A DNA stretch of 64,000 nucleotides. Source: Myxococcota bacterium (GTDB lineage: Bacteria; Myxococcota_A; UBA9160; JAFDDA01). Made by a program: the position numbers and the translations under genes. Positions 1 through 64,000 of this stretch are shown here, one piece after another. The DNA lies in contig OZ245817.1 in assembly GCA_965228475.1 (NCBI GenBank), forward strand, positions 1,632,001 through 1,696,000, in the 5' to 3' direction. How positions within the stretch are numbered: position 1 is the stretch's first letter; each line of letters starts with the position of its first letter. Under the pieces are notes generated by a model. The model saw only the letters and a list, made by a program, of their open reading frames with translations. It searched no databases and was not told the DNA's origin.

Positions 1-2
1 TC

Positions 3-311
3 GGCCCGCGCGGCCTGATGCCGAACCCGAAGCTCGGCACCGTGACCATGGACGTCACGACCGCCGTGCAGGAGAACAAGGCGGGCAAGGTCGAGTACCG
101 CGTCGACAAGAACGGCATCGTTCACGTCGCCGTCGGCAAGCGCTCGTTCGACAAGGACCACCTGGTGGACAACGCGGCGGCGATCCTCGACGCGGTGATC
201 AAGGCCAAGCCGGCCGCCGCCAAGGGCACCTATCTCAAGAAGATCTCGATTTCGTCCACGATGGGGCCGAGCGTGCGCATCGACGCCGCCTCCGTCGGGG
301 CGGCGGCGTAG
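3..311 (+). CDS. rplA: 50S ribosomal protein uL1, C-terminal part (5' truncated by window edge)
   Basis: [15 protein letters not shown]...[13 protein letters not shown]...[16 protein letters not shown] is the uL1 C-terminal half; lies directly upstream of rplJ. Confidence 0.97.
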
Positions 312-320
312 GGGGCGGAA

Positions 321-848
321 GTGCTTACGCGAGGCCAGAAGGAAGAGCAGGTCGCGGACCTGCGCGGGAAGTTCGAAGCCGCGACGAGCATCATCGTGGC
401 GGACTATCGCGGGCTCGACGTGCCGGCGGTGAACGACCTGCGCGGGAAGCTGCGCGAGGGCGGCCACGAATACCGCGTCGCCAAGAACTCGCTCATGAAG
501 ATCGCGGCGGCCGGCACCGGCGCCGAGGTCATCACCGAGAAGTTCACGGGGCCGACGGCGATCGCCATCTCCGCCGGGGATCCGGCCGGGCTCGCCAAGA
601 CGCTGGTCGAGTACGCGAAGGAGAACGAAGCCTTCGAGATCACCGGCGGCATGGTGGATGGCAAGGCACTCGAGGTGGCCGAGATCGGCACCCTCGCCAC
701 GCTGCCTTCGCTCGACTCCCTGCGCGGCAAGATCATCGGCCTGCTGCAGGCGCCGGCAACGAAGATCGCGGGCGTGCTCCAGGCGCCGGCCGGGCAGCTG
801 GCCCGCCTCGCCGCGGCTCGCAAGGACCAGCTCGGAGAGGGCGCCTAG
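321..848 (+). CDS. rplJ: 50S ribosomal protein uL10
   Basis: GTG start; DYRGL, VAKNSL, FTGPTAIA and LATLPS motifs; position between rplA and rplL. Confidence 0.96.
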   Translation: MLTRGQKEEQVADLRGKFEAATSIIVADYRGLDVPAVNDLRGKLREGGHEYRVAKNSLMKIAAAGTGAEVITEKFTGPTAIAISAGDPAGLAKTLVEYAKENEAFEITGGMVDGKALEVAEIGTLATLPSLDSLRGKIIGLLQAPATKIAGVLQAPAGQLARLAAARKDQLGEGA

Positions 849-973
849 CGCCACGTGTCATGCGGACGGCCCCCGCCCTGGGCGGGGAGCGTCCGAGGGA
901 ATCCAAAACCGTCGCGGGACGTATCCCGCCCATCCGGCCGTCGAGCCGGAGCAGCAAGAAGGACTGAAACGAA

Positions 974-1354
974 ATGGCCGATCTCAACGCAATTGCCGAT
1001 CAGCTCTCGGAGCTCACCGTCATGGAAGCCGCCGAGCTCGCCACGCTTCTCGAGGAGAAGTGGGGCGTCTCCGCCGCTGCACCCGTGGCCGTCGCCGCCG
1101 CCGGTGGCGGGGGTGGCGAAGCCGCCGCTGCCGCCGAGGACAAGGACGAGTTCGACGTCATCCTCGTCTCCGCCGGCGACAAGAAGATCCAGGTCATCAA
1201 GGAGGTGCGTGGCATCACGTCCCTCGGCCTGAAGGAAGCCAAGGAGCTCGTCGAAGGTGCACCCAAGCCGATCAAGGAAGGCGTGCCGAAGGACGAGGCC
1301 GAAGAGATCAAGAAGAAGATCGAAGAGGCCGGCGGGCAGGCGGACGTCAAATAG
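974..1354 (+). CDS. rplL: 50S ribosomal protein bL12
   Basis: [12 protein letters not shown], Ala/Gly hinge, [25 protein letters not shown]. Confidence 0.98.
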
Positions 1355-1448
1355 CCACCGGGTCGAGCATTCGGTTCGAGCCCGCTGACGCAGAGTCGCG
1401 TCCGCGGGCCATTTCCTGTTGCACCTTCTCCGGAGGGGGGTACCGAGC

Positions 1449-5636
<4,188 letters not shown>

Positions 5637-5648
5637 AGGGGCTGCACC

Positions 5649-9818
<4,170 letters not shown>

Positions 9819-9843
9819 GGCCCTCGAGCGGATTTCGAACGTC

Positions 9844-9884
9844 GAGCGGCGCTGTCCCCGCGGGGGCAGCGCCGCTCTGCTTTT
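9844..9884 (+). terminator. Intrinsic terminator after rpoC
   Basis: GAGCGGCGCTGTCCC/GGGGCAGCGCCGCTC stem followed by TGCTTTT. Confidence 0.75.
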
Positions 9885-9933
9885 CGGGGGCCGGGCGGCC
9901 TCGAAAGGCCGGATCCGGGGCTCCGGCAACCGG

Positions 9934-9961
9934 TTGACAGCCCACCTAAGCCAGTTAGAAT
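9934..9961 (+). promoter_or_regulatory. Sigma70-type promoter of the str operon
   Basis: TTGACA (9934-9939), 16-nt spacer, TAGAAT (9956-9961). Confidence 0.8.
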
Positions 9962-10219
9962 GCTGCCGTTTTCGCGATCAGTGCGCAGGTTCTTCGACCG
10001 CGCCTTGACCCGTCGGAGTGGGTTGCCCGAGCTCCCGCGTTCCGGTCTCTCCGAAGGTCAAGGTTGGACGGCCGGGGGCTTGTCGTCTCTGCTTTCCGGT
10101 GCATTTCCAGGGCACCGGGTTTCTTCAACGGTCGGTTCGCGCGGCATGCCGTGCGCGCCACCACAGAACGGCCGCCGCGTGCGTGCACGCCGGCCACATC
10201 GGAATGGAGTGGGGATCTC

Positions 10220-10591
10220 ATGCCCACATTTCAGCAGTTGGTTCGAAAGGGTCGCAAGCGCAAGCCCAATCGCTCCACCGCCCCGGACTTGATGAAGTCG
10301 CCGCAGAAGCGCGCCGTTTGTCTGCGCGTCTACACCGCGACGCCGAAGAAGCCGAACTCCGCGCTCCGCAAGGTCGCGCGTGTTCGTCTGACGAACGGGC
10401 GCGAGGTGAACGCGTACATCCCGGGCGTCGGGCATACGCTCCAGGAGCACTCGGTGGTCCTGGTTCGCGGCGGGCGCGTGAAGGATCTGCCGGGCGTGCG
10501 TTACCACATCGTGCGCGGTGCGCTCGATGCCACGGGCGTGGCGGATCGTCACCAGAGCCGCTCGAAGTACGGCGCCAAGCGCCCGAAGTAG
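10220..10591 (+). CDS. rpsL: 30S ribosomal protein uS12
   Basis: [47 protein letters not shown] at 10220 with upstream GGAG. Confidence 0.98.
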
Positions 10592-10600
10592 TTTTTTCCC

Positions 10601-10634
10601 CGATGGCCGGCGAGGGTTGCCCCGCCGGCCGTTG
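10601..10634 (+). promoter_or_regulatory. Hairpin in the rpsL-rpsG spacer (possible uS7 autoregulatory element)
   Basis: CGATGGCCGGCG...CGCCGGCCGTTG stem is seen directly; the function is inferred from the E. coli S7 operator being in this spacer. Confidence 0.3.
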
Positions 10635-10664
10635 CTCGTTTGCAAGCGGAGGACGCAGGACACC

Positions 10665-11135
10665 ATGCCTCGTCGACGAGAAGTACCCAAGCGCGACATG
10701 CAGCCGGACCCCCGATACGGGGATCGGCTGCTCGGTCGTTTCATCAACGTCGTCATGCGGGACGGCAAGAAGAGCACCTCGGAGAAGGTGATCTACGGCG
10801 CTTTCGAGATCATCGAGAGCAAGACGCGCAACGACCCGCTGCAGATGTTCCGCCGCGCCATGGACAACATCCGGCCCCGCGTCGAGGTGAAGTCCCGGCG
10901 CGTCGGCGGCGCGACGTACCAGGTGCCGATCGAGGTGCGCCCCGAGCGCGCGACGTCCCTCGCCATGCGCTGGCTGAAGGACTACTCGCGAGCCCGTGAC
11001 GGCAAGAGCTTCGCGGACAAGCTGGCGAACGAGATCATCGATGCGGCCAACGAGCGTGGCGAGAGCGTGAAGAAGCGCGACGACACGCACCGCATGGCAG
11101 ACGCGAACAAGGCGTTCGCGCACTACCGCTGGTAA
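10665..11135 (+). CDS. rpsG: 30S ribosomal protein uS7
   Basis: [40 protein letters not shown]. Confidence 0.98.
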
Positions 11136-11183
11136 CGAACCCCCTGGCGTAGCGGGACGGTCCCGCAGCGCCCCGAGTGAGAC

Positions 11184-13250
11184 ATGGCACGCACGTCCCT
11201 CGAAAGAACAAGGAACATCGGCATCATGGCGCACATCGATGCCGGGAAGACCACGACCACGGAGCGGGTCCTGTTCTATACGGGCGTGAACTACAAGATC
11301 GGTGAAGTTCACGATGGCGCGGCCACGATGGACTGGATGGAGCAGGAGCAGGAGCGTGGCATCACGATCACGTCCGCTGCGACGACCTGCTTCTGGAAGG
11401 ACCACCGCATCAACATCATCGACACGCCCGGGCACGTGGACTTCACCATCGAGGTCGAGCGTTCGCTCCGCGTGCTCGACGGTGCGGTGGCCGTGTTCTG
11501 TGGCGTCGGCGGCGTCGAGCCCCAGTCCGAGACGGTCTGGCGCCAGGCGGACCGCTACGGCGTGCCCCGCATCGCCTTCGTCAACAAGATGGACCGCGTG
11601 GGCGCGGACTTCGGCCGCGTGGTCGAGATGATCCGCGAGCGCCTGGGCGCGAACCCGGTGCCGCTCCAGGTTCCGATGGGCGCCGAGGACACGTTCCGCG
11701 GCGTGATCGACGTGATCGAAGAGAAGGCCATCGTCTGGAACGACGACTCCCTCGGCGCGGAGTTCCAGGAGGAGCCGATCCCGGAGGATCTCGTGCCGGC
11801 CTTCGAGGCCGCCCGCGAGCTGGTCATCGAGGCCGCCGCGGACTTCGACGACGACCTCGCCGTCCGCTTCCTCGAGGGCGAGGCCATCGAGCCGGCCGCC
11901 CTGCGCAAGGCGCTTCGCCAGGCCGCCCTCGAGCTCAAGATCGTGCCCGTGCTGTGCGGCACGGCCTTCAAGAACAAGGGCGTCCAGCCGTTGCTGGACG
12001 CGATCATCGAGTATCTGCCTTCGCCCCTCGACGTGCCGCCGGTGGAAGCCCAATCCGTGAAGCGCGGCGAGACGGTGCTGCGGAAGGCCAGCGACGACGA
12101 GCCCTTCTCGGCCCTGGCGTTCAAGATCATGAGCGACAAGCACGTCGGCAGCCTGACCTACGTGCGCGTCTACTCCGGCAAGGTCGAGCCGGGCAAGCAG
12201 CTCCTGAACGCCGCGACGGACAAGAAGGAGCGCGTCGGGCGCATCCTCCAGATGCACGCGAACAAGCGCCAGGAAGTGGATTCCCTCCACGCCGGCGACA
12301 TCGCGGCGATCGTCGGCATGAAGACGGTCCGCACGGGCGACACCCTGGCCGACCCGAAGCATCCGGTGCTGCTCGAGTCCATCGAATTCCCGGAGCCGGT
12401 CATCTCGATCGCGATCGAGGCCAAGACCAAGGCCGACATGGACCGCCTGGGCGCGGCCCTCGAGCGGCTGGCCCAGGAGGACCCGTCCTTCCGCGTCTCG
12501 GTCAACGAAGAGACCGCCCAGACCATCATCTCCGGCATGGGTGAGTTGCACCTCGAGATCATCACGGACCGCCTGGTGCGCGAGTTCAACGTCGACGCCA
12601 ACGTCGGCGCGCCGCAGGTCGCCTTCAAGGAGACGATCCGCAAGGCGGTGAGCGTCGAGGGCCGCTACATCAAGCAGAGCGGCGGCTCGGGCGACTTCGG
12701 TGTGGTCCAGCTCGAGGTGGAGCCGGGCGAGCCGGGCTCGGGCTTCGTCTTCGAGACGGCCGTCAAGGGCGGCAGCGTCCCGAAGGAGTACTTCAACCCG
12801 ATCCGCCAGGGCTGCGAAGAGGCCTGCCAGAGCGGCGAGCTCGCGGGCTATCCGGTGGTCGACGTGAAGGTCACCCTGGTCGACGGCCAGACGCACGAGG
12901 TCGATTCCTCGGAGCGCTCCTTCAAGATCGCCGGCTCCCTCGGCATGCGCGAGGCGCTGCGCACGGCGGGCCCGGTGCTGCTCGAGCCGGTGATGTCCGT
13001 CGAGGTCGTGACCCCGGAGGACTTCGTCGGCGGCGTGCAGGGCGACCTCAACAGCCGCCGCGGACAGATCACGGGAATCGAGATGCGCGCGGGGGCGCAG
13101 GTCATCCAGGCCGACGTCCCGCTCGCGACCATGTTCGGCTACGTCAACAACCTCCGGTCGATGACCCAGGGTCGGGCGACCTACACGATGCAGTTCAAGA
13201 ACTACATGCAGGTACCGGAGAACGTCGCCGCGGGGCTGGCACACCGCTAG
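11184..13250 (+). CDS. fusA: Elongation factor G
   Basis: [35 protein letters not shown]; str operon position. Confidence 0.96.
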
Positions 13251-13313
13251 CTCGCGGAGATCAACCGCCCCGCTGGCAAGACGGTCAGGGTGGCGAAAGG
13301 AAGAGGCGAAGGA

Positions 13314-14504
<1,191 letters not shown>

Positions 14505-14554
14505 CCACCCGAGGGTGGAACTTCGGATGGCTCGGCCATCCAGGAAAGACTGTT

Positions 14555-14872
14555 ATGGCTGACCTCGCACAGCAGAAGATCCGGATCCGGATGAAGGCGT
14601 ACGACTTCCGGCTGCTCGACCAGAGCGCGTCGGAGATCGTGGATACCGCCATCCGGACGGGCGCCCGGCTCGCCGGCCCCATTCCGCTTCCGACCACGAT
14701 CAACAAGTACACGGTCCTCCGGGGCCCGAACATCGACAAGAAGTCGCGCGAGCAGTTCGAGGTGCGCACGCACCGCCGGCTGATCGACATCCTGGAGCCG
14801 ACCCCGCAGACGGTCGACGCCCTGATGAAGCTCGAGCTCGCCGCCGGTGTCGACGTGGAGATCAAGCTCTAG
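14555..14872 (+). CDS. rpsJ: 30S ribosomal protein uS10
   Basis: [35 protein letters not shown]. Confidence 0.98.
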
Positions 14873-14874
14873 CC

Positions 14875-15528
14875 ATGGCGACCCTCGACGTGAAAACCCT
14901 CGCCGGGAAGAAGAGCGGCACCATCGACCTCGACCCCGTCGTGTTCGAGGCCACGGTGAAGCCGCACCTCTTCCACGCGGAGGTCCGAAGGCAGTTGGCG
15001 GGACGCCGTGCGGGCACCCACGCCACCAAGAATCGCTCGCGCGTTTCGGGCGGCGGTGCCAAGCCGTTCCGGCAGAAGGGCACGGGCCGCGCCCGTGCCG
15101 GTACGACGCGTGCGCCCCAGTGGACGGGCGGCGGCGTCGTGTTCGGCCCGGTGCCGCGCAGCTACGACCACAAGCTTCCGAAGAAGATGCGCCGCGCGGC
15201 CCTCCGCAGCGCCGTCTCGGCACGCGTGGCCGAGCAGGCCGTGACGGTGGTCGACGCACTCGAGCTCGAAGCGGCCAAGACCCGCGAGCTCGTGGCGAAG
15301 CTCGGCGCCCTGGACCTCGCCGAGCGCTCGGTGCTGATCGTGATCGCCGAGGCCGACGAGAAGGTCGAGCGCGCTTCCCGGAACCTGCCGAACGTCGGTG
15401 CGATTCGCGCCGACGGCCTCAACGTCTACGACGTCCTGCGCCACGAGCATCTGCTCATGACCCAGGCCGGCGCCGAGGCGGTGGCCCGGCGGCTCGGCGA
15501 CTCCGCCGAGGAAGGGGCTGCATCGTGA
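14875..15528 (+). CDS. rplD: 50S ribosomal protein uL4
   Basis: [43 protein letters not shown]. Confidence 0.97.
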
Positions 15529-15812
15529 ACGTGCATCAAGTCATTCGCCGGCCGCTCGTCACGGAGAAGAGCAGCATCGGGCGCGAGGAGCAGAACCTCG
15601 TGACCTTTGCCGTCGCTCCCGACGCGAACAAGCCGGAGATCAAGCGGGCCGTCGAGTCGCTGTTCCAGGTGAACGTGCTCGAGGTCCGGACCATGCGGAT
15701 GCCCCGCAAGTCGCGCCGGGTGGGCGCGCACATGGGGCGCAAGCCGGAGTGGAAGAAGGCGATCGTGCGGCTGGCCGAAGGCCAGGCGATCGAATTCTTC
15801 GAAGGAGTCTAG
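15525..15812 (+). CDS. rplW: 50S ribosomal protein uL23
   Basis: GTGA overlap with rplD stop; [32 protein letters not shown]. Confidence 0.96.
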
Positions 15813-15813
15813 G

Positions 15814-16644
15814 ATGGCCGTCAAGAACTACCGGCCGATGACCCCCGGACGACGGGGCATGTCCGTCTCGGACTTCGCCGAGCTGACGCGGGGCAAGCCC
15901 GAGCGCTCGCTCGTCACCGGTCTCGTGAAGAAGAGCGGCGGGCGAAACAGCAACGGGCGGATCACGGCCTGGCACCGGGGCGGCGGGCACAAGCGCCGCT
16001 ACCGAAAGATCGACTTCCGCCGCGACAAGCTCGGCGTTCCGGCCAAGGTCGCTGCCATCGAATACGACCCGAACCGGTCCGCGAACATCGCGCTGCTGCA
16101 CTATGCCGACGGCGAGAAGCGCTACATCCTCTCGCCGACGGACCTCCGCGTCGGGGACACGATCTCCTCGGGGCCGGATGCCGAGGTTCGGCCGGGCAAC
16201 GCGATCCCGATCGCCCGCATCCCGCTCGGCACCGTGCTGCACGCCATCGAGATGAAGCCCGGCAAGGGCGCCCAGCTCGTGCGGGCCGCCGGCGGCTCAG
16301 CGCAGCTCATGGCTCGCGAAGGCCGCTACGCCACGCTGCGTCTCCCGAGCGGTGAGCACCGCAAGATCCTCGTCGATTGCATGGCGACCATCGGCCAGGT
16401 CGGAAACCTGGACCACGAGAACCAGAGCATCGGCAAGGCGGGCCGCTCCCGTTGGAAGGGCAAGCGCTCGAACGTGCGCGGCGTCGCCATGAACCCGGTC
16501 GATCACCCGATGGGAGGCGGCGAGGGCCGCACTTCGGGCGGCCGCCAGCCTTGTACGCCCTGGGGCAAGCCGACCAAGGGCTACAAGACGCGCAGCAACA
16601 AGAGTTCCGATCGGTACATCGTCAAGAAGCGAGGGAAGAAGTAA
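15814..16644 (+). CDS. rplB: 50S ribosomal protein uL2
   Basis: [44 protein letters not shown]. Confidence 0.99.
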
Positions 16645-16919
16645 TGGCCCGTTCGCTCCGCAAGGGCCCGTTCGTCGAGCCGAGCCTCCAGCGCAAGGTC
16701 GACAAGCTGCAGGAATCCGGTTCGAAGCAGGTCATCCGCACCTGGTCGCGGCGCTCGATGATCGCCCCGGATTTCGTGGGACTCACGTTCCACGTGCACA
16801 ACGGGAAGCTGTTCATTCCCGTCTTCGTGACGGAGAACATGGTCGGTCATCGCCTCGGCGAGTTCTCTCCGACCCGCAAGTTCACCGGCCACGCGACGGA
16901 CAAGAAGGTCAAGGGCTGA
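16644..16919 (+). CDS. rpsS: 30S ribosomal protein uS19
   Basis: TAATG overlap; [32 protein letters not shown]. Confidence 0.97.
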
Positions 16920-17269
16920 TGGCGGCTGCGAAGGCGAGACTCAGGAACTACCGCGTCAGCACGCGCCGCGCGCGCCTGCTGGCCGACCAGATCCGCGGCA
17001 AGCAGGTCGAGGAGGCGCTCGCGCTGCTCGATCTCTCGACGCGCCGGTTCGCCCGGCCGCTCGCGAAGCTCGTGCGTTCGGCCGTGGCCAACGCGCAGGA
17101 GAGCAACGACCGCGACAAGGCCGGCATCGACGTCGACAACCTGGTCGTGAGTCAGATCAGCGTGGACGAGGGCGCCAGCATGTGGCGCATCAAGGCGCGT
17201 GCGCAGGGCCGGGCGGCCTGGATCCAGAAGCGCACGAGCCACGTGCAACTCGAGCTCGAAGAGCGTTAG
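16919..17269 (+). CDS. rplV: 50S ribosomal protein uL22
   Basis: ARLLADQIRGK, SAVANA, RAQGRA...KRTSH. Confidence 0.96.
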   Translation: MAAAKARLRNYRVSTRRARLLADQIRGKQVEEALALLDLSTRRFARPLAKLVRSAVANAQESNDRDKAGIDVDNLVVSQISVDEGASMWRIKARAQGRAAWIQKRTSHVQLELEER

Positions 17270-17278
17270 GGGCGATTC

Positions 17279-17962
<684 letters not shown>

Positions 17963-17965
17963 GCC

Positions 17966-18382
17966 ATGCTCCAACCGAAGAAGGTCAAGCACCGCAAGCA
18001 GCACAAGGGCCGCATCCGTGGAAAGGCGCTCCGTGGCAACACGATCGCCTTCGGCGAATACGGCCTGCAGACGCTCGAGGCGGGGCGCATCACGGCCCGC
18101 CAGATCGAGGCGGCCCGGATCGCGATGACCCGCCACGTGAAGCGCGGCGGGAAGGTCTGGATCCGGCTCTTCCCGGACAAGCCCGTGACGAAGAAGCCCG
18201 CCGAAACCCGGATGGGTAAGGGCAAGGGCAACCCGGAAGAGTGGGTGGCGATCGTTCGCCCCGGCAAGATGCTCTACGAGATGGAGGGTGTGCCGGTGGA
18301 TATCGCGCGCGCGGCCCTGCGCCTGGCGGCCCACAAGCTGCCCGTCGCCACCAAGATCGTGGTGCGCGAGGAGGGCGTATGA
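17966..18382 (+). CDS. rplP: 50S ribosomal protein uL16
   Basis: [30 protein letters not shown]. Confidence 0.98.
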
Positions 18383-18579
18383 AGGCGTCGGAGATTCGTG
18401 AGCTTTCCGAGGAGGAACTCGTGGCCAAGGCCGACGAGATCCGCGGTGAGCTCTTCAACCTCAAGGTGAAGCATGCCACCGGGCAGCTCGAAGACACCGC
18501 CCGGCTGGCGCACCTGCGCCGCGACGTGGCGCGGCTCGAGACGGTGGCCCGAGAGCGGCGGGAGGCGACGAAATCATGA
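18379..18579 (+). CDS. rpmC: 50S ribosomal protein uL29
   Basis: ATGA overlap; [10 protein letters not shown]...ELFNLK...TGQLE...RRDVARLET. Confidence 0.96.
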
Positions 18580-18839
18580 GCGACCGGGGGATGCGCCGGA
18601 CCCTCGTCGGGACGGTGGTCAGCGACAAGATGGACAAGACCGTGGTGGTCCGCGTCGATCGGCTGGTCAAGGACCGGACCTACAAGAAGTACGTCAACCG
18701 CTTCACGCGGTACATGGCGCACGACGAGGCGAATACGTGCGCGGTCGGAGACCGCGTCCAAATCATCGAGCACCGTCCGCTTTCGAAGAAGAAGCGGTGG
18801 AAGGTGCAGTCGACGCTGACCAAGGCCGTCGGCGTCTAG
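18576..18839 (+). CDS. rpsQ: 30S ribosomal protein uS17
   Basis: [27 protein letters not shown]. Confidence 0.97.
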
Positions 18840-18854
18840 GCGAGGGAACGGGAG

Positions 18855-19223
18855 ATGATCCAAGCAGAGTCGACGCTTCAGGTCGCCGACAACTCCGGTG
18901 CCCGCAAGCTCTCCTGCATCAAGGTGCTGGGTGGCTCGAAGCGCAAGTACGCCTCGATCGGCGACATCGTGGTCGTCTCCGTCAAGGAGGCGATCCCGAA
19001 CGCTCGCGTGAAGAAGGGTGAGGTGCGCAAGGCCGTGGTCGTGCGGACGGCGAAGGGGATCGGTCGCGCCGACGGCTCGATCATCCGCTTCGACGACAAC
19101 GCCGCTGTCCTGATCGACAACCAGCGCGAGCCCGTCGGGACGCGCATCTTCGGCCCCGTCGCTCGCGAGCTCCGTGGGCGCCGCTTCATGAAGATCATTT
19201 CGCTCGCGCCGGAGGTCCTGTGA
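18855..19223 (+). CDS. rplN: 50S ribosomal protein uL14
   Basis: [45 protein letters not shown]. Confidence 0.99.
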
Positions 19224-19765
19224 TGGTCCCCCGTCTGCTCGAACGCTACCGCGGCGACACCACCGGCAAGCTCCGCGAGGAGTTCGGCTACGCGAACCCG
19301 CACCAGGTGCCGCGCCTCGACAAGATCGTGGTGAACATGGGTCTCGGTGAGGCCGTCGCCAACCCGAAGATCATCGAGCGCGCCGTCGAGGAGCTGGCCG
19401 AGATCACGGGCCAGAAGCCCGTCGTTCGCCGCGCTCGCAAGTCGATCGCCAACTTCAAGCTCCGCCAGGGGCAGGCGATCGGGGCGTCGGTGACGCTGCG
19501 CGGCGTCCGCATGTGGGAGTTCTACGACCGCCTCGTCAGCACCGCGCTGCCGCGCGTGCGGGACTTCCAGGGCGTCTCCCCGAAGGCCTTCGACGGCCGA
19601 GGCAACTACACCCTCGGGGTTCGTGAGCAGATCATCTTCCCCGAAGTGGACTACGACAAGGTCGAGCGGATCACCGGCCTGAACGTGACGGTGTGCACGA
19701 CGGCCCGGACGGACAACGAGGCGCGGGCGCTGCTCGCCCACCTCGGAATGCCGTTCCGGAACTAG
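19223..19765 (+). CDS. rplE: 50S ribosomal protein uL5
   Basis: [38 protein letters not shown] overlap with rplN (in-frame GTG at 19220 is an alternative start). Confidence 0.97.
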
Positions 19766-19812
19766 GCCGCCGAGATCACCCGCGAGAACGACCTGCGAGA
19801 AGGAACGAAGCC

Positions 19813-20208
19813 ATGATGACCGACCCCATCTCCGACATGCTGACGCGCATCCGCAACGCGCAGCGCGCTCGCCATGCCGAGGTCCGGCTGCCCGCCTCGA
19901 AGCTGAAGCTCGCCGTCGCCCAGGTGCTCCAGGCCCAGGGCTACGTGACCGACGTCGGCCTCGACGAGACCGCGGACAAGCCCACCCTGCGCATGGGCAT
20001 GCGCTACCGCGACGACGGCCGCGAGATGATCGACGGTCTTTCCCGGATCTCGCGCCCGAGCCGCCGCGTGTACGTGGCCGCCGAGGAAGTGCCCAAGGTC
20101 CGCAACGGCCTCGGCATCGCGATCCTGTCCACCTCCCAGGGGGTGATGACCGACCAAGACGCCCGCGAGAAGAACGTGGGCGGCGAAGTGCTCTGCGAGG
20201 TCTGGTAG
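19813..20208 (+). CDS. rpsH: 30S ribosomal protein uS8
   Basis: MMTDPISDMLTRIRNA, RISRPSRRVY, GLGIAILSTSQG, GGEVLCEVW. Confidence 0.98.
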   Translation: MMTDPISDMLTRIRNAQRARHAEVRLPASKLKLAVAQVLQAQGYVTDVGLDETADKPTLRMGMRYRDDGREMIDGLSRISRPSRRVYVAAEEVPKVRNGLGIAILSTSQGVMTDQDAREKNVGGEVLCEVW

Positions 20209-20210
20209 CC

Positions 20211-20750
20211 ATGTCCCGCGTAGGAAACGCACCCATCTCCCTGCCGAAGGGAGTCGATCTGGCGCTCACCGAGGGCGAGATGCGCGTGAAGGGCCCGAAG
20301 GGGACGCTCGCGCGCCCGCTGCCGGCCGGGATCGCCCTCGACGTCAGCGACGGAACCGCGACGCTCAAGCGCCCGGACGATTCGAAGACGGCCCGCTCGA
20401 TGCACGGCCTCGCTCGCGCGCTGCTGAACAACATGGTCACGGGCGTGACCGACGGATTCACGAAGGTCCTCGAGATCCAGGGCGTCGGTTACCGCGCTGC
20501 AGCGAGCGGCAAGAACCTGAACCTCGTGCTCGGCTTCTCGCACCCGGTGGACATGCCGATTCCCGAGGGCATCAAGGTCTCCGTCGAAAACAACACCCTC
20601 ATCACCATCGAGGGGATCGACAAGGAGAAGGTCGGACAGTTCGCAGCGGACGTCCGCAAGTGGCGGCCGCCGGAGCCCTACAAGGGCAAGGGCATCCGTT
20701 ATCAGGGTGAGCAGATCCGCCGCAAGGTCGGCAAGGCAGGAGCGGCCTAA
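20211..20750 (+). CDS. rplF: 50S ribosomal protein uL6
   Basis: VKGPKG, GVGYRA, LGFSHP, RPPEPYKGKGIRY. Confidence 0.98.
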   Translation: MSRVGNAPISLPKGVDLALTEGEMRVKGPKGTLARPLPAGIALDVSDGTATLKRPDDSKTARSMHGLARALLNNMVTGVTDGFTKVLEIQGVGYRAAASGKNLNLVLGFSHPVDMPIPEGIKVSVENNTLITIEGIDKEKVGQFAADVRKWRPPEPYKGKGIRYQGEQIRRKVGKAGAA

Positions 20751-20752
20751 CG

Positions 20753-21124
20753 ATGGCGCGCAAGATCGAAAACGACAAAGTCCGGCGCCGCGTCGCGCGC
20801 AGAACCCGTGTGGCCAAGGGCCTGCGGACGAGCGAGCGGGTGGCATTGACCGTCTACCGCAGCAACAAGCACATCTACGCGCAGCTCGTGGATGCGGCGA
20901 GCGGGAAGACGCTGACCTCCGTTTCGACGCGGACGCAGGCCCTCGCGGGCGAGGCGGCCTCGGCGAGCGGGATCGAAGCCGCGAAGAAGGTGGGCCTGGC
21001 GATCGCCGAGCGCGCCCGCGAGCGGCAGATCGAACGGGTCGTCTTCAACCGGAACGGTTTCCTCTATCACGGGCGCGTGAAGGCCCTCGCAGAGGCCGCT
21101 CGCGAAGCGGGCCTCCAGTTCTGA
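20753..21124 (+). CDS. rplR: 50S ribosomal protein uL18
   Basis: [37 protein letters not shown]. Confidence 0.97.
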
Positions 21125-21134
21125 GGACTTTTCA

Positions 21135-21632
21135 ATGGCATTCGCTGCTGTGACACAGATCAATCCCAACGACCTCGACCTCAAGGATCGCGTGGTCCAC
21201 ATCAACCGCGTCGCGAAGGTGGTGAAGGGCGGTCGCCGCTTCTCCTTCAGCGCGCTGGTGGTGGTCGGCGACGGCGCCGGCATCGTGGGCGTCGGCCTCG
21301 GGAAGGCCGGCGAGGTCCCGGAGGCGATCCGCAAGGGCGTCGAGCGGGCGCGCAAGACCCTGCTCGAGGTCCCGCTCGTCGAGGGGACGCTCCCGCACGA
21401 GATCATCGGCCGCTACGGCGCGGGTGCCGTCCTGCTCCGCCCGGCCTCGCCCGGTACCGGCGTGATCGCCGGCGGCGGCGTGCGTGCGGTGCTCGAGTCG
21501 GCCGGCGTTCGCGACGTGCTGACCAAGACCCTCGGAACGAACAACCCGCACAACGTGGTGAACGCCACGATGCAGGGGCTCCGCGAGCTGCGCGACCCGG
21601 AAGTGCGGCGACGGGAGCTGCTCGGAGCATGA
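21135..21632 (+). CDS. rpsE: 30S ribosomal protein uS5
   Basis: [37 protein letters not shown]. Confidence 0.98.
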
Positions 21633-21808
21633 GCCAGAAGATCTCGGTGAAGCTCGTGAAGAGCCCGATCGGATACGACCGGCGGCAGCGGGCGACGCTG
21701 CGCGGGCTCGGCCTGCGCCGCCTGCAGCAGACCGTCGAAGTGAACGACGAGCCCGCGATCCGCGGGATGATCGACAAGGTGAAGCACCTCGTCGTGGTGG
21801 AGGGCTAG
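21629..21808 (+). CDS. rpmD: 50S ribosomal protein uL30 (59 aa, not in the ORF track)
   Basis: Read by hand: [59 protein letters not shown]; lies between rpsE and rplO. Confidence 0.96.
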
Positions 21809-21810
21809 TC

Positions 21811-22272
21811 ATGCTCGACCGATTGCAGCCGCGTCCCGGCGCCCGCAAGAAGCCGATCCGCGTCGGACGTGGCCATGCCTCGGGCAAGGGCAAGACCTGT
21901 GGCCGCGGCGTGAAGGGCCAGGGCCACCGCTCGGCCGGTCGCGAGGTGAAGATCTTCTTCGAAGGCGGGCAGATGCCGATGACCCGCCGCCTGCCGAAGC
22001 GCGGCTTCTGGCACGAGAAGAAGCCCGTCGAGGTGGTGAACCTCGCCGCGCTCGCCGCCCTGGGCGACGGCGCGACGGTGGACCGCGCGACGCTCGCCGC
22101 CAAGGGCCTCATCCGCGGCGCTGCGCCCACGGTGAAGCTCCTCGGTGAGGGCGAGGCCCCGAAGAACCTGACGGTGAAGCTCCAGGCCGTCAGCGCGGGT
22201 GCGAAGGAAAAGGTCGAAGCGGCCGGTGGCAGCGTCGAGATCGTCGCCGCCGAGGAGAAGAAGCAGTCGTGA
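21811..22272 (+). CDS. rplO: 50S ribosomal protein uL15
   Basis: RVGRGHASGKGKTCGRGVKGQ, FEGGQMP...RLPKRGF. Confidence 0.97.
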   Translation: MLDRLQPRPGARKKPIRVGRGHASGKGKTCGRGVKGQGHRSAGREVKIFFEGGQMPMTRRLPKRGFWHEKKPVEVVNLAALAALGDGATVDRATLAAKGLIRGAAPTVKLLGEGEAPKNLTVKLQAVSAGAKEKVEAAGGSVEIVAAEEKKQS

Positions 22273-23579
22273 CCGGTGGCGTGCAGAACATCGGGCGGAT
22301 CCCGGAGCTCCAGAAGCGGATCCTCTTCACGTTCGGGATGCTGATCGTGTACCGGATCGGTGCGCACATCGTCACGCCCGGAGTGAACCCCGACGTCATC
22401 CGCGCCTTCTTCGAGCAGATGAGCGGCAGCATCTTCGGGATCTTCAACCTGTTTTCGGGTGGCGCGATGGAGCAGCTCTCCATCTTCGCGCTGGGCATCA
22501 TGCCCTACATCTCGGCGTCGATCATCTTCCAGCTGCTGACCGCGGCCGTCCCGGCCCTCGAACGCCTGAAGCAGGAAGGCGAGCAGGGCCGCAAGAAGAT
22601 CACCCAGTACACGCGCTACGCGACGATCGTGCTGGCCCTGTTCCAGAGCATCCTGATCGCGACCGCTCTCGAGGGTGGGCAGTTCGGCGCCGGCGCCGTC
22701 TCGGAGCCCGGCTGGGGCTTCCGGCTGCTGTGCATGATCACGCTCACCACGGGCACGGCCTTCATCATGTGGCTCGGCGAGCAGGTCACCGAGCGTGGCA
22801 TCGGCAACGGCATCTCGCTCGTGATCTTCGCCGGCATCATCGTCGCCATCCCGGGTGCGATCGGGCAGCTCGGCGAGCTCGTCCGGACGGACCAGTTCAC
22901 GCTGCTCCGGGCGCTCTTCCTGATCGCCTTCATGATCGTAGTGACGGGCTTCGTGGTCTTCTTCGAGCGCGGCCAGCGGCGGATCCCGATCCAGCACGCG
23001 CGCCGGGTCGTCGGCAAGAAGGTGACCCAGGGGGGGATGAGCTACTTCCCGCTGCGCGTGAACACCGCCGGGGTGATTCCGCCCATCTTCGCCTCGTCGA
23101 TCCTGATGCTCCCGCTGACGGTCACGAGCTACGTCGAGTCCCCCCAGATCCAGGCCTTCGTCGACGAGTGGCTCTACTTCGGCGGCTTCACGTACAACCT
23201 CGTCTACGTCGCCCTGATCATCTTCTTCGCGTACTTCTACACGGCGATCATGATCGATCCGAACGACGTGGCCGACAACATCAAGAAGTTCGGCGGCTAC
23301 ATCCCCGGGATCCGGCCCGGCAAGAAGACGGCCGAGTACATCAACAAGGTGCTCACGCGTCTGACGCTCGCCGGGGGGATCTACGTCTCCGCCGTGTGCG
23401 TGTTGCCGGTGATTCTCGCGACCTGGGCGAACGTGACGTTCTTCTTCGGCGGCACGGCGCTATTGATCGTCGTGGGCGTGGCCCTCGACACGATCGGGCA
23501 GGTCGAATCGCACCTGGTGTCCCGCCAGTACGAAGGGTTCACCTCGGGCACGCGGCAGCGCGGGAGGCTCGGCCGATGA
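22269..23579 (+). CDS. secY: Preprotein translocase subunit SecY
   Basis: SIFALGIMPYISASII, GIGNGISL, AGVIPPIFASS, IPGIRPG; multiple TM segments. Confidence 0.98.
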   Translation: MTGGVQNIGRIPELQKRILFTFGMLIVYRIGAHIVTPGVNPDVIRAFFEQMSGSIFGIFNLFSGGAMEQLSIFALGIMPYISASIIFQLLTAAVPALERLKQEGEQGRKKITQYTRYATIVLALFQSILIATALEGGQFGAGAVSEPGWGFRLLCMITLTTGTAFIMWLGEQVTERGIGNGISLVIFAGIIVAIPGAIGQLGELVRTDQFTLLRALFLIAFMIVVTGFVVFFERGQRRIPIQHARRVVGKKVTQGGMSYFPLRVNTAGVIPPIFASSILMLPLTVTSYVESPQIQAFVDEWLYFGGFTYNLVYVALIIFFAYFYTAIMIDPNDVADNIKKFGGYIPGIRPGKKTAEYINKVLTRLTLAGGIYVSAVCVLPVILATWANVTFFFGGTALLIVVGVALDTIGQVESHLVSRQYEGFTSGTRQRGRLGR

Positions 23580-24148
23580 GCGCGCGACGTCTCCTGCTGC
23601 TCGGCCCGCCCGGAGCCGGAAAGGGCACCCAGGCCCAGTTCCTGATCGAGCGGCTCTCCATTCCCCAGATCTCGACGGGCGACATGCTGCGCGCGGCGGT
23701 CGCCGCCGGTTCGCCGGTGGGGGAGCAGGCCAAGGGCTTCATGGACCGCGGCGAGCTCGTGCCGGACGAGGTCGTGATCGGCGTGGCCCGCGAGCGCCTC
23801 GAACAGGACGACTGCCAGACCGGCTTCATCCTCGACGGCTTCCCCCGCACGGCGGCCCAGGCCGAGGCCCTCGACCGCATGCTCCAGGAGCTCGGCGTCG
23901 AGCTCGAGCGCTGCGTGGCCATCACCGTCGACGTCGACGAGCTGGTCCAGCGGCTCCTGGCCCGCGCCGAGAAGGAAGGCCGCGCCGACGACAACGAAGA
24001 GACGATCCGCACGCGGATGTCGGTCTACGAGAACCAGACCCGGCCGCTGCTCGACTACTACGAAGCGAAGGGAATCCTCGCGAAGGTCGATGGGCAGGGC
24101 TCGATCGAGGAGATCGCCGAGCGCGTCTCCGAGGCGGTGGCCGGATAG
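23576..24148 (+). CDS. adk: Adenylate kinase (short form, no large LID domain)
   Basis: GPPGAGKGTQ P-loop, STGDMLR, LDGFPRT, GRADDN; ATGA overlap with secY. Confidence 0.96.
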   Translation: MSARRLLLLGPPGAGKGTQAQFLIERLSIPQISTGDMLRAAVAAGSPVGEQAKGFMDRGELVPDEVVIGVARERLEQDDCQTGFILDGFPRTAAQAEALDRMLQELGVELERCVAITVDVDELVQRLLARAEKEGRADDNEETIRTRMSVYENQTRPLLDYYEAKGILAKVDGQGSIEEIAERVSEAVAG

Positions 24149-24150
24149 CG

Positions 24151-24939
24151 ATGGCGTACGGAAACCGCATCACGATCAAGACCCGCTCCGAGCTCGAGAA
24201 GATGCGCGAAGCGGGGCGCCACGTGGGCGAGATCCTGCTCGAGGTCCGCGAGCGGGCCCGTTCCGGCATGACCACCGGGGAGCTCAACGACCTGGCGAAG
24301 CGCTGCATCGAGCGGCGCGGCGTGGTGTCGTCCTTCCTCGACTACGCCCCGGGCGGCGCGCCGCCGTACCCGGCCGTGATCTGCATCTCCGCGAACGAGG
24401 AGATCGTCCACGGCATCCCGGGGCCGCGGGAGCTGAAGGACGGCGACCTGTTGAGCCTCGACTTCGGCATCCACGTCGACGGATTCCATGGCGACTCGGC
24501 CGTGACGATCCCGATCGGCGACATCGGCCCGGAGAGCGAGCGCCTCATCGAGGCCACGCGGGACGCCCTCTACAAGGGCATCGCGCAGATGGTCCCGGGC
24601 AACCGCCTCTCCGACATCGGCCACGCCATCCAGGAGCGTGCGGAGTCCGAGGGCTTCGGCGTGGTGCGCCAGTTCGTGGGGCACGGCATCGGCCGCCTTC
24701 TGCACGAGCCGCCGCAGATTCCGAACTACGGCAACCCGGGCAAGGGCCCGCGGCTGCGAACGGGCATGGTCTTCGCGATCGAGCCCATGGTTTGCATGGG
24801 GAGCTACGATGTCCGCATGCTCGACGACGAGTGGACCGCGGTCACCGCGGATGGCTCGCTGTCGGCCCATTTCGAACACACCATCCTGATCACCGATGAC
24901 GGCCCGGAGGTCCTGACCGCCGTGCCGGGATCGCACTGA
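24151..24939 (+). CDS. map: Methionine aminopeptidase type I
   Basis: [41 protein letters not shown]. Confidence 0.97.
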
Positions 24940-24956
24940 TCGGGAAGGGGAGAGAC

Positions 24957-25070
24957 ATGAAGGTCAGAGCCTCGGTGCGCAAGATGTGTGACAAGTGCCG
25001 GATCATCAAACGCCGCGGAGTCGTGCGCGTGATCTGCGACAACCCCAAGCACAAGCAGCGCCAGGGTTAG
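24957..25070 (+). CDS. rpmJ: 50S ribosomal protein bL36, Zn-binding form (37 aa, not in the ORF track)
   Basis: Read by hand: [37 protein letters not shown]. Confidence 0.97.
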
Positions 25071-25079
25071 GAGGAACGG

Positions 25080-25460
25080 ATGGCACGCATCGCCGGAATC
25101 GACTTGCCGCGTCAGAAGCGGATCGTGATCGCCCTGACGTACATCTACGGCGTCGGGAACACGTCCGCCGCGAAGATCTGCGCGAGCTCCGGAGTGGATC
25201 CGGATACGAAGACCGAGCAGCTCTCCGAGGGCGACGTCATTCAGCTCCGCGAAGTCATCGAGCGTGACTTCAAGGTCGAGGGTGATCTGCGGCGCGAAGT
25301 CAGCCAGCAGATCAAGACCCTGATGGATCTGGGCTGCTACCGGGGGCTCCGCCACCGGCGCGGTCTGCCGGTGCGCGGCCAGCGCACCCACACGAACGCC
25401 CGCACCCGGAAGGGTCCGCGCAAGACGGTCGCCGGGAAGAAGCCGGCCGGGAAGAAGTAG
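25080..25460 (+). CDS. rpsM: 30S ribosomal protein uS13
   Basis: [45 protein letters not shown]. Confidence 0.98.
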
Positions 25461-25466
25461 ACAAGC

Positions 25467-25850
25467 ATGGTCAAGAAGACGGGCAAGAAGAAGGTCAAGA
25501 AGAACGTCCAGAACGGGATGGCGCACATCCAGTCGACGTTCAACAACACGATCATCACGATCACGGACGTGGCCGGCAACGCGCTTTGCTGGGCGACGGC
25601 GGGGCAGCAGGGCTTCAAGGGCTCGCGCAAGTCGACGCCGTTCGCCGCGCAGGTGGCCGCCGAGCAGTGTGCGAAGAAGGCCGTCGACCACGGCATCCGC
25701 TCGCTGGGCGTCTACGTCAAGGGCCCGGGTGCCGGGCGCGAGACGGCGCTGCGCGCGCTCCAGGCCGCGGGCATCCGCATCACGCTCATCCAGGACGTTA
25801 CTCCGATCCCGCACAACGGCTGCCGCCCGCCCAAGCGGCGCCGGGTGTAG
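25467..25850 (+). CDS. rpsK: 30S ribosomal protein uS11
   Basis: [39 protein letters not shown]. Confidence 0.98.
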
Positions 25851-25865
25851 GGAGGAAGGTTTCCA

Positions 25866-26492
25866 ATGGCTCGATACGTCGGTTCCGTTTGTCGTCTCTG
25901 CCGCCGGGAAGGCACCAAGCTCTTCCTCAAGGGCGATCGCTGCTTCAGTGAGAAGTGCGCGGTCGATCGGCGCAACTATCCCCCGGGCCAGCATGGCCAG
26001 GGGCGCCCGCGGTTCTCGGACTACGGGGTGCAGCTGCGTGAGAAGCAGAAGGTGAAGCGCATGTACGGCCTGCTGGAGCACCAGTTCCGCCGCACGATGA
26101 AGGAAGCCAGCCGCATGAAGGGGCTGGCGGGTGAGAACCTGCTCTCGCTCCTCGAGCGGCGGCTCGACAACGTCGTGTTCCGGCTTGGCTTCGCGACGTC
26201 CCGCTCGGAAGCGCGCCAGCTCGTGAAGCACGGTCACTTCAACGTCAACGGACGCCGCGCGACGATTCCGTCGATGCGCATGCGCCCGGGGACGAAGGTC
26301 GAGGTGCGGCAGAAGTCTCGCGAGGTCACGCGGATCGCGGGGGCTCTCGAAGCGCTCGAGGAGCGCAGCCTCCCGCAGTGGCTCGAGATCGACAAGGCCA
26401 GCTTCGAGGGCACCGTCAAGGCGCTCCCGACGCGCGAGGACATCACCCTGCCGATCGAAGAGCAGCTGATCGTCGAGCTGTACTCGCGCTAG
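25866..26492 (+). CDS. rpsD: 30S ribosomal protein uS4 (four-Cys Zn-binding form)
   Basis: CRLCRREG...DRC...[29 protein letters not shown]. Confidence 0.98.
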
Positions 26493-26568
26493 CGGCGCCC
26501 GGAACCCGCGCCCGGGCGACCGGCGCGCGCAAGAAACATCCACTTCGGAGCACAAGGGGGCTCGAGGC

Positions 26569-27603
26569 ATGGAAGACATGAACCAGGAACTGATGGCTGC
26601 AAACTGGCGGACGCTGATCCGGCCGCGCCGGCTCGAGGTCGAAGAACCGAGCCAGACGGGTGCCTACGGGCGATTCGCCTGTGAGCCGCTCGAGCGCGGC
26701 TTCGGCATCACGCTCGGGAACGCGCTGCGCCGCGTGCTGCTCTCCTCGCTCCAGGGCGCGGCGATCACCTCGGTGCGCATCGAGGGCGTGCTCCACGAGT
26801 TCTCGACCATCCCGGGCGTCCACGAGGACGTGGCGGACGTGATCCTGAACCTGAAGGAGGTCCGGCTGAGCCTGAACTCCCTCGAGTCGAAGGTGCTGCG
26901 CATCCGCAAGAGCGGACCCGGGACGATCGTCGCCGGCGACCTCGCCGCGGATGATTCCTCCGTCGAGGTGAAGAACCCCGACCTCAAGATCGCGACGCTC
27001 GCCGACGATTCCGACGTCGAGATCGAGATCACCGTGGCCAACGGCAAGGGCTACGTGCTCGCCGAGAACAACAAGACCGAGGAGATGCCGATCGGGACCA
27101 TTCCGATCGACTCGATCTTCTCGCCGGTCCACCGTGTCAACTACACGGTGAACCCGGCCCGCGTCGGCCGGGAGACGGACTTCGACCGCCTGACGCTCGA
27201 CGTCTGGACCGACGGCACGCTGAACCCGGCGGACGCCGTGGCCTACGCCGCGAAGATCCTGAAGGATCAGCTCACCATCTTCATCAACTTCGAAGAGCCC
27301 GAAGAGGTGTCGCTGCCCGCCGCCGACGAGCCCGAGCCGCTCAACCCGAACCTGTTCCGCTCGGTCGACGAGCTGGAGCTCTCGGTGCGGTCGGCCAACT
27401 GTCTGCAGAACGCCAACATCCGCTACATCGGTGAGCTCGTGCAGCGCACCGAGGCGGAGATGCTCAAGACGAAGAACTTCGGCCGGAAGTCGCTCAACGA
27501 GATCAAGGAGGTCCTCGCCTCCATGGAGCTCGCTCTCGGCACGAAGCTCGACGGCTTCCCGCAGCGCACCGACATCGAGAAGATGCGGGAGCGCGAGGTC
27601 TAG
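26569..27603 (+). CDS. rpoA: RNA polymerase alpha subunit
   Basis: [44 protein letters not shown]. Confidence 0.98.
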
Positions 27604-27607
27604 ACCG

Positions 27608-28051
27608 ATGCGACATGCCAAGCGCGGGGGCAAGCTCAACCGGACGAGCGCCCACCGAAAAGCCATGCTCCGGAATCTGGTGACGTCGCTGTTCGAGCAC
27701 GAACGCGTCGAAACCACCGACGCCAAGGCCAAGGAGCTGCGCCGGATCGCGGACCGGATGATCACCCTCGGCAAGCGCGGGGATCTTCATGCGCGGCGCC
27801 AGGCCCTGTCCGTGATCCACGGCAAGGACGTGACGGCCAAGGTCTTCGGGGAGCTCGCGGAACGCTTCCGCGAGCGGCCGGGCGGCTACACCCGCGTGTT
27901 GAAGACGCGCGTGCGGCCGGGCGACGCGGCCTCGATGTCGATCGTCGAACTCGTCGAGGGCATGGCGAAGCCGGAGCCCACCGAGAAGGCGAGCAAGAAG
28001 AAGGCGTCGAAGAAGAAGGCCAGCAAGAAGGCCGCCGCCAAGGACGAGTAG
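27608..28051 (+). CDS. rplQ: 50S ribosomal protein bL17 with Lys-rich C-terminal tail
   Basis: [35 protein letters not shown]. Confidence 0.97.
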
Positions 28052-28052
28052 C

Positions 28053-28580
28053 CTGTCTCCCCGGGTCGTCATCGCGGCCTTCCTGCTGGTGCTCGGGGGA
28101 ATCGGCCTGCTGCTGCTCGACGGCAGCGGTGCCGAGCCGATCGAACGCGGCAGCCCCGCGCCGGCCTTCGAGCTGCCGGCCCTCGAAGGCGAGCCCGTCT
28201 CCCTGGGCGCCTACGCGGGCCGCGTCGTGCTGGTGAACTTCTGGGCGACCTGGTGCAAGCCCTGCGAGGAGGAGATGCCCGCCATGGAGCGTCTCTACCA
28301 GGCGCACCGCGAAGCGGGCTTCGAGCTCCTGGCCATTGCGGTGGGTGAACCCGAGGAGGTGGTCCGGCCCTTTCGCGACCGGTTGGGCCTGACCTTCCCG
28401 GTGCTGCTCGACGAGGACAAGCGGGTCTCGCTCTCCTACCAGACCTTCCGCTTTCCCGAGAGCTACCTGATCGGGCCCGATGGCCGGGTCGTCGAGCGCT
28501 ACGTGGGGCCCCGGGTGTGGGATTCCACGGCCTACGTCGAGCGGGTCGGGCGCCTGATCGCCGAGGGCGACATTCGTTAG
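28053..28580 (+). CDS. TlpA/ResA-family membrane-anchored thiol-disulfide oxidoreductase
   Basis: APAFEL, VLVNFWATWCKPCEEEMP, FPES cis-Pro loop; start uncertain (CTG 28053 or GTG 28089). Confidence 0.88.
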   Translation: MSPRVVIAAFLLVLGGIGLLLLDGSGAEPIERGSPAPAFELPALEGEPVSLGAYAGRVVLVNFWATWCKPCEEEMPAMERLYQAHREAGFELLAIAVGEPEEVVRPFRDRLGLTFPVLLDEDKRVSLSYQTFRFPESYLIGPDGRVVERYVGPRVWDSTAYVERVGRLIAEGDIR

Positions 28581-28632
28581 AGTCCGGGTTCGGGCGGCCT
28601 TCGCGGGCTGCCCCGAGGGCCGCACACGGGGG

Positions 28633-28944
28633 GTGGTGGCGGTGAAGCGCTTCTGGCTGGCTCCGGCGATGCTCGCCGCGGCCGTCGTCTATGCCGGGTT
28701 CGACTCGGAATCGGGTCTGCGGACCTGGTGGGAGCTCCGCGGGGCTCTCGCCGAGGCCCGTGGCCGGATCGAGGACCGCCAGCGCGAGATGGCGGCCCTG
28801 GACGCGGCGGCTCGCGAGCTCGACGGGGAGGGCGATTCCTTCGCGATGGAGGAGGCCATCCGTGTCGATCTCGGCCTGTCCCGGCCGGACGAGACGATCG
28901 TACTGTTCGACGACCCCCCGGGCCCAAGTGGCCGGAATCCTTGA
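28633..28944 (+). CDS. FtsB/DivIC-like septum formation initiator
   Basis: N-terminal TM, G-L-x-x-W then a coiled-coil, ending EEAIRVDLGLSRPDETIV as in FtsB/DivIC. Confidence 0.75.
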   Translation: MVAVKRFWLAPAMLAAAVVYAGFDSESGLRTWWELRGALAEARGRIEDRQREMAALDAAARELDGEGDSFAMEEAIRVDLGLSRPDETIVLFDDPPGPSGRNP

Positions 28945-28977
28945 CCGAAACCCAGACCCGGACGATTCTCACACACC

Positions 28978-30723
28978 GTGAAAGAAGCCTTGCTCGAGCA
29001 TGTTCGGGCCGCCGTCGGGCGGCTCGTGGCCGACGCCGCGGAAGCGGCGGGGGAGGGGGGAGATCCGCCCGCCTTCGCGCTGGACGTGCCGCGTCAGGCG
29101 GACCACGGGGACTTCGCCTGCAACGCCGCCATGGTGCTGACGAAGCGCCTGCGGCGCCCGCCGCGTGAGATCGCCCAGGAGCTGATCGACCTGCTCGGTG
29201 ACGCCGGCGGCCTGGTGGAACGCGCCGAGATCGCCGGCCCCGGCTTCGTGAACCTCTGGCTCTCGGACGCGCGCTGGCAGGGCCTTCTGCGCGAGATCCT
29301 CGAGGCCGGCCCGCGCTACGGCGCTTCGGAGGCCGGCGCCGGGCGCAAGATCCAGGTCGAGTTCGTCTCGGCCAACCCGACGGGCCCGCTCACGCTCGGC
29401 CACGGTCGCCAGGCCGTGCTGGGCGACAGCCTCGCACGGCTCTTCGCGCTCCAGGGCTGGGACGTCACCCGCGAGTACTACTTCAACAACGGCGGCCGCC
29501 AGATGCGCGTGCTCGGCCAGTCCGTGCGGGCGCGCTACCTCGAGCGGCTCGGCCGCGCTGCAGCGCCGCCCGAGTCGGCGCTGGCCGACGCCAAGGCCGA
29601 GTGGCCCGAGAGCGTCGACGGGCTGCCCGTGGCCTTCCCGCGCGACGGATACCAGGGCGGCTACATCCAGGAGATCGCCGCGCAGATCGCCGAAGCGCAC
29701 GGCGAGAGCTGGGCGGAGGACGCGGACGAGTCCCGCTTCCGCGAGGTCGCCGAAACGCGGATCTTCGCCGAGATCCGGGCGACGCTCGAGCGGCTCGGCA
29801 TCGTCTTCGACGAGTTCTACAACGAGACCACCCTCTACGACGAGGGCAAGCTCGAGGCGGCGGTGGAAGACCTGCGCGAGCGCGGGCTCGTCTACGAAGC
29901 CGACGGCGCCGTCTGGCTGCGCGCCACGGAGCTCGGCCTCGACCGCGATCGCGTGATCATCAAGAGCAGCGGAGAGCCGACCTACCTGCTGCCGGACATC
30001 GCCTACCACCGCGAGAAGTTCCGGCGCGGCTTCGACCTCGTGATCGACTGCCAGGGGGCCGACCACATCGAACAGTTCCCCTTCGTGGTGAAGGCCGCCG
30101 GCGCGCTCGGCTGCCCCGAGGACGCCATCGAGCTGGTGATGAACCAGTTCGTCACGCTCACGAGCGGCGGCGAGCAGGTCAAGCAGTCGACCCGCAAGGC
30201 GACCTACGTCACCGTGGACGAGCTGGTCGACGACGTCGGGACCGACGTCTTCCGCTTCTTCATGGTCCAGCGCAAGGCCGAGGGGCACCTCGATTTCGAC
30301 CTCGAAGTGGCCAAGGACACGGACTGGAAGAAGAACCCGGCCTACTACGTGCAATACGCCCATGCGCGCACCCACGGCGTCGAGCGCAAGGCGAAGGAGC
30401 TCGACGTCGCACTGCCCGAGCCCGCGGAGGTCGACGCTTCGCAGCTCTCGCTGCCCGAGGAGCTCGAGCTGCTGAAGAAGCTCGCCGAGTACCCGGAGGT
30501 CGTCGCGCGCGCGGCGGATCAGCGCGAACCGCATCACATGGCCTACTACCTGCGTGACCTCGCGGGCCTGTGGAACCCCTACATCCAGGACGGCACGCGC
30601 CACCGCGTGCTGTCGGACGACGCGGCCCTCACGCGGGCGCGGCTCGGCCTCGTGCTCGCCGTTCGGACCGTTCTCGCGAACGGCCTCGGCGTGCTCGGCC
30701 TCGGCGCACCGGAGCGCATGTAA
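28978..30723 (+). CDS. argS: Arginine--tRNA ligase
   Basis: [36 protein letters not shown] (HIGH-like), [18 protein letters not shown]-terminus. Confidence 0.97.
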
Positions 30724-31292
30724 TGCCGGCCGCCCGCAAGCCGAGCGCCTCCCGTCGCAACACCCGCAAGACCGCGCCCCGGCCGCGCCTCGCCCGGACC
30801 CTGTTCGCCACGGCTCTGCTCGTCGTGTTCGGCTTCGGTTTCGGCCTGGTCGCCGGTGCGCTCTGGGAGACGCCCTCGACCCTGCTCGGGCCCTTCCGGG
30901 GCGAGACCCACGTGGTGGATCTGACGGTGCTCGAGGACCCCACGGGCAGCGCCGAGCCCCTGGAAGGGGAGGGCGACGCCCCGGTCGAGCGCGTGATCGC
31001 CGAGGTCCCGGAGCCGCCGCCGGTCGCCGCGGCCCCGCCGCCGTCCTCGGGCCCCTTCGCCGTGCAGGTGGGGTCCTACGAGGAGCCCGTGCCGGCGTGG
31101 AAGCTCGCCGAGCAGCTCGGCGCCAAGGACTACGCCGTCTACGTCGACGAAGGCTCCGCGGCCGGCAAGCCCCGCTGGCGCGTGCGCGTCGGCCCGATCC
31201 CCGATCGCGACCAGGCCGAACGCGTGGCGCGACGTTTGAAGAACCAGGAGCGCTTGCCCATCTGGGTGATCGCCACGGAGCAGCGTCCGTGA
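30723..31292 (+). CDS. Membrane-anchored SPOR-domain protein (FtsN/DedD-like)
   Basis: TAATG overlap with argS; basic N-terminus, TM, Pro/Glu linker, FAVQVGSY...WRVRVGP SPOR motifs. Confidence 0.85.
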
Positions 31293-31323
31293 TTTCTCCG
31301 CGACGTGGGGCGAGGGCCGGGCG

Positions 31324-32289
31324 ATGAAGCTGAAACGAGTGCTGGTGACGGGGGGCGCGGGCTTCCTCGGCTCCCATCTGTGCGAGCGGCTGCTCTCCGA
31401 GGGCTGCGAGGTCATCGCCTTCGACAACCTCCTGACGGGGCGCATGGACAACATCGCCCACCTGCTCGCCGAGCCCGGCTTCACCTTCGAGCACTACGAC
31501 GTCACGAACTTCCTCTACGTGCCGGGCCCGCTCGATGCGATCCTGCACTTCGCGTCGCCCGCGAGCCCCGCGGACTTCGAGCGCCTGCCGATCCAGATCC
31601 TCAAGGTCGGTGCGCTCGGCACCCACAAGGTGCTCGGGCTGGCGCGCGCGAAGAACGCCCGCATCCTGCTCGCCAGCACCTCGGAGTGCTACGGCGACCC
31701 GTTGGTGAACCCCCAGCCCGAGACGTACTGGGGCAACGTCAACCCGATCGGCATCCGCGGCGTCTACGACGAGGCCAAGCGCTTCGCCGAGGCGATGGCC
31801 ATGGCGTACCACCGTCATCACGGCGTGGACGTCCGCATCGTGCGCATCTTCAACACCTTCGGCCCGCGCATGCAGGTCGACGACGGCCGGGCGATCCCGA
31901 ACTTCTTCAGCCAGGCCCTGCGCAACGAGGACATCACCGTCTTCGGCGACGGCAGCCAGACGCGGGCGTTCATCTACGTCGAGGACCAGATCGAAGGCCA
32001 GATGCGGCTCCTCCATTCGGACTACGTCGGCCCGGTGAACGTCGGGAACCCGAAGGAGATGACCCTGCTCGAGATGGCGAAGACGATCATCGAGATCACG
32101 GGCAGCAAGAGCCAGATCGTCTACCGCCCGCTGCCTCCGGACGACCCGAAGGTCCGGCGCCCGGACATCACGCTGGCCCAGCGCGTGCTCGACGGCTGGG
32201 GCCCGCAGGTGTCCGTCGCGGAGGGCCTGCAGCGGACGGCGGACTACTTCCGCAAGGAACTCACCGCCAAGGGAGTGATCCCCGGGTGA
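31324..32289 (+). CDS. UDP-glucuronate decarboxylase family (extended SDR)
   Basis: [58 protein letters not shown]. Confidence 0.9.
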
Positions 32290-34088
32290 TCGATCCGTCC
32301 CGCATACGGAACTTCTGCATCATCGCGCACATCGACCACGGGAAGAGCACCCTGGCCGACCGCATGCTCGACGTGACGCAGTCCCTCGCCGAGCGCGAGC
32401 GGCGCGCGCAGTTCCTCGACAAGATGGACATCGAGCGCGAGCGGGGCATCACGATCAAGGCCCAGACCGTGCGCATGACGCACCGCGGGCCGGACGGCGA
32501 GGACTACGTCCTCAACCTGATCGACACGCCGGGCCACGTCGACTTCTCCTACGAGGTCTCGCGCGCCCTCCAGGCCTGCGAAGGCGCCGTGCTGGTGGTG
32601 GACGCGGCCCAGGGCATCGAGGCCCAGACCCTGGCGAACGCCTACCTCGCGATCGACGCGAACCTCGAGATCATCCCGGTCGTGAACAAGATCGACCTGC
32701 CCGCTGCGGATCCGGACCGCGTCGCCCAGGAGGTGGAGGACGTCGTCGGCCTTCCCGCCGAAGAGGTGATCCCGATCTCCGCGAAGGAAGGGAAGGGCGT
32801 CCCCGAGGTGCTCGACCGCATCGTCGAGGTCGTTCCGCCGCCGCGCGGGAACCCGGAGGGCGCCACGCGGGCCCTGGTCTTCGACGCGTGGTTCGACCCC
32901 TACGTCGGCGCTGCCATGCTCGTGCGCGTCGTCGACGGCAGCCTCTCGCGCCGGGAGCGGATCCTCCTGATGGCCGAGGGCACCGAGCACGAGATCACCG
33001 AGCTCGACCTGATCGACCCGCACCCGCGCAAGGTCGAGACGCTCCATGCCGGCGACGTCGGCGTGGTGATCGCCGGGCTGAAGACCCTCGACGAGGTCAG
33101 CGTCGGCGACACGGTCACCTGCGTGGCGGAGCCCGCTGCCGAGGCGCTGCCCGGCTTCCAGGAAGTGAAGCCCATGGTGTTCTCGGGCCTCTACCCGGTG
33201 AACGCCGAGGACTACGAAGACCTGAAGACGGCGCTCGAGAAGCTCCGGCTGAACGACTCGTCCTTCGTCTGGGAGCCCGAGACCAGCGCCGCGCTCGGCT
33301 TCGGCTTCCGCTGCGGCTTCCTCGGCATGCTGCACTGCGAGATCATCCAGGAGCGTCTCGAGCGCGAGTACGACCTCGACCTCATCACGACCTCGCCGAC
33401 GGTGCGCTACCGCGTGCTGCGGAAGGAGGGAGAGGTCCTCGAGATCGAGAGCCCGGCCGCGCTGCCGCCGACCCAGGACATCGACAAGATCGAAGAGCCG
33501 ATGATCCTCGCGACGATCCACGTGCCGTCCGAGTACGTGGGGGGCGTGCTGCAGCTCTGTCAGGACCGGCGCGGCATCCAGAAGGACATGTCGGTCCACG
33601 GCGCCCGGGTCCAGGTGCGCTACGAGATCCCGCTCTCCGAGGTCGTGCTCGACTTCCACGATCGCCTGAAGACGGTGACGCGCGGCTACGGCTCCCTCGA
33701 CTACGAACTCACCGGCTACCGCGCCGCGGATCTCGTGAAGCTCGACGTGATGGTGAACGGCGATGCGGTCGACGCCCTCTCGCTGATCGTCCACCGGGAG
33801 AAGGCCCAGTACCGCGGCGCCGAGCTGGCCCGCAAGCTCAAGGAGTTCATCCCGCGCCAGATGTACGAGGTCGCGATCCAGGCGGCGATCGGGACGCGCG
33901 TGATCGCCCGAACCACGGTGAAGGCGCTGCGGAAGAACGTCACCGCCAAGTGCTACGGCGGCGACATCACCCGCAAGCGGAAGCTTCTCGAGAAGCAGAA
34001 GGAAGGCAAGCGCCGGATGAAGCGCGTCGGATCGGTCGAGATCCCCCAAGAGGCGTTCCTCGCGGCGCTCAAGCTGGGCGACGAGTGA
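32286..34088 (+). CDS. lepA: Elongation factor 4 (LepA)
   Basis: GTGA overlap; [52 protein letters not shown]. Confidence 0.98.
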
Positions 34089-34966
34089 GCGGCGAAACTC
34101 CGCCGGACGAGAGCGCTCCGAAGCCGAGCGCCGCCGCCGAGTTCTGGGATCAGTTCGGCTCGCTGCTCGTGGCCGTGGCCCTCGCCCTCGGCGTGCGGGG
34201 CTTCATCGTCGAGCCCTTCCGCATCCCCTCGGAATCCATGCTGCCGACGCTCCTGGTCGGCGACCACCTCTTCGTGAACAAGTTCGCCTACGGCCCGCGC
34301 CTGCCGTTCGCGGAATCGCGCCTGCCGGGCCTGCGCGAGCCCGAGCGCGGCGACGTCGTCGTCTTCACCGTGGCGCGTGATCCACGGGACCCGGCGCGTA
34401 TCTGCCCGGTCGACCGCTGCCCGGGCCTGCCGACCGAGGAGTTCGTGAAGCGCATCGTGGGCATGCCCGGGGACACCGTCGCCGTCGCGGCCGACGGCAC
34501 GGTCCGCATCAACGGCGAACCCTTCGAGAACGACCTGCCGGGCACGTCCTTCGAGAACGGTGCGGGGACGCCCCTGGCCCTGCGCACCGAGCGCAACGGC
34601 CGCTGCGGCTACGAAACCCTCGACGACCGCCGCATGCAGGCCTCGCCGCGCGAGTTCCGCGTCGAAGCGGGGCGCTACTTCATGATGGGCGACAACCGCG
34701 ACCACTCGAACGACTCCCGCTTCTGGGGGACGGTGCGCGCCGAGGAGTTCAAGGGCCCGGCCCTGATCCTCTACTGGTCCTGGGCCTATAACGACGGTTG
34801 GCTCCCACTGTTGAACCCGCTCACCTGGTGGAAGTCGGAGAAGCGCTGGGACCGCATGGGCGACTCGCTCCGCTGCGTCGAGGAGCCCCCCGGAACGGCC
34901 TCCGCGGCCGGGGGCGGTGCGGCGGCTCGGCCCAGCGGGAGCCCGGCCCGAGCGCCCGCAGCCTGA
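34085..34966 (+). CDS. lepB: Signal peptidase I
   Basis: [10 protein letters not shown] (catalytic Ser), FVKRIVG (catalytic Lys), [18 protein letters not shown]; follows lepA. Confidence 0.96.
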
Positions 34967-34967
34967 A

Positions 34968-34995
34968 TTGACCGGGCCGCCGCCCGGGCTATGCT
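34968..34995 (+). promoter_or_regulatory. Sigma70-type promoter of the pyr operon
   Basis: TTGACC (34968-34973), 16-nt spacer, TATGCT (34990-34995). Confidence 0.7.
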
Positions 34996-35017
34996 TGGCC
35001 CATCGCGAATACGCGTT

Positions 35018-35050
35018 CCTTTTAATTCCGTCCCGTGAGGCGGAGAAAGG
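35018..35050 (+). promoter_or_regulatory. PyrR-binding RNA hairpin overlapping the pyrR SD
   Basis: CCTTTTAATTCCGTCCCGTGAGGCGGAGAAAGG resembles the PyrR site consensus (CUUUAA...UCCNGNGAGG...AAAGG) and lies directly before pyrR. Confidence 0.85.
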
Positions 35051-35059
35051 TGCGACTCC

Positions 35060-35710
35060 TTGGGCGACGACCCCCGCGGCCTCCCGGCCGACCCCGCACA
35101 CGCGGCCGAATCCAAACGAGCGGGCTCTTCTCCGCAGACGGGTTCGATCCTTCCCGACGACGAACGCATCGTCCTCGACGACGCCGCCATCCGGCGCGCG
35201 CTGACCCGCATCTCGCACGAGCTGATCGAGCGCAACCCGGACCCGAGCGCCCTCTATCTGGTGGCCGTGCCCAACGGCGGCATCCCGCTGGCCCGCCGCC
35301 TCGCCCGGAACCTCCGTGAGATCGCGGATCTCGAGGTGCCCATGGGCATCCTCGACACCACGCTCTACCGCGACGACCTCATGAGCCGCGCGGCGCGCCC
35401 GCGTCTGCGGCGCACGGAGATGCCCTCCGCCGTGGACGACCGCATCGTCGTGCTCGTCGACGACGTCGCCTTCACGGGCCGGACGGTCCGCGCAGCCATG
35501 GACGCGCTCATCGACTTCGGGCGCCCGAAGATCGTGCAGGTCGTGGCGCTCGTGGACCGCGGCCACCGCGAGCTGCCGATCAAGATCGACTACGTGGGGA
35601 AGAACATCCCCACGCAGCCCGGTGACGACGTCGAACTCGTGGGCGACGCGGACGGCAACGGGCCGCTGTGCATCGTGCACCACCCCGAGGCTCGGAGGGT
35701 TCCCGCATGA
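35060..35710 (+). CDS. pyrR: Bifunctional pyr regulator / uracil phosphoribosyltransferase
   Basis: RALTRISHELIERN, LYRDDL, VLVDDV...GRTVRAAMDAL, VDRGHRELPI; TTG start. Confidence 0.95.
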   Translation: MGDDPRGLPADPAHAAESKRAGSSPQTGSILPDDERIVLDDAAIRRALTRISHELIERNPDPSALYLVAVPNGGIPLARRLARNLREIADLEVPMGILDTTLYRDDLMSRAARPRLRRTEMPSAVDDRIVVLVDDVAFTGRTVRAAMDALIDFGRPKIVQVVALVDRGHRELPIKIDYVGKNIPTQPGDDVELVGDADGNGPLCIVHHPEARRVPA

Positions 35711-36651
35711 TTGGGAAAGACCTGCTCTGCATCTCGGACCTGAGCCGCGAGGAGATCGAGACGATCCTCGAAACGGCACAGCACATGAAGGAAGTGGGCG
35801 AGCGCGACGTGAAGAAGGTGCCGACCCTGCGCGGGCGCACCATCGTGAACCTCTTCTTCGAGTCCTCGACCCGCACCCTCACCAGTTTCGAGATCGCGGG
35901 AAAGCGCCTCTCGGCCGACGTCGTGAACTTCTCGCCGAAGAACTCGAGCCTCTCGAAGCGCGAGAGCATCCTCGACACCGCCCGGACGATCGATGCCATG
36001 GACCCGGACGCCGTGATCGTGCGCCACGACGTCGGCGGCGTGCCCAAGCGCATGGCCGACGTGCTCGATGCGCCGGTCTTGAACGCCGGCGACGGCGCCC
36101 ACGCCCACCCGACCCAGGCGCTCCTCGACCTCTTCACGGTGCAGGCCGAGAAGGGGCAGATCGACGGGCTCACGGTGGCGATCGTCGGCGACATCGCCCA
36201 CAGCCGGGTGGCGCGTTCGGACATCGCGGCCTTCCAGAAGATGGGGGCCGAGGTTCGCGTCGCGGCGCCCCCGACGATGATCCCGAGCCACGTCGAGACG
36301 CTTGGCGTGAAGGCCTACACCTCGCTGCGCGAAGCGATCGAGGGCGCCGACGTCGTGATGATGCTGCGCATCCAGCTCGAGCGGATGCAGGGGGCGCTCT
36401 TCCCGAGCGTGCGGGAGTACTCCGCGACCTTCGGCCTCGACCGCGAGAAGCTCCGCTACGCCAAGGACGACGCGATCGTGATGCACCCCGGGCCGGTGAA
36501 CCGCGGCGTCGAGCTCTCCCACGATCTCGCGGACGTGCGGCCCTCGGTGATCCTCGACCAGGTGCGCAACGGCGTCGCCCTGCGCATGGCGGTCCTCTAC
36601 CTGATGGCCGGGCGGGCGAGCCGGGTCGGTGCGGCTGGAGGAGCCTCGTGA
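35707..36651 (+). CDS. pyrB: Aspartate carbamoyltransferase catalytic subunit
   Basis: FFESSTRT, NAGDGAHAHPTQALLD, MHPGPVNRGVE; ATGA overlap with pyrR. Confidence 0.97.
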   Translation: MIGKDLLCISDLSREEIETILETAQHMKEVGERDVKKVPTLRGRTIVNLFFESSTRTLTSFEIAGKRLSADVVNFSPKNSSLSKRESILDTARTIDAMDPDAVIVRHDVGGVPKRMADVLDAPVLNAGDGAHAHPTQALLDLFTVQAEKGQIDGLTVAIVGDIAHSRVARSDIAAFQKMGAEVRVAAPPTMIPSHVETLGVKAYTSLREAIEGADVVMMLRIQLERMQGALFPSVREYSATFGLDREKLRYAKDDAIVMHPGPVNRGVELSHDLADVRPSVILDQVRNGVALRMAVLYLMAGRASRVGAAGGAS

Positions 36652-37952
36652 CCGGCAGCGGGAAGACGCTCCTGCGGGGCGGGCGGGTCCTCGACCCGGC
36701 CTCGGGCCACGACGCCATCGCCGACGTGCTCTTCGAGTACGGCCGCATCCTGGCCGTCGGCGACGATCTCGACGCCACGGATGCGGAGATCGTCGACGTG
36801 TCGGGCGCCTGGGTCGCGCCGGCCTTCATCGATCTGCACGTCCACTTCCGTGAGCCCGGCCAGGAGTACAAGGAAGACATCGCTTCCGGCGGCCGCGCGG
36901 CCGTTGCCGGCGGCTTCGGGACCGTGGCGTGCATGGCGAACACCGAGCCGGTGAACGACGACCCCTCGGTGACGGACTTCATCATGGATCGCGCGCGCCA
37001 GGACTCCCCGGCGCGCGTGCTCCCGATCGCCGCGGCGACCCAGGGCCTCGCCGGCGAGGTGATGACCGAGATGTCCGCGCTGATCGAGGCGGGCGCCGTC
37101 GCCTTCAGCGACGACGGCAAGACGATCATGGACAGCGGCGTGGCCCGGCGCGTGTTCGAGTACTCGACCCTCGTCGGCGCTCCGGTGATCGTCCACGCGG
37201 AGGACTGCGGGCTCGTGGGGGAGGGCGTCGTCAACGAGGGCGCCGTTTCGACCCGGCTCGGCCTCCCCGGGAACCCCGCCCTGGCCGAGGCGGTCCACGT
37301 CTCGCGCGACATCCAGCTCGCGGAGCTCACCGGGGCCCACGTGCACGTCGCCCACGTCTCGACCGCCCAGGCCGTCGAGACCATCCGCCGTGCGCGCGAG
37401 CGCGGCGTCCACGTGACGGCCGAGGTGACGCCGCACCACCTGGCGCTGACCGACGAAGCCGTCCTCGGCTACGACACGAACACGAAGATGGCGCCGCCCC
37501 TGCGCACCCAGACCGACGTCGACGCCTGCCGCGCGGGCCTGGCGGACGGGACGATCGACGCCATCGCCACGGACCACGCTCCCCACGCCCTCCACGAGAA
37601 GGAGGTCGACTTCCGCGAGGCCCCGAACGGGATCATCGGCCTCGAGACCGCACTGCCGGTGGTCCTCGATCTCGTGCGGACCGGTACGATCTCCCCGCTC
37701 GATCTCGTCGCCCGCCTGACCGTGGGCCCGGCCCGGGTCCTCGGGCGAGAGGGTGGAGCGCTGGCCGTCGGCGCCCTGGCGGACGTCGTCGTCTTCGACC
37801 CCGAACGCCGCTGGACCTATGAGCCCACCAAGGGCTGGTCGAAGAGCCGGAACTCCCCGTGGGCGGGCCAGGAACTCACGGGCCGCCCCTTGCGAACCTA
37901 CGTGGAAGGCCGTCTCGTCTACGACGTCGAGCGCGGCGTCCTGGCCCCTTGA
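36648..37952 (+). CDS. pyrC: Dihydroorotase (type I, long form)
   Basis: IDLHVHFREPG, MANT, AEVTPHHL, KMAPPLR, ATDHAPH; GTGA overlap with pyrB. Confidence 0.95.
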   Translation: MTGSGKTLLRGGRVLDPASGHDAIADVLFEYGRILAVGDDLDATDAEIVDVSGAWVAPAFIDLHVHFREPGQEYKEDIASGGRAAVAGGFGTVACMANTEPVNDDPSVTDFIMDRARQDSPARVLPIAAATQGLAGEVMTEMSALIEAGAVAFSDDGKTIMDSGVARRVFEYSTLVGAPVIVHAEDCGLVGEGVVNEGAVSTRLGLPGNPALAEAVHVSRDIQLAELTGAHVHVAHVSTAQAVETIRRARERGVHVTAEVTPHHLALTDEAVLGYDTNTKMAPPLRTQTDVDACRAGLADGTIDAIATDHAPHALHEKEVDFREAPNGIIGLETALPVVLDLVRTGTISPLDLVARLTVGPARVLGREGGALAVGALADVVVFDPERRWTYEPTKGWSKSRNSPWAGQELTGRPLRTYVEGRLVYDVERGVLAP

Positions 37953-37974
37953 ACCTTGACCCTCGAACCTTTTT
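37947..37974. repeat. Degenerate 7-bp tandem repeat overlapping the pyrC stop
   Basis: CCTTGAA CCTTGAC CCTCGAA CCTTTTT. Confidence 0.55.
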
Positions 37975-37998
37975 CCAAACCGACCGGAGCTCCCGCGC

Positions 37999-39204
37999 GT
38001 GACCTTTGACCTCTCGACCCCCAAACCCGCCGCTCTCGCGCTTGCCGACGGCACCGTCTACCGAGGCACGGCTTTCGGTGCCTCGGCCGTCGCGGCCGGC
38101 GAAGTCTGTTTCAACACGAGCCTCACCGGCTATCAGGAGATCCTCAGCGATCCGTCCTACGCCGGGCAGATCGTGACGATGACCTGCACCCAGATCGGGA
38201 ACGTCGGGACGACGCCCGAGGACGACGAGGCGGAAGCCCCGTTCCTGCGTGCCTTCATCGTGAAGGAGCACTTCGAGCCGCCTTCGAACTGGCGCTCGCG
38301 CGAGACGCTCGGTGCGTTCCTCACCCGCCACGGGATCCCCGGCCTGGCCGGCATCGACACCCGCGCACTCGTGCGTCGCATCCGCGACCACGGTTTCCAG
38401 AACGGCGTGGTCTCGACCGACCCGGCCGCCCAGGACGAGGCGGACCTCGTCGCCCGGGCGAAGGCGGCGCCGGCCCTCGACGCCCAGGACCTCGTCGCCA
38501 CCGTCACCACCGGAGAGAACTACGAGTGGAAGGACGGCCTCTGGCCCGGGATCGACGGCGGCCTCCCGCGCCCGGAGCGGCCCGGCCCCTCCCGCCGGCT
38601 GGTCGTCTACGACTTCGGCGTGAAGCGCAACATCCTCCGCCACCTGGTCGAGCAGGGCTTCGACGTCACCGTCGTGCCGGCGAAGACCTCCGCGGCGGAC
38701 GCCCTGGCCCTCGAGCCGGACGCCGTCTTCCTCTCGAACGGCCCGGGCGATCCGGCCGCCGTCGAAGGCGTGCTCGACAACGTCCGGGAGCTGGCCGAGA
38801 GCAAGCCGCTCTTCGGCATCTGCCTCGGGCACCAGATTCTCGGCCTCGCCCTCGGTGGCCGGACCACCAAGCTGAAGTTCGGCCACCACGGTGGCAATCA
38901 GCCCGGCCAGGATCTGGCGACCCGGAAGGTGGCGATCTGCGCCGAGAACCATGGCTACGCGGTCGAGGCGGAGTCCCTGCGCGAAGCCGGTCAGCCCATC
39001 GAGGTCACCCACATCAACCTGAACGACGACGTCGTCGAGGGGCTGGCCCACGCCGAGAAGCCGATCTTCAGCGTGCAGTACCACCCCGAGGCGTCCCCCG
39101 GGCCCCACGACGCGGCCTACTTCTTTTCACGCTTCCGGCGCATGGTGGACCTCCATGCCTCGGGAGAACCCGTCACCGGCGCCGCCGTGGCGAAGGGAGC
39201 CTGA
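37999..39204 (+). CDS. carA: Carbamoyl-phosphate synthase small subunit
   Basis: [30 protein letters not shown] (catalytic Cys), [14 protein letters not shown]. Confidence 0.97.
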
Positions 39205-39207
39205 CCG

Positions 39208-42422
<3,215 letters not shown>

Positions 42423-42429
<7 letters not shown>

Positions 42430-42466
42430 CGGCGGCCAGGGCTGACGGCGACCCGGGCTGACGGCG
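42423..42466. repeat. Three copies of GGG(T/C)TGACGGCG at a 16-bp period, overlapping the carB stop
   Basis: Copies at 42423-42434, 42439-42450 and 42455-42466. Confidence 0.8.
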
Positions 42467-42523
42467 GTCGCGCGGCGCAGGGCCGGGCTCTCCTTCTGTT
42501 AGGCTCTCGGCGAGGACCGTTCG

Positions 42524-44950
42524 ATGCCGCGCCAGACCGCAAAGGCTCCGAGCCCTTTCGCGCGCGCCGCGGACGCGCTCGAGCGCGCCCTGTCGGCACC
42601 CGCCGGGGACGCTGACTCCGGCCCGATCGCCGCCGCCGCGCGCGGTGCGCGCGCCCTCGCGCTCCCGGCCGACGTCAAGAAGGCGCTCCTCGCGATCCAG
42701 CGCGACTTCGAGCGCTCGCCCGAGGGCGAGGAGCGGCAAGCGGCCCTCGAGCGGGCCCGTGCCGTCGTCGAGCCCTGGCTCGATCCGGCCTTCGCCGAGG
42801 CGGCCCTCGCGCGCCCGGTCTCGACCCTGCCGGGCGTCGGCGCCAAGCGCGCCGACTCGCTCGCACGGCGGGGTCTGCGCAGCGTTGCGCACCTGCTCTT
42901 CCATCTACCGACCCGTTTCGACGATCGCCGGGCGCTCACGCGCATCGAGGAGATCGAGGTCGGCCGCCGGGCGACCTTCGTCGGCCGGGTGCTCGCGACG
43001 GAGTCCGGCGGCTCGCGGACGCGCGGCGGCCGCTACCGGCCCACGTTCAAGGCCCAGCTCGGCGACGACGAGGGTGGTCGCGTGCTGCTGCGCTGGTTCC
43101 ACAGCGTCGATCAGATGCGCGACACGGTCCGCAAGGGCGCCGTCTTCCTCGTGACGGGCGACGTGAAGCGCTACCGCTTCGACAAGGAGATCGTCCACCC
43201 CGAACTCGAGCGGCTGCCGGCGCCCGAAGCGCAGGAAGAGGGCGAGGAAGAGGGGCCCCTGGCCGTCGATCTCGACGCCCTGCGCGCCGTCGTACCGGAC
43301 TACCCCTCGCCCGACGGAATCCCGCCGCGCACGATGCGCGGGCTCGTGCAGCGGGCGGTCGATGCCTACGCGGACCTGGTCGAGAGTCACCTGCCGGAAT
43401 CGCTGACGGCGGAGCGGGAGCTGCCGAGCGTGCCCGACGCCCTCCGCGCGATCCACCAACCGGACGTCGATGCGGATCTCGACGCCCTGCGCGAGCGCGA
43501 CACGCCGGCCTTCGAGCGGCTGATCCTCGAGGAGCTCTACGGGCTCGAGCTCGGGCTGGCCTTGCGGCGGGAGGTCCACGCCCGCGAGCCCGCCCTCGCG
43601 ATTCCGGGCGACGGGCCCCGGACCGACGCCGCGGCGAAGCAGCTTCCCTTCCGGCTCACCCAGGCCCAGCGCCGCTCCTGGGGCGAGATCCGCAGGGACC
43701 TCGCGCGCTCGCATCCGATGAACCGCCTGCTCCAGGGCGACGTCGGGAGCGGCAAGACGGTCGTGGCGTTCCTCGCGGCGGTGGCCACCGCCGAGCACGG
43801 CCGCCAGACGGCGTTGATGGCCCCGACCGAGCTCCTCGCCGAACAGCACGCGCGGACCCTCACGCGGCTCGTGGAGACGTCGGAGGCGGGGTTGCGGGTC
43901 GAGCTGCTCGTCGCCTCGCGGCCGAAGCCCGAACGCCAGGATGTCCTGGCCGCGCTCGGCCGGGGGGAGGTCGACCTCGTGGTCGGCACCCACGCCCTCG
44001 TCCAGGACGCGGTCCGCATTCCGCGCCTCTCCCTGGCCATCGTCGACGAGCAGCACCGCTTCGGCGTGCTCCAGCGCAAGGCGCTGGCCGGCAAGGCCGA
44101 GGACGGCCTCGTGCCCCACACGCTCGTGATGACGGCGACCCCGATCCCCCGCACGCTCGCACTCACCCTCTACGGGGACCTCGACGTCTCGGTGATCGAC
44201 GAGCTTCCCCCGGGAAGGACCGCCGTCACGACCCACGTCCTGCGGGAAGGGGAGGGGCGCCGCGTCGTCGATCAGATCCGCGCCGCCGCCCGGCGCGGCG
44301 AGCAGATCTACGTCGTCTATCCGCTCGTCGAGGAAACGGAGAAGACCGACCTGCGCGCCGCGACCGAGTCGACCGAGAAGATCCGCCGCGCCTTCCCGGA
44401 CCTCACCGTCGACCTCGTCCACGGGCGCCTCGACGCCGCGGCGCGTGGCGAGGCCATGGCCCGCTTCGAGCGCGGCGAAACGGATCTCCTGGTCTCGACG
44501 ACGGTGATCGAGGTCGGCGTCGACGTCCCGCGCGCGACGCTCATGGTGGTCGAACACGCGGAACGCTTCGGCCTGGCGCAGCTGCACCAGCTGCGGGGCC
44601 GGGTGGGCCGGGGCGATCGGCCGGGGACGTGCCTGCTCGTGGCCCGGGGCGTCTCCGACGAGAGCGAGGCCCGCCTCGCCGCCATGCTCGCGACCACCGA
44701 CGGCTTTGCCATCGCCGATGCGGACCTGCGCATCCGCGGCCCGGGCGAGTTCCTCGGGACCCGCCAGCACGGCAAGCTCCCGGACCTCTGGGTGGCGGAT
44801 CTCCTGCGGGACGCGCGCCTGATCTCGACCGCCCGCGAGGCCGCCCTCGAGACGGTCCGCGCCGACCCGGGCCTGCGCGGCGACCCGCGCCTGCTGCGGA
44901 CGGTCGAGCGGCGCTGGGGGGAGCGGCTCTCGCTGATCCGCGTCGGCTAA
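42524..44950 (+). CDS. recG: ATP-dependent DNA helicase RecG
   Basis: RLLQGDVGSGKT, DEQHRFG, MTATPIPRTL, AERFGLAQLHQLRGRVGRG, TDGF...DLRIRGPGE. Confidence 0.97.
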   Translation: MPRQTAKAPSPFARAADALERALSAPAGDADSGPIAAAARGARALALPADVKKALLAIQRDFERSPEGEERQAALERARAVVEPWLDPAFAEAALARPVSTLPGVGAKRADSLARRGLRSVAHLLFHLPTRFDDRRALTRIEEIEVGRRATFVGRVLATESGGSRTRGGRYRPTFKAQLGDDEGGRVLLRWFHSVDQMRDTVRKGAVFLVTGDVKRYRFDKEIVHPELERLPAPEAQEEGEEEGPLAVDLDALRAVVPDYPSPDGIPPRTMRGLVQRAVDAYADLVESHLPESLTAERELPSVPDALRAIHQPDVDADLDALRERDTPAFERLILEELYGLELGLALRREVHAREPALAIPGDGPRTDAAAKQLPFRLTQAQRRSWGEIRRDLARSHPMNRLLQGDVGSGKTVVAFLAAVATAEHGRQTALMAPTELLAEQHARTLTRLVETSEAGLRVELLVASRPKPERQDVLAALGRGEVDLVVGTHALVQDAVRIPRLSLAIVDEQHRFGVLQRKALAGKAEDGLVPHTLVMTATPIPRTLALTLYGDLDVSVIDELPPGRTAVTTHVLREGEGRRVVDQIRAAARRGEQIYVVYPLVEETEKTDLRAATESTEKIRRAFPDLTVDLVHGRLDAAARGEAMARFERGETDLLVSTTVIEVGVDVPRATLMVVEHAERFGLAQLHQLRGRVGRGDRPGTCLLVARGVSDESEARLAAMLATTDGFAIADADLRIRGPGEFLGTRQHGKLPDLWVADLLRDARLISTAREAALETVRADPGLRGDPRLLRTVERRWGERLSLIRVG

Positions 44951-44965
44951 AGCGCCGGGCTCGGC

Positions 44966-44994
44966 TTGACGAAACCGGGGACGTCGCTTACACA
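44966..44994 (+). promoter_or_regulatory. Candidate sigma70 promoter for the leu leader
   Basis: TTGACG (44966-44971), 17-nt spacer, TACACA (weak -10), 10 nt before the leader ATG. Confidence 0.5.
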
Positions 44995-45004
44995 GGACCG
45001 AGTC

Positions 45005-45094
45005 ATGGTGAACCGATTCGCAGCGCAGCTTCCGGGCATGCTTCTCAGCCTGCTCCTCCTTACGGGGGCAGGAGGGGGCGTGTCCGGCCGTTAG
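45005..45094 (+). CDS. Leucine-rich attenuator leader peptide (29 aa)
   Basis: Read by hand: MVNRFAAQLPGMLLSLLLLTGAGGGVSGR*; 6 Leu in 7 codons, upstream of a leuA-like gene. Confidence 0.85.
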   Translation: MVNRFAAQLPGMLLSLLLLTGAGGGVSGR

Positions 45095-45119
45095 CGAGCC
45101 ATCGATTTCACCGGAACCA

Positions 45120-45162
45120 CACGAAACCCTCTCCTGCCGAGCCGGCCGGAGGGGGTTTCGTG
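45120..45162 (+). terminator. Attenuator (3:4) hairpin of the leu leader
   Basis: CACGAAACCCTCTCC...GGAGGGGGTTTCGTG; its 5' arm can alternatively pair with the leader segment GGCAGGAGGGGG. Confidence 0.8.
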
Positions 45163-45241
45163 CATCGGGGGTAGGACACGGCTGGGCCGCGGCTCGGCTC
45201 CTCGGCACGGCCCGACCGGAGGCTCGGCCGAGGTCGAGAAC

Positions 45242-46432
45242 ATGTCCCAGCAGACATCCGAAGTCTTGAAGTCCGTAGTCCCTCCGAGCGAACGCGTCGT
45301 CGTCTTCGACACGACCCTGCGCGACGGCGAGCAATCCGCCGGCGTCGCCTTCACGGCCGAAGAGAAGGTCGAGATTGCCCGGGCCCTCGCCGCGATGGGC
45401 GTCGACGTCATCGAAGCCGGCTTCCCCGGCGCGAGCCAGGGCGAGCTCGCTTCCGTGGAGCGCGTGGCGCGGGAGGTCCGCGACGCGACGATCTGCGGGC
45501 TCGCCCGCGCGGTTCCCGCCGACGTCGAGGCGGCCTGCGAGGCCCTCGCGGGGGCAGCCCGTCCGCGAATCCACGTCTTCGTGAACGCGAGCGACGTCCA
45601 GCTCGCCCATCAGCTGAAAAAGGGGCGGGAGGAAGTCGTCCGGCTCGCAGCGGAGAACGTGCGCCGCGCGACCTCGCTCACCCCGGACGTCGAGTTCAGC
45701 CCGATGGACGCCACGCGGGCGGACTGGGACTTCCTGACGGAGATCGTGACGGCGGCGATCGAGGCCGGCGCCACGACGGTGAATCTGCCCGATACGGTGG
45801 GCTACGCGCGGCCGGCACACGTGAGCGGACTGTTCGCGCACGTCCGCGCGACCGTCCCGAGCGTGTCGCGCGCCGTGCTCTCCTTCCACGGCCAGAACGA
45901 CCTCGGCCTCGCCACGGCCAACGCCCTGGCCGCCGTCGAGGCCGGCGCGCGTCAGGTGGAGGTCTGCGTGAACGGGATCGGGGAACGCGCGGGGAACACC
46001 TCCTTCGAGGAGGTCGTGATGGCGCTGCGCGTGCACGGGCGCGAGCTCGGCGTCCACACCGGTGTCGCCACGCGCGGGATCCACCCGCTCTCGCGCCGGG
46101 TCGAGGCGCTCAGCGGAATCGCCGTCCCCGCGAACAAGGCGATCGTCGGGGCCAATGCGTTCCGGCACGCCTCGGGCATCCATCAGGACGGCGTGCTCAA
46201 GTTTCGCGAGACCTTCGAGTGCCTCGACCCGGCGGAGATCGGCCACCCGACGGGGACCGAGATCGTGCTCGGGAAGCTCTCGGGGCGGGCGGGCTTCGAC
46301 GCGCGCATCCGGCAGCTCGGCTACCGCCTCGAGGGCCCGGCCTTCGAACGCGCCTTCGAGCGGTTCCAGCACCGGGCCGACCGCACCCGCGTGGTGGGCG
46401 ACGAGGACCTGCGCGCGATCTGTGGCGCCTGA
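45242..46432 (+). CDS. leuA: 2-isopropylmalate synthase, short form lacking the C-terminal regulatory domain
   Basis: FDTTLRDGEQ, IEAGFP, NLPDTVG, NGIGERAGN, NKAIVGANAF, SGIHQDG, LGKLSGR; Leu attenuator upstream. Confidence 0.85.
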   Translation: MSQQTSEVLKSVVPPSERVVVFDTTLRDGEQSAGVAFTAEEKVEIARALAAMGVDVIEAGFPGASQGELASVERVAREVRDATICGLARAVPADVEAACEALAGAARPRIHVFVNASDVQLAHQLKKGREEVVRLAAENVRRATSLTPDVEFSPMDATRADWDFLTEIVTAAIEAGATTVNLPDTVGYARPAHVSGLFAHVRATVPSVSRAVLSFHGQNDLGLATANALAAVEAGARQVEVCVNGIGERAGNTSFEEVVMALRVHGRELGVHTGVATRGIHPLSRRVEALSGIAVPANKAIVGANAFRHASGIHQDGVLKFRETFECLDPAEIGHPTGTEIVLGKLSGRAGFDARIRQLGYRLEGPAFERAFERFQHRADRTRVVGDEDLRAICGA

Positions 46433-46438
46433 GGCGCT

Positions 46439-46468
46439 CCCGGGGCGGCCTGCGAGGGCCGCCCCGGG
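46439..46468. other. Strong GC hairpin after leuA (terminator or mRNA-stabilising stem)
   Basis: CCCGGGGCGGCC-TGCGAG-GGCCGCCCCGGG; no U-tract. Confidence 0.55.
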
Positions 46469-46518
46469 GCCGGCGAGAAGCACTACGGAGGAAGCGCGGG
46501 AACGACGATGAGTCCCCC

Positions 46519-46767
46519 ATGCGGATCCAGACCACGCTCGCCGCGCTGGCGCTCGCCTTCTTGCCGACGGGTTGCCTGTTCATGACGCCCCACGGCCAGC
46601 CCGTGGTGGTCGAGCGCACCACCCAGGACGACCTCTGGGACGGCAACGCGATGCTGATCGAACGCACCGCGGACGGCACCCAGTGCAAGGTGAAGGTCCG
46701 CGACAGCCTCGGCATCGTCGTCACCCGCTGGTACGACTGCAAGTACCTCCACTACCGGATGCGCTAG
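46519..46767 (+). CDS. Small hypothetical lipoprotein (82 aa)
   Basis: MRIQTTLAALALAFLPTG-C lipobox-like signal; GC3-rich codons; two more Cys in the mature part. Confidence 0.7.
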   Translation: MRIQTTLAALALAFLPTGCLFMTPHGQPVVVERTTQDDLWDGNAMLIERTADGTQCKVKVRDSLGIVVTRWYDCKYLHYRMR

Positions 46768-46800
46768 GCCGGCGGGCCTCCTGCCGCGATTCGATCGGTT

Positions 46801-48342
46801 CTACAGAACGGCCTCGATCAGGCTCGGGCCGGGCTCGGCGAGGGCGCGTTCGAAGGCGGTGCAGAAGGCGTCGGCGGTCTCGGCGCGCTCCGCGGGGACG
46901 CCCATGCCTCGCGAGAGGGCGACCCAGTCGATGACCGGGGCGGAGAGATCCGTCATGGCCCGGGCGTTGCGGCCGGGCTCGGCGACGCCGGCCTTGGCGA
47001 GTTCGATCTGCAGGATGCGGTAGGCGCGGTTCGCGCAGATGACGGTGACGACGTCGAGGCCCTCGCGCGCCTGGGTCCAGAGGGCCTGCAGGGTGTAGAG
47101 CCCGCTGCCGTCGGCCTGGACGGCGATGACCTTGCGATCGGGGCAGGCGACCGCCGCGCCGGTGGCGCAGGGCAGGCCCTGGCCGATCGCGCCGCCGGTG
47201 AGCGCGAGGTAGCTGTGGGGCGGCGCGCCGGCCGCGGAGACCCAGTGCGGGAGGCCGGAGGTCGCGCCTTCGTCCATGACGATGCAGTTCTCGGGCTGGA
47301 GCGCGGCGATGGCGGCGCCGAGGGAGACCGGATCGAGCGCGCCCGTCGGCTTTGCGGGGCGCGCGAGCGCCGTGGTCTCGCCGGATGCGGGTGCGTCGAG
47401 GGCGTCGGCGAGCGCGCGGAGTGCGGCCGTGCCGTCCTCCTCGGGCGCGGCGAAGGTCTGCGTCTCGCAGTCGGCGGGAGCGAGACGGCTCGGCGTGTCG
47501 GGGTAGCCGAAGAAGGTGATCGGCTCGGTGGCTTCGACGAGCAGCAGGGTGTCGATCCCGGCGAGGGTGGCCGCGCCCTGGTCCGGGAAGTAGCCGATGC
47601 GCTCGACGGCGGGCCGACCGGCCCCCCGCTCGACGCGTGGCAGGAAGGTGTCGCACAGCAGCCGGGCTCCGGTCGCCGCCGCGACCCGGGCCGCCGCGGC
47701 GAGGCCGTCCTCGAGGAGCGCGCTCCCGCGCAGCAGGAGCGCCGGTGCGCGGGCCGCGCGCAGCTGCTTCGCGGCGGCCTCGACGCGGCTCGCGGCGACC
47801 TCGGCCGGGGCGGGCGGGCCGCTCCACGCGGCCGTTCGCCCGCCGTCGTCCCACTGTACGTCGGCGGGGACGATCAGCGTCGAGACGCCGCCCGGCGCGT
47901 GATGGGCCGCTTCGATGGCGCGGGCGGTGTCCGCCCCGAGCTCCGCGACGGCGGTCGAGCCGTGCACGTGGCAGGAGACCGGCGACGCCAGCGAGACGAT
48001 GTCCGAGGTGAGCGGCGCGTCCGCTTCGAGGTGCCAGCTCGCGTGGTCGCCGATCACGTTGAAGACCGGGGCGGCCGCGCGGCGCGCGTTGTGGAGGTTG
48101 GCGATGCCGTTCGCGAAGCCCGGGCCGAGGTGGAGGAGCGTCATGGCCGGGCGGCGGGTCATGCGCGCGTAGCCGTCGGCGGCGCCGGTGCAGACGCCCT
48201 CGAACAGTCCGAGCACGCCGCGCATCCCCGAGACCGAGTCGAGGGCTGCGACCAGGGGCATCTCGGTCGTTCCGGGGTTCGCGAAGCAGACGTCCACGCC
48301 CGCTCCGAGAGCGGTTCGGACGAGGCTCTCGGCACCGTTCAT
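46801..48342 (-). CDS. ThDP-dependent enzyme, acetolactate synthase large-subunit-like family
   Basis: CFANPGTTEM, LFEGVCTGAADGYAR, LHLGPG, and ADGSGLY...ICAN ThDP-binding variant. Confidence 0.88.
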   Translation of the reverse strand: MNGAESLVRTALGAGVDVCFANPGTTEMPLVAALDSVSGMRGVLGLFEGVCTGAADGYARMTRRPAMTLLHLGPGFANGIANLHNARRAAAPVFNVIGDHASWHLEADAPLTSDIVSLASPVSCHVHGSTAVAELGADTARAIEAAHHAPGGVSTLIVPADVQWDDGGRTAAWSGPPAPAEVAASRVEAAAKQLRAARAPALLLRGSALLEDGLAAAARVAAATGARLLCDTFLPRVERGAGRPAVERIGYFPDQGAATLAGIDTLLLVEATEPITFFGYPDTPSRLAPADCETQTFAAPEEDGTAALRALADALDAPASGETTALARPAKPTGALDPVSLGAAIAALQPENCIVMDEGATSGLPHWVSAAGAPPHSYLALTGGAIGQGLPCATGAAVACPDRKVIAVQADGSGLYTLQALWTQAREGLDVVTVICANRAYRILQIELAKAGVAEPGRNARAMTDLSAPVIDWVALSRGMGVPAERAETADAFCTAFERALAEPGPSLIEAVL

Positions 48343-48387
48343 CTTCTTCTCGTTCCTCGGAGGAGGGGGTTGGCGCGAGCCCGTGGC

Positions 48388-48822
48388 TCAGTCGGCGGCC
48401 CAGCGGTGCGCGCAGTTCCGGCAGCGGGCGTCGCTGCGGGCGAAGGGTAGGGGGAGCCCGAGCCATCGCCAACGGCGCGGGGGGCCGAGGGGCTCGACCA
48501 CCCGAAGGGAGCCGCAGCGCGGGCAGCGGCTGGCCGAGAGGTCGTCGGTGAGCCAGTCGGCGGAGGAGGGCTGATGGGCCTCGGCCTCGAGCACGCGCCG
48601 GGCGGCCGGTTCCTGCCAGGCCCGTACGAAGAGCCGGACGGTGCCGCTGCCGGTCCAGGCGAGCCCTGCCGCGAACTCGCCCTCGAGCACCGCCTCGATG
48701 CCTTCGACCTCGAGGCTCAGCCGGGCCAGGTGGCCTTCGTGGGGGCGGTCGAAACGGGCCACGAGGACCGGCCGCTCGGCTTCGGCCTGAAGGGCAGCGC
48801 TCTCGAGCTGGGGGCCGTCCAT
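48388..48822 (-). CDS. DUF2007-like protein with C-terminal Zn ribbon
   Basis: VARF...HLARLSLEVEGIEA...VRLFV PII-like pattern; CPRC...CRNC; ATG at 48822. Confidence 0.65.
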   Translation of the reverse strand: MDGPQLESAALQAEAERPVLVARFDRPHEGHLARLSLEVEGIEAVLEGEFAAGLAWTGSGTVRLFVRAWQEPAARRVLEAEAHQPSSADWLTDDLSASRCPRCGSLRVVEPLGPPRRWRWLGLPLPFARSDARCRNCAHRWAAD

Positions 48823-49074
48823 GCCTTCTAGCCTAACCGGGGGGACCGCCTTCGGGGGGCTCGACCCGCAATCGGCGTGCAACTTTGCCCCGCGGGGCAA
48901 GGCTGGCTGCCGAGCCGTCCGGGCTCGCGGTGAGGACCAATAACCCCTCGATTTTTCAACGCTCCCAGCCTATTCTCCCGGCCGCCCGGGGCCCCGGCGC
49001 CAACACGCCGGCCCCATCCCTGCAGTTCCCGAGACTTTCGGCCGCGGCCCTCCTACCGCGGTCTGGAGAAACAA

Positions 49075-51111
49075 ATGCCCATTACCGAGATCTCTTTCGT
49101 CGCCGGCGTGCTCGCCATCGTGGTCGGCCTCGTGCTCTACCGACGCGTGCTCGCCGCGCCCACCGAGAACGCCCGCGCCCAGGAGATCGCCGCGGCGATC
49201 CAGGCCGGCGCCCAGGCCTTCCTCGCGCGCCAGTACCGCACCGTCTTCATCGTCGGCCTGCCGATTCTGGCCGCGATCGGCTTCCTTTTGAACTGGTGGT
49301 ACGCCGGCGGCTTCGTGCTCGGCGCCCTCGCCAGCGCTGCGGCGGGCTTCATCGGCATGAACGTCTCGGTCCGGGCGAACCTGCGGGTGGCGGAAGCGGC
49401 GAAGACGGGCTTCGGCCCCGCCTTCGGCCTCGCCTACCAGGGTGGCGCGGTGACGGGCCTGATGGTCGTCGGCGCGGGCCTGCTCTCGCTGGCGGTGATC
49501 GTGCTCGCCATGCACCAGCTCGGCTACGCCAAGCCGGACGCGCTGGTCGGCCTGGCCTTCGGCGGCTCGCTGATCTCGGTGTTCGCGCGCCTCGGCGGCG
49601 GCATCTTCACCAAGGGCGCCGACGTCGGCGCCGACCTCGTGGGCAAGGTCGAGGCGAACATCCCCGAGGACGATCCGCGCAACCCGGCGGTGATCGCCGA
49701 CAACGTGGGCGACAACGTCGGCGACTGCGCCGGCATGGCCGCGGACCTCTTCGAGACCTACGGCGTCACCGCGGCCGCGGTGATGCTGCTCGCGCACATT
49801 ATCTTCCCGGGCGACGAGGCGATGTTCCTCTACCCGCTCGCCGTCGGTGCCATGAGCATCGTCGGTTCGCTCGTCGCGATCCCCTTCGTTCGCATCGGTG
49901 AGCCCGCCGAGGGGCAGCAGCCGCCGGTCATGCGCGCCATGTACATCGGTCTGACGATCGCCGCGGTGATCGCCATGGGCCTCCTCGCGGCCTTCCACGG
50001 CACGATCTCGAGCTGGCCGACCTCCACGGGCGGCGTCGAGCTGACCGGCATGAACCTCTGGCTCTGCGCTGGCGCCGGCATGCTCGTGACCTTCGCCATG
50101 ATGTGGATCACGGACCTCTACACGGGCGACGGCTCGCCCTTCGTCGATCGCATCGCCAAGGCGAGCGAGGGCGGACACGCCACGAACATCATCTCCGGCC
50201 TCGCGGTCGGCATGCAGGCCACGGTGATCCCGGTGGTCGTGGTGGTCGCCGCGATGATCACCTGCTTCGAGTTGGCGGGCCTCTACGGCGTCGGCATCGC
50301 CGCCATGGCCATGCTCTCGATGGCGGGCATCGTGGTCTCGATCGACGCCTACGGCCCGATCACGGACAACGCCGGCGGCATCGCCGAGATGGCCGAGATG
50401 GGCGACGAGGTCCGCGCCGTGACCGACCCGCTCGACGCCTTCGGCAACACGACCAAGGCCGTCACCAAGGGCTACGCGATCGCCTCGGCCGGCCTGGCGG
50501 CGGTGGTGCTCTTCGCGACCTACATCGAGGACCTCCGCGCCGGCGGCGTGGAAGCCGTCTTCCAGCTCTCGGACGTGGGCGTCCTCGCGGGCCTCTTCAT
50601 CGGCGCGATGGTGCCCTTCGTGTTCGCCTCCCTCGCCATGGACGCCGTCGGCGTCGCCGGCGGGCGCGTGGTGGACGAGGTCCGGCGCCAGTTCCGGGAG
50701 ATCCCGGGCATCATGGAAGGCACGGGCAAGCCCGACTACCGCACCTGCGTCGACATCGTGACGGCCGAGGCCCTGCGCCAAATGGTGCTCCCGGCCCTCA
50801 TCCCGGCCGTGATCCCGGTGCTCGTGGGCCTCTTCATGGGCCCGGAGGCCCTGGGCGGCCTGCTGATTGGTTCGATCGTCTCGGGCCTTTGTGTGGCACT
50901 CTCGATGACGACGGGGGGCGCCGCGTGGGACAACGCCAAGAAGTACATCGAGTCCGGCTCCTACGGCGGCAAGGGCTCCGAGGCGCACAAGGCCTCGGTG
51001 ACCGGCGACACGGTCGGCGACCCCTACAAGGACACCGCCGGCCCGGCCATCAACCCGATGCTGAAGCTGGTGAACATCGTCGCGATCCTGATCATTCCCT
51101 TCCTGGGGTGA
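49075..51111 (+). CDS. hppA: Membrane-bound pyrophosphatase, K+-independent H+-pumping type
   Basis: [74 protein letters not shown]. Confidence 0.95.
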
Positions 51112-51157
51112 TCCCGAACGCGGGCCCGGACCGAGTCCGGGCCGCACCGAGCCACGC

Positions 51158-52549
51158 ATGACGGGGATGGCGGAAGACCGCCATCCCCGTGATCGTTTGC
51201 GCCGGGAGATCGGCGTCGGCGCTGCGGTGCTGCTCGTCGTCTCCTCGGTGGTCGGCTCGGGGATCTTCTTCACGCCGGGCCGCATCGCCGGCCTCGTGCC
51301 CGACGTCGAGTGGATGTTCGCGCTCTGGCTGGTCGGGGGCGGTCTCTCCCTGGCCGGCGCCCTCGCCAACGCCGAGCTCGGCGCCATGTACCCCCACGCC
51401 GGGGGCGACTACGTCTATCTGCGCGAGGCGTTCCATCCCGCGGCCGGGTACTTCGTCGGCTGGACCACGTTCTTCGCGATCTACGCCGGGACCCTCGCGG
51501 CCCTTGCGGCGGCCTTCGGGGAAGGGCTCGGGGCCTTCCTCGGCTGGGACACCCGGCCCGGCGCGCCCGGCGTCCTCGGCCTCGCGATCGGGGTGACCGT
51601 CGCGACCTCGGCGCTGAACTACGTCGGCGTCCGCTTCGGGGCCTGGGCGAACAACGTGACCGCCGCGCTGAAGATCTTCGCGCTGCTGGCCCTGGCGCTG
51701 GTGGCGCCCTTCACCGGGCGCGGCGACGTCGCCCACTTCACCGCCCTCGTCCCGGAGGCCTCGACGACGGTCTCCTCCTTCGCCCTGGCGCTCTCGCCCG
51801 TGCTCTTCACCTACCTCGGCTGGAACGCCACGATCTACGTCGCGAGCGAGCTGCGGGATCCGGGGCGCACCGTGCCGCGCTCCCTGTTCGGCGGCCTCGC
51901 GATCTGCACGCTGATCTACATCGTCATGAACGCCGTGTACGTCTACGCGATGCCCCTGGCCGAGCAGCGGGGCGTGGCGAACGCCGGGGAGGCCACGGCG
52001 CGCGTCCTGCTGGGCGACGTGGGGGGCACGATCGTCGGGGTCTTCGTGCTGGGCTCGATCCTCGGCACGCTCAACGCCACCGTCCTGGTCGGCCCGCGCA
52101 TCGCCTACGCCATGGCCCTCGACGGGCTCTTCTTCTCGAAGGTCGACGCCGCCCACGGCCGCTTCGGGACGCCCCACGTCGCGATCCTCCTCCAGGGCGG
52201 CGTGGCCGTGGTGCTGCTCGTGATCTTCCAGACCTTCCCGACCTCCATCTTCGCCAGCGCCCTCGACTACACGGTCTTCGCGATCGTCCTGGCCACGATG
52301 GCGGACACCGCGGCCCTCTACCGCCTCCGCTGGCTCCAGCCCGACCGTCCGCGCCCCTACCGGGCCTGGGGCTACCCCTGGGTCCCGGCGCTCTATCTCG
52401 CGGTGAACGGCTGGATCGCCTTCGAGATGCTCCGCCAGCGGCCCGGGGAGTGCGCCATCGGCCTGGCCGTGGTGGCGACGGGCTGGCCCTTCTACGCGTG
52501 GTTCCGGCGGCGTTCCGCCGGATCCGCCGGGCCGCTTGTCGGGGGCTGA
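51158..52549 (+). CDS. APC-superfamily amino acid permease
   Basis: [42 protein letters not shown]; about 12 hydrophobic segments. Confidence 0.92.
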
Positions 52550-52604
52550 TTCCTCCAATATTCTTGGGTGGTTACGAGTTTGCCCCCGCACGAAGGTGCG
52601 ACCC

Positions 52605-53813
52605 ATGTCCCGTTTCCAGCACGACTTCAACAAGCTGAACCGGCTGCCTCCCTACATCCTGGCGGAGGTGACCGACCTGATGCGCGCCGCGCGGCGCGCC
52701 GGGGAAGACATCATCGATCTCGGGATGGGGAATCCCGATCTCGCGACGCCCGACCACGTCGTAGAGAAGATCGTCGAAGCGGCCCGCAACCCGCGCAACC
52801 ATCGCTACTCCGCATCGCGTGGCATCCCGAACCTGCGCGCGGCCATCTGCGAGTGGTACCAGCGCCGCCACGGGGTCGAGCTCGACCCGGACCGCGAGGC
52901 CGTCGCGACGATCGGTGCGAAGGAGGGCCTCTCCCACTTCGTGCTGATGACGATCGGCCCGGGCGACGTGGTGCTGTGTCAGGACCCGGCGTATCCGATC
53001 CACCCGTACTCGGTGATCATCTCCGGCGGGGATCTTCGCCAGGTGCCGCTCACCGGCGACACGGACTTCATCGAGAACCTCGAGCAGGCGGTCGCGCGGA
53101 CCTGGCCGAAGCCGAAGATGTTGATCCTCTCGTTCCCCGCGAACCCGACCACCCAGGTGGTGGACCTTGCGTTCTTCGAGCGCATCGTCGCCTTCGCCAA
53201 GGAGCACGACCTGATGGTGCTCCACGACTTCGCCTACGCGGAGATCGCCTTCGACGGCTACAGGCCGCCGAGCATCCTCGAGGTGCCGGGGGCGCGGGAC
53301 GTGGCGATCGAGTTCGTCTCGCTCTCGAAGAGCCACTCGATGGCGGGCTGGCGCGTCGGCTTCGCCTGCGGGAACCCGGAGATGATCCACGCGCTCACGC
53401 GCATCAAGAGCTACCTCGACTACGGGATGCCCCAGGCCATCCAGATCGGCGCGATCACGGCCCTGCGCGGGCCCCAGGACTGCGTCGACGAGAACGTGGC
53501 GGAGTACAAGGCGCGGCGGGACACGCTGATCGACGGGCTCGGTGCGCCCGGTCCCGGCCAGTGGAAGATCGAGAAGCCCCTGGCCACGATGTTCGTTTGG
53601 GCCCAGGTGCCCGAACCCTTCCGGGAGCTCGGCTCGCTCGAGTTCTCGAAGCTCCTGCTCAAGGAGGCGGGCGTCGCGGTCTCCGCGGGAATCGGTTTCG
53701 GCGAGACCGGCGAGGGCCATGTGCGCTTCGCCCTGATCGAGAACAATCATCGCATCCGCCAGGCCGTGCGCGGCATCCGCCGCGTGATCCGCCAGGCAGG
53801 GGAGTCCACTTGA
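52605..53813 (+). CDS. Class I/II PLP aminotransferase, AlaC-like
   Basis: [57 protein letters not shown]; precedes hom-thrC. Confidence 0.88.
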
Positions 53814-53832
53814 AGAGCGGGGTCGAGACAGA

Positions 53833-55161
53833 ATGAACGGGCAGCAGATCGGCGTCGGGTTGATCGGCTTCGGGACGATCGGTTCGGGCGTGGCCAAGGT
53901 GTTGCGCGAGAACGCGGCGGTGATCGAGCAGCGCCTCGGTCACCCGCTCCGGCTCGTCCGGATCGCGGACCTCGACACCGAGACCGACCGCGGCGTGGAC
54001 CTCACCGGCATCCACTTCGACGACGACGCCCAGGGCCTGATCGACGACCCGGCCGTCGACATCGTGATCGAGCTGGTCGGCGGCTACGACGTCGCGCGGC
54101 GCTTCATGCTCGGCGCCATCGAGGCTGGCAAGCACGTCGTGACGGCGAACAAGGCGCTCCTCGCCCTGTACGGCGACGAGATCTTCGGCGCGGCCCACAC
54201 GAAGGGCGTGGACGTGGCCTTCGAGGCGGCCGTCGGCGGGGGCATCCCGATCCTGCGTTCCCTGCGCGAGGGGCTCTCGGCGAACCGCATCGAGAGCCTG
54301 CACGGCATCATGAACGGCACCACGAACTACGTCCTCACCGAGATGGAGAAGACCGGCGAGGACTTCGAGGTCGTTCTCAAGCGGGCCCAGGATCTCGGCT
54401 ACGCCGAGGCCGACCCGACCTTCGACGTCGACGGCATCGACGCGGCCCACAAGCTCGCGATCCTCGTCGGCATGGCGTTCGGGGCGAAGCTCACCTTCAA
54501 GGAGATCCCGACCGAGGGCATTCGCGGGCTCACGCCGGTGGACTTCGAGGCGGCCGAGGAGTTCGGCTACCGCTTCAAGCTGCTCGGCATCGCGAAATCG
54601 CGCAGCGAGGGCGGTACCGAGCACGTCGAGGCCCGCGTGCACCCGACGCTCGTGCCGACCGGCAGCCTGCTCGCCCAGGTGGACGGCGCGATGAACGCGA
54701 TCGCCGTCCACGGCAACGCCGTCGGGCCGACGCTCTTCTACGGCGCGGGCGCGGGCGAGATGCCGACGGCGAGCGCCGTCGTCGCGGACCTGATGGAGAT
54801 CGCTCGGGAGATCGGGCGGGGGCAGGCCGGGCGCGTCGCGCCGCTCTCCTATCACCCCGGCGAGCTTTCCGAGAAGCCGCTCGTCCCGCTCGGTGCGCTC
54901 ACGGGCCGCTACTTCCTGCGCTTCACCGCCGTCGACGAGCCGAACGTGCTGGCCCACATCGCGGGCTCCCTCGGCGAGCACGGCATCAGCATCGAATCGC
55001 TGCTCCAGAAGGGGCGGGCCGAAGCCGGCGCCTCGGTGCCGGTGATCGTGCTGACCCACCCGGCCCGGGAGGAGAGCGTCCGCGCCGCGATCGCGCGCAT
55101 CGACGCGCTCGAAGACGTCACCGCACCGACGCGCCTCGTGCGCATCGAGGAAGGACTCTGA
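53833..55161 (+). CDS. hom: Homoserine dehydrogenase with C-terminal ACT domain
   Basis: [48 protein letters not shown]. Confidence 0.96.
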
Positions 55162-56519
55162 TGCCGAGCAAGCCGGCCTACCGCGCCTGGTTCGAGGCCT
55201 TCGACGATCCGAGCGAGCGCTACGAGCTCGACGAGGTCGTCTACACCGCCAAGGACGGCGGCCTGCTCCAGGTCGTCCACGACATGGACGAGCTCAAGAA
55301 GACCTCCGCGGACGAGTGGAAGGCGATCTTCGAAGGCCGCGCCCACAAGACCACCTGGCCCTACGGCTCGGGGGTCTGGGGCAAGAAGGAATGGGTGCTG
55401 CCCGGCATCGACAACGACAACGTCGTCTCGATGTACGAGGGGCACACGAACCTCTTCTGGGCCGAGCGCTACGGCCGCGAGATCGGGCTCGAGGAGCTCT
55501 GGATCAAGCTTTGCGGCAACTCGCACACGGGGTCCTTCAAGGACCTCGGCATGACCGTCCTCGTCTCCCAGGTGAAGGAGATGATCGCGCGCGGCAAGGA
55601 AATCCCGGCCGTGGCCTGCGCCTCGACAGGCGACACCTCCGCGGCACTCGCGGCCTACGCGGCCGCCGCGGCGATCCCCTCGGCGGTGTTCCTGCCGCGC
55701 GGCAAGATCTCCGTCGCGCAGCTCATCCAGCCCGTGGCCAACGGCGCCATGGTCTTCGCCCTCGACACGGACTTCGACGGCTGCATGGAGATCGTGAAGG
55801 AGGTGGCCTCGAAGGACGGCATCTACCTCGCGAACTCGATGAACAGCCTGCGCGTGGAAGGCCAGAAGACGGTCGGAATCGAGGTCGTCCAGCAGTTCGA
55901 TTGGGAGGTGCCGGACTGGATCATCATCCCGGGCGGGAACCTCGGCAACGTGAGCGCCCTCGCGAAGGGCCTCGACATGCTCTACGAGCTGGGTCTCGTC
56001 TCCGGCCGGCCGCGCATCGTGTGCGCCCAGGCGGAGAACGCGAACCCGCTCTACCTGGCCTACCAGAAGGACTTCCAGGTCTTCGAGCCGATCGCCGCAC
56101 GCACGACCCTCGCCTCCGCCATCCAGATCGGGAACCCGGTCTCCTACGCGAAGGCGGTCGATGCGCTCTCGCGCTACGACGGGATCGTCGAGCAGGCGAG
56201 CGAGGCGGAGCTCGCCGAAGCCTCGGCCGAAGCGGACCGCACGGGCCTGTTCAACTGCCCGCACACCGGGGTGGCGCTGGCGGCGCTCCGCAAGCTCCAG
56301 AAGAAGGGCACGATCCGAAGCGGCGACCGCGTCGTGGTCGTCTCGACGGCCCACGGCCTGAAGTTCGTGGACTTCAAGCTCAAGTATCACGAGATGAAGC
56401 TCGCCGACGTCGTCCCGGACCATGCCAACCCGCCGATCGAGCTCGAGGCCAAGTACCAGACCGTGCGCGACGAGCTGATGCGCCAGATCGAGCAGCGGTT
56501 CGGGGCTGCTGGAGGGTAG
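55161..56519 (+). CDS. thrC: Threonine synthase
   Basis: [11 protein letters not shown] (PLP Lys), [39 protein letters not shown] overlap with hom. Confidence 0.95.
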
Positions 56520-56525
56520 GGCGCG

Positions 56526-57128
56526 ATGTTCACCGGGATCATCGAGACCGTCGGGACCGTCGTCGCGCTCGATCGCAAGGGCGAGCTGGCGCGCATCGGG
56601 ATCGAGGCGCCGGCCATCCTCGAGGGCGTCCGGGTCGGCGACAGCATCGCGGTCAACGGCACCTGCCTCACGGTCACCCGCCTCGCGCCGCCGCGCGTCG
56701 ATTTCGACGCCGTCCGCGAGACGCTCGAAGTCACGGCCCTCGGCGCGCTCGAAGTCGGCTCCACGGTGAACCTCGAGCGCGCCATGCGCGCGGACGGGCG
56801 CCTCGACGGCCACATCGTCCAGGGCCACGTCGACGCGACCGGCACGGTCCGCTCCCTCGAGCGCCAGGGGGACGACGTCCGCTTCGCCGTCGAGACCGGG
56901 CCGGAGTTCGCGGACCTGCTCATCCCGAAGGGCTCGGTCACCATCGACGGTGTGTCGCTCACCGTCGTGAACGTCGAGCCCGACGGCTTCGACGTCGTGC
57001 TGATCCCGCACACCCTGAAGGAAACGACCCTCGGCCGCCGCGAGCCCGGCGACCCGGTGAACCTCGAGGGCGACGTCCTCGGGAAGTACGTGAAGCGCTA
57101 TCTCGAGCGAATCGCCCCGGGCGCCTGA
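56526..57128 (+). CDS. ribE: Riboflavin synthase (alpha chain)
   Basis: MFTGII N-terminus, GDSIAVNGTCLT, VNLERA, GHIVQGHVD, KGSVTIDGVSLT. Confidence 0.96.
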   Translation: MFTGIIETVGTVVALDRKGELARIGIEAPAILEGVRVGDSIAVNGTCLTVTRLAPPRVDFDAVRETLEVTALGALEVGSTVNLERAMRADGRLDGHIVQGHVDATGTVRSLERQGDDVRFAVETGPEFADLLIPKGSVTIDGVSLTVVNVEPDGFDVVLIPHTLKETTLGRREPGDPVNLEGDVLGKYVKRYLERIAPGA

Positions 57129-57155
57129 CTCGAGCGAATCGTCCCGGGCGCCCGA
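57102..57155. repeat. 27-bp tandem direct repeat duplicating the 3' end of riboflavin synthase
   Basis: CTCGAGCGAATCGCCCCGGGCGCCTGA (57102-57128) and CTCGAGCGAATCGTCCCGGGCGCCCGA (57129-57155); 2 mismatches. Confidence 0.92.
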
Positions 57156-57185
57156 GGCCCGCCCACCCCCGGCCCGGAGGCTCCC

Positions 57186-57881
57186 ATGTTCCGCCCCCTC
57201 GACGTCGCCAGCTCGCTCTTCGCCACCCTCGCCCGCGGCGTCGCGGGCCTCTCCGTCGGGACGCTCGGCAAGCGTCCGGAGAAGCCCCTCGAGCTCTACG
57301 AGTTCGAGTCCTGCCCGTACTGCCGGAAGGCCCGCGAGGCGCTCTCCATCCTGGATCTCGACGCCATCGTCTACCCCTGCCCGAAGGGCGGTCCGCGCTT
57401 CCGCGAGCACGTGCGGAAGGTGGGCGGCAAGGCCCAGTTCCCCTACCTGGTCGATCCGAACACCGGTAAATCGCTCTACGAGTCCGACGAGATCGTCCGC
57501 TACCTGTTCGAGACCTACGGCGACGGCAGCGTCCCGTTCTCGCTCGCTGCCGGCCCGCTGACGGACGTGAGTTCGACGATCGCTTCCGGACTCCGCCTCG
57601 GGGCCGGCACGACCTACCGGAAGGCGAAGCCGCCCGAGCGCATGCTCGAACTCTGGAGCTTCGAGGCGTCGCCTTTCTGCCGCATCGCGCGGGAGGCCCT
57701 CTGCACGCTCGAGATTCCCTACAAGCTCCACAACGTGGCGAAGGGGAGCCCGGGCCGCGCGGCCTTCGAAGAGCGCTCGGGAAAGATGATGGTGCCCTTC
57801 CTCGTGGACCCGAACACCGGCGTCGAGATGTTCGAGTCCGCCGACATCGTGGCCTACCTCGAGGCCACCTACGGGGCTTAG
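57186..57881 (+). CDS. Tandem GST-N / glutaredoxin-like domain protein
   Basis: Two similar halves: LELYEFESCPYCRKAREAL...PYLVDPNTG..YESDEIV and LELWSFEASPFCRIAREAL...PFLVDPNTG..FESADIV. Confidence 0.88.
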   Translation: MFRPLDVASSLFATLARGVAGLSVGTLGKRPEKPLELYEFESCPYCRKAREALSILDLDAIVYPCPKGGPRFREHVRKVGGKAQFPYLVDPNTGKSLYESDEIVRYLFETYGDGSVPFSLAAGPLTDVSSTIASGLRLGAGTTYRKAKPPERMLELWSFEASPFCRIAREALCTLEIPYKLHNVAKGSPGRAAFEERSGKMMVPFLVDPNTGVEMFESADIVAYLEATYGA

Positions 57882-59356
57882 CGCCTTCTTCGGCGCTCCG
57901 CGGCCAGGACGAGCGCTCCGACGATCGCCAGGAGCGCCGCGGACGGCTCGGGGACCTGGGTGAGGAAGACACCCGACGAGGAGACGAACTCGACCCCCGG
58001 GGCGAGACCGATTTCCAGCGTCGCGGTGTTCGACGCATCGATCGAGGCCGTCGTGACTTCGGTGAACAACAGATGGGTGAGCGTCAGGACGGGATTGCTG
58101 CCCGGGATGACGACGGTACCGCTCTCCTCGAACCCGGTGACGTAGAAGGGTGGTGCGCAGAAGGGGTCGGAAGGATTGTCGAAGGTCGGGCAGGTCTCGA
58201 AGAGTTCGCCGCCGATGGTCCGGAGGTCGAGATCCGAGAAGCTCGTGTCCGCGGGGACGACTTCGAGATCGGTGAAGGCCTGGGCGCGCCAGCGCTCCGT
58301 GGGAAAGACCGTCAGCTGTTCGTCCTGGGCGGTGAAGGGATCCAGCCGGGTCGTGAACGTGATTTCGTAGTTCCCGTCCGGGTTCGTCGGCCCACTGAAT
58401 TCGAGGGTCTCGGTGTACAGGGCCCCGACGAAGAGGGGGAAGTTGACGGCTTCGGCGTTCAGCAGGTCCCGGGCGAGGGCCTCGACCCGTAGCGAGCCCG
58501 AGGCGAGACTGGCGGACGCTTCGATGTCGATCTCCCAATCCGACGTGGGCGAGCCGACGAGGGGTCCCCTCCCGTTGAAGATCTCGTGGAAATCCACCCC
58601 GGTGAACGGTACCGGTCCGCCCTCGTCCAGGAACACGAAGTTCGAGCCGACGAGGGTGTCACGGCTTCCATCTTCCGTCGGCATCATCGGGAAATCGACG
58701 GTGGTGCGAGCGGATACCCGCGTCGAGTAGTCGAGCGTGACCTGGGCGTTCGCGCTCGGTGCGACCCACAGCGCCGCACTGGCGAAGGCCAGCCCGAAGG
58801 CCGTCGGGATCCGGCGCCGGCGGGTCAGGAGGGCGACGGTCCCCACGAGGGCGAGTAGCACGCTCGAGGGCTCCGGGACGCGCTGGATCGTGAAGGTGCT
58901 CTGCGAGCCGTTGATGACGAAGAAGTCGTCGAGTACGTCGTAGCTCCCGCCTCCCATTCCGTTCGTGAGCGAGGTCGCGAAGAGGCGGATCCCGTCACCT
59001 TCGGCGTCGAACAGGTTGAACTGGAGCTGGCTCAGGTCGTTGGCCGACCAGGCGATCGTCTGGTTGATGCCGACGCGGAGGGTGTCGCTCGCGTCGAGGT
59101 CCACGCCGTTCACCGTGCCGACGAAGGCGATGAGCACCGAGAACGCTGGCGGGGAGTCGCAGCCGGGCGACGAGGCGCAGACGTCGGACCCGGGCGTACC
59201 CGGCAGATCGACGGTCAAGATCCCGCTGCCGCCGGTGGCCGTGCCCGAGCCGGCGAAGTCGAGTTCGTACTCGACGGGGATCGCCGACGCCGGCGCGGCG
59301 AGAGCGGCGAGCAGGGTGGTCAGGAGCCAGGTTCGAAGTCGACGAGCCAAGCGCAT
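57878..59356 (-). CDS. PEP-CTERM protein with two PEP-CTERM sorting signals
   Basis: N-terminal signal peptide (…AAPASA), internal VPEP-TM-RRRR (aa 160-182), second signal-like segment ending ANA (aa 183-204), C-terminal VPEP-TM-RRRRR (aa 468-492). Confidence 0.88.
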   Translation of the reverse strand: MRLARRLRTWLLTTLLAALAAPASAIPVEYELDFAGSGTATGGSGILTVDLPGTPGSDVCASSPGCDSPPAFSVLIAFVGTVNGVDLDASDTLRVGINQTIAWSANDLSQLQFNLFDAEGDGIRLFATSLTNGMGGGSYDVLDDFFVINGSQSTFTIQRVPEPSSVLLALVGTVALLTRRRRIPTAFGLAFASAALWVAPSANAQVTLDYSTRVSARTTVDFPMMPTEDGSRDTLVGSNFVFLDEGGPVPFTGVDFHEIFNGRGPLVGSPTSDWEIDIEASASLASGSLRVEALARDLLNAEAVNFPLFVGALYTETLEFSGPTNPDGNYEITFTTRLDPFTAQDEQLTVFPTERWRAQAFTDLEVVPADTSFSDLDLRTIGGELFETCPTFDNPSDPFCAPPFYVTGFEESGTVVIPGSNPVLTLTHLLFTEVTTASIDASNTATLEIGLAPGVEFVSSSGVFLTQVPEPSAALLAIVGALVLAAERRRRR

Positions 59357-59428
59357 GCATCCTCCTGGGCTACACGCTTGGGTGGCAGGCGGAATGCAAT
59401 TGTGGCGGCTCGCCCCCTGGGGGCCGGC

Positions 59429-60781
59429 TCAGGCGAGCCGGTCGAGCAGCGCGGTGCCGAGGCCGAGGAAGGTCAGCAGGCCGACCACGTCGGTCAGGGT
59501 CGTCACGATCACGCCCGAACCGAGGGCCGGGTCCTGGCGAAGCGCCTTCAGCAGGAGCGGGACGGCCGCACCGAGCATGCCCGCCACGCCGACCGTCACG
59601 AACATGGCCGCGAACAGGACGCCGCCGAGCCACGGGTTCCCCTGCCAGAGGGTGGCCATGCCGGCCGCCACGCCGCCGGCGATGAGCCCGATCGTGAGGG
59701 CGACACCGAGCTCCTTCGCGACGAGCCGGAGCCCGCTCGAGAACTCGATCTCCCCGAGCGCGATGCCGCGCGTGATCACCGTGAGCGACTGGATGCCGCT
59801 GTTCCCGCCCATGCCCGCGACGACGGGCAGGAAGAAGGCGAGGGCGACGAGCTCCTCGAGCGTCCGCTCGAAGCGGCCGATCACCCAGGCCGCCACGAAC
59901 AGCGCGCCGAGATTCAGGAGCATCCAGGGCAGGCGCCGCCGTACGGACTGGAGCGGCGTGCTGAACACGCGGTCCTCTTCGTGGAGGCCCGCCATGTAGT
60001 AGATGTCCTCGGTTGCCTCTTCGTTGATGACCTCGATCACGTCGTCGACGGTGATCACGCCGAGGATGCGGTTCTCGTCGTCGACGACGGGCATCGCGAG
60101 CAGGTTGTACCGGGAGACGGCCTGGGCGGCTTCCTCTTGGTCCGCGTCGGCGCGGATGCTCACGGGGTCGCGGATCATCAGCTCGCCGAGCTGCCGGTCC
60201 GGTGCGGCGGCGACCAGACGGCGGATCGGCACGACGCCCGAGAGCCCGCCCTTCTCGTCGACGACGTAGAGGTAGAGGATCGCCTCGGTGGCCTCGCCCT
60301 CGGCGCGGATGCGGTCGATCGCACCCTGCGCCGTCGTGCCCTGTTCGAGCGCGACGAAGCCCGTCGTCATGGCACGGCCCGCGCTCTCGGCGGGGTAGAG
60401 CTCGGCCTTGCGAAGCTCCGCGGCCTTGTCCTCGGGCAGGCGCGCGATCACCGGGGCGCGCCGTTCCTCGGGCAGCCTCTCGACCATCTCGAGCATGTCG
60501 TCGATCTCGAGGCGCGCGAGGATCTCGGCCAGCCGGGCGTCGCCGAGGGCGTCGAAGATCTGCGGGAAGAGTTCCGGCGGCAGCTCGCGCAGGGTCGGCG
60601 CGGCGCGATGCTGGCGGTAGAGCACGTCGACGACGGTACGGATCTCGTCGGGTTGCAGATCGCCGAGCACCGGGGCCAGATCCGCGGGGCGGGAGCGCGC
60701 CAGCAGCCGTTCCGCGCGGGTCACCAGCCCGGACGCGAGCAGGCGTCGCAGGACGCGGACGGTCAGCTGGGGATCGGCCAT
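59429..60781 (-). CDS. mgtE: Magnesium transporter MgtE
   Basis: N-terminal helical domain, CBS pair (SAGRAMT, LYVVDE, GVITVDDV), RRLPW, MGGNSGIQ, DPALGSG, TTLTDVVG. Confidence 0.95.
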   Translation of the reverse strand: MADPQLTVRVLRRLLASGLVTRAERLLARSRPADLAPVLGDLQPDEIRTVVDVLYRQHRAAPTLRELPPELFPQIFDALGDARLAEILARLEIDDMLEMVERLPEERRAPVIARLPEDKAAELRKAELYPAESAGRAMTTGFVALEQGTTAQGAIDRIRAEGEATEAILYLYVVDEKGGLSGVVPIRRLVAAAPDRQLGELMIRDPVSIRADADQEEAAQAVSRYNLLAMPVVDDENRILGVITVDDVIEVINEEATEDIYYMAGLHEEDRVFSTPLQSVRRRLPWMLLNLGALFVAAWVIGRFERTLEELVALAFFLPVVAGMGGNSGIQSLTVITRGIALGEIEFSSGLRLVAKELGVALTIGLIAGGVAAGMATLWQGNPWLGGVLFAAMFVTVGVAGMLGAAVPLLLKALRQDPALGSGVIVTTLTDVVGLLTFLGLGTALLDRLA

Positions 60782-60784
60782 GGC

Positions 60785-60816
60785 AGGCTCCCGTGCGTCC
60801 GAGACGCCGGGAGCCT
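60785..60816 (-). promoter_or_regulatory. Hairpin sequestering the mgtE Shine-Dalgarno
   Basis: mRNA AGGCUCCCG-GCGUC-UCG-GACGC-A-CGGGAGCCU-GCC-AUG; GGGAG lies in the 3' arm, 6 nt before the AUG. Confidence 0.6.
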
Positions 60817-60828
60817 CCGGGGAGGCGC

Positions 60829-60897
60829 CTAGTGGGCGCGCGGGACGCGAGTGGTCGGCGGTTGGCGCTGTGGCCAGGTCGCGGTGCGTGAACTCAT
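60829..60897 (-). CDS. Candidate 22-aa leader peptide upstream of mgtE
   Basis: MSSRTATWPQRQPPTTRVPRAH*; no SD, starts just after a candidate promoter. Confidence 0.3.
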   Translation of the reverse strand: MSSRTATWPQRQPPTTRVPRAH

Positions 60898-60909
60898 CGA
60901 CTGGCGCGG

Positions 60910-60938
60910 ACGATACCGAAGGGCGCTGGCCGGGTCAT
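60910..60938 (-). promoter_or_regulatory. Candidate sigma70 promoter for mgtE
   Basis: Minus strand ATGACC, 17-nt spacer, TATCGT. Confidence 0.4.
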
Positions 60939-61247
60939 CGAAGGAACCGCCTATCGAGGGAACCGCGGGATGGCCGCGGAAGGAACGGTCTGAACGAGGG
61001 GTAAAGGCCACGGCGATGCGACCGGAATCGGCAACCCCGTGCTCTTCCTCCGCGAAACCGTTTGATTTTTTCTCTCCGCGGAATCCCCGCAGGGCGCAGT
61101 TTCCTCGTGTGTTCGCGAAAGCGGCAGCGTAGTATTGAGCCGTCTGGAATTCGCTCGTCGGCCGGGAAAGCTCCGGGCGACTCACGTTTCCGGACAGCTG
61201 CGGCAACTCGGCGTGGCACGGCTGCGAGGCTCTGGGGAGGGGCGGGG

Positions 61248-61481
61248 ATGAAGGATCTGATCACGGCGATCGTGCAAGCGCTCGTGGACAAGCCCGATGA
61301 AGTGCAGATCAAAGAGGTCCAGGGCGACCATGCTCACGTTTTGGAGCTGGTCGTTGCCAAGGAAGATCTTGGCAAGGTGATCGGGAAGGGCGGGGCCCAC
61401 GCCTCGGCCATCCGCACCTTGATGGCCGCCGCCAGCGGCAAGGAAAAGAAGCGGTACATCCTCGAGATCATCGAGAACTAG
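61248..61481 (+). CDS. khpA: KH-domain RNA-binding protein, KhpA family
   Basis: MKDLITAIVQALVDKPDEV...LELVVAKEDLGKVIGKGG...AIRTLM...LEI; GGAGG upstream. Confidence 0.9.
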   Translation: MKDLITAIVQALVDKPDEVQIKEVQGDHAHVLELVVAKEDLGKVIGKGGAHASAIRTLMAAASGKEKKRYILEIIEN

Positions 61482-61540
61482 GCCGCTCGCCCACATCGCG
61501 CCCTCCGGGCGCCCCCGGGCAGGAAGCCCGCCGCACGGCT

Positions 61541-61608
61541 CAGGGACGCAGCGCGTAGTTCTGGACGGGACGCGCCGCCCAGGGACGCAGCCATCGGTCT
61601 GATAGACT
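61541..61608 (+). promoter_or_regulatory. Direct repeats plus extended -10 promoter of the acyl-CoA synthetase
   Basis: CAGGGACGCAGC at 61541-61552 and 61580-61591; TG-A-TAGACT at 61600-61608. Confidence 0.4.
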
Positions 61609-61646
61609 CGGCCGCTCGCTCTCCCCTCGTCCCGAAAGGAGCCCCC

Positions 61647-63479
61647 GTGTCGAGCGCCGCCCCGCCGTCCATCCCCACCTTCGAGGCTCCGCTGACGCTC
61701 GGCGCGCAGATCGAGGACCGCGCCCGCCACGAGCAGGTCGGGTCGCGGCCCTTCCTTCGCCACGACGAGCGCGTCTGGACCTACCGTCAGTACCGCGACG
61801 AGTGCGTCCGCCTCGCCCACTTCCTGCTCGAGCGCATGGGTCCGATCGACGATGCCCGCCCGGGCCACGTCGCCATGCTGATGGAGAATCAGCTCGAGCT
61901 GCTCTCGCTCTACGGGGCCTGCGGCTACGCCGGGCTGACCCTCTTCGGCGTCAACACGGGCCTGCGCGGCGAGGTGCTGGCCGGCGTGCTGAACCAGAGC
62001 AAGGCGCGGCTGCTGGTCGTCGACGAGCGGCTCCTGCCCCAGGTCCTCGCGGTGCGCGGCCAGCTCGAGCACGTGGCCCCGGACGGTCTGCTCGTGGTGC
62101 CGACGGAGGGTGGCTCCTTCGATGCGCCGACCCTCGCCGCGGAGGTCGACGCCGTCGTCCGTTCGACGGGATCGGAGCTCGAGGCGCCCGCCGTCGAGGT
62201 CACCCCGGAGACGAACCTGATCGTCATCTACACGTCGGGCACGACCGGGCTGCCCAAGGGCATCAACAACAACCATTTCAAGCTGTTGGCCATCGGGATG
62301 GTGGTGTCCGGGAACCTCGGCCTCGACCCCGACGCCGTCGGCTATGCCTGCATGCCGCTCTTCCACTCCAACGCCCTGTTCCTCGGCGTGATGCCGGCCT
62401 TCCAGGTGGGCGGGAGCCTCGGCCTGCGCGAGCGCTTCAGCGCCAGCCGCTTCCTGCCGGACGTGCTCGACTACGGCGTCAGCTACTGGAACTACGTGGG
62501 CGAGCCCGTGCACTACGTGCTCGGCGCCGTCGAGAAGGCCTTCGACGGGGACGAAGCCCGGATCCTGGCCGAGGTCGCCGGGAACGAGCGCAACCGTCTG
62601 GCCTACGCGATCGGCAACGGCGCCTCGCCGCCGGACATCGACCGCTTCATGCGCTGGTTCGCCCTCGAGGACATGTTCGAGCTCTACGGGTCCACCGAGG
62701 CGGCCATCAGCACGTTCCGCAAGAAGGGCGACCCGCGCGGAAGCGTCGGCGAGGTGACCGACGAGGCCGTGCAGATCCTGAACGAGAAGGGGCAGCCCTG
62801 CGCACCCGCCGAGCTCGACGCCGACGGCAAGATCGCCAACTACGCCGAGGCCGTCGGGGAGATCTGCCGCGTCGCCGCGGATACCTCGCTCTTCCAGGGC
62901 TACTTCGAGAACGAGGACGCCAACTCCTCGAAGTACCGCGACGGCGTCTACCACTCGGGCGACCTCGGTCACATCCTCGTGCGGGACGGGCGCCGCTACC
63001 TCTTCTTCGACGGCCGCACGGACGATTGGATCCGGAAGGACGGCGAGAACTTCTCCGCCGCCCAGGTCGGCCGCTTCCTCCAGGACCACCCCGCCGTGGA
63101 CATGGCCGCCGCGTACGGGGTCCCCTGCGCGGTCTCGGACGAGCTCGTGATGGGCGCCCTGAAGCTGGCCCCGGGAGCGAGCTTCGACCCGAAGGACTTC
63201 TTCGACTACTGCGAGACCCAGGTCCGCGAGGGCGGCATGGACCGCAAGTGGTTCCCGGACTTCATCCGGCTGGTGGACGACTTCGAGTTCACCCGCACCC
63301 AGAAGATCCTGGTGCGGAACCTGAAGGCCGTGCACTTCGACCGCAACCGGCTCCCGGAGGCGCCGCTCTTCTGGCGGCAGCGGGGCGACACGACCTTCAA
63401 GCCCTTCGGCCCGGACGACTACGAAGGGGTTCGCGAGGAGTTCGAGCGGGCCGAACGGGTCGAACTGCTCGACCGGTAG
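61647..63479 (+). CDS. AMP-binding acyl-CoA synthetase (FadD/FATP-like)
   Basis: YTSGTTGLPKG, MPLFHSNA, NYVGE, YGSTE, YHSGDLG, GRTDDWIRKDGEN. Confidence 0.9.
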   Translation: MSSAAPPSIPTFEAPLTLGAQIEDRARHEQVGSRPFLRHDERVWTYRQYRDECVRLAHFLLERMGPIDDARPGHVAMLMENQLELLSLYGACGYAGLTLFGVNTGLRGEVLAGVLNQSKARLLVVDERLLPQVLAVRGQLEHVAPDGLLVVPTEGGSFDAPTLAAEVDAVVRSTGSELEAPAVEVTPETNLIVIYTSGTTGLPKGINNNHFKLLAIGMVVSGNLGLDPDAVGYACMPLFHSNALFLGVMPAFQVGGSLGLRERFSASRFLPDVLDYGVSYWNYVGEPVHYVLGAVEKAFDGDEARILAEVAGNERNRLAYAIGNGASPPDIDRFMRWFALEDMFELYGSTEAAISTFRKKGDPRGSVGEVTDEAVQILNEKGQPCAPAELDADGKIANYAEAVGEICRVAADTSLFQGYFENEDANSSKYRDGVYHSGDLGHILVRDGRRYLFFDGRTDDWIRKDGENFSAAQVGRFLQDHPAVDMAAAYGVPCAVSDELVMGALKLAPGASFDPKDFFDYCETQVREGGMDRKWFPDFIRLVDDFEFTRTQKILVRNLKAVHFDRNRLPEAPLFWRQRGDTTFKPFGPDDYEGVREEFERAERVELLDR

Positions 63480-63521
63480 CGCCCCGCGGCTCCGCCGAGC
63501 CCGGCTGGCCGAGGCCTCCGC

Positions 63522-63550
63522 TTGACGCGGGGGGCCAGGGCAGGTATCAA
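63522..63550 (+). promoter_or_regulatory. Candidate sigma70 promoter of the bS22-like gene
   Basis: TTGACG, 17-nt spacer, TATCAA. Confidence 0.5.
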
Positions 63551-63583
63551 ACGGCCCGCGAACCCCAAGTGAGAGGCCCCATC

Positions 63584-63676
63584 GTGGGAAGCGTCATCAA
63601 GAAGCGCCGCAAGAAGATGCGGAAGCACAAGAAGCGGAAGCTGCTCCGCCGCGCGCGCCACAAGCGCAAGCGCTAG
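63584..63676 (+). CDS. AURKAIP1/COX24-domain (bS22/mS38-like) 30-aa basic protein
   Basis: MGSVIKKRRKKMRKHKKRKLLRRARHKRKR*; GTG start with GAGAGG upstream. Confidence 0.9.
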   Translation: MGSVIKKRRKKMRKHKKRKLLRRARHKRKR

Positions 63677-63926
63677 CGCCTGCTCGGGTTTTTCGGCCCG
63701 AGGCCACTTCGTCCCCGCCCCTGAACCACTGAACGATTGCCGGAAACCGCGTCGCGACGGCGCGGTGCGTCCGCGCCTGGCCGGCGTCCGCCGCCGCCGG
63801 GATCGAGGCCGTGCGCCTGCTCGGAACGCTCGGGTTTCGCCGCGCTGCGTTGCATTCGCGAACTCAAAACCGTTTCAATGCCCGCAGTTAACGGCGGCAT
63901 CCCGTTGTTTTTTTTGGGCTTCTCTA

Positions 63927-63956
63927 TTGACGCTCTGAAAAACGGGTTGTTAGTCT
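63927..63956 (+). promoter_or_regulatory. Sigma70-type promoter for a transcript beyond the window end
   Basis: TTGACG, 18-nt spacer, TG-T-TAGTCT extended -10; T-tract upstream (possible UP element). Confidence 0.6.
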
Positions 63957-64000
63957 GGCGCGCAACAGTGGCCGTAGTGCCTCGTTCTTTGGATGAAAAC

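Follow-up and report, generated by a model that had tools for sequence, protein, structure and literature searches.

Displacement of rplC from the S10 operon across a Myxococcota lineage and its pairing with an rlmE gene probably translated from near-cognate start codons

The canonical S10 operon carries rplC between rpsJ and rplD, and the ribosomal cluster of the Myxococcota genome analysed here resembles it closely: the same genes follow one another from tuf and rpsJ through rplQ, tightly spaced and with ATG or GTG starts. However, the order rpsJ-rplC-rplD is absent from this genome, and rplC, rplX and rpsN are each placed elsewhere. The gene that follows the displaced rplC belongs with the 2'-O-methyltransferase RlmE/RrmJ/FtsJ, with which it shares a K-D-K-E tetrad and the best family matches. 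Unlike the known enzyme, it scores under the equivalog cut-off, its gene is placed behind rplC, and its annotated form is shortened.

Two described systems are close to the probable start of this gene. The infC gene, which encodes IF3, is autoregulated through a non-canonical start codon. Like infC, rlmE is a translation-related gene whose start lies outside ATG, GTG and TTG and is kept so over a wide lineage. However, rlmE has eight such codons, no SD, a dependence on the distance from the upstream stop, and ATG or TTG when detached; moreover, its product is a predicted rRNA methylase, for which feedback is hypothetical. The second system is termination-reinitiation coupling, in which, in the part of PMC10666635 available, the downstream start lies between -8 and +10 nt from the preceding stop, 4-nt overlaps included, a spacing that about half of the attached rplC-rlmE pairs share. 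Coupling usually serves balanced subunits with canonical starts, whereas a near-cognate codon here would give strongly unequal output.

The window, meaning the whole stretch of 64,000 nucleotides that was analysed, corresponds to G000:C1:1632001-1696000 and lies inside a single 5.0 Mb contig. The initial annotation had stated that the rpsJ stop and the rplD start leave no room for rplC, and the same letters were found: TAG at 14870-14872, CC next, and the rplD ATG at 14875 (Table 1). Both products, uS10 and uL4, are above their NCBIfam cut-offs in a profile search. The arrangement recurs throughout the order, with rplD directly 3' of rpsJ and no uL3 at the locus in 30/30 rpsJ loci (that of this genome and those of 29 relatives, out of the 52 of 61 order genomes with a match). 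The contig contains no N, and the junction sequence is single in the genome. Assembled contigs of the public runs X1, X2 and X3, any of which could have supplied the assembly and which were compared as contigs rather than raw reads, bridge the junction with 0 differences and with no joints listed; a contig of a near relative (X4) does so with 2 differences in 495 letters. The joining of rpsJ to rplD is genuine, and the missing rplC at this junction is an old, lineage-wide relocation. That an assembly error took rplC out of the S10 operon, as the initial annotation implied, or that the gene was truly lost, which it rightly held to be implausible, is vanishingly improbable. Nothing beyond the rarity of the gene order speaks for artefact or loss; both are ruled out by an intact rplC elsewhere, the bridging contigs, the same join in 29 relatives and the separation of rplC from rpsJ and rplD in 60/60 loci of the order.

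Table 1. Positions of the rpsJ-rplD junction, the displaced genes and the slots that they have left (plain numbers refer to the window)
Feature	Position	Strand	Remarks
rpsJ (uS10)	14555..14872	+	105 aa; 50 nt 3' of tuf
Spacer in usual rplC slot	14873..14874	+	2 nt (CC), between rpsJ and rplD
rplD (uL4)	14875..15528	+	217 aa; ATG start
rplN-rplE junction	19220..19225	+	1-nt overlap; rplX (uL24) absent
rplE-rpsH spacer	19766..19812	+	without rpsN
Relocated rplX	G000:C1:1403110 (L311 1492-1989)		before rpmG and a ferredoxin gene
rpsN, long (non-type-Z)	G000:C1:159.6 kb (L312 1236-1800)		101 aa; with type B rpmE
rplC (uL3)	G000:C1:4950846-4951490		outside the window, 3.3 Mb away; rlmE next
rlmE (predicted 23S U2552 methylase)	G000:C1, probable ACG start 4951509, end 4952105		ACG 18 nt 3' of rplC stop

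Searches of the genome for uL3, by HMM and by the tBLASTn that the initial annotation had proposed, gave one match each, full-length and outside the window; being the sole copy, this rplC is taken as the functional gene. The product scores 246 bits against TIGR03625 (cut-off 142.9) and covers profile positions 2-202 of 202. Across the phylum, rplC has moved in 36 of 40 loci, picked at one to three per family from 128 phylum matches, and four families retain the operon order; in distant control loci, rplD lies beside rplC in 72 of 75. The displaced gene starts with GTG and has a sigma-70-type site 100 nt upstream (1 found, 0.0 expected), the -35 hexamer of which overlaps the first codons of a divergent gene in this genome. 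A similar promoter-like site precedes 41 of 107 class rplC genes, against 0.3 in shuffled sequence, and none of the 25 rplC upstream regions of the sister order (0/25). An SD core lies 5' of rplC in 104/107 class loci, and rplC starts are canonical in 108/110, which provides a control for the rlmE starts discussed below. In two genomes, G008 and G023 (L089, L083), the expected start position of rplC itself holds a non-canonical ATT or CTT, and rlmE there has CTG.

The moved copies of uL3 also differ in sequence. An H-E-x-x-R-H loop is present in 35 of 36 moved phylum loci and 43 of 59 order loci and in 0/76 operon-bound loci, and a quick uL3 tree sets the operon-bound copies apart (support 91, unstarred). 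A single clade for all phylum uL3 copies is not rejected (p-AU 0.43, with two Bdellovibrionota rows left out). The moved rplC may stem from relocation or from replacement by a foreign copy. In two records titled Bdellovibrionota (L105, L106), rplC lies away from rpsJ and rplD and its product has the loop motif as in the moved copies.

The pairing of rplC with rlmE is itself widespread. rlmE lies 3' of rplC in 56/60 order loci and in the sister order; in other classes, 8 of 37 loci show the pair. Additionally, a record titled Opitutales (L102) holds an rplC-rlmE pair at 65% identity, possibly on a mis-binned contig. Only one RlmE is encoded in the genome, the other strong FtsJ-domain match resembling TlyA by eye. 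The best NCBIfam families of the product are by far TIGR00438 and NF008390, although its scores fall short of equivalog level (168.5 bits for a cut-off of 300.15, and 129 bits for one of 269). The K-D-K-E residues, the catalytic tetrad of RlmE, are conserved across the class (K, D and K each in 133/133 sequences, E in 132/133). Furthermore, rlmE has a dN/dS of 0.28 against G001, of the same genus, which indicates purifying selection, and contigs of X1 and X2 span rplC-rlmE with no difference. Because the gene is under purifying selection and its catalytic residues are kept across the class, it is most likely functional and translated. The protein collection entry is a 164-aa, GTG-started RlmE without the first catalytic Lys; this downstream GTG was rejected as the start, since it would remove the conserved N-terminus including that Lys. 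RlmE proteins shortened in this way by gene callers may be missed or judged broken in many genomes.

In this genome, rlmE shares the reading frame of rplC, from which a TAG stop separates it, and no ATG, GTG or TTG precedes the conserved N-terminus. The start position, defined by alignment as codons -1 to -4 before a conserved Tyr, was compared in 134 class genomes (70 genera, 13 families) drawn from the order sample and part of the 149 class matches. Rows dropped in the analysis are those of three sister-order genomes that lack the anchor motif, whose codons are ACG, ACG and GTG, as well as G262 (a fusion), G211 (no candidate codon) and G057 (truncated and absent from the trees). A canonical codon (ATG, GTG or TTG) occupies the position in 55 genomes and one of eight near-cognate codons in 78, with none in 1; the near-cognate codons are ACG (35), CTG (13), GTC (12), ATC (5), GTT (5), GCG (4), ATT (3) and ATA (1). 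These 78 genomes represent 47 of the 70 genera and all 13 families, and ACG is the start in 23/25 sister-order genomes. Codons one mismatch from ATG (ACG, CTG, ATC, ATT, ATA) are found in 57 of the 79 non-canonical cases, against 3-15 in ten control windows. Those one letter from GTG (GTC, GTT, GCG) account for 21 genomes, within the 8-29 of 79 seen in the controls and so not enriched; such starts are putative, assigned from position and next residue. Moreover, Thr at -2/-3 is encoded by ACG in 35 of 36 cases, compared with 168 of 449 Thr codons (37%) inside the gene, and the residue after the start is Ala, Ser or Pro in 73/78 near-cognate and 46/55 canonical genomes. As controls, rplD begins with ATG or an overlapping GTG in 29/30 junctions, and ATG or GTG also begins the tightly packed genes of the ribosomal cluster in the window. 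Canonical in-frame codons further 5' exist in 27 of the 78 non-canonical genomes; all fall within rplC at scattered sites, and they were rejected as a conserved start.

The identity of the start codon follows its distance from the rplC stop. With the limits of -8 to +10 nt taken from the available part of PMC10666635, near-cognate codons make up 58 of 59 starts inside this range (34 genera), 7 of 14 at 11-20 nt and 12 of 42 beyond 20 nt, where they occur up to 111 nt away. No near-cognate codon is found in the 15 rlmE genes detached from rplC, all of which are canonical (0/15); these come from three genera only, and 12 of them are defined by the lack of rplC in 1.0-1.6 kb upstream. Exceptions are three canonical starts, two in overlaps at -14 and -20 and the third at +5. 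Among the near-cognate starts, three overlap the rplC stop by 4 nt, and in G075 (family f26) CTG lies immediately 3' of that stop. An SD core accompanies 7 of 58 close near-cognate starts, 7 of 12 distant ones and 122 of 670 background positions, counts that are uncorrected for kinship. Among 10 independent pairs on the uL3+RlmE tree, 5.7 differ in the predicted way, 0.2 in the opposite way and 4.1 show no difference (median p 0.031, with values of 0.016-0.375 depending on the pairing); with a tree of RlmE alone, median p is 0.06-0.38 at four thresholds. Within genera, codon switches run as predicted in g8, g14 and g43, and G222 in g25 runs opposite. Of the attached pairs, 59 of 117 occupy the -8 to +10 nt range. 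The present genome, with ACG at +18 nt and without SD, falls in an uncertain distance band for reinitiation: distances of this kind are described as a gene-dependent range in what is available of PMC10666635.

The reading that we favour, at a probability of roughly 65%, is that rplC left the S10 operon and forms a separate pair with rlmE, and that rlmE is translated weakly from a near-cognate codon by reinitiation after uL3. The two genes would share a strong mRNA. Each ribosome takes up one uL3, whereas RlmE acts as a catalyst, and a weak start codon would turn RlmE down to catalytic amounts on this ribosomal-protein mRNA. Ribosomes that end uL3 would reinitiate at the weak rlmE codon (ACG here), and inside the reinitiation range of the rplC stop such a codon would suffice without SD. 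With a longer spacer or a detached gene, a canonical codon would be expected, and in a smaller number of cases a near-cognate one with a better SD. The 12 distant near-cognate starts, 7 of them with an SD core, and the just borderline outcome of the tree-aware tests would also fit de novo initiation at a weak codon, independent of rplC termination, with the link between spacer and codon reflecting shared ancestry. This is unlikely, however, given that pairs in the opposite direction are near zero in every test, that close near-cognate starts are mostly without SD, and that the genus-level switches, G222 excepted, go as reinitiation predicts. Much less probable again is that ribosomes read through the rplC stop and make RlmE fused to uL3. 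The shared frame in this genome would permit it, and in G262 (L295) uL3 and RlmE form a single open frame with no stop, whether as a true fusion or through a sequence error. As a general rule, however, read-through was rejected, since the two frames agree in just 28 of 118 attached pairs, with same-genus G001 out of frame, and the rplC stops are TAG in 89, TGA in 19 and TAA in 10.

A regulatory role for the codon is conceivable, if doubtful: the near-cognate start may act as a sensor, as in infC, such that weak IF3 proofreading or immature ribosomes raise RlmE when 50S maturation lags. In this genome, infC lacks a canonical start 3' of its SD, with ATC or CTG likely instead (L310, G000:C1 ~2442.4 kb), and ACG is kept in nearly all sister-order genomes. 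According to the available parts of the respective papers, raised IF3 inhibits non-canonical initiation and SD-less reinitiation, both of which are combined here (PMC2268962), 30S assembly defects relax start-codon checks (PMC6868393), and efficient 50S assembly needs RlmE (PMC11194073). The restraint by IF3 together with the role of RlmE in 50S assembly makes a feedback role possible. However, PMC6868393 backs 30S defects only, its available text contains neither rrmJ nor "50S assembly", and no connection between the loss of RlmE and relaxed initiation was found there. Furthermore, at least 55 of 134 genomes have canonical starts, so the trait is readily given up. Tentatively, rplC-rlmE could be regarded as a 50S-biogenesis module with its origin in the S10 operon, whose RlmE dose would be set by IF3 activity or ribosome maturity through SD-less near-cognate reinitiation.

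In the literature searched (full text, with subscription journals mostly missing), nothing was found on rpsJ-rplD joins, on rplC-rlmE or on non-canonical rlmE starts, and the main text of PMC8046335, as far as available, does not mention rplC. The supplements of gene-order surveys may already contain the rplC relocation. The rpsJ-rplD gap is an explained lineage trait, and the codon series and its link with the spacer appear new, building on known mechanisms. Suspicion of an assembly fault is removed for the rpsJ-rplD join, and a textbook gene order proves to be broken across most of the phylum, which is relevant to methods that use the ribosomal-protein block. The rlmE starts also constitute a natural experiment that bears on the extent to which a poor start codon can be rescued by reinitiation. 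If the sensor reading were true, rlmE would be a second class-wide case of start-codon feedback after infC, with eight codons set against spacer length.

Further gaps are present in the ribosomal cluster. uL3 and uL24, the product of rplX, are the two 50S assembly-initiator proteins. rplN is joined to rplE in 8/8 same-order genomes; rplX lies beside rplN in both sister-order genomes and, with one exception, in the remaining phylum genomes that gave matches. Because the rplX slot is kept outside the order, the rplX move would be a later, order-level event. infA is absent between map and rpmJ (window 24940-24956). The usual place of rpsN is empty in 7 of 8 same-order loci. The uS8 and bL33 matches are rough, having been obtained with out-of-frame queries. 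The long rpsN and the type B rpmE found together elsewhere in the genome suggest replacement by zinc-independent forms.

Follow-up and report, generated by a model that had tools for sequence, protein, structure and literature searches.

An S10-spc ribosomal protein gene cluster without the genes for L3, L24 and S14 as an inherited gene-order variant in a Myxococcota lineage

How can the S10-spc cluster of ribosomal protein genes, whose order is one of the most stable in bacteria, lack three of its members and yet look undisturbed? The cluster is used as a fixed anchor in genome binning, in marker phylogeny and in models of ribosomal protein autoregulation, and when the 50S subunit of E. coli is reconstituted, its assembly is initiated by two proteins, L3 and L24, whose genes are both among the missing. 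An earlier note on the 64-kb stretch of Myxococcota DNA analyzed here (the window, C1:1632001-1696000) had reported that rplC (L3), rplX (L24) and rpsN (S14) were absent from an otherwise canonical cluster, that no remnant reading frames were left and that no copy of them lay elsewhere in the 64 kb. It had proposed either a move of the three genes to separate loci or a mis-assembled or edited sequence. We asked whether the genes are truly absent, where they are encoded and how such a cluster may have arisen.

A Pfam scan of the reading frames on the + strand of the window gave the order S10, L4, L23, L2 (15814-16644), S19, L22, S3, L16, L29, S17, L14 and L5, followed by S8, L6, L18, S5, L30, L15 and SecY. 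The upstream flank (L1-L10-L7/L12-rpoB-rpoC-S12-S7-EF-G-EF-Tu) and the downstream flank (Adk-Map-L36-S13-S11-S4-RpoA-L17) are canonical; the flanking rplKAJL-rpoBC-str and alpha operons are thus in place, and the gene order is that of the canonical S10-spc-alpha cluster except for rplC, rplX and rpsN. The last gene before the usual rplC site is rpsJ (S10; 14555..14872, + strand; PF00338, E 1.1e-34). Its TAG stop at 14870-14872 is separated by a 2-nt spacer from the ATG at 14875 of rplD (L4; 14875..15528, + strand; PF00573, E 6.6e-69), with a GGAG about 12 nt ahead of this ATG, and the junction (14870..14877) leaves no room for L3. Similarly, the TGA stop (19221-19223) of rplN (L14; 18855..19223, + strand; PF00238, E 2.6e-55) overlaps the start of rplE (L5; 19223..19765, + strand; PF00281 and PF00673), be it the GTG at 19220 or the ATG at 19223, and there is no room for L24 in this junction (19220..19225). 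At the usual rpsN site, the stop of rplE (19763-19765) is followed by a 47-nt spacer (19766..19812) in which we read no S14-like frame or remnant, and then by the ATG at 19813 of rpsH (S8; 19813..20208, + strand; PF00410, E 6.4e-49). An L3 gene would need about 640 nt, an L24 gene about 325 nt and an S14 gene at least 186 nt, all of which exceed the respective gaps. For comparison, S10-L3-L4 occurred in 73 of 80 control loci of other phyla, which had been found with an L3 query, and L14-L24-L5-S14-S8 was also present in most of the longer control loci. The description given in the earlier note was thus accurate, both as to the three absences within a canonical order and as to the missing remnants.

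Whole-genome searches, with neighborhoods read by Pfam, returned exactly one L3, one L24 and one S14, and zero copies of any of them within the 64-kb window, as the note had also stated. All three proteins pass their NCBIfam equivalog cut-offs. The L3 match lies at C1:4951140-4951406 (4.95 Mb), the L3_bact model TIGR03625 again giving a single hit (246 bits, cut-off 142.9), between a phosphodiesterase gene on the opposite strand and an FtsJ gene. L24 is found at C1:1403215-1403403 (1.40 Mb; rplX_bact TIGR01079, 94.3 bits, cut-off 53.7), between a glucose/sorbosone-dehydrogenase-like (GSDH-like) gene on the opposite strand and a ferredoxin gene. S14 is located at C1:159703-159858 (0.16 Mb), between genes for an AAA ATPase and a DsbA-like protein. 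This confirms that the S10-spc cluster is truly devoid of L3, L24 and S14 genes and that each of these is a single-copy gene elsewhere in the genome.

To place these absences, we compared the cluster regions of 80 genomes, namely 20 from the same order, 4 from the sister family and 56 others from the phylum (order, family and phylum are group codes here, with families such as f23, f27 and f30). Presence and absence in relatives were scored by tblastn with the proteins of the window genome together with gap lengths, not from gene calls. L3 lay between S10 and L4 in none of the 20 order genomes, in none of the 4 sister family genomes and in only 5 of the 56 others; in 50 of these 56, S10 stood directly before L4 (gap of at most 325 nt), and in one the cluster was broken. 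In agreement with this, L3 and L4 were never neighbors in 40 same-order genomes; where they shared a contig, over 1 Mb lay between them. L3 was found in 149 of 151 phylum genomes; multiple matches were few, the extra ones being partial pieces, and two full copies occurred in none of the 151 sampled genomes. The gene after L3 is predicted to encode an FtsJ-family, FtsJ/RlmE-like methyltransferase (Pfam FtsJ, 152.1 vs 24.1), whose exact target we leave at family level, its score of 168.5 bits against RlmE TIGR00438 being below the cut-off of 300.15. This RlmE-like gene directly follows L3 in 6/6 order loci and in 16/40 phylum loci, the L3 neighbors being unrelated in the other 24, and TCGACA-17-CTATATT-like boxes lie upstream of L3 in all six order loci. 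We found no conserved leader structure before L3 in these six sequences (RNAalifold consensus, -1.6 kcal/mol).

The absence of L24 is more restricted. L24 was found between L14 and L5 in 4/4 sister family genomes and in 0/20 order genomes, and the L14-L5 gap measured at least 325 nt in all but one of the 56 other phylum genomes; tblastn missed L24 in 4 loci, 3 of which have gaps able to hold it. L24 is thus out of the cluster only in this order, where it was detected away from the cluster in 37 of 41 genomes, and its new neighborhood is conserved, a ferredoxin gene lying downstream in 22/30 loci. A TTGAC(G/T) box precedes L24 in about 24/30 loci, as judged from the alignment only; a promoter consensus scan gave no match at the L24 and S14 loci. 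The L24 proteins of the order group into a single clade (30 rows, SH-aLRT 99), which is nested within the cluster-encoded L24 of the same phylum. We know of no paralogue families for either L3 or L24. Hence, rplC is lacking from the S10 operon in nearly all genomes sampled from a phylum-level group, and rplX from spc in a whole order, and the two absences are cheap, discrete gene-order markers for these clades.

The situation is different for S14. The S14 of the window genome is 101 residues long, has two cysteines and matches best the long-form model PRK08881 (NF006477; 133.5 bits, cut-off 77), not the type Z model. All S14 genes outside the cluster encode 101 residues with one or two cysteines (28/28 in the order, 20/20 in the phylum), and the long S14 of the order forms one clade (28 rows, SH-aLRT 97). 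The S14 genes inside the cluster of relatives, by contrast, encode about 54 to 62 residues with four cysteines, and the L5-S8 gap in these relatives spans 213 to 237 nt. Exactly one S14 match was obtained in 147/151 phylum genomes and in 38/41 order genomes, and two matches were seen in none of the 147 and none of the 38 genomes having a match. The short four-cysteine cluster form and the long outside form therefore exclude each other in the sampled genomes. Since no genome of 147 has both, the long form is the only, and putatively constitutive, S14. The proposal that the three genes had moved to separate loci thus holds for two of them: L3 and L24 are each encoded elsewhere by one full-length gene with its own conserved promoter-like boxes. 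It fails for S14, which was replaced: the short four-cysteine cluster gene was lost and a different, long 101-residue form with two cysteines remains.

Taken together, these data make it very probable that the cluster is a natural, inherited variant that arose from three separate events. According to this scenario, rplC would have left the cluster long ago, since almost every genome sampled from the phylum has it outside, and would have come to form, in this order, a small unit with the FtsJ/RlmE-like 23S rRNA methyltransferase gene, preceded by a sigma-70-type promoter-like box of its own. In the ancestor of the order, rplX would have followed, residing since then between the glucose/sorbosone-dehydrogenase-like and ferredoxin genes, again with its own promoter-like box. 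Finally, the short zinc-ribbon (type Z) rpsN would have been lost and its role taken over by the long form encoded elsewhere. We infer this order of events, as well as the route, in which the gene would first be duplicated or inserted elsewhere and the cluster copy then deleted; no genome with both a cluster and an outside copy was seen for L3, L24 or S14. Each time a gene was lost, its neighbors would have moved together until they met at a few bases or at an overlapping stop and start, which would explain why no scars are left, and the closed-up junctions fit retained translational coupling.

Three gene-exact removals do look unusual, and the completeness estimate of the genome (96.14%) is below 100%, as one would expect had the three genes been dropped from the record by an assembly error or by editing while really being in the cluster. 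Against this, the window matches the genome letter for letter and contains zero N, and L3, L24 and S14 are each present once elsewhere, above equivalog cut-offs. Furthermore, contigs from three studies cross the junctions without gaps: those of public runs X1, X2 and X3 (two studies) show 0 differences and 0 gaps over all three, and a marine-metagenome contig (X4) spans L14/L5 and L5/S8 with 9 differences and 0 gaps. The S10/L4 and L14/L5 junctions are also found in 20/20 independently assembled same-order genomes and L5/S8 in 16/20. We consequently reject the artefact proposed in the earlier note, the chance of which we regard as practically nil. The layout is a natural, inherited gene-order variant and a trait of the clade, and pipelines flagging such gaps as errors are wrong here. 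Another alternative concerns L3 alone. An acquired or old paralogous outside line could have displaced the cluster copy, as for S14, perhaps repeatedly and in two phyla, instead of the native gene simply having moved. The outside-cluster L3 of this phylum falls together with that of two MAGs from a second phylum, which carry the labels Bdellovibrionales and Bacteriovorax, and in families f23, f27 and f30 the cluster-encoded L3 groups with a Desulfuromonadales row (SH-aLRT 96). The second phylum is itself mixed, with L3 in the cluster in 21/30 loci and absent in 9/30, indicating that the L3 event is older, repeated or transferred. However, the grouping of the outside-cluster genes reaches only SH-aLRT 85 and includes one Actinomycetota row, the families that retain a cluster L3 may just be early branches, and when the outside L3 of the second phylum was made to group with the L3 encoded in the cluster of that phylum, the AU test did not reject this placement (p-AU 0.248). 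In addition, two full L3 copies were not seen in any sampled genome. The L3 tree is compatible with both relocation and replacement of L3, and we consider displacement unlikely.

A further alternative is that selection placed L3 and L24 behind their own promoters. The starters of 50S assembly would then have been removed in two steps from the co-transcribed, coupled cluster, and separate promoters would pace large-subunit assembly apart from bulk ribosomal protein synthesis, for example when growth is slow or in development. Expression of L3 would be tied to that of a 23S rRNA modification enzyme, the two genes making up a conserved 'assembly start' mini-operon. Of the 14 large-subunit genes in the canonical S10-spc, the departed ones are indeed precisely L3 and L24, a choice that a random pair would match 1 time in 91, but this coincidence argument was formed after the data had been seen. 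L3 and L24 left at different times, conserved promoter-like boxes lie at both, and an rRNA modification gene follows L3 in the loci described above, as does a pseudouridine synthase gene in the Bacteriovorax MAG. On the other hand, L24 adjoins a ferredoxin gene, most L3 neighbors in the phylum are unrelated, and a leader structure is lacking before L3. Rfam gave no family at gathering score in the window and, at the outside loci of L3, L24 and S14, only a weak, unrelated sRNA model (E 0.37). Based on sequence, we thus find it improbable that such uncoupling was selected. Independently of this, L3, L24 and S14 are presumably expressed at ribosomal levels from their places outside the cluster; codon adaptation is unfit as a proxy for expression here, as the reference cluster genes do not stand out, their scores of 0.62-0.81 being near or under a background median of 0.77. 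The arrangement may offer a natural experiment on how stoichiometric ribosomal protein synthesis is kept once co-transcription and translational coupling are lost for two assembly initiators.

Comparable gene losses are known from other bacteria. In Gammaproteobacteria and Bacilli, single genes have been lost from ribosomal protein operons with the chain remaining intact and a copy present elsewhere on the chromosome (Brandis 2021). The present cluster resembles these cases in that single genes are gone, the operon chain is unbroken (2 nt, an overlap and 47 nt) and copies exist elsewhere. It differs in that the departed genes are L3 and L24, rplC and rplX being mentioned 0 times in the main text of that study, and in that the changes are fixed at phylum and order depth, all three in one cluster. 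A full-text literature search, with subscription journals outside its coverage, found no paper in which rplC or rplX of these groups is placed outside the cluster, and querying with locus tags of a model myxobacterium gave only unrelated papers. As for S14, zinc (C+) and non-zinc (C-) forms with lateral transfer have been described (Brochier et al. and Makarova et al., as summarized in PMC3087516). The present forms are similar, the short four-cysteine one residing in spc and the long one elsewhere, with a patchy distribution off the species tree. In the textbook cases of Bacillus, Streptomyces and Mycobacterium, both forms coexist and C- is induced by zinc shortage, unlike the phylum studied here with its single form per genome. 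A further parallel comes from the Leuconostocaceae, where rpsN is missing from spc and a long isoform is encoded outside the operon (Brandis 2021). This is the same pattern as for S14 here. The route proposed in that study, which starts from a homologue already present or from a duplication, after which the cluster copy is deleted, fits our case.

The absence of L3, L24 and S14 from the S10-spc ribosomal protein cluster of the window is real and inherited. A Pfam scan of the plus-strand frames gave the gene order S10 (14555-14872), L4 (14875-15528), L23, L2, S19, L22, S3, L16, L29, S17, L14 (18855-19223), L5 (ending at 19765), S8 (ending at 20208), L6, L18, S5, L30, L15 and SecY, all on the + strand. 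Direct reading of the sequence showed TAG, 2 nt and ATG at the S10/L4 junction. The L14 stop overlaps the start of L5, and the 47 nt separating L5 from S8 contain no S14-like frame. Both flanks were canonical, with L1, L10, L7/L12, RpoB, RpoC, S12, S7, EF-G and EF-Tu upstream and Adk, Map, L36, S13, S11, S4, RpoA and L17 downstream. Given the gene list, the junctions and these flanks, the earlier note, which had described a cluster without uL3, uL24 and uS14 and otherwise canonical, is therefore correct as written. Additionally, infA, which many bacteria carry between map (here 24151-24936) and rpmJ (L36, ~24957-25067), is absent at 24936-24960.

The source genome is a single contig of 5,006,157 bases (70.5% G+C, no N), and the window is identical to its positions 1632001-1696000. 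Whole-genome searches returned one match for each of the three families, all above the NCBIfam equivalog cut-offs: L3 at ~4.951 Mb (L3_bact, 246 bits vs 142.9), L24 at ~1.403 Mb (rplX_bact, 94.3 bits vs 53.7) and S14 at ~0.160 Mb (long S14 model, 133.5 bits vs 77). According to Pfam, L3 lies between a divergent type I phosphodiesterase gene and an FtsJ-family methyltransferase gene, the latter RlmE-like, yet scoring below its equivalog cut-off. L24 is flanked by a divergent glucose/sorbosone-dehydrogenase-like gene and a ferredoxin gene, whereas S14 has an AAA ATPase gene on one side and a DsbA-like gene on the other. The cumulative GC skew of the contig is lowest near 4.83 Mb and highest near 2.34 Mb, with dnaA at 4.62 Mb. 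By skew, the main cluster (1.65 Mb) is ~1.8 Mb from the origin and closer to the terminus; L3 (4.95 Mb) and S14 are ~0.12 Mb and ~0.34 Mb, respectively, from the skew minimum.

An assembly artefact as the cause of the three gaps was ruled out by gap-free contigs from public runs and by the relatives. Three runs (X1, X2 and X3) held at least 91% of the words sampled from window positions 14400-20300, and their contigs (X1, records 4 and 8; X2, records 14 and 16; X3, records 18 and 23) crossed all three junctions with 0 differences and 0 gaps. X1 and X3, which belong to one coded study, may include the source sample; X2 comes from a separate study. No RNA run was among the runs listed. Furthermore, a marine metagenome contig from a third study (X4, record 32) covered the L14/L5 and L5/S8 junctions with 9 differences and 0 gaps. 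The layout shared by the relatives is stronger evidence against an artefact than these contigs.

For the comparison within the phylum, L16 was located in 150 genomes, each at least 85% complete (147/151 with a match), and cluster regions were fetched from 80 genomes picked for family spread and usable contig context. Of these, 20 belong to the same order as the window genome, 4 to the sister family and 56 to ~36 other family codes. One locus of the 56 (L155, on G142:C6) was broken, the cluster being seen only from L22 onward, with S10 to S19 not upstream.

L24 was absent between L14 and L5 in all 20 order genomes (gap of at most 12 nt in 19, 125 nt in one) and present there in 4/4 sister-family genomes; the L14-L5 gap was at least 325 nt in 55 of the 56 other genomes and 162 nt in the exception. 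The 125-nt spacer, found in the order only in L099 (G032:C51), may be a remnant. Away from the cluster, L24 was found in 37/41 order genomes, followed by the ferredoxin gene in 22 of 30 order loci and preceded by the dehydrogenase-like gene in most of them. A 102-row tree placed the 30 rows of the order in one clade (SH-aLRT 99), which lies within the phylum's cluster-encoded L24 and contains 0 outgroup rows. This topology is the one expected if the native gene had moved once, in the ancestor of the order.

S14 was replaced rather than moved, a long form outside the cluster standing in place of the short cluster gene. Within the order, 4/20 fetched clusters kept the gene (L5-S8 gap of 213-237 nt) and 16/20 had a gap of 13-50 nt; it was also missing from 8/56 clusters elsewhere in the phylum (28-127 nt). 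Exactly one S14 match was found in 38/41 order genomes and 147/151 phylum genomes, and two matches in none. S14 outside the cluster has 101 aa and 1-2 cysteines (28/28 order, 20/20 phylum); S14 inside it has ~54-62 aa, with starts approximate, and 4 cysteines. Long and short forms were split in the tree (SH-aLRT 90), and the long forms of the order made up one clade (SH-aLRT 97). Those of family f7 (L197, L198, L221) nested within those of f10 (L206, L208, L212, L213; SH-aLRT 84-94), a pattern that might stem from within-order transfer of the long form; one f7 genome (G016) retains the short cluster gene. The AAA/S14/DsbA neighbourhood is common only to the window's own family (2/29 other loci). 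The pattern is the alternation between zinc and non-zinc S14 already described (PMC3087516; PMC8046335), except that the two forms never coexist in the genomes sampled here.

A conserved operon chain losing a single gene, with a copy elsewhere, is a known kind of event (Brandis 2021, a study of Gammaproteobacteria and Bacilli); the words rplC and rplX are absent from its main text. Full-text searches of the literature outside subscription journals turned up no account of L3 or L24 cases.

Among 80 loci returned from the public genome collection with the L3 protein as query, 73, all from other phyla, had S10-L3-L4, with L14-L24-L5-S14-S8 in most of the longer ones as well; they served as a control for the tblastn method. 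The 7 closest had L3 without S10 or L4. Five of these were MAGs with 62-65% identity, four labelled 'Deltaproteobacteria bacterium', records that NCBI taxonomy files under Myxococcota, and one Opitutales; all five had the RlmE-like gene after L3. The contig labelled 'uncultured Opitutales bacterium' (L009) has the L3-RlmE pair and belongs to the L3 clade of the order (SH-aLRT 98); its label or bin may be wrong. L3 and L4 were never adjacent in 40 same-order genomes (12 family codes; matches, window genome included, in 39/41 for L3 and 37/41 for L4). L3 stood between S10 and L4 in 0/20 order, 0/4 sister-family and 5/56 other phylum genomes, the families keeping it being f18, f23, f27 and f30; L4 followed S10 within 325 nt in 50/56, and L3 was present somewhere in 149/151 sampled phylum genomes.

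A sigma-70-type match, TCGACA-17-TATATT, sits ~100 nt upstream of the L3 start codon, GTG (10/12 positions, 0.1 expected from shuffles), and both boxes align in 6/6 order loci; a TTGAC(G/T) box precedes the L24 start by ~55-65 nt in ~24/30. Given these promoter-like boxes, separate transcription of L3 and L24 is likely. No conserved leader structure was found before L3 in the order loci examined, and no Rfam family in the window or at the three outside loci. The 50S assembly initiators L3 and L24 may have been uncoupled for regulatory reasons, though this reading is unlikely. The L3 leader of the window genome (L001, ~1125-1185) has a ~50-nt insertion relative to five relatives, with two short inverted repeats, between the boxes and the GTG.

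The exit of L3 may have been a single event, several events, or a displacement by a transferred copy. In a second phylum, two MAGs, one labelled Bdellovibrionales and the other Bacteriovorax stolpii, also have S10 directly before L4 and L3 elsewhere; a Desulfuromonadales control had a canonical cluster. In the phylum of the Bacteriovorax MAG (L290-L319), L3 was in the cluster in 21/30 sampled loci and absent between S10 and L4 in 9/30. In L3 trees, the outside-cluster L3 of the two MAGs grouped closest with those from the phylum of the window, and their placement with the cluster-encoded L3 of their own phylum was not rejected (AU test, p 0.248). The outside-cluster L3 of the Bacteriovorax stolpii MAG is followed by a gene for an RNA pseudouridine synthase (PF00849; L013, 8708-9433), another rRNA or tRNA modification enzyme adjoining L3.

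Follow-up and report, generated by a model that had tools for sequence, protein, structure and literature searches.

Can one bacterial gene encode two separate surface proteins, each with its own export signal and its own sorting tag? The question is raised by a reading frame within the window, i.e., the whole stretch of 64,000 nt that we analysed (contig OZ245817.1 of a Myxococcota bacterium). A terminal position is what defines C-terminal sorting tags, and cleaved polyproteins are considered rare in bacteria. An earlier note on this DNA had read the frame as a polyprotein with an internal PEP-CTERM tag, the arginines of which would also act as the n-region of an internal signal peptide.

Anatomy of the double gene

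The frame (57878-59356, minus strand, as for all features of the gene given below) is a single open frame of 492 codons plus TAA, referred to as P0001. Re-reading the sequence found it uninterrupted, with all segments quoted by the earlier note in their places. A Shine-Dalgarno (SD) sequence AGGAGG (59361-59366; scripted duplex energy -9.4) lies 4 nt 5' of the main ATG, and no sigma-70 promoter or terminator was found at 57600-59700.

The chain starts with a putative Sec-type signal peptide (aa 1-25, 59282-59356) ending in APASA, called from hydropathy and from the alignment with the stand-alone protein P0155 discussed below. It is followed by unit A (aa 26-159, 58880-59281), which is acidic (16 D/E vs. 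3 K/R) with 19% Ser/Thr and 2 Cys. Behind it stands an internal PEP-CTERM tag of the form VPEP-TM-RRRR (aa 160-182, 58811-58879). Its TM segment comprises 15 uncharged residues with a mean hydropathy of 2.12, and its Arg cluster (RRRR, aa 179-182, 58811-58822) may have a dual role, since the adjoining stretch IPTAFGLAFASAALWVAPSANA (aa 183-204, 58745-58810) reads as h- and c-region of a second signal peptide. That is, a 16-residue h-region (aa 183-198, mean hydropathy 1.66) is followed by Pro200 and A-N-A, such that the predicted signal peptidase I (SPase I) cut falls at Ala204/Gln205, 45 residues after the start of the internal tag. A hydrophobic hairpin (aa 164-198) is thereby placed between the N-terminal signal and the terminal tag. 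Unit B (aa 205-467, 57956-58744) is acidic as well (39 D/E vs. 10 K/R; 20% Ser/Thr; 2 Cys) and runs into the terminal tag VPEP-TM-RRRRR (aa 468-492 plus stop, 57878-57955). Thus 310 residues lie C-terminal of the internal tag, and the second tag is found at the extreme C-terminus. Signal-peptide calls in this study are simple hydropathy rules; a single-sequence AlphaFold model of the frame (mean pLDDT 34.8) was set aside.

The earlier note had expected two hits of a PEP-CTERM HMM. This holds for Pfam's PF07589, which matches two stretches (23.5 bits vs. a cut-off of 20.7), but not for TIGR02595 (26.2 bits vs. a cut-off of 16), for which the internal tag is the sole stretch that passes alone. 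With NF038129, the frame reaches 50 bits as the sum of two stretches, below the curated cut-off of 65 bits. Neither tag contains Cys (both are VPEP), i.e., the invariant Cys of MYXO-CTERM is absent.

We also compared the locus with contigs from sequencing runs. Those of runs X1 and X2 cover 57000-60000 and match it fully (0 differences, 0 gaps). A contig of run X3, which covers 58062-59020, differs by one substitution, located outside the junction. The stop or frameshift between the units that would speak against the earlier reading was found in none of them. GC3 is 0.94 in the 50 junction codons, similar to the remaining gene. The junction is real and no assembly artefact.

Origin and relatives of the two units

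Both units have relatives that stand alone. P0155 (194 aa) is a homologue of unit A with 38% identity, its own signal and a terminal IPEP; its A-L-A and the A-S-A that ends the N-terminal signal of P0001 meet in a gapless alignment. P0006 (317 aa) is related to unit B with 38% identity over the unit's length and likewise has its own signal and a terminal IPEP; here, A-V-A and the internal A-N-A lie no more than about one residue apart. A further match to unit B (P0005, 54%) was dropped as evidence given its fumarase-like N-terminus, with which it looks chimeric. No named family was found for either unit in Pfam, and in the ESM Atlas each of them matched nothing but unnamed hypothetical clusters.

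Unit A shows no relation to unit B (best E 1.4), and a tandem duplication as origin of the frame is rejected on this ground. Such a duplication does hold for another protein, P0002 (31% over 135 aa). Fused A-B homologues were sought in three ways: the full-length search returned P0001 itself alone among 8000 candidates scored, 60 relatives gave short C-terminal matches only, and a metagenome scan gave one 33-residue match only. Judged by these searches, the A-B fusion is a singleton found in one organism, and what is conserved is the design of the junction rather than the A-B pair. The question whether homologues are always separate genes and the junction unique to this strain, raised in the earlier note, has a split answer: the two units occur elsewhere only separately, while the architecture recurs, as detailed below.

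The frame sits between a convergent glutaredoxin/GST-like gene, the stop codon of which overlaps its own, and mgtE. Its GC content is 67%, compared with 68% and 71% for the neighbours. In 3/5 relatives checked (G001, G002, G008), the GST-like gene and mgtE are adjacent, and one low-depth contig of run X4 joins the two genes directly. This marks the double gene as an insertion specific to its lineage.

We propose an in-frame fusion of two ordinary PEP-CTERM genes, which would have removed the stop of gene A, the spacer, and the start and n-region of gene B. With the latter lost, the Arg cluster of A would take over the n-region job for B's signal. A fusion in genome G008 catches such an event in the making. 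The contig that carries it also holds two stand-alone paralogues of its unit B, which match the fused copy closely just past the cut (175 and 167 of 180 nt) and in the c-region (20 and 21 of 21 nt). The h-region has diverged (27/42 nt) yet is still hydrophobic, and in the n-region, where 11/39 nt match, the tag's arginines stand in its place. This replacement favours the double use of the Arg cluster, as end of the first tag and as internal n-region, that the earlier note had suggested.

The junction within the genome and in other bacteria

The genome offers the setting expected for a PEP-CTERM system. A genome-derived profile finds 86 terminal PEP-CTERM ORFs at >=12 bits. The exosortase that the earlier note wanted to see is present with 2 genes over the TIGR02602 cut-off (none over any subtype cut-off), and there are 3 matches over cut-off to Peptidase_S26 (SPase I). 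Besides P0001, three further double genes were found (C1:1532823-1533959, C1:3336426-3338255, C1:4197019-4198845), i.e., four double genes with unrelated cargo among about 86 terminal PEP-CTERM ORFs. In a fifth gene (C1:2539938-2544152), a Cys-type tag runs into an h-region upon reading the sequence. The genome-derived tail HMM and a strict hairpin regex each recover 2/4 internal tags of the genome (the regex misses P0001), so that counts based on them are lower bounds. One of the double genes has a near-identical copy in the protein library described below: 3 residues differ, 2 of them conservative changes within the junction, and the copy is still fused. An in-frame tandem pair (C1:3241470-3243338), whose units are parted by a stop and 14 codons, likely shows the state before fusion.

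As a control for chance, we read in frame past the stop of the 113 regex-called terminal motifs of the genome. A second h-region follows in 9/113 cases, and h-region plus AxA in 3/113, one of which is the real signal peptide of a neighbouring gene. The junction is not a product of chance.

The search for the junction in other genomes, advocated by the earlier note, was fruitful. A five-junction profile matches 331 protein clusters at 50% identity (E <= 0.001). For a library set, we kept 147/150 listed proteins, dropping P0025 (a near-copy of P0003) and two query proteins. An internal tag is found in 142/147, of which 133/142 also have a terminal tag; the longest protein has ten units with ten Pfam tags and is, together with one other library protein, labelled Planctomycetales. 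Among 253 internal motifs, 233 are followed by a second h-region and 180 by h-region plus AxA or lipobox; 20/253, one of them in the ten-unit protein, are without second h-region by the hydropathy rule. These rates are inflated because the ranking profile itself contains h-region and AxA; with the best junction of each multi-unit protein removed, the h-region is present in 99/111 and the site in 65/111. AxA occurs in 178/233 c-windows versus 125.5 +/- 6.7 in 1000 composition shuffles, where other Ala spacings are enriched too (A..A with z 3.5 and A....A with z 5.8, vs. 9.9 for A.A). Within the library, the h-region of P0001 is weak (45/253 library junctions score at or below it), and its tag-to-cut spacing of 45 residues lies within the library mode of 45-51.

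At the genome level, searches of 61 and 193 genomes found junction ORFs in at least 8 other genomes, from three further families; this count is a lower bound, with at most 99 and 35 candidates scored per genome, respectively. A lipobox replaces AxA in two of these junctions, so that the second element shows the variation seen in real signal peptides. In one family, the junction persists between genomes that are 50-68% identical. Selection is supported for the joint design and for one family, and not for the A-B pair of P0001.

The least biased test is provided by an unrelated, DUF4465-containing family, which was gathered by cargo patterns alone. Its 79 loci comprise 10 hairpin fusions (8 with PEP, 2 with decayed PEP), 9 direct fusions, 28 split arrangements and 32 loci with one unit only; 3 of the 10 hairpin fusions are ORFs of the family kept at 50-68% identity. 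In all 10/10 hairpin fusions, an SPase-I-type site precedes the first motif of unit B by 3-4 residues, and the same register is seen in 16/18 stand-alone copies (18 of 19 copies, leaving out L148). Given the 2 decayed PEPs and the 9 fusions without hairpin, internal exosortase cutting, and even separation of the units, may be dispensable. Taken with the stand-alone homologues and the recurrence of the junction, this retained cleavage register lends good support to the topology and the internal signal peptide that the earlier note had predicted.

Mechanism, alternatives and meaning

As an explanation of the whole, we consider it probable that P0001 is a secreted polyprotein born from the fusion described above. 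Following the standard route, the N-terminal signal would start Sec export of unit A. TM1 would stop the transfer with RRRR inside, in line with the positive-inside rule, and the second h-region would re-start export for unit B until TM2 stops it, as suggested by anatomy and recurrence. SPase I would cut after Ala25 and Ala204, where site conservation makes the cut after Ala204 likely. Exosortase would cut the terminal PEP and probably the internal PEP as well, dropping a short two-helix remnant; by analogy with archaeosortase, we lean slightly towards this internal cut. From the 52 kDa precursor, the predicted products, which may be either anchored at the surface or released, are A with about 14 kDa (18 if the hairpin stays) and B with about 29-31 kDa.

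An unlikely reading, but the one to be weighed first, is that the hairpin is inserted and stays uncut or is partly cut. The gene would then yield one membrane protein with two tethered outside domains and the h-region as signal anchor. There are precedents for such a chain, i.e., the 9 loci in which DUF4465 domains share one chain without hairpin as well as internal Tat signals of classes IV and V, which are described as uncleaved (PMC13673990), and a loop of just four Arg could hinder protease access. Yet AxA is more frequent than composition predicts and holds the register of the stand-alone copies, the c-region of the G008 fusion is nearly unchanged while its h-region diverged, and a 16-residue h-region is short for a permanent anchor. 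Moreover, the lipobox variants are sensible only as cleaved signals.

We give somewhat less credence, with little overall, to unit B being made mainly from an internal start as an ordinary preprotein, in which case A, extended at its tail, would be the chief product of the long frame. Two in-frame GTG codons (Val166 and Val171, 58844-58861) in TM1 are candidates. Both have moderate SD-like sites upstream (scripted duplex energies of -5.8 and -5.4), the first of which uses GGAG within the PEP codons, and either would give a plausible signal peptide. Among 13 junctions inspected at the DNA level, 5 have an SD-like site (<= -3.5) plus start; on the other hand, 5/13 lack any start codon (ATG, GTG or TTG) from PEP up to the first basic residue. 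Ordinary terminal tags have such codons as often (57/90; with SD-like site 23/90), and Met is not enriched in internal tags (128/5060 residues vs. 60/2738). Because of these missing starts, the lack of Met enrichment and the likeness of terminal tags, internal initiation cannot be the general rule. Since no stop follows unit A, translation yields the full chain in any case, and the cell has to deal with it. For the polyprotein reading, the two GTG codons mean that a strict 1:1 output is not assured, because their SD-like sites could add extra unit B; the 1:1 output of A and B put forward in the earlier note is something we only infer.

Even less probable is that two genes ran together by a recent accident, neutral or harmful, confined to one lineage, with a product that is mis-sorted or degraded and a functionless junction. 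It would agree with the lineage-specific insertion, with the A-B fusion being a singleton, with some library proteins (e.g., P0005) being likely chimeric, and with the suggestion that atypically placed tags are maybe non-functional (Haft 2006, PMC1569441). But both units are full length without stop or shift and with high GC3, the joint has the modal spacing, there are four or five such genes in one genome, and one family keeps its junction across diverged genomes. That the assembly merged two genes through the loss of a stop or through an indel has next to no probability: X1 or X2 may be the assembly's own source and contigs drop rare variants, but the junction is unchanged in three runs from two studies, one with a substitution elsewhere, and the joint has no room for a gene B start and n-region.

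How does the proposed polyprotein relate to known systems? Haft 2006 (PMC1569441) describes PEP-CTERM tags at the extreme C-terminus, with long-tailed ones possibly non-functional, and no TM between signal and tag save in one small family. P0001 resembles the exosortase substrates presented there (PMC1569441) in its N-terminal signal, its acidic Ser/Thr-rich cargo without known homology and its PEP-TM-basic tag, as well as in the many tagged genes and the exosortase of its genome; unlike them, it has an intact internal tag that leads on to another signal and another tagged protein. By its sequence, each unit is an ordinary PEP-CTERM substrate, while the whole chain departs from the terminal position and from the lack of an internal TM.

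In Haloferax volcanii, Abdul Halim et al. (2017) reportedly described an ArtA substrate whose PGF tripartite signal is not terminal. ArtA signals are said to lie 'at the C-terminus or in other regions' (PMC9263693). The parallel is an enzyme of the exosortase/archaeosortase family that acts on a non-C-terminal tag; the differences are the archaeal PGF tag and the Tat substrate, for which the relevant passages of that source mention neither a second cleavable signal nor a second tagged protein (PMC9263693). For archaeosortase, a lipid-anchoring model has been put forward (PMC7157517), and for bacterial exosortase processing, the evidence presented in a further source is genetic and indirect (PMC12188702). 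Another published neighbour is MXAN_5598 of Myxococcus xanthus, the internal MYXO-CTERM tag of which is attributed to a two-gene fusion, with the N-terminal part proposed to be processed and surface-anchored (PMC11980579). It differs in tag and enzyme and is one case and a proposal, and the passage concerned speaks of neither an Arg cluster shared with an internal signal peptide nor a repetition of units (PMC11980579). In a preprint (10.1101/2023.06.07.544157), the terms 'internal' and 'two copies' are absent from the text available. Our literature searches among openly accessible papers found no paper on PEP-CTERM polyproteins. Internal PGF- and MYXO-CTERM tags are already published, and the case here appears to be a fusion-born PEP-CTERM surface polyprotein with a widely recurrent joint design.

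Among bacterial precursors, the Bradyrhizobium japonicum cytochrome b-c1 precursor FbcH is cut at an internal signal sequence. It is likewise split by signal peptidase with the internal signal placed after a TM segment, but it serves one fixed respiratory complex and has no sorting tag and no modular repetition. Viral envelope polyproteins such as Gn/Gc of bunyaviruses also combine a stop-transfer anchor with a subsequent internal signal, and signal peptidase divides them into separate membrane proteins (PMC5113920). Being viral, sequence-unrelated and processed in the eukaryotic ER, they provide an analogy and not a membership. With independent proteins in one frame and an internal n-h-c signal with small residues at -3/-1, the chain of P0001 would work like a polyprotein processed by signal peptidase.

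Such fusions probably arise easily and are tolerated, and some are then long kept. If they are cut as predicted, hundreds of single-protein database entries in fact stand for two to ten surface proteins each, and these bacteria can couple surface proteins cheaply by fusing genes. The joint also lends itself as a test substrate for asking what a bacterial exosortase recognises and at which site it cuts, and it may serve as a tool for the export of several proteins from one frame. More tentatively, at a little under even confidence, we suggest that the PEP-TM-Arg-h-AxA joint acts as a selected 'cut-here' module, portable between genes, by which bacteria with exosortase link unrelated surface proteins into chains of as many as ten units, with release by SPase I or, for lipoproteins, SPase II chosen per next unit. 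If this were true, bacteria would have an equivalent of the envelope polyproteins of viruses, and exosortase would need no free C-terminus. One translation event and one translocon passage would then replace operons, and the partners would reach one surface spot together.

Double PEP-CTERM genes of the genome and the convergent neighbour

Besides the double gene of the window, the same genome carries three further double PEP-CTERM genes on its contig C1. The first (L014, C1:1532823-1533959) contains one domain duplicated in tandem (31% identity), while the others are found at C1:3336426-3338255 (L015) and, as a member of a three-gene PEP-CTERM run, at C1:4197019-4198845 (L016). The stop of the window's double gene is overlapped by that of a gene on the + strand (window 57186-57881), whose product consists of two glutaredoxin/GST N-terminal domains in tandem. 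Across the order, this + strand gene is conserved as a neighbour of mgtE.

Variants of the junction and its cargo

A large secreted protein of the genome (C1:2539938-2544152) combines an internal Cys-type tag, an Arg cluster and a second h-region with a terminal IPEP. Judged by its sequence, it follows the junction design of the double PEP-CTERM genes with a different tag. The genome's second exosortase is encoded a few kb from this gene. For two other loci (L048:2745-4766 and L103:1566-3344), the internal PEP-CTERM is followed by a lipoprotein-type signal, i.e., a lipobox Cys, such that SPase II would be predicted to release the second unit. At further loci, the cargo downstream of an internal PEP-CTERM junction includes a DUF6531 and RHS-repeat protein of ~1450 residues (L099:359-5197), a galactose-oxidase-like Kelch protein (L097:1098-4376) and an FG-GAP repeat protein (L101:2909-5737); for the latter two genes, a pattern search found no terminal tag.

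Possible precursors of the fusions

A same-frame pair of PEP-CTERM genes, with one stop and 14 codons in between (C1:3241470-3243338), represents an arrangement from which PEP-CTERM fusions could arise. In genome G008, a tag of the Cys-Gly-Leu-Gly type that includes TM and arginines is located upstream of both stand-alone paralogues of that genome's own fused second unit (L047:18-1016 and 4502-6958), in the same frame and ~45 codons ahead of the paralogue's Met, which is possibly a fusion intermediate. The database protein P0005, which joins a fumarase-like N-terminus to a homologue of unit B from the window's double gene (54% identity), is probably chimeric.

Cobalamin riboswitches

No cobalamin riboswitch was found at any of the four double genes of the window's genome. 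Fused DUF4465-family genes were preceded by one in all scanned cases (6/6; L117, L118, L119, L120, L124, L131), which points to a B12-regulated two-unit surface polyprotein.
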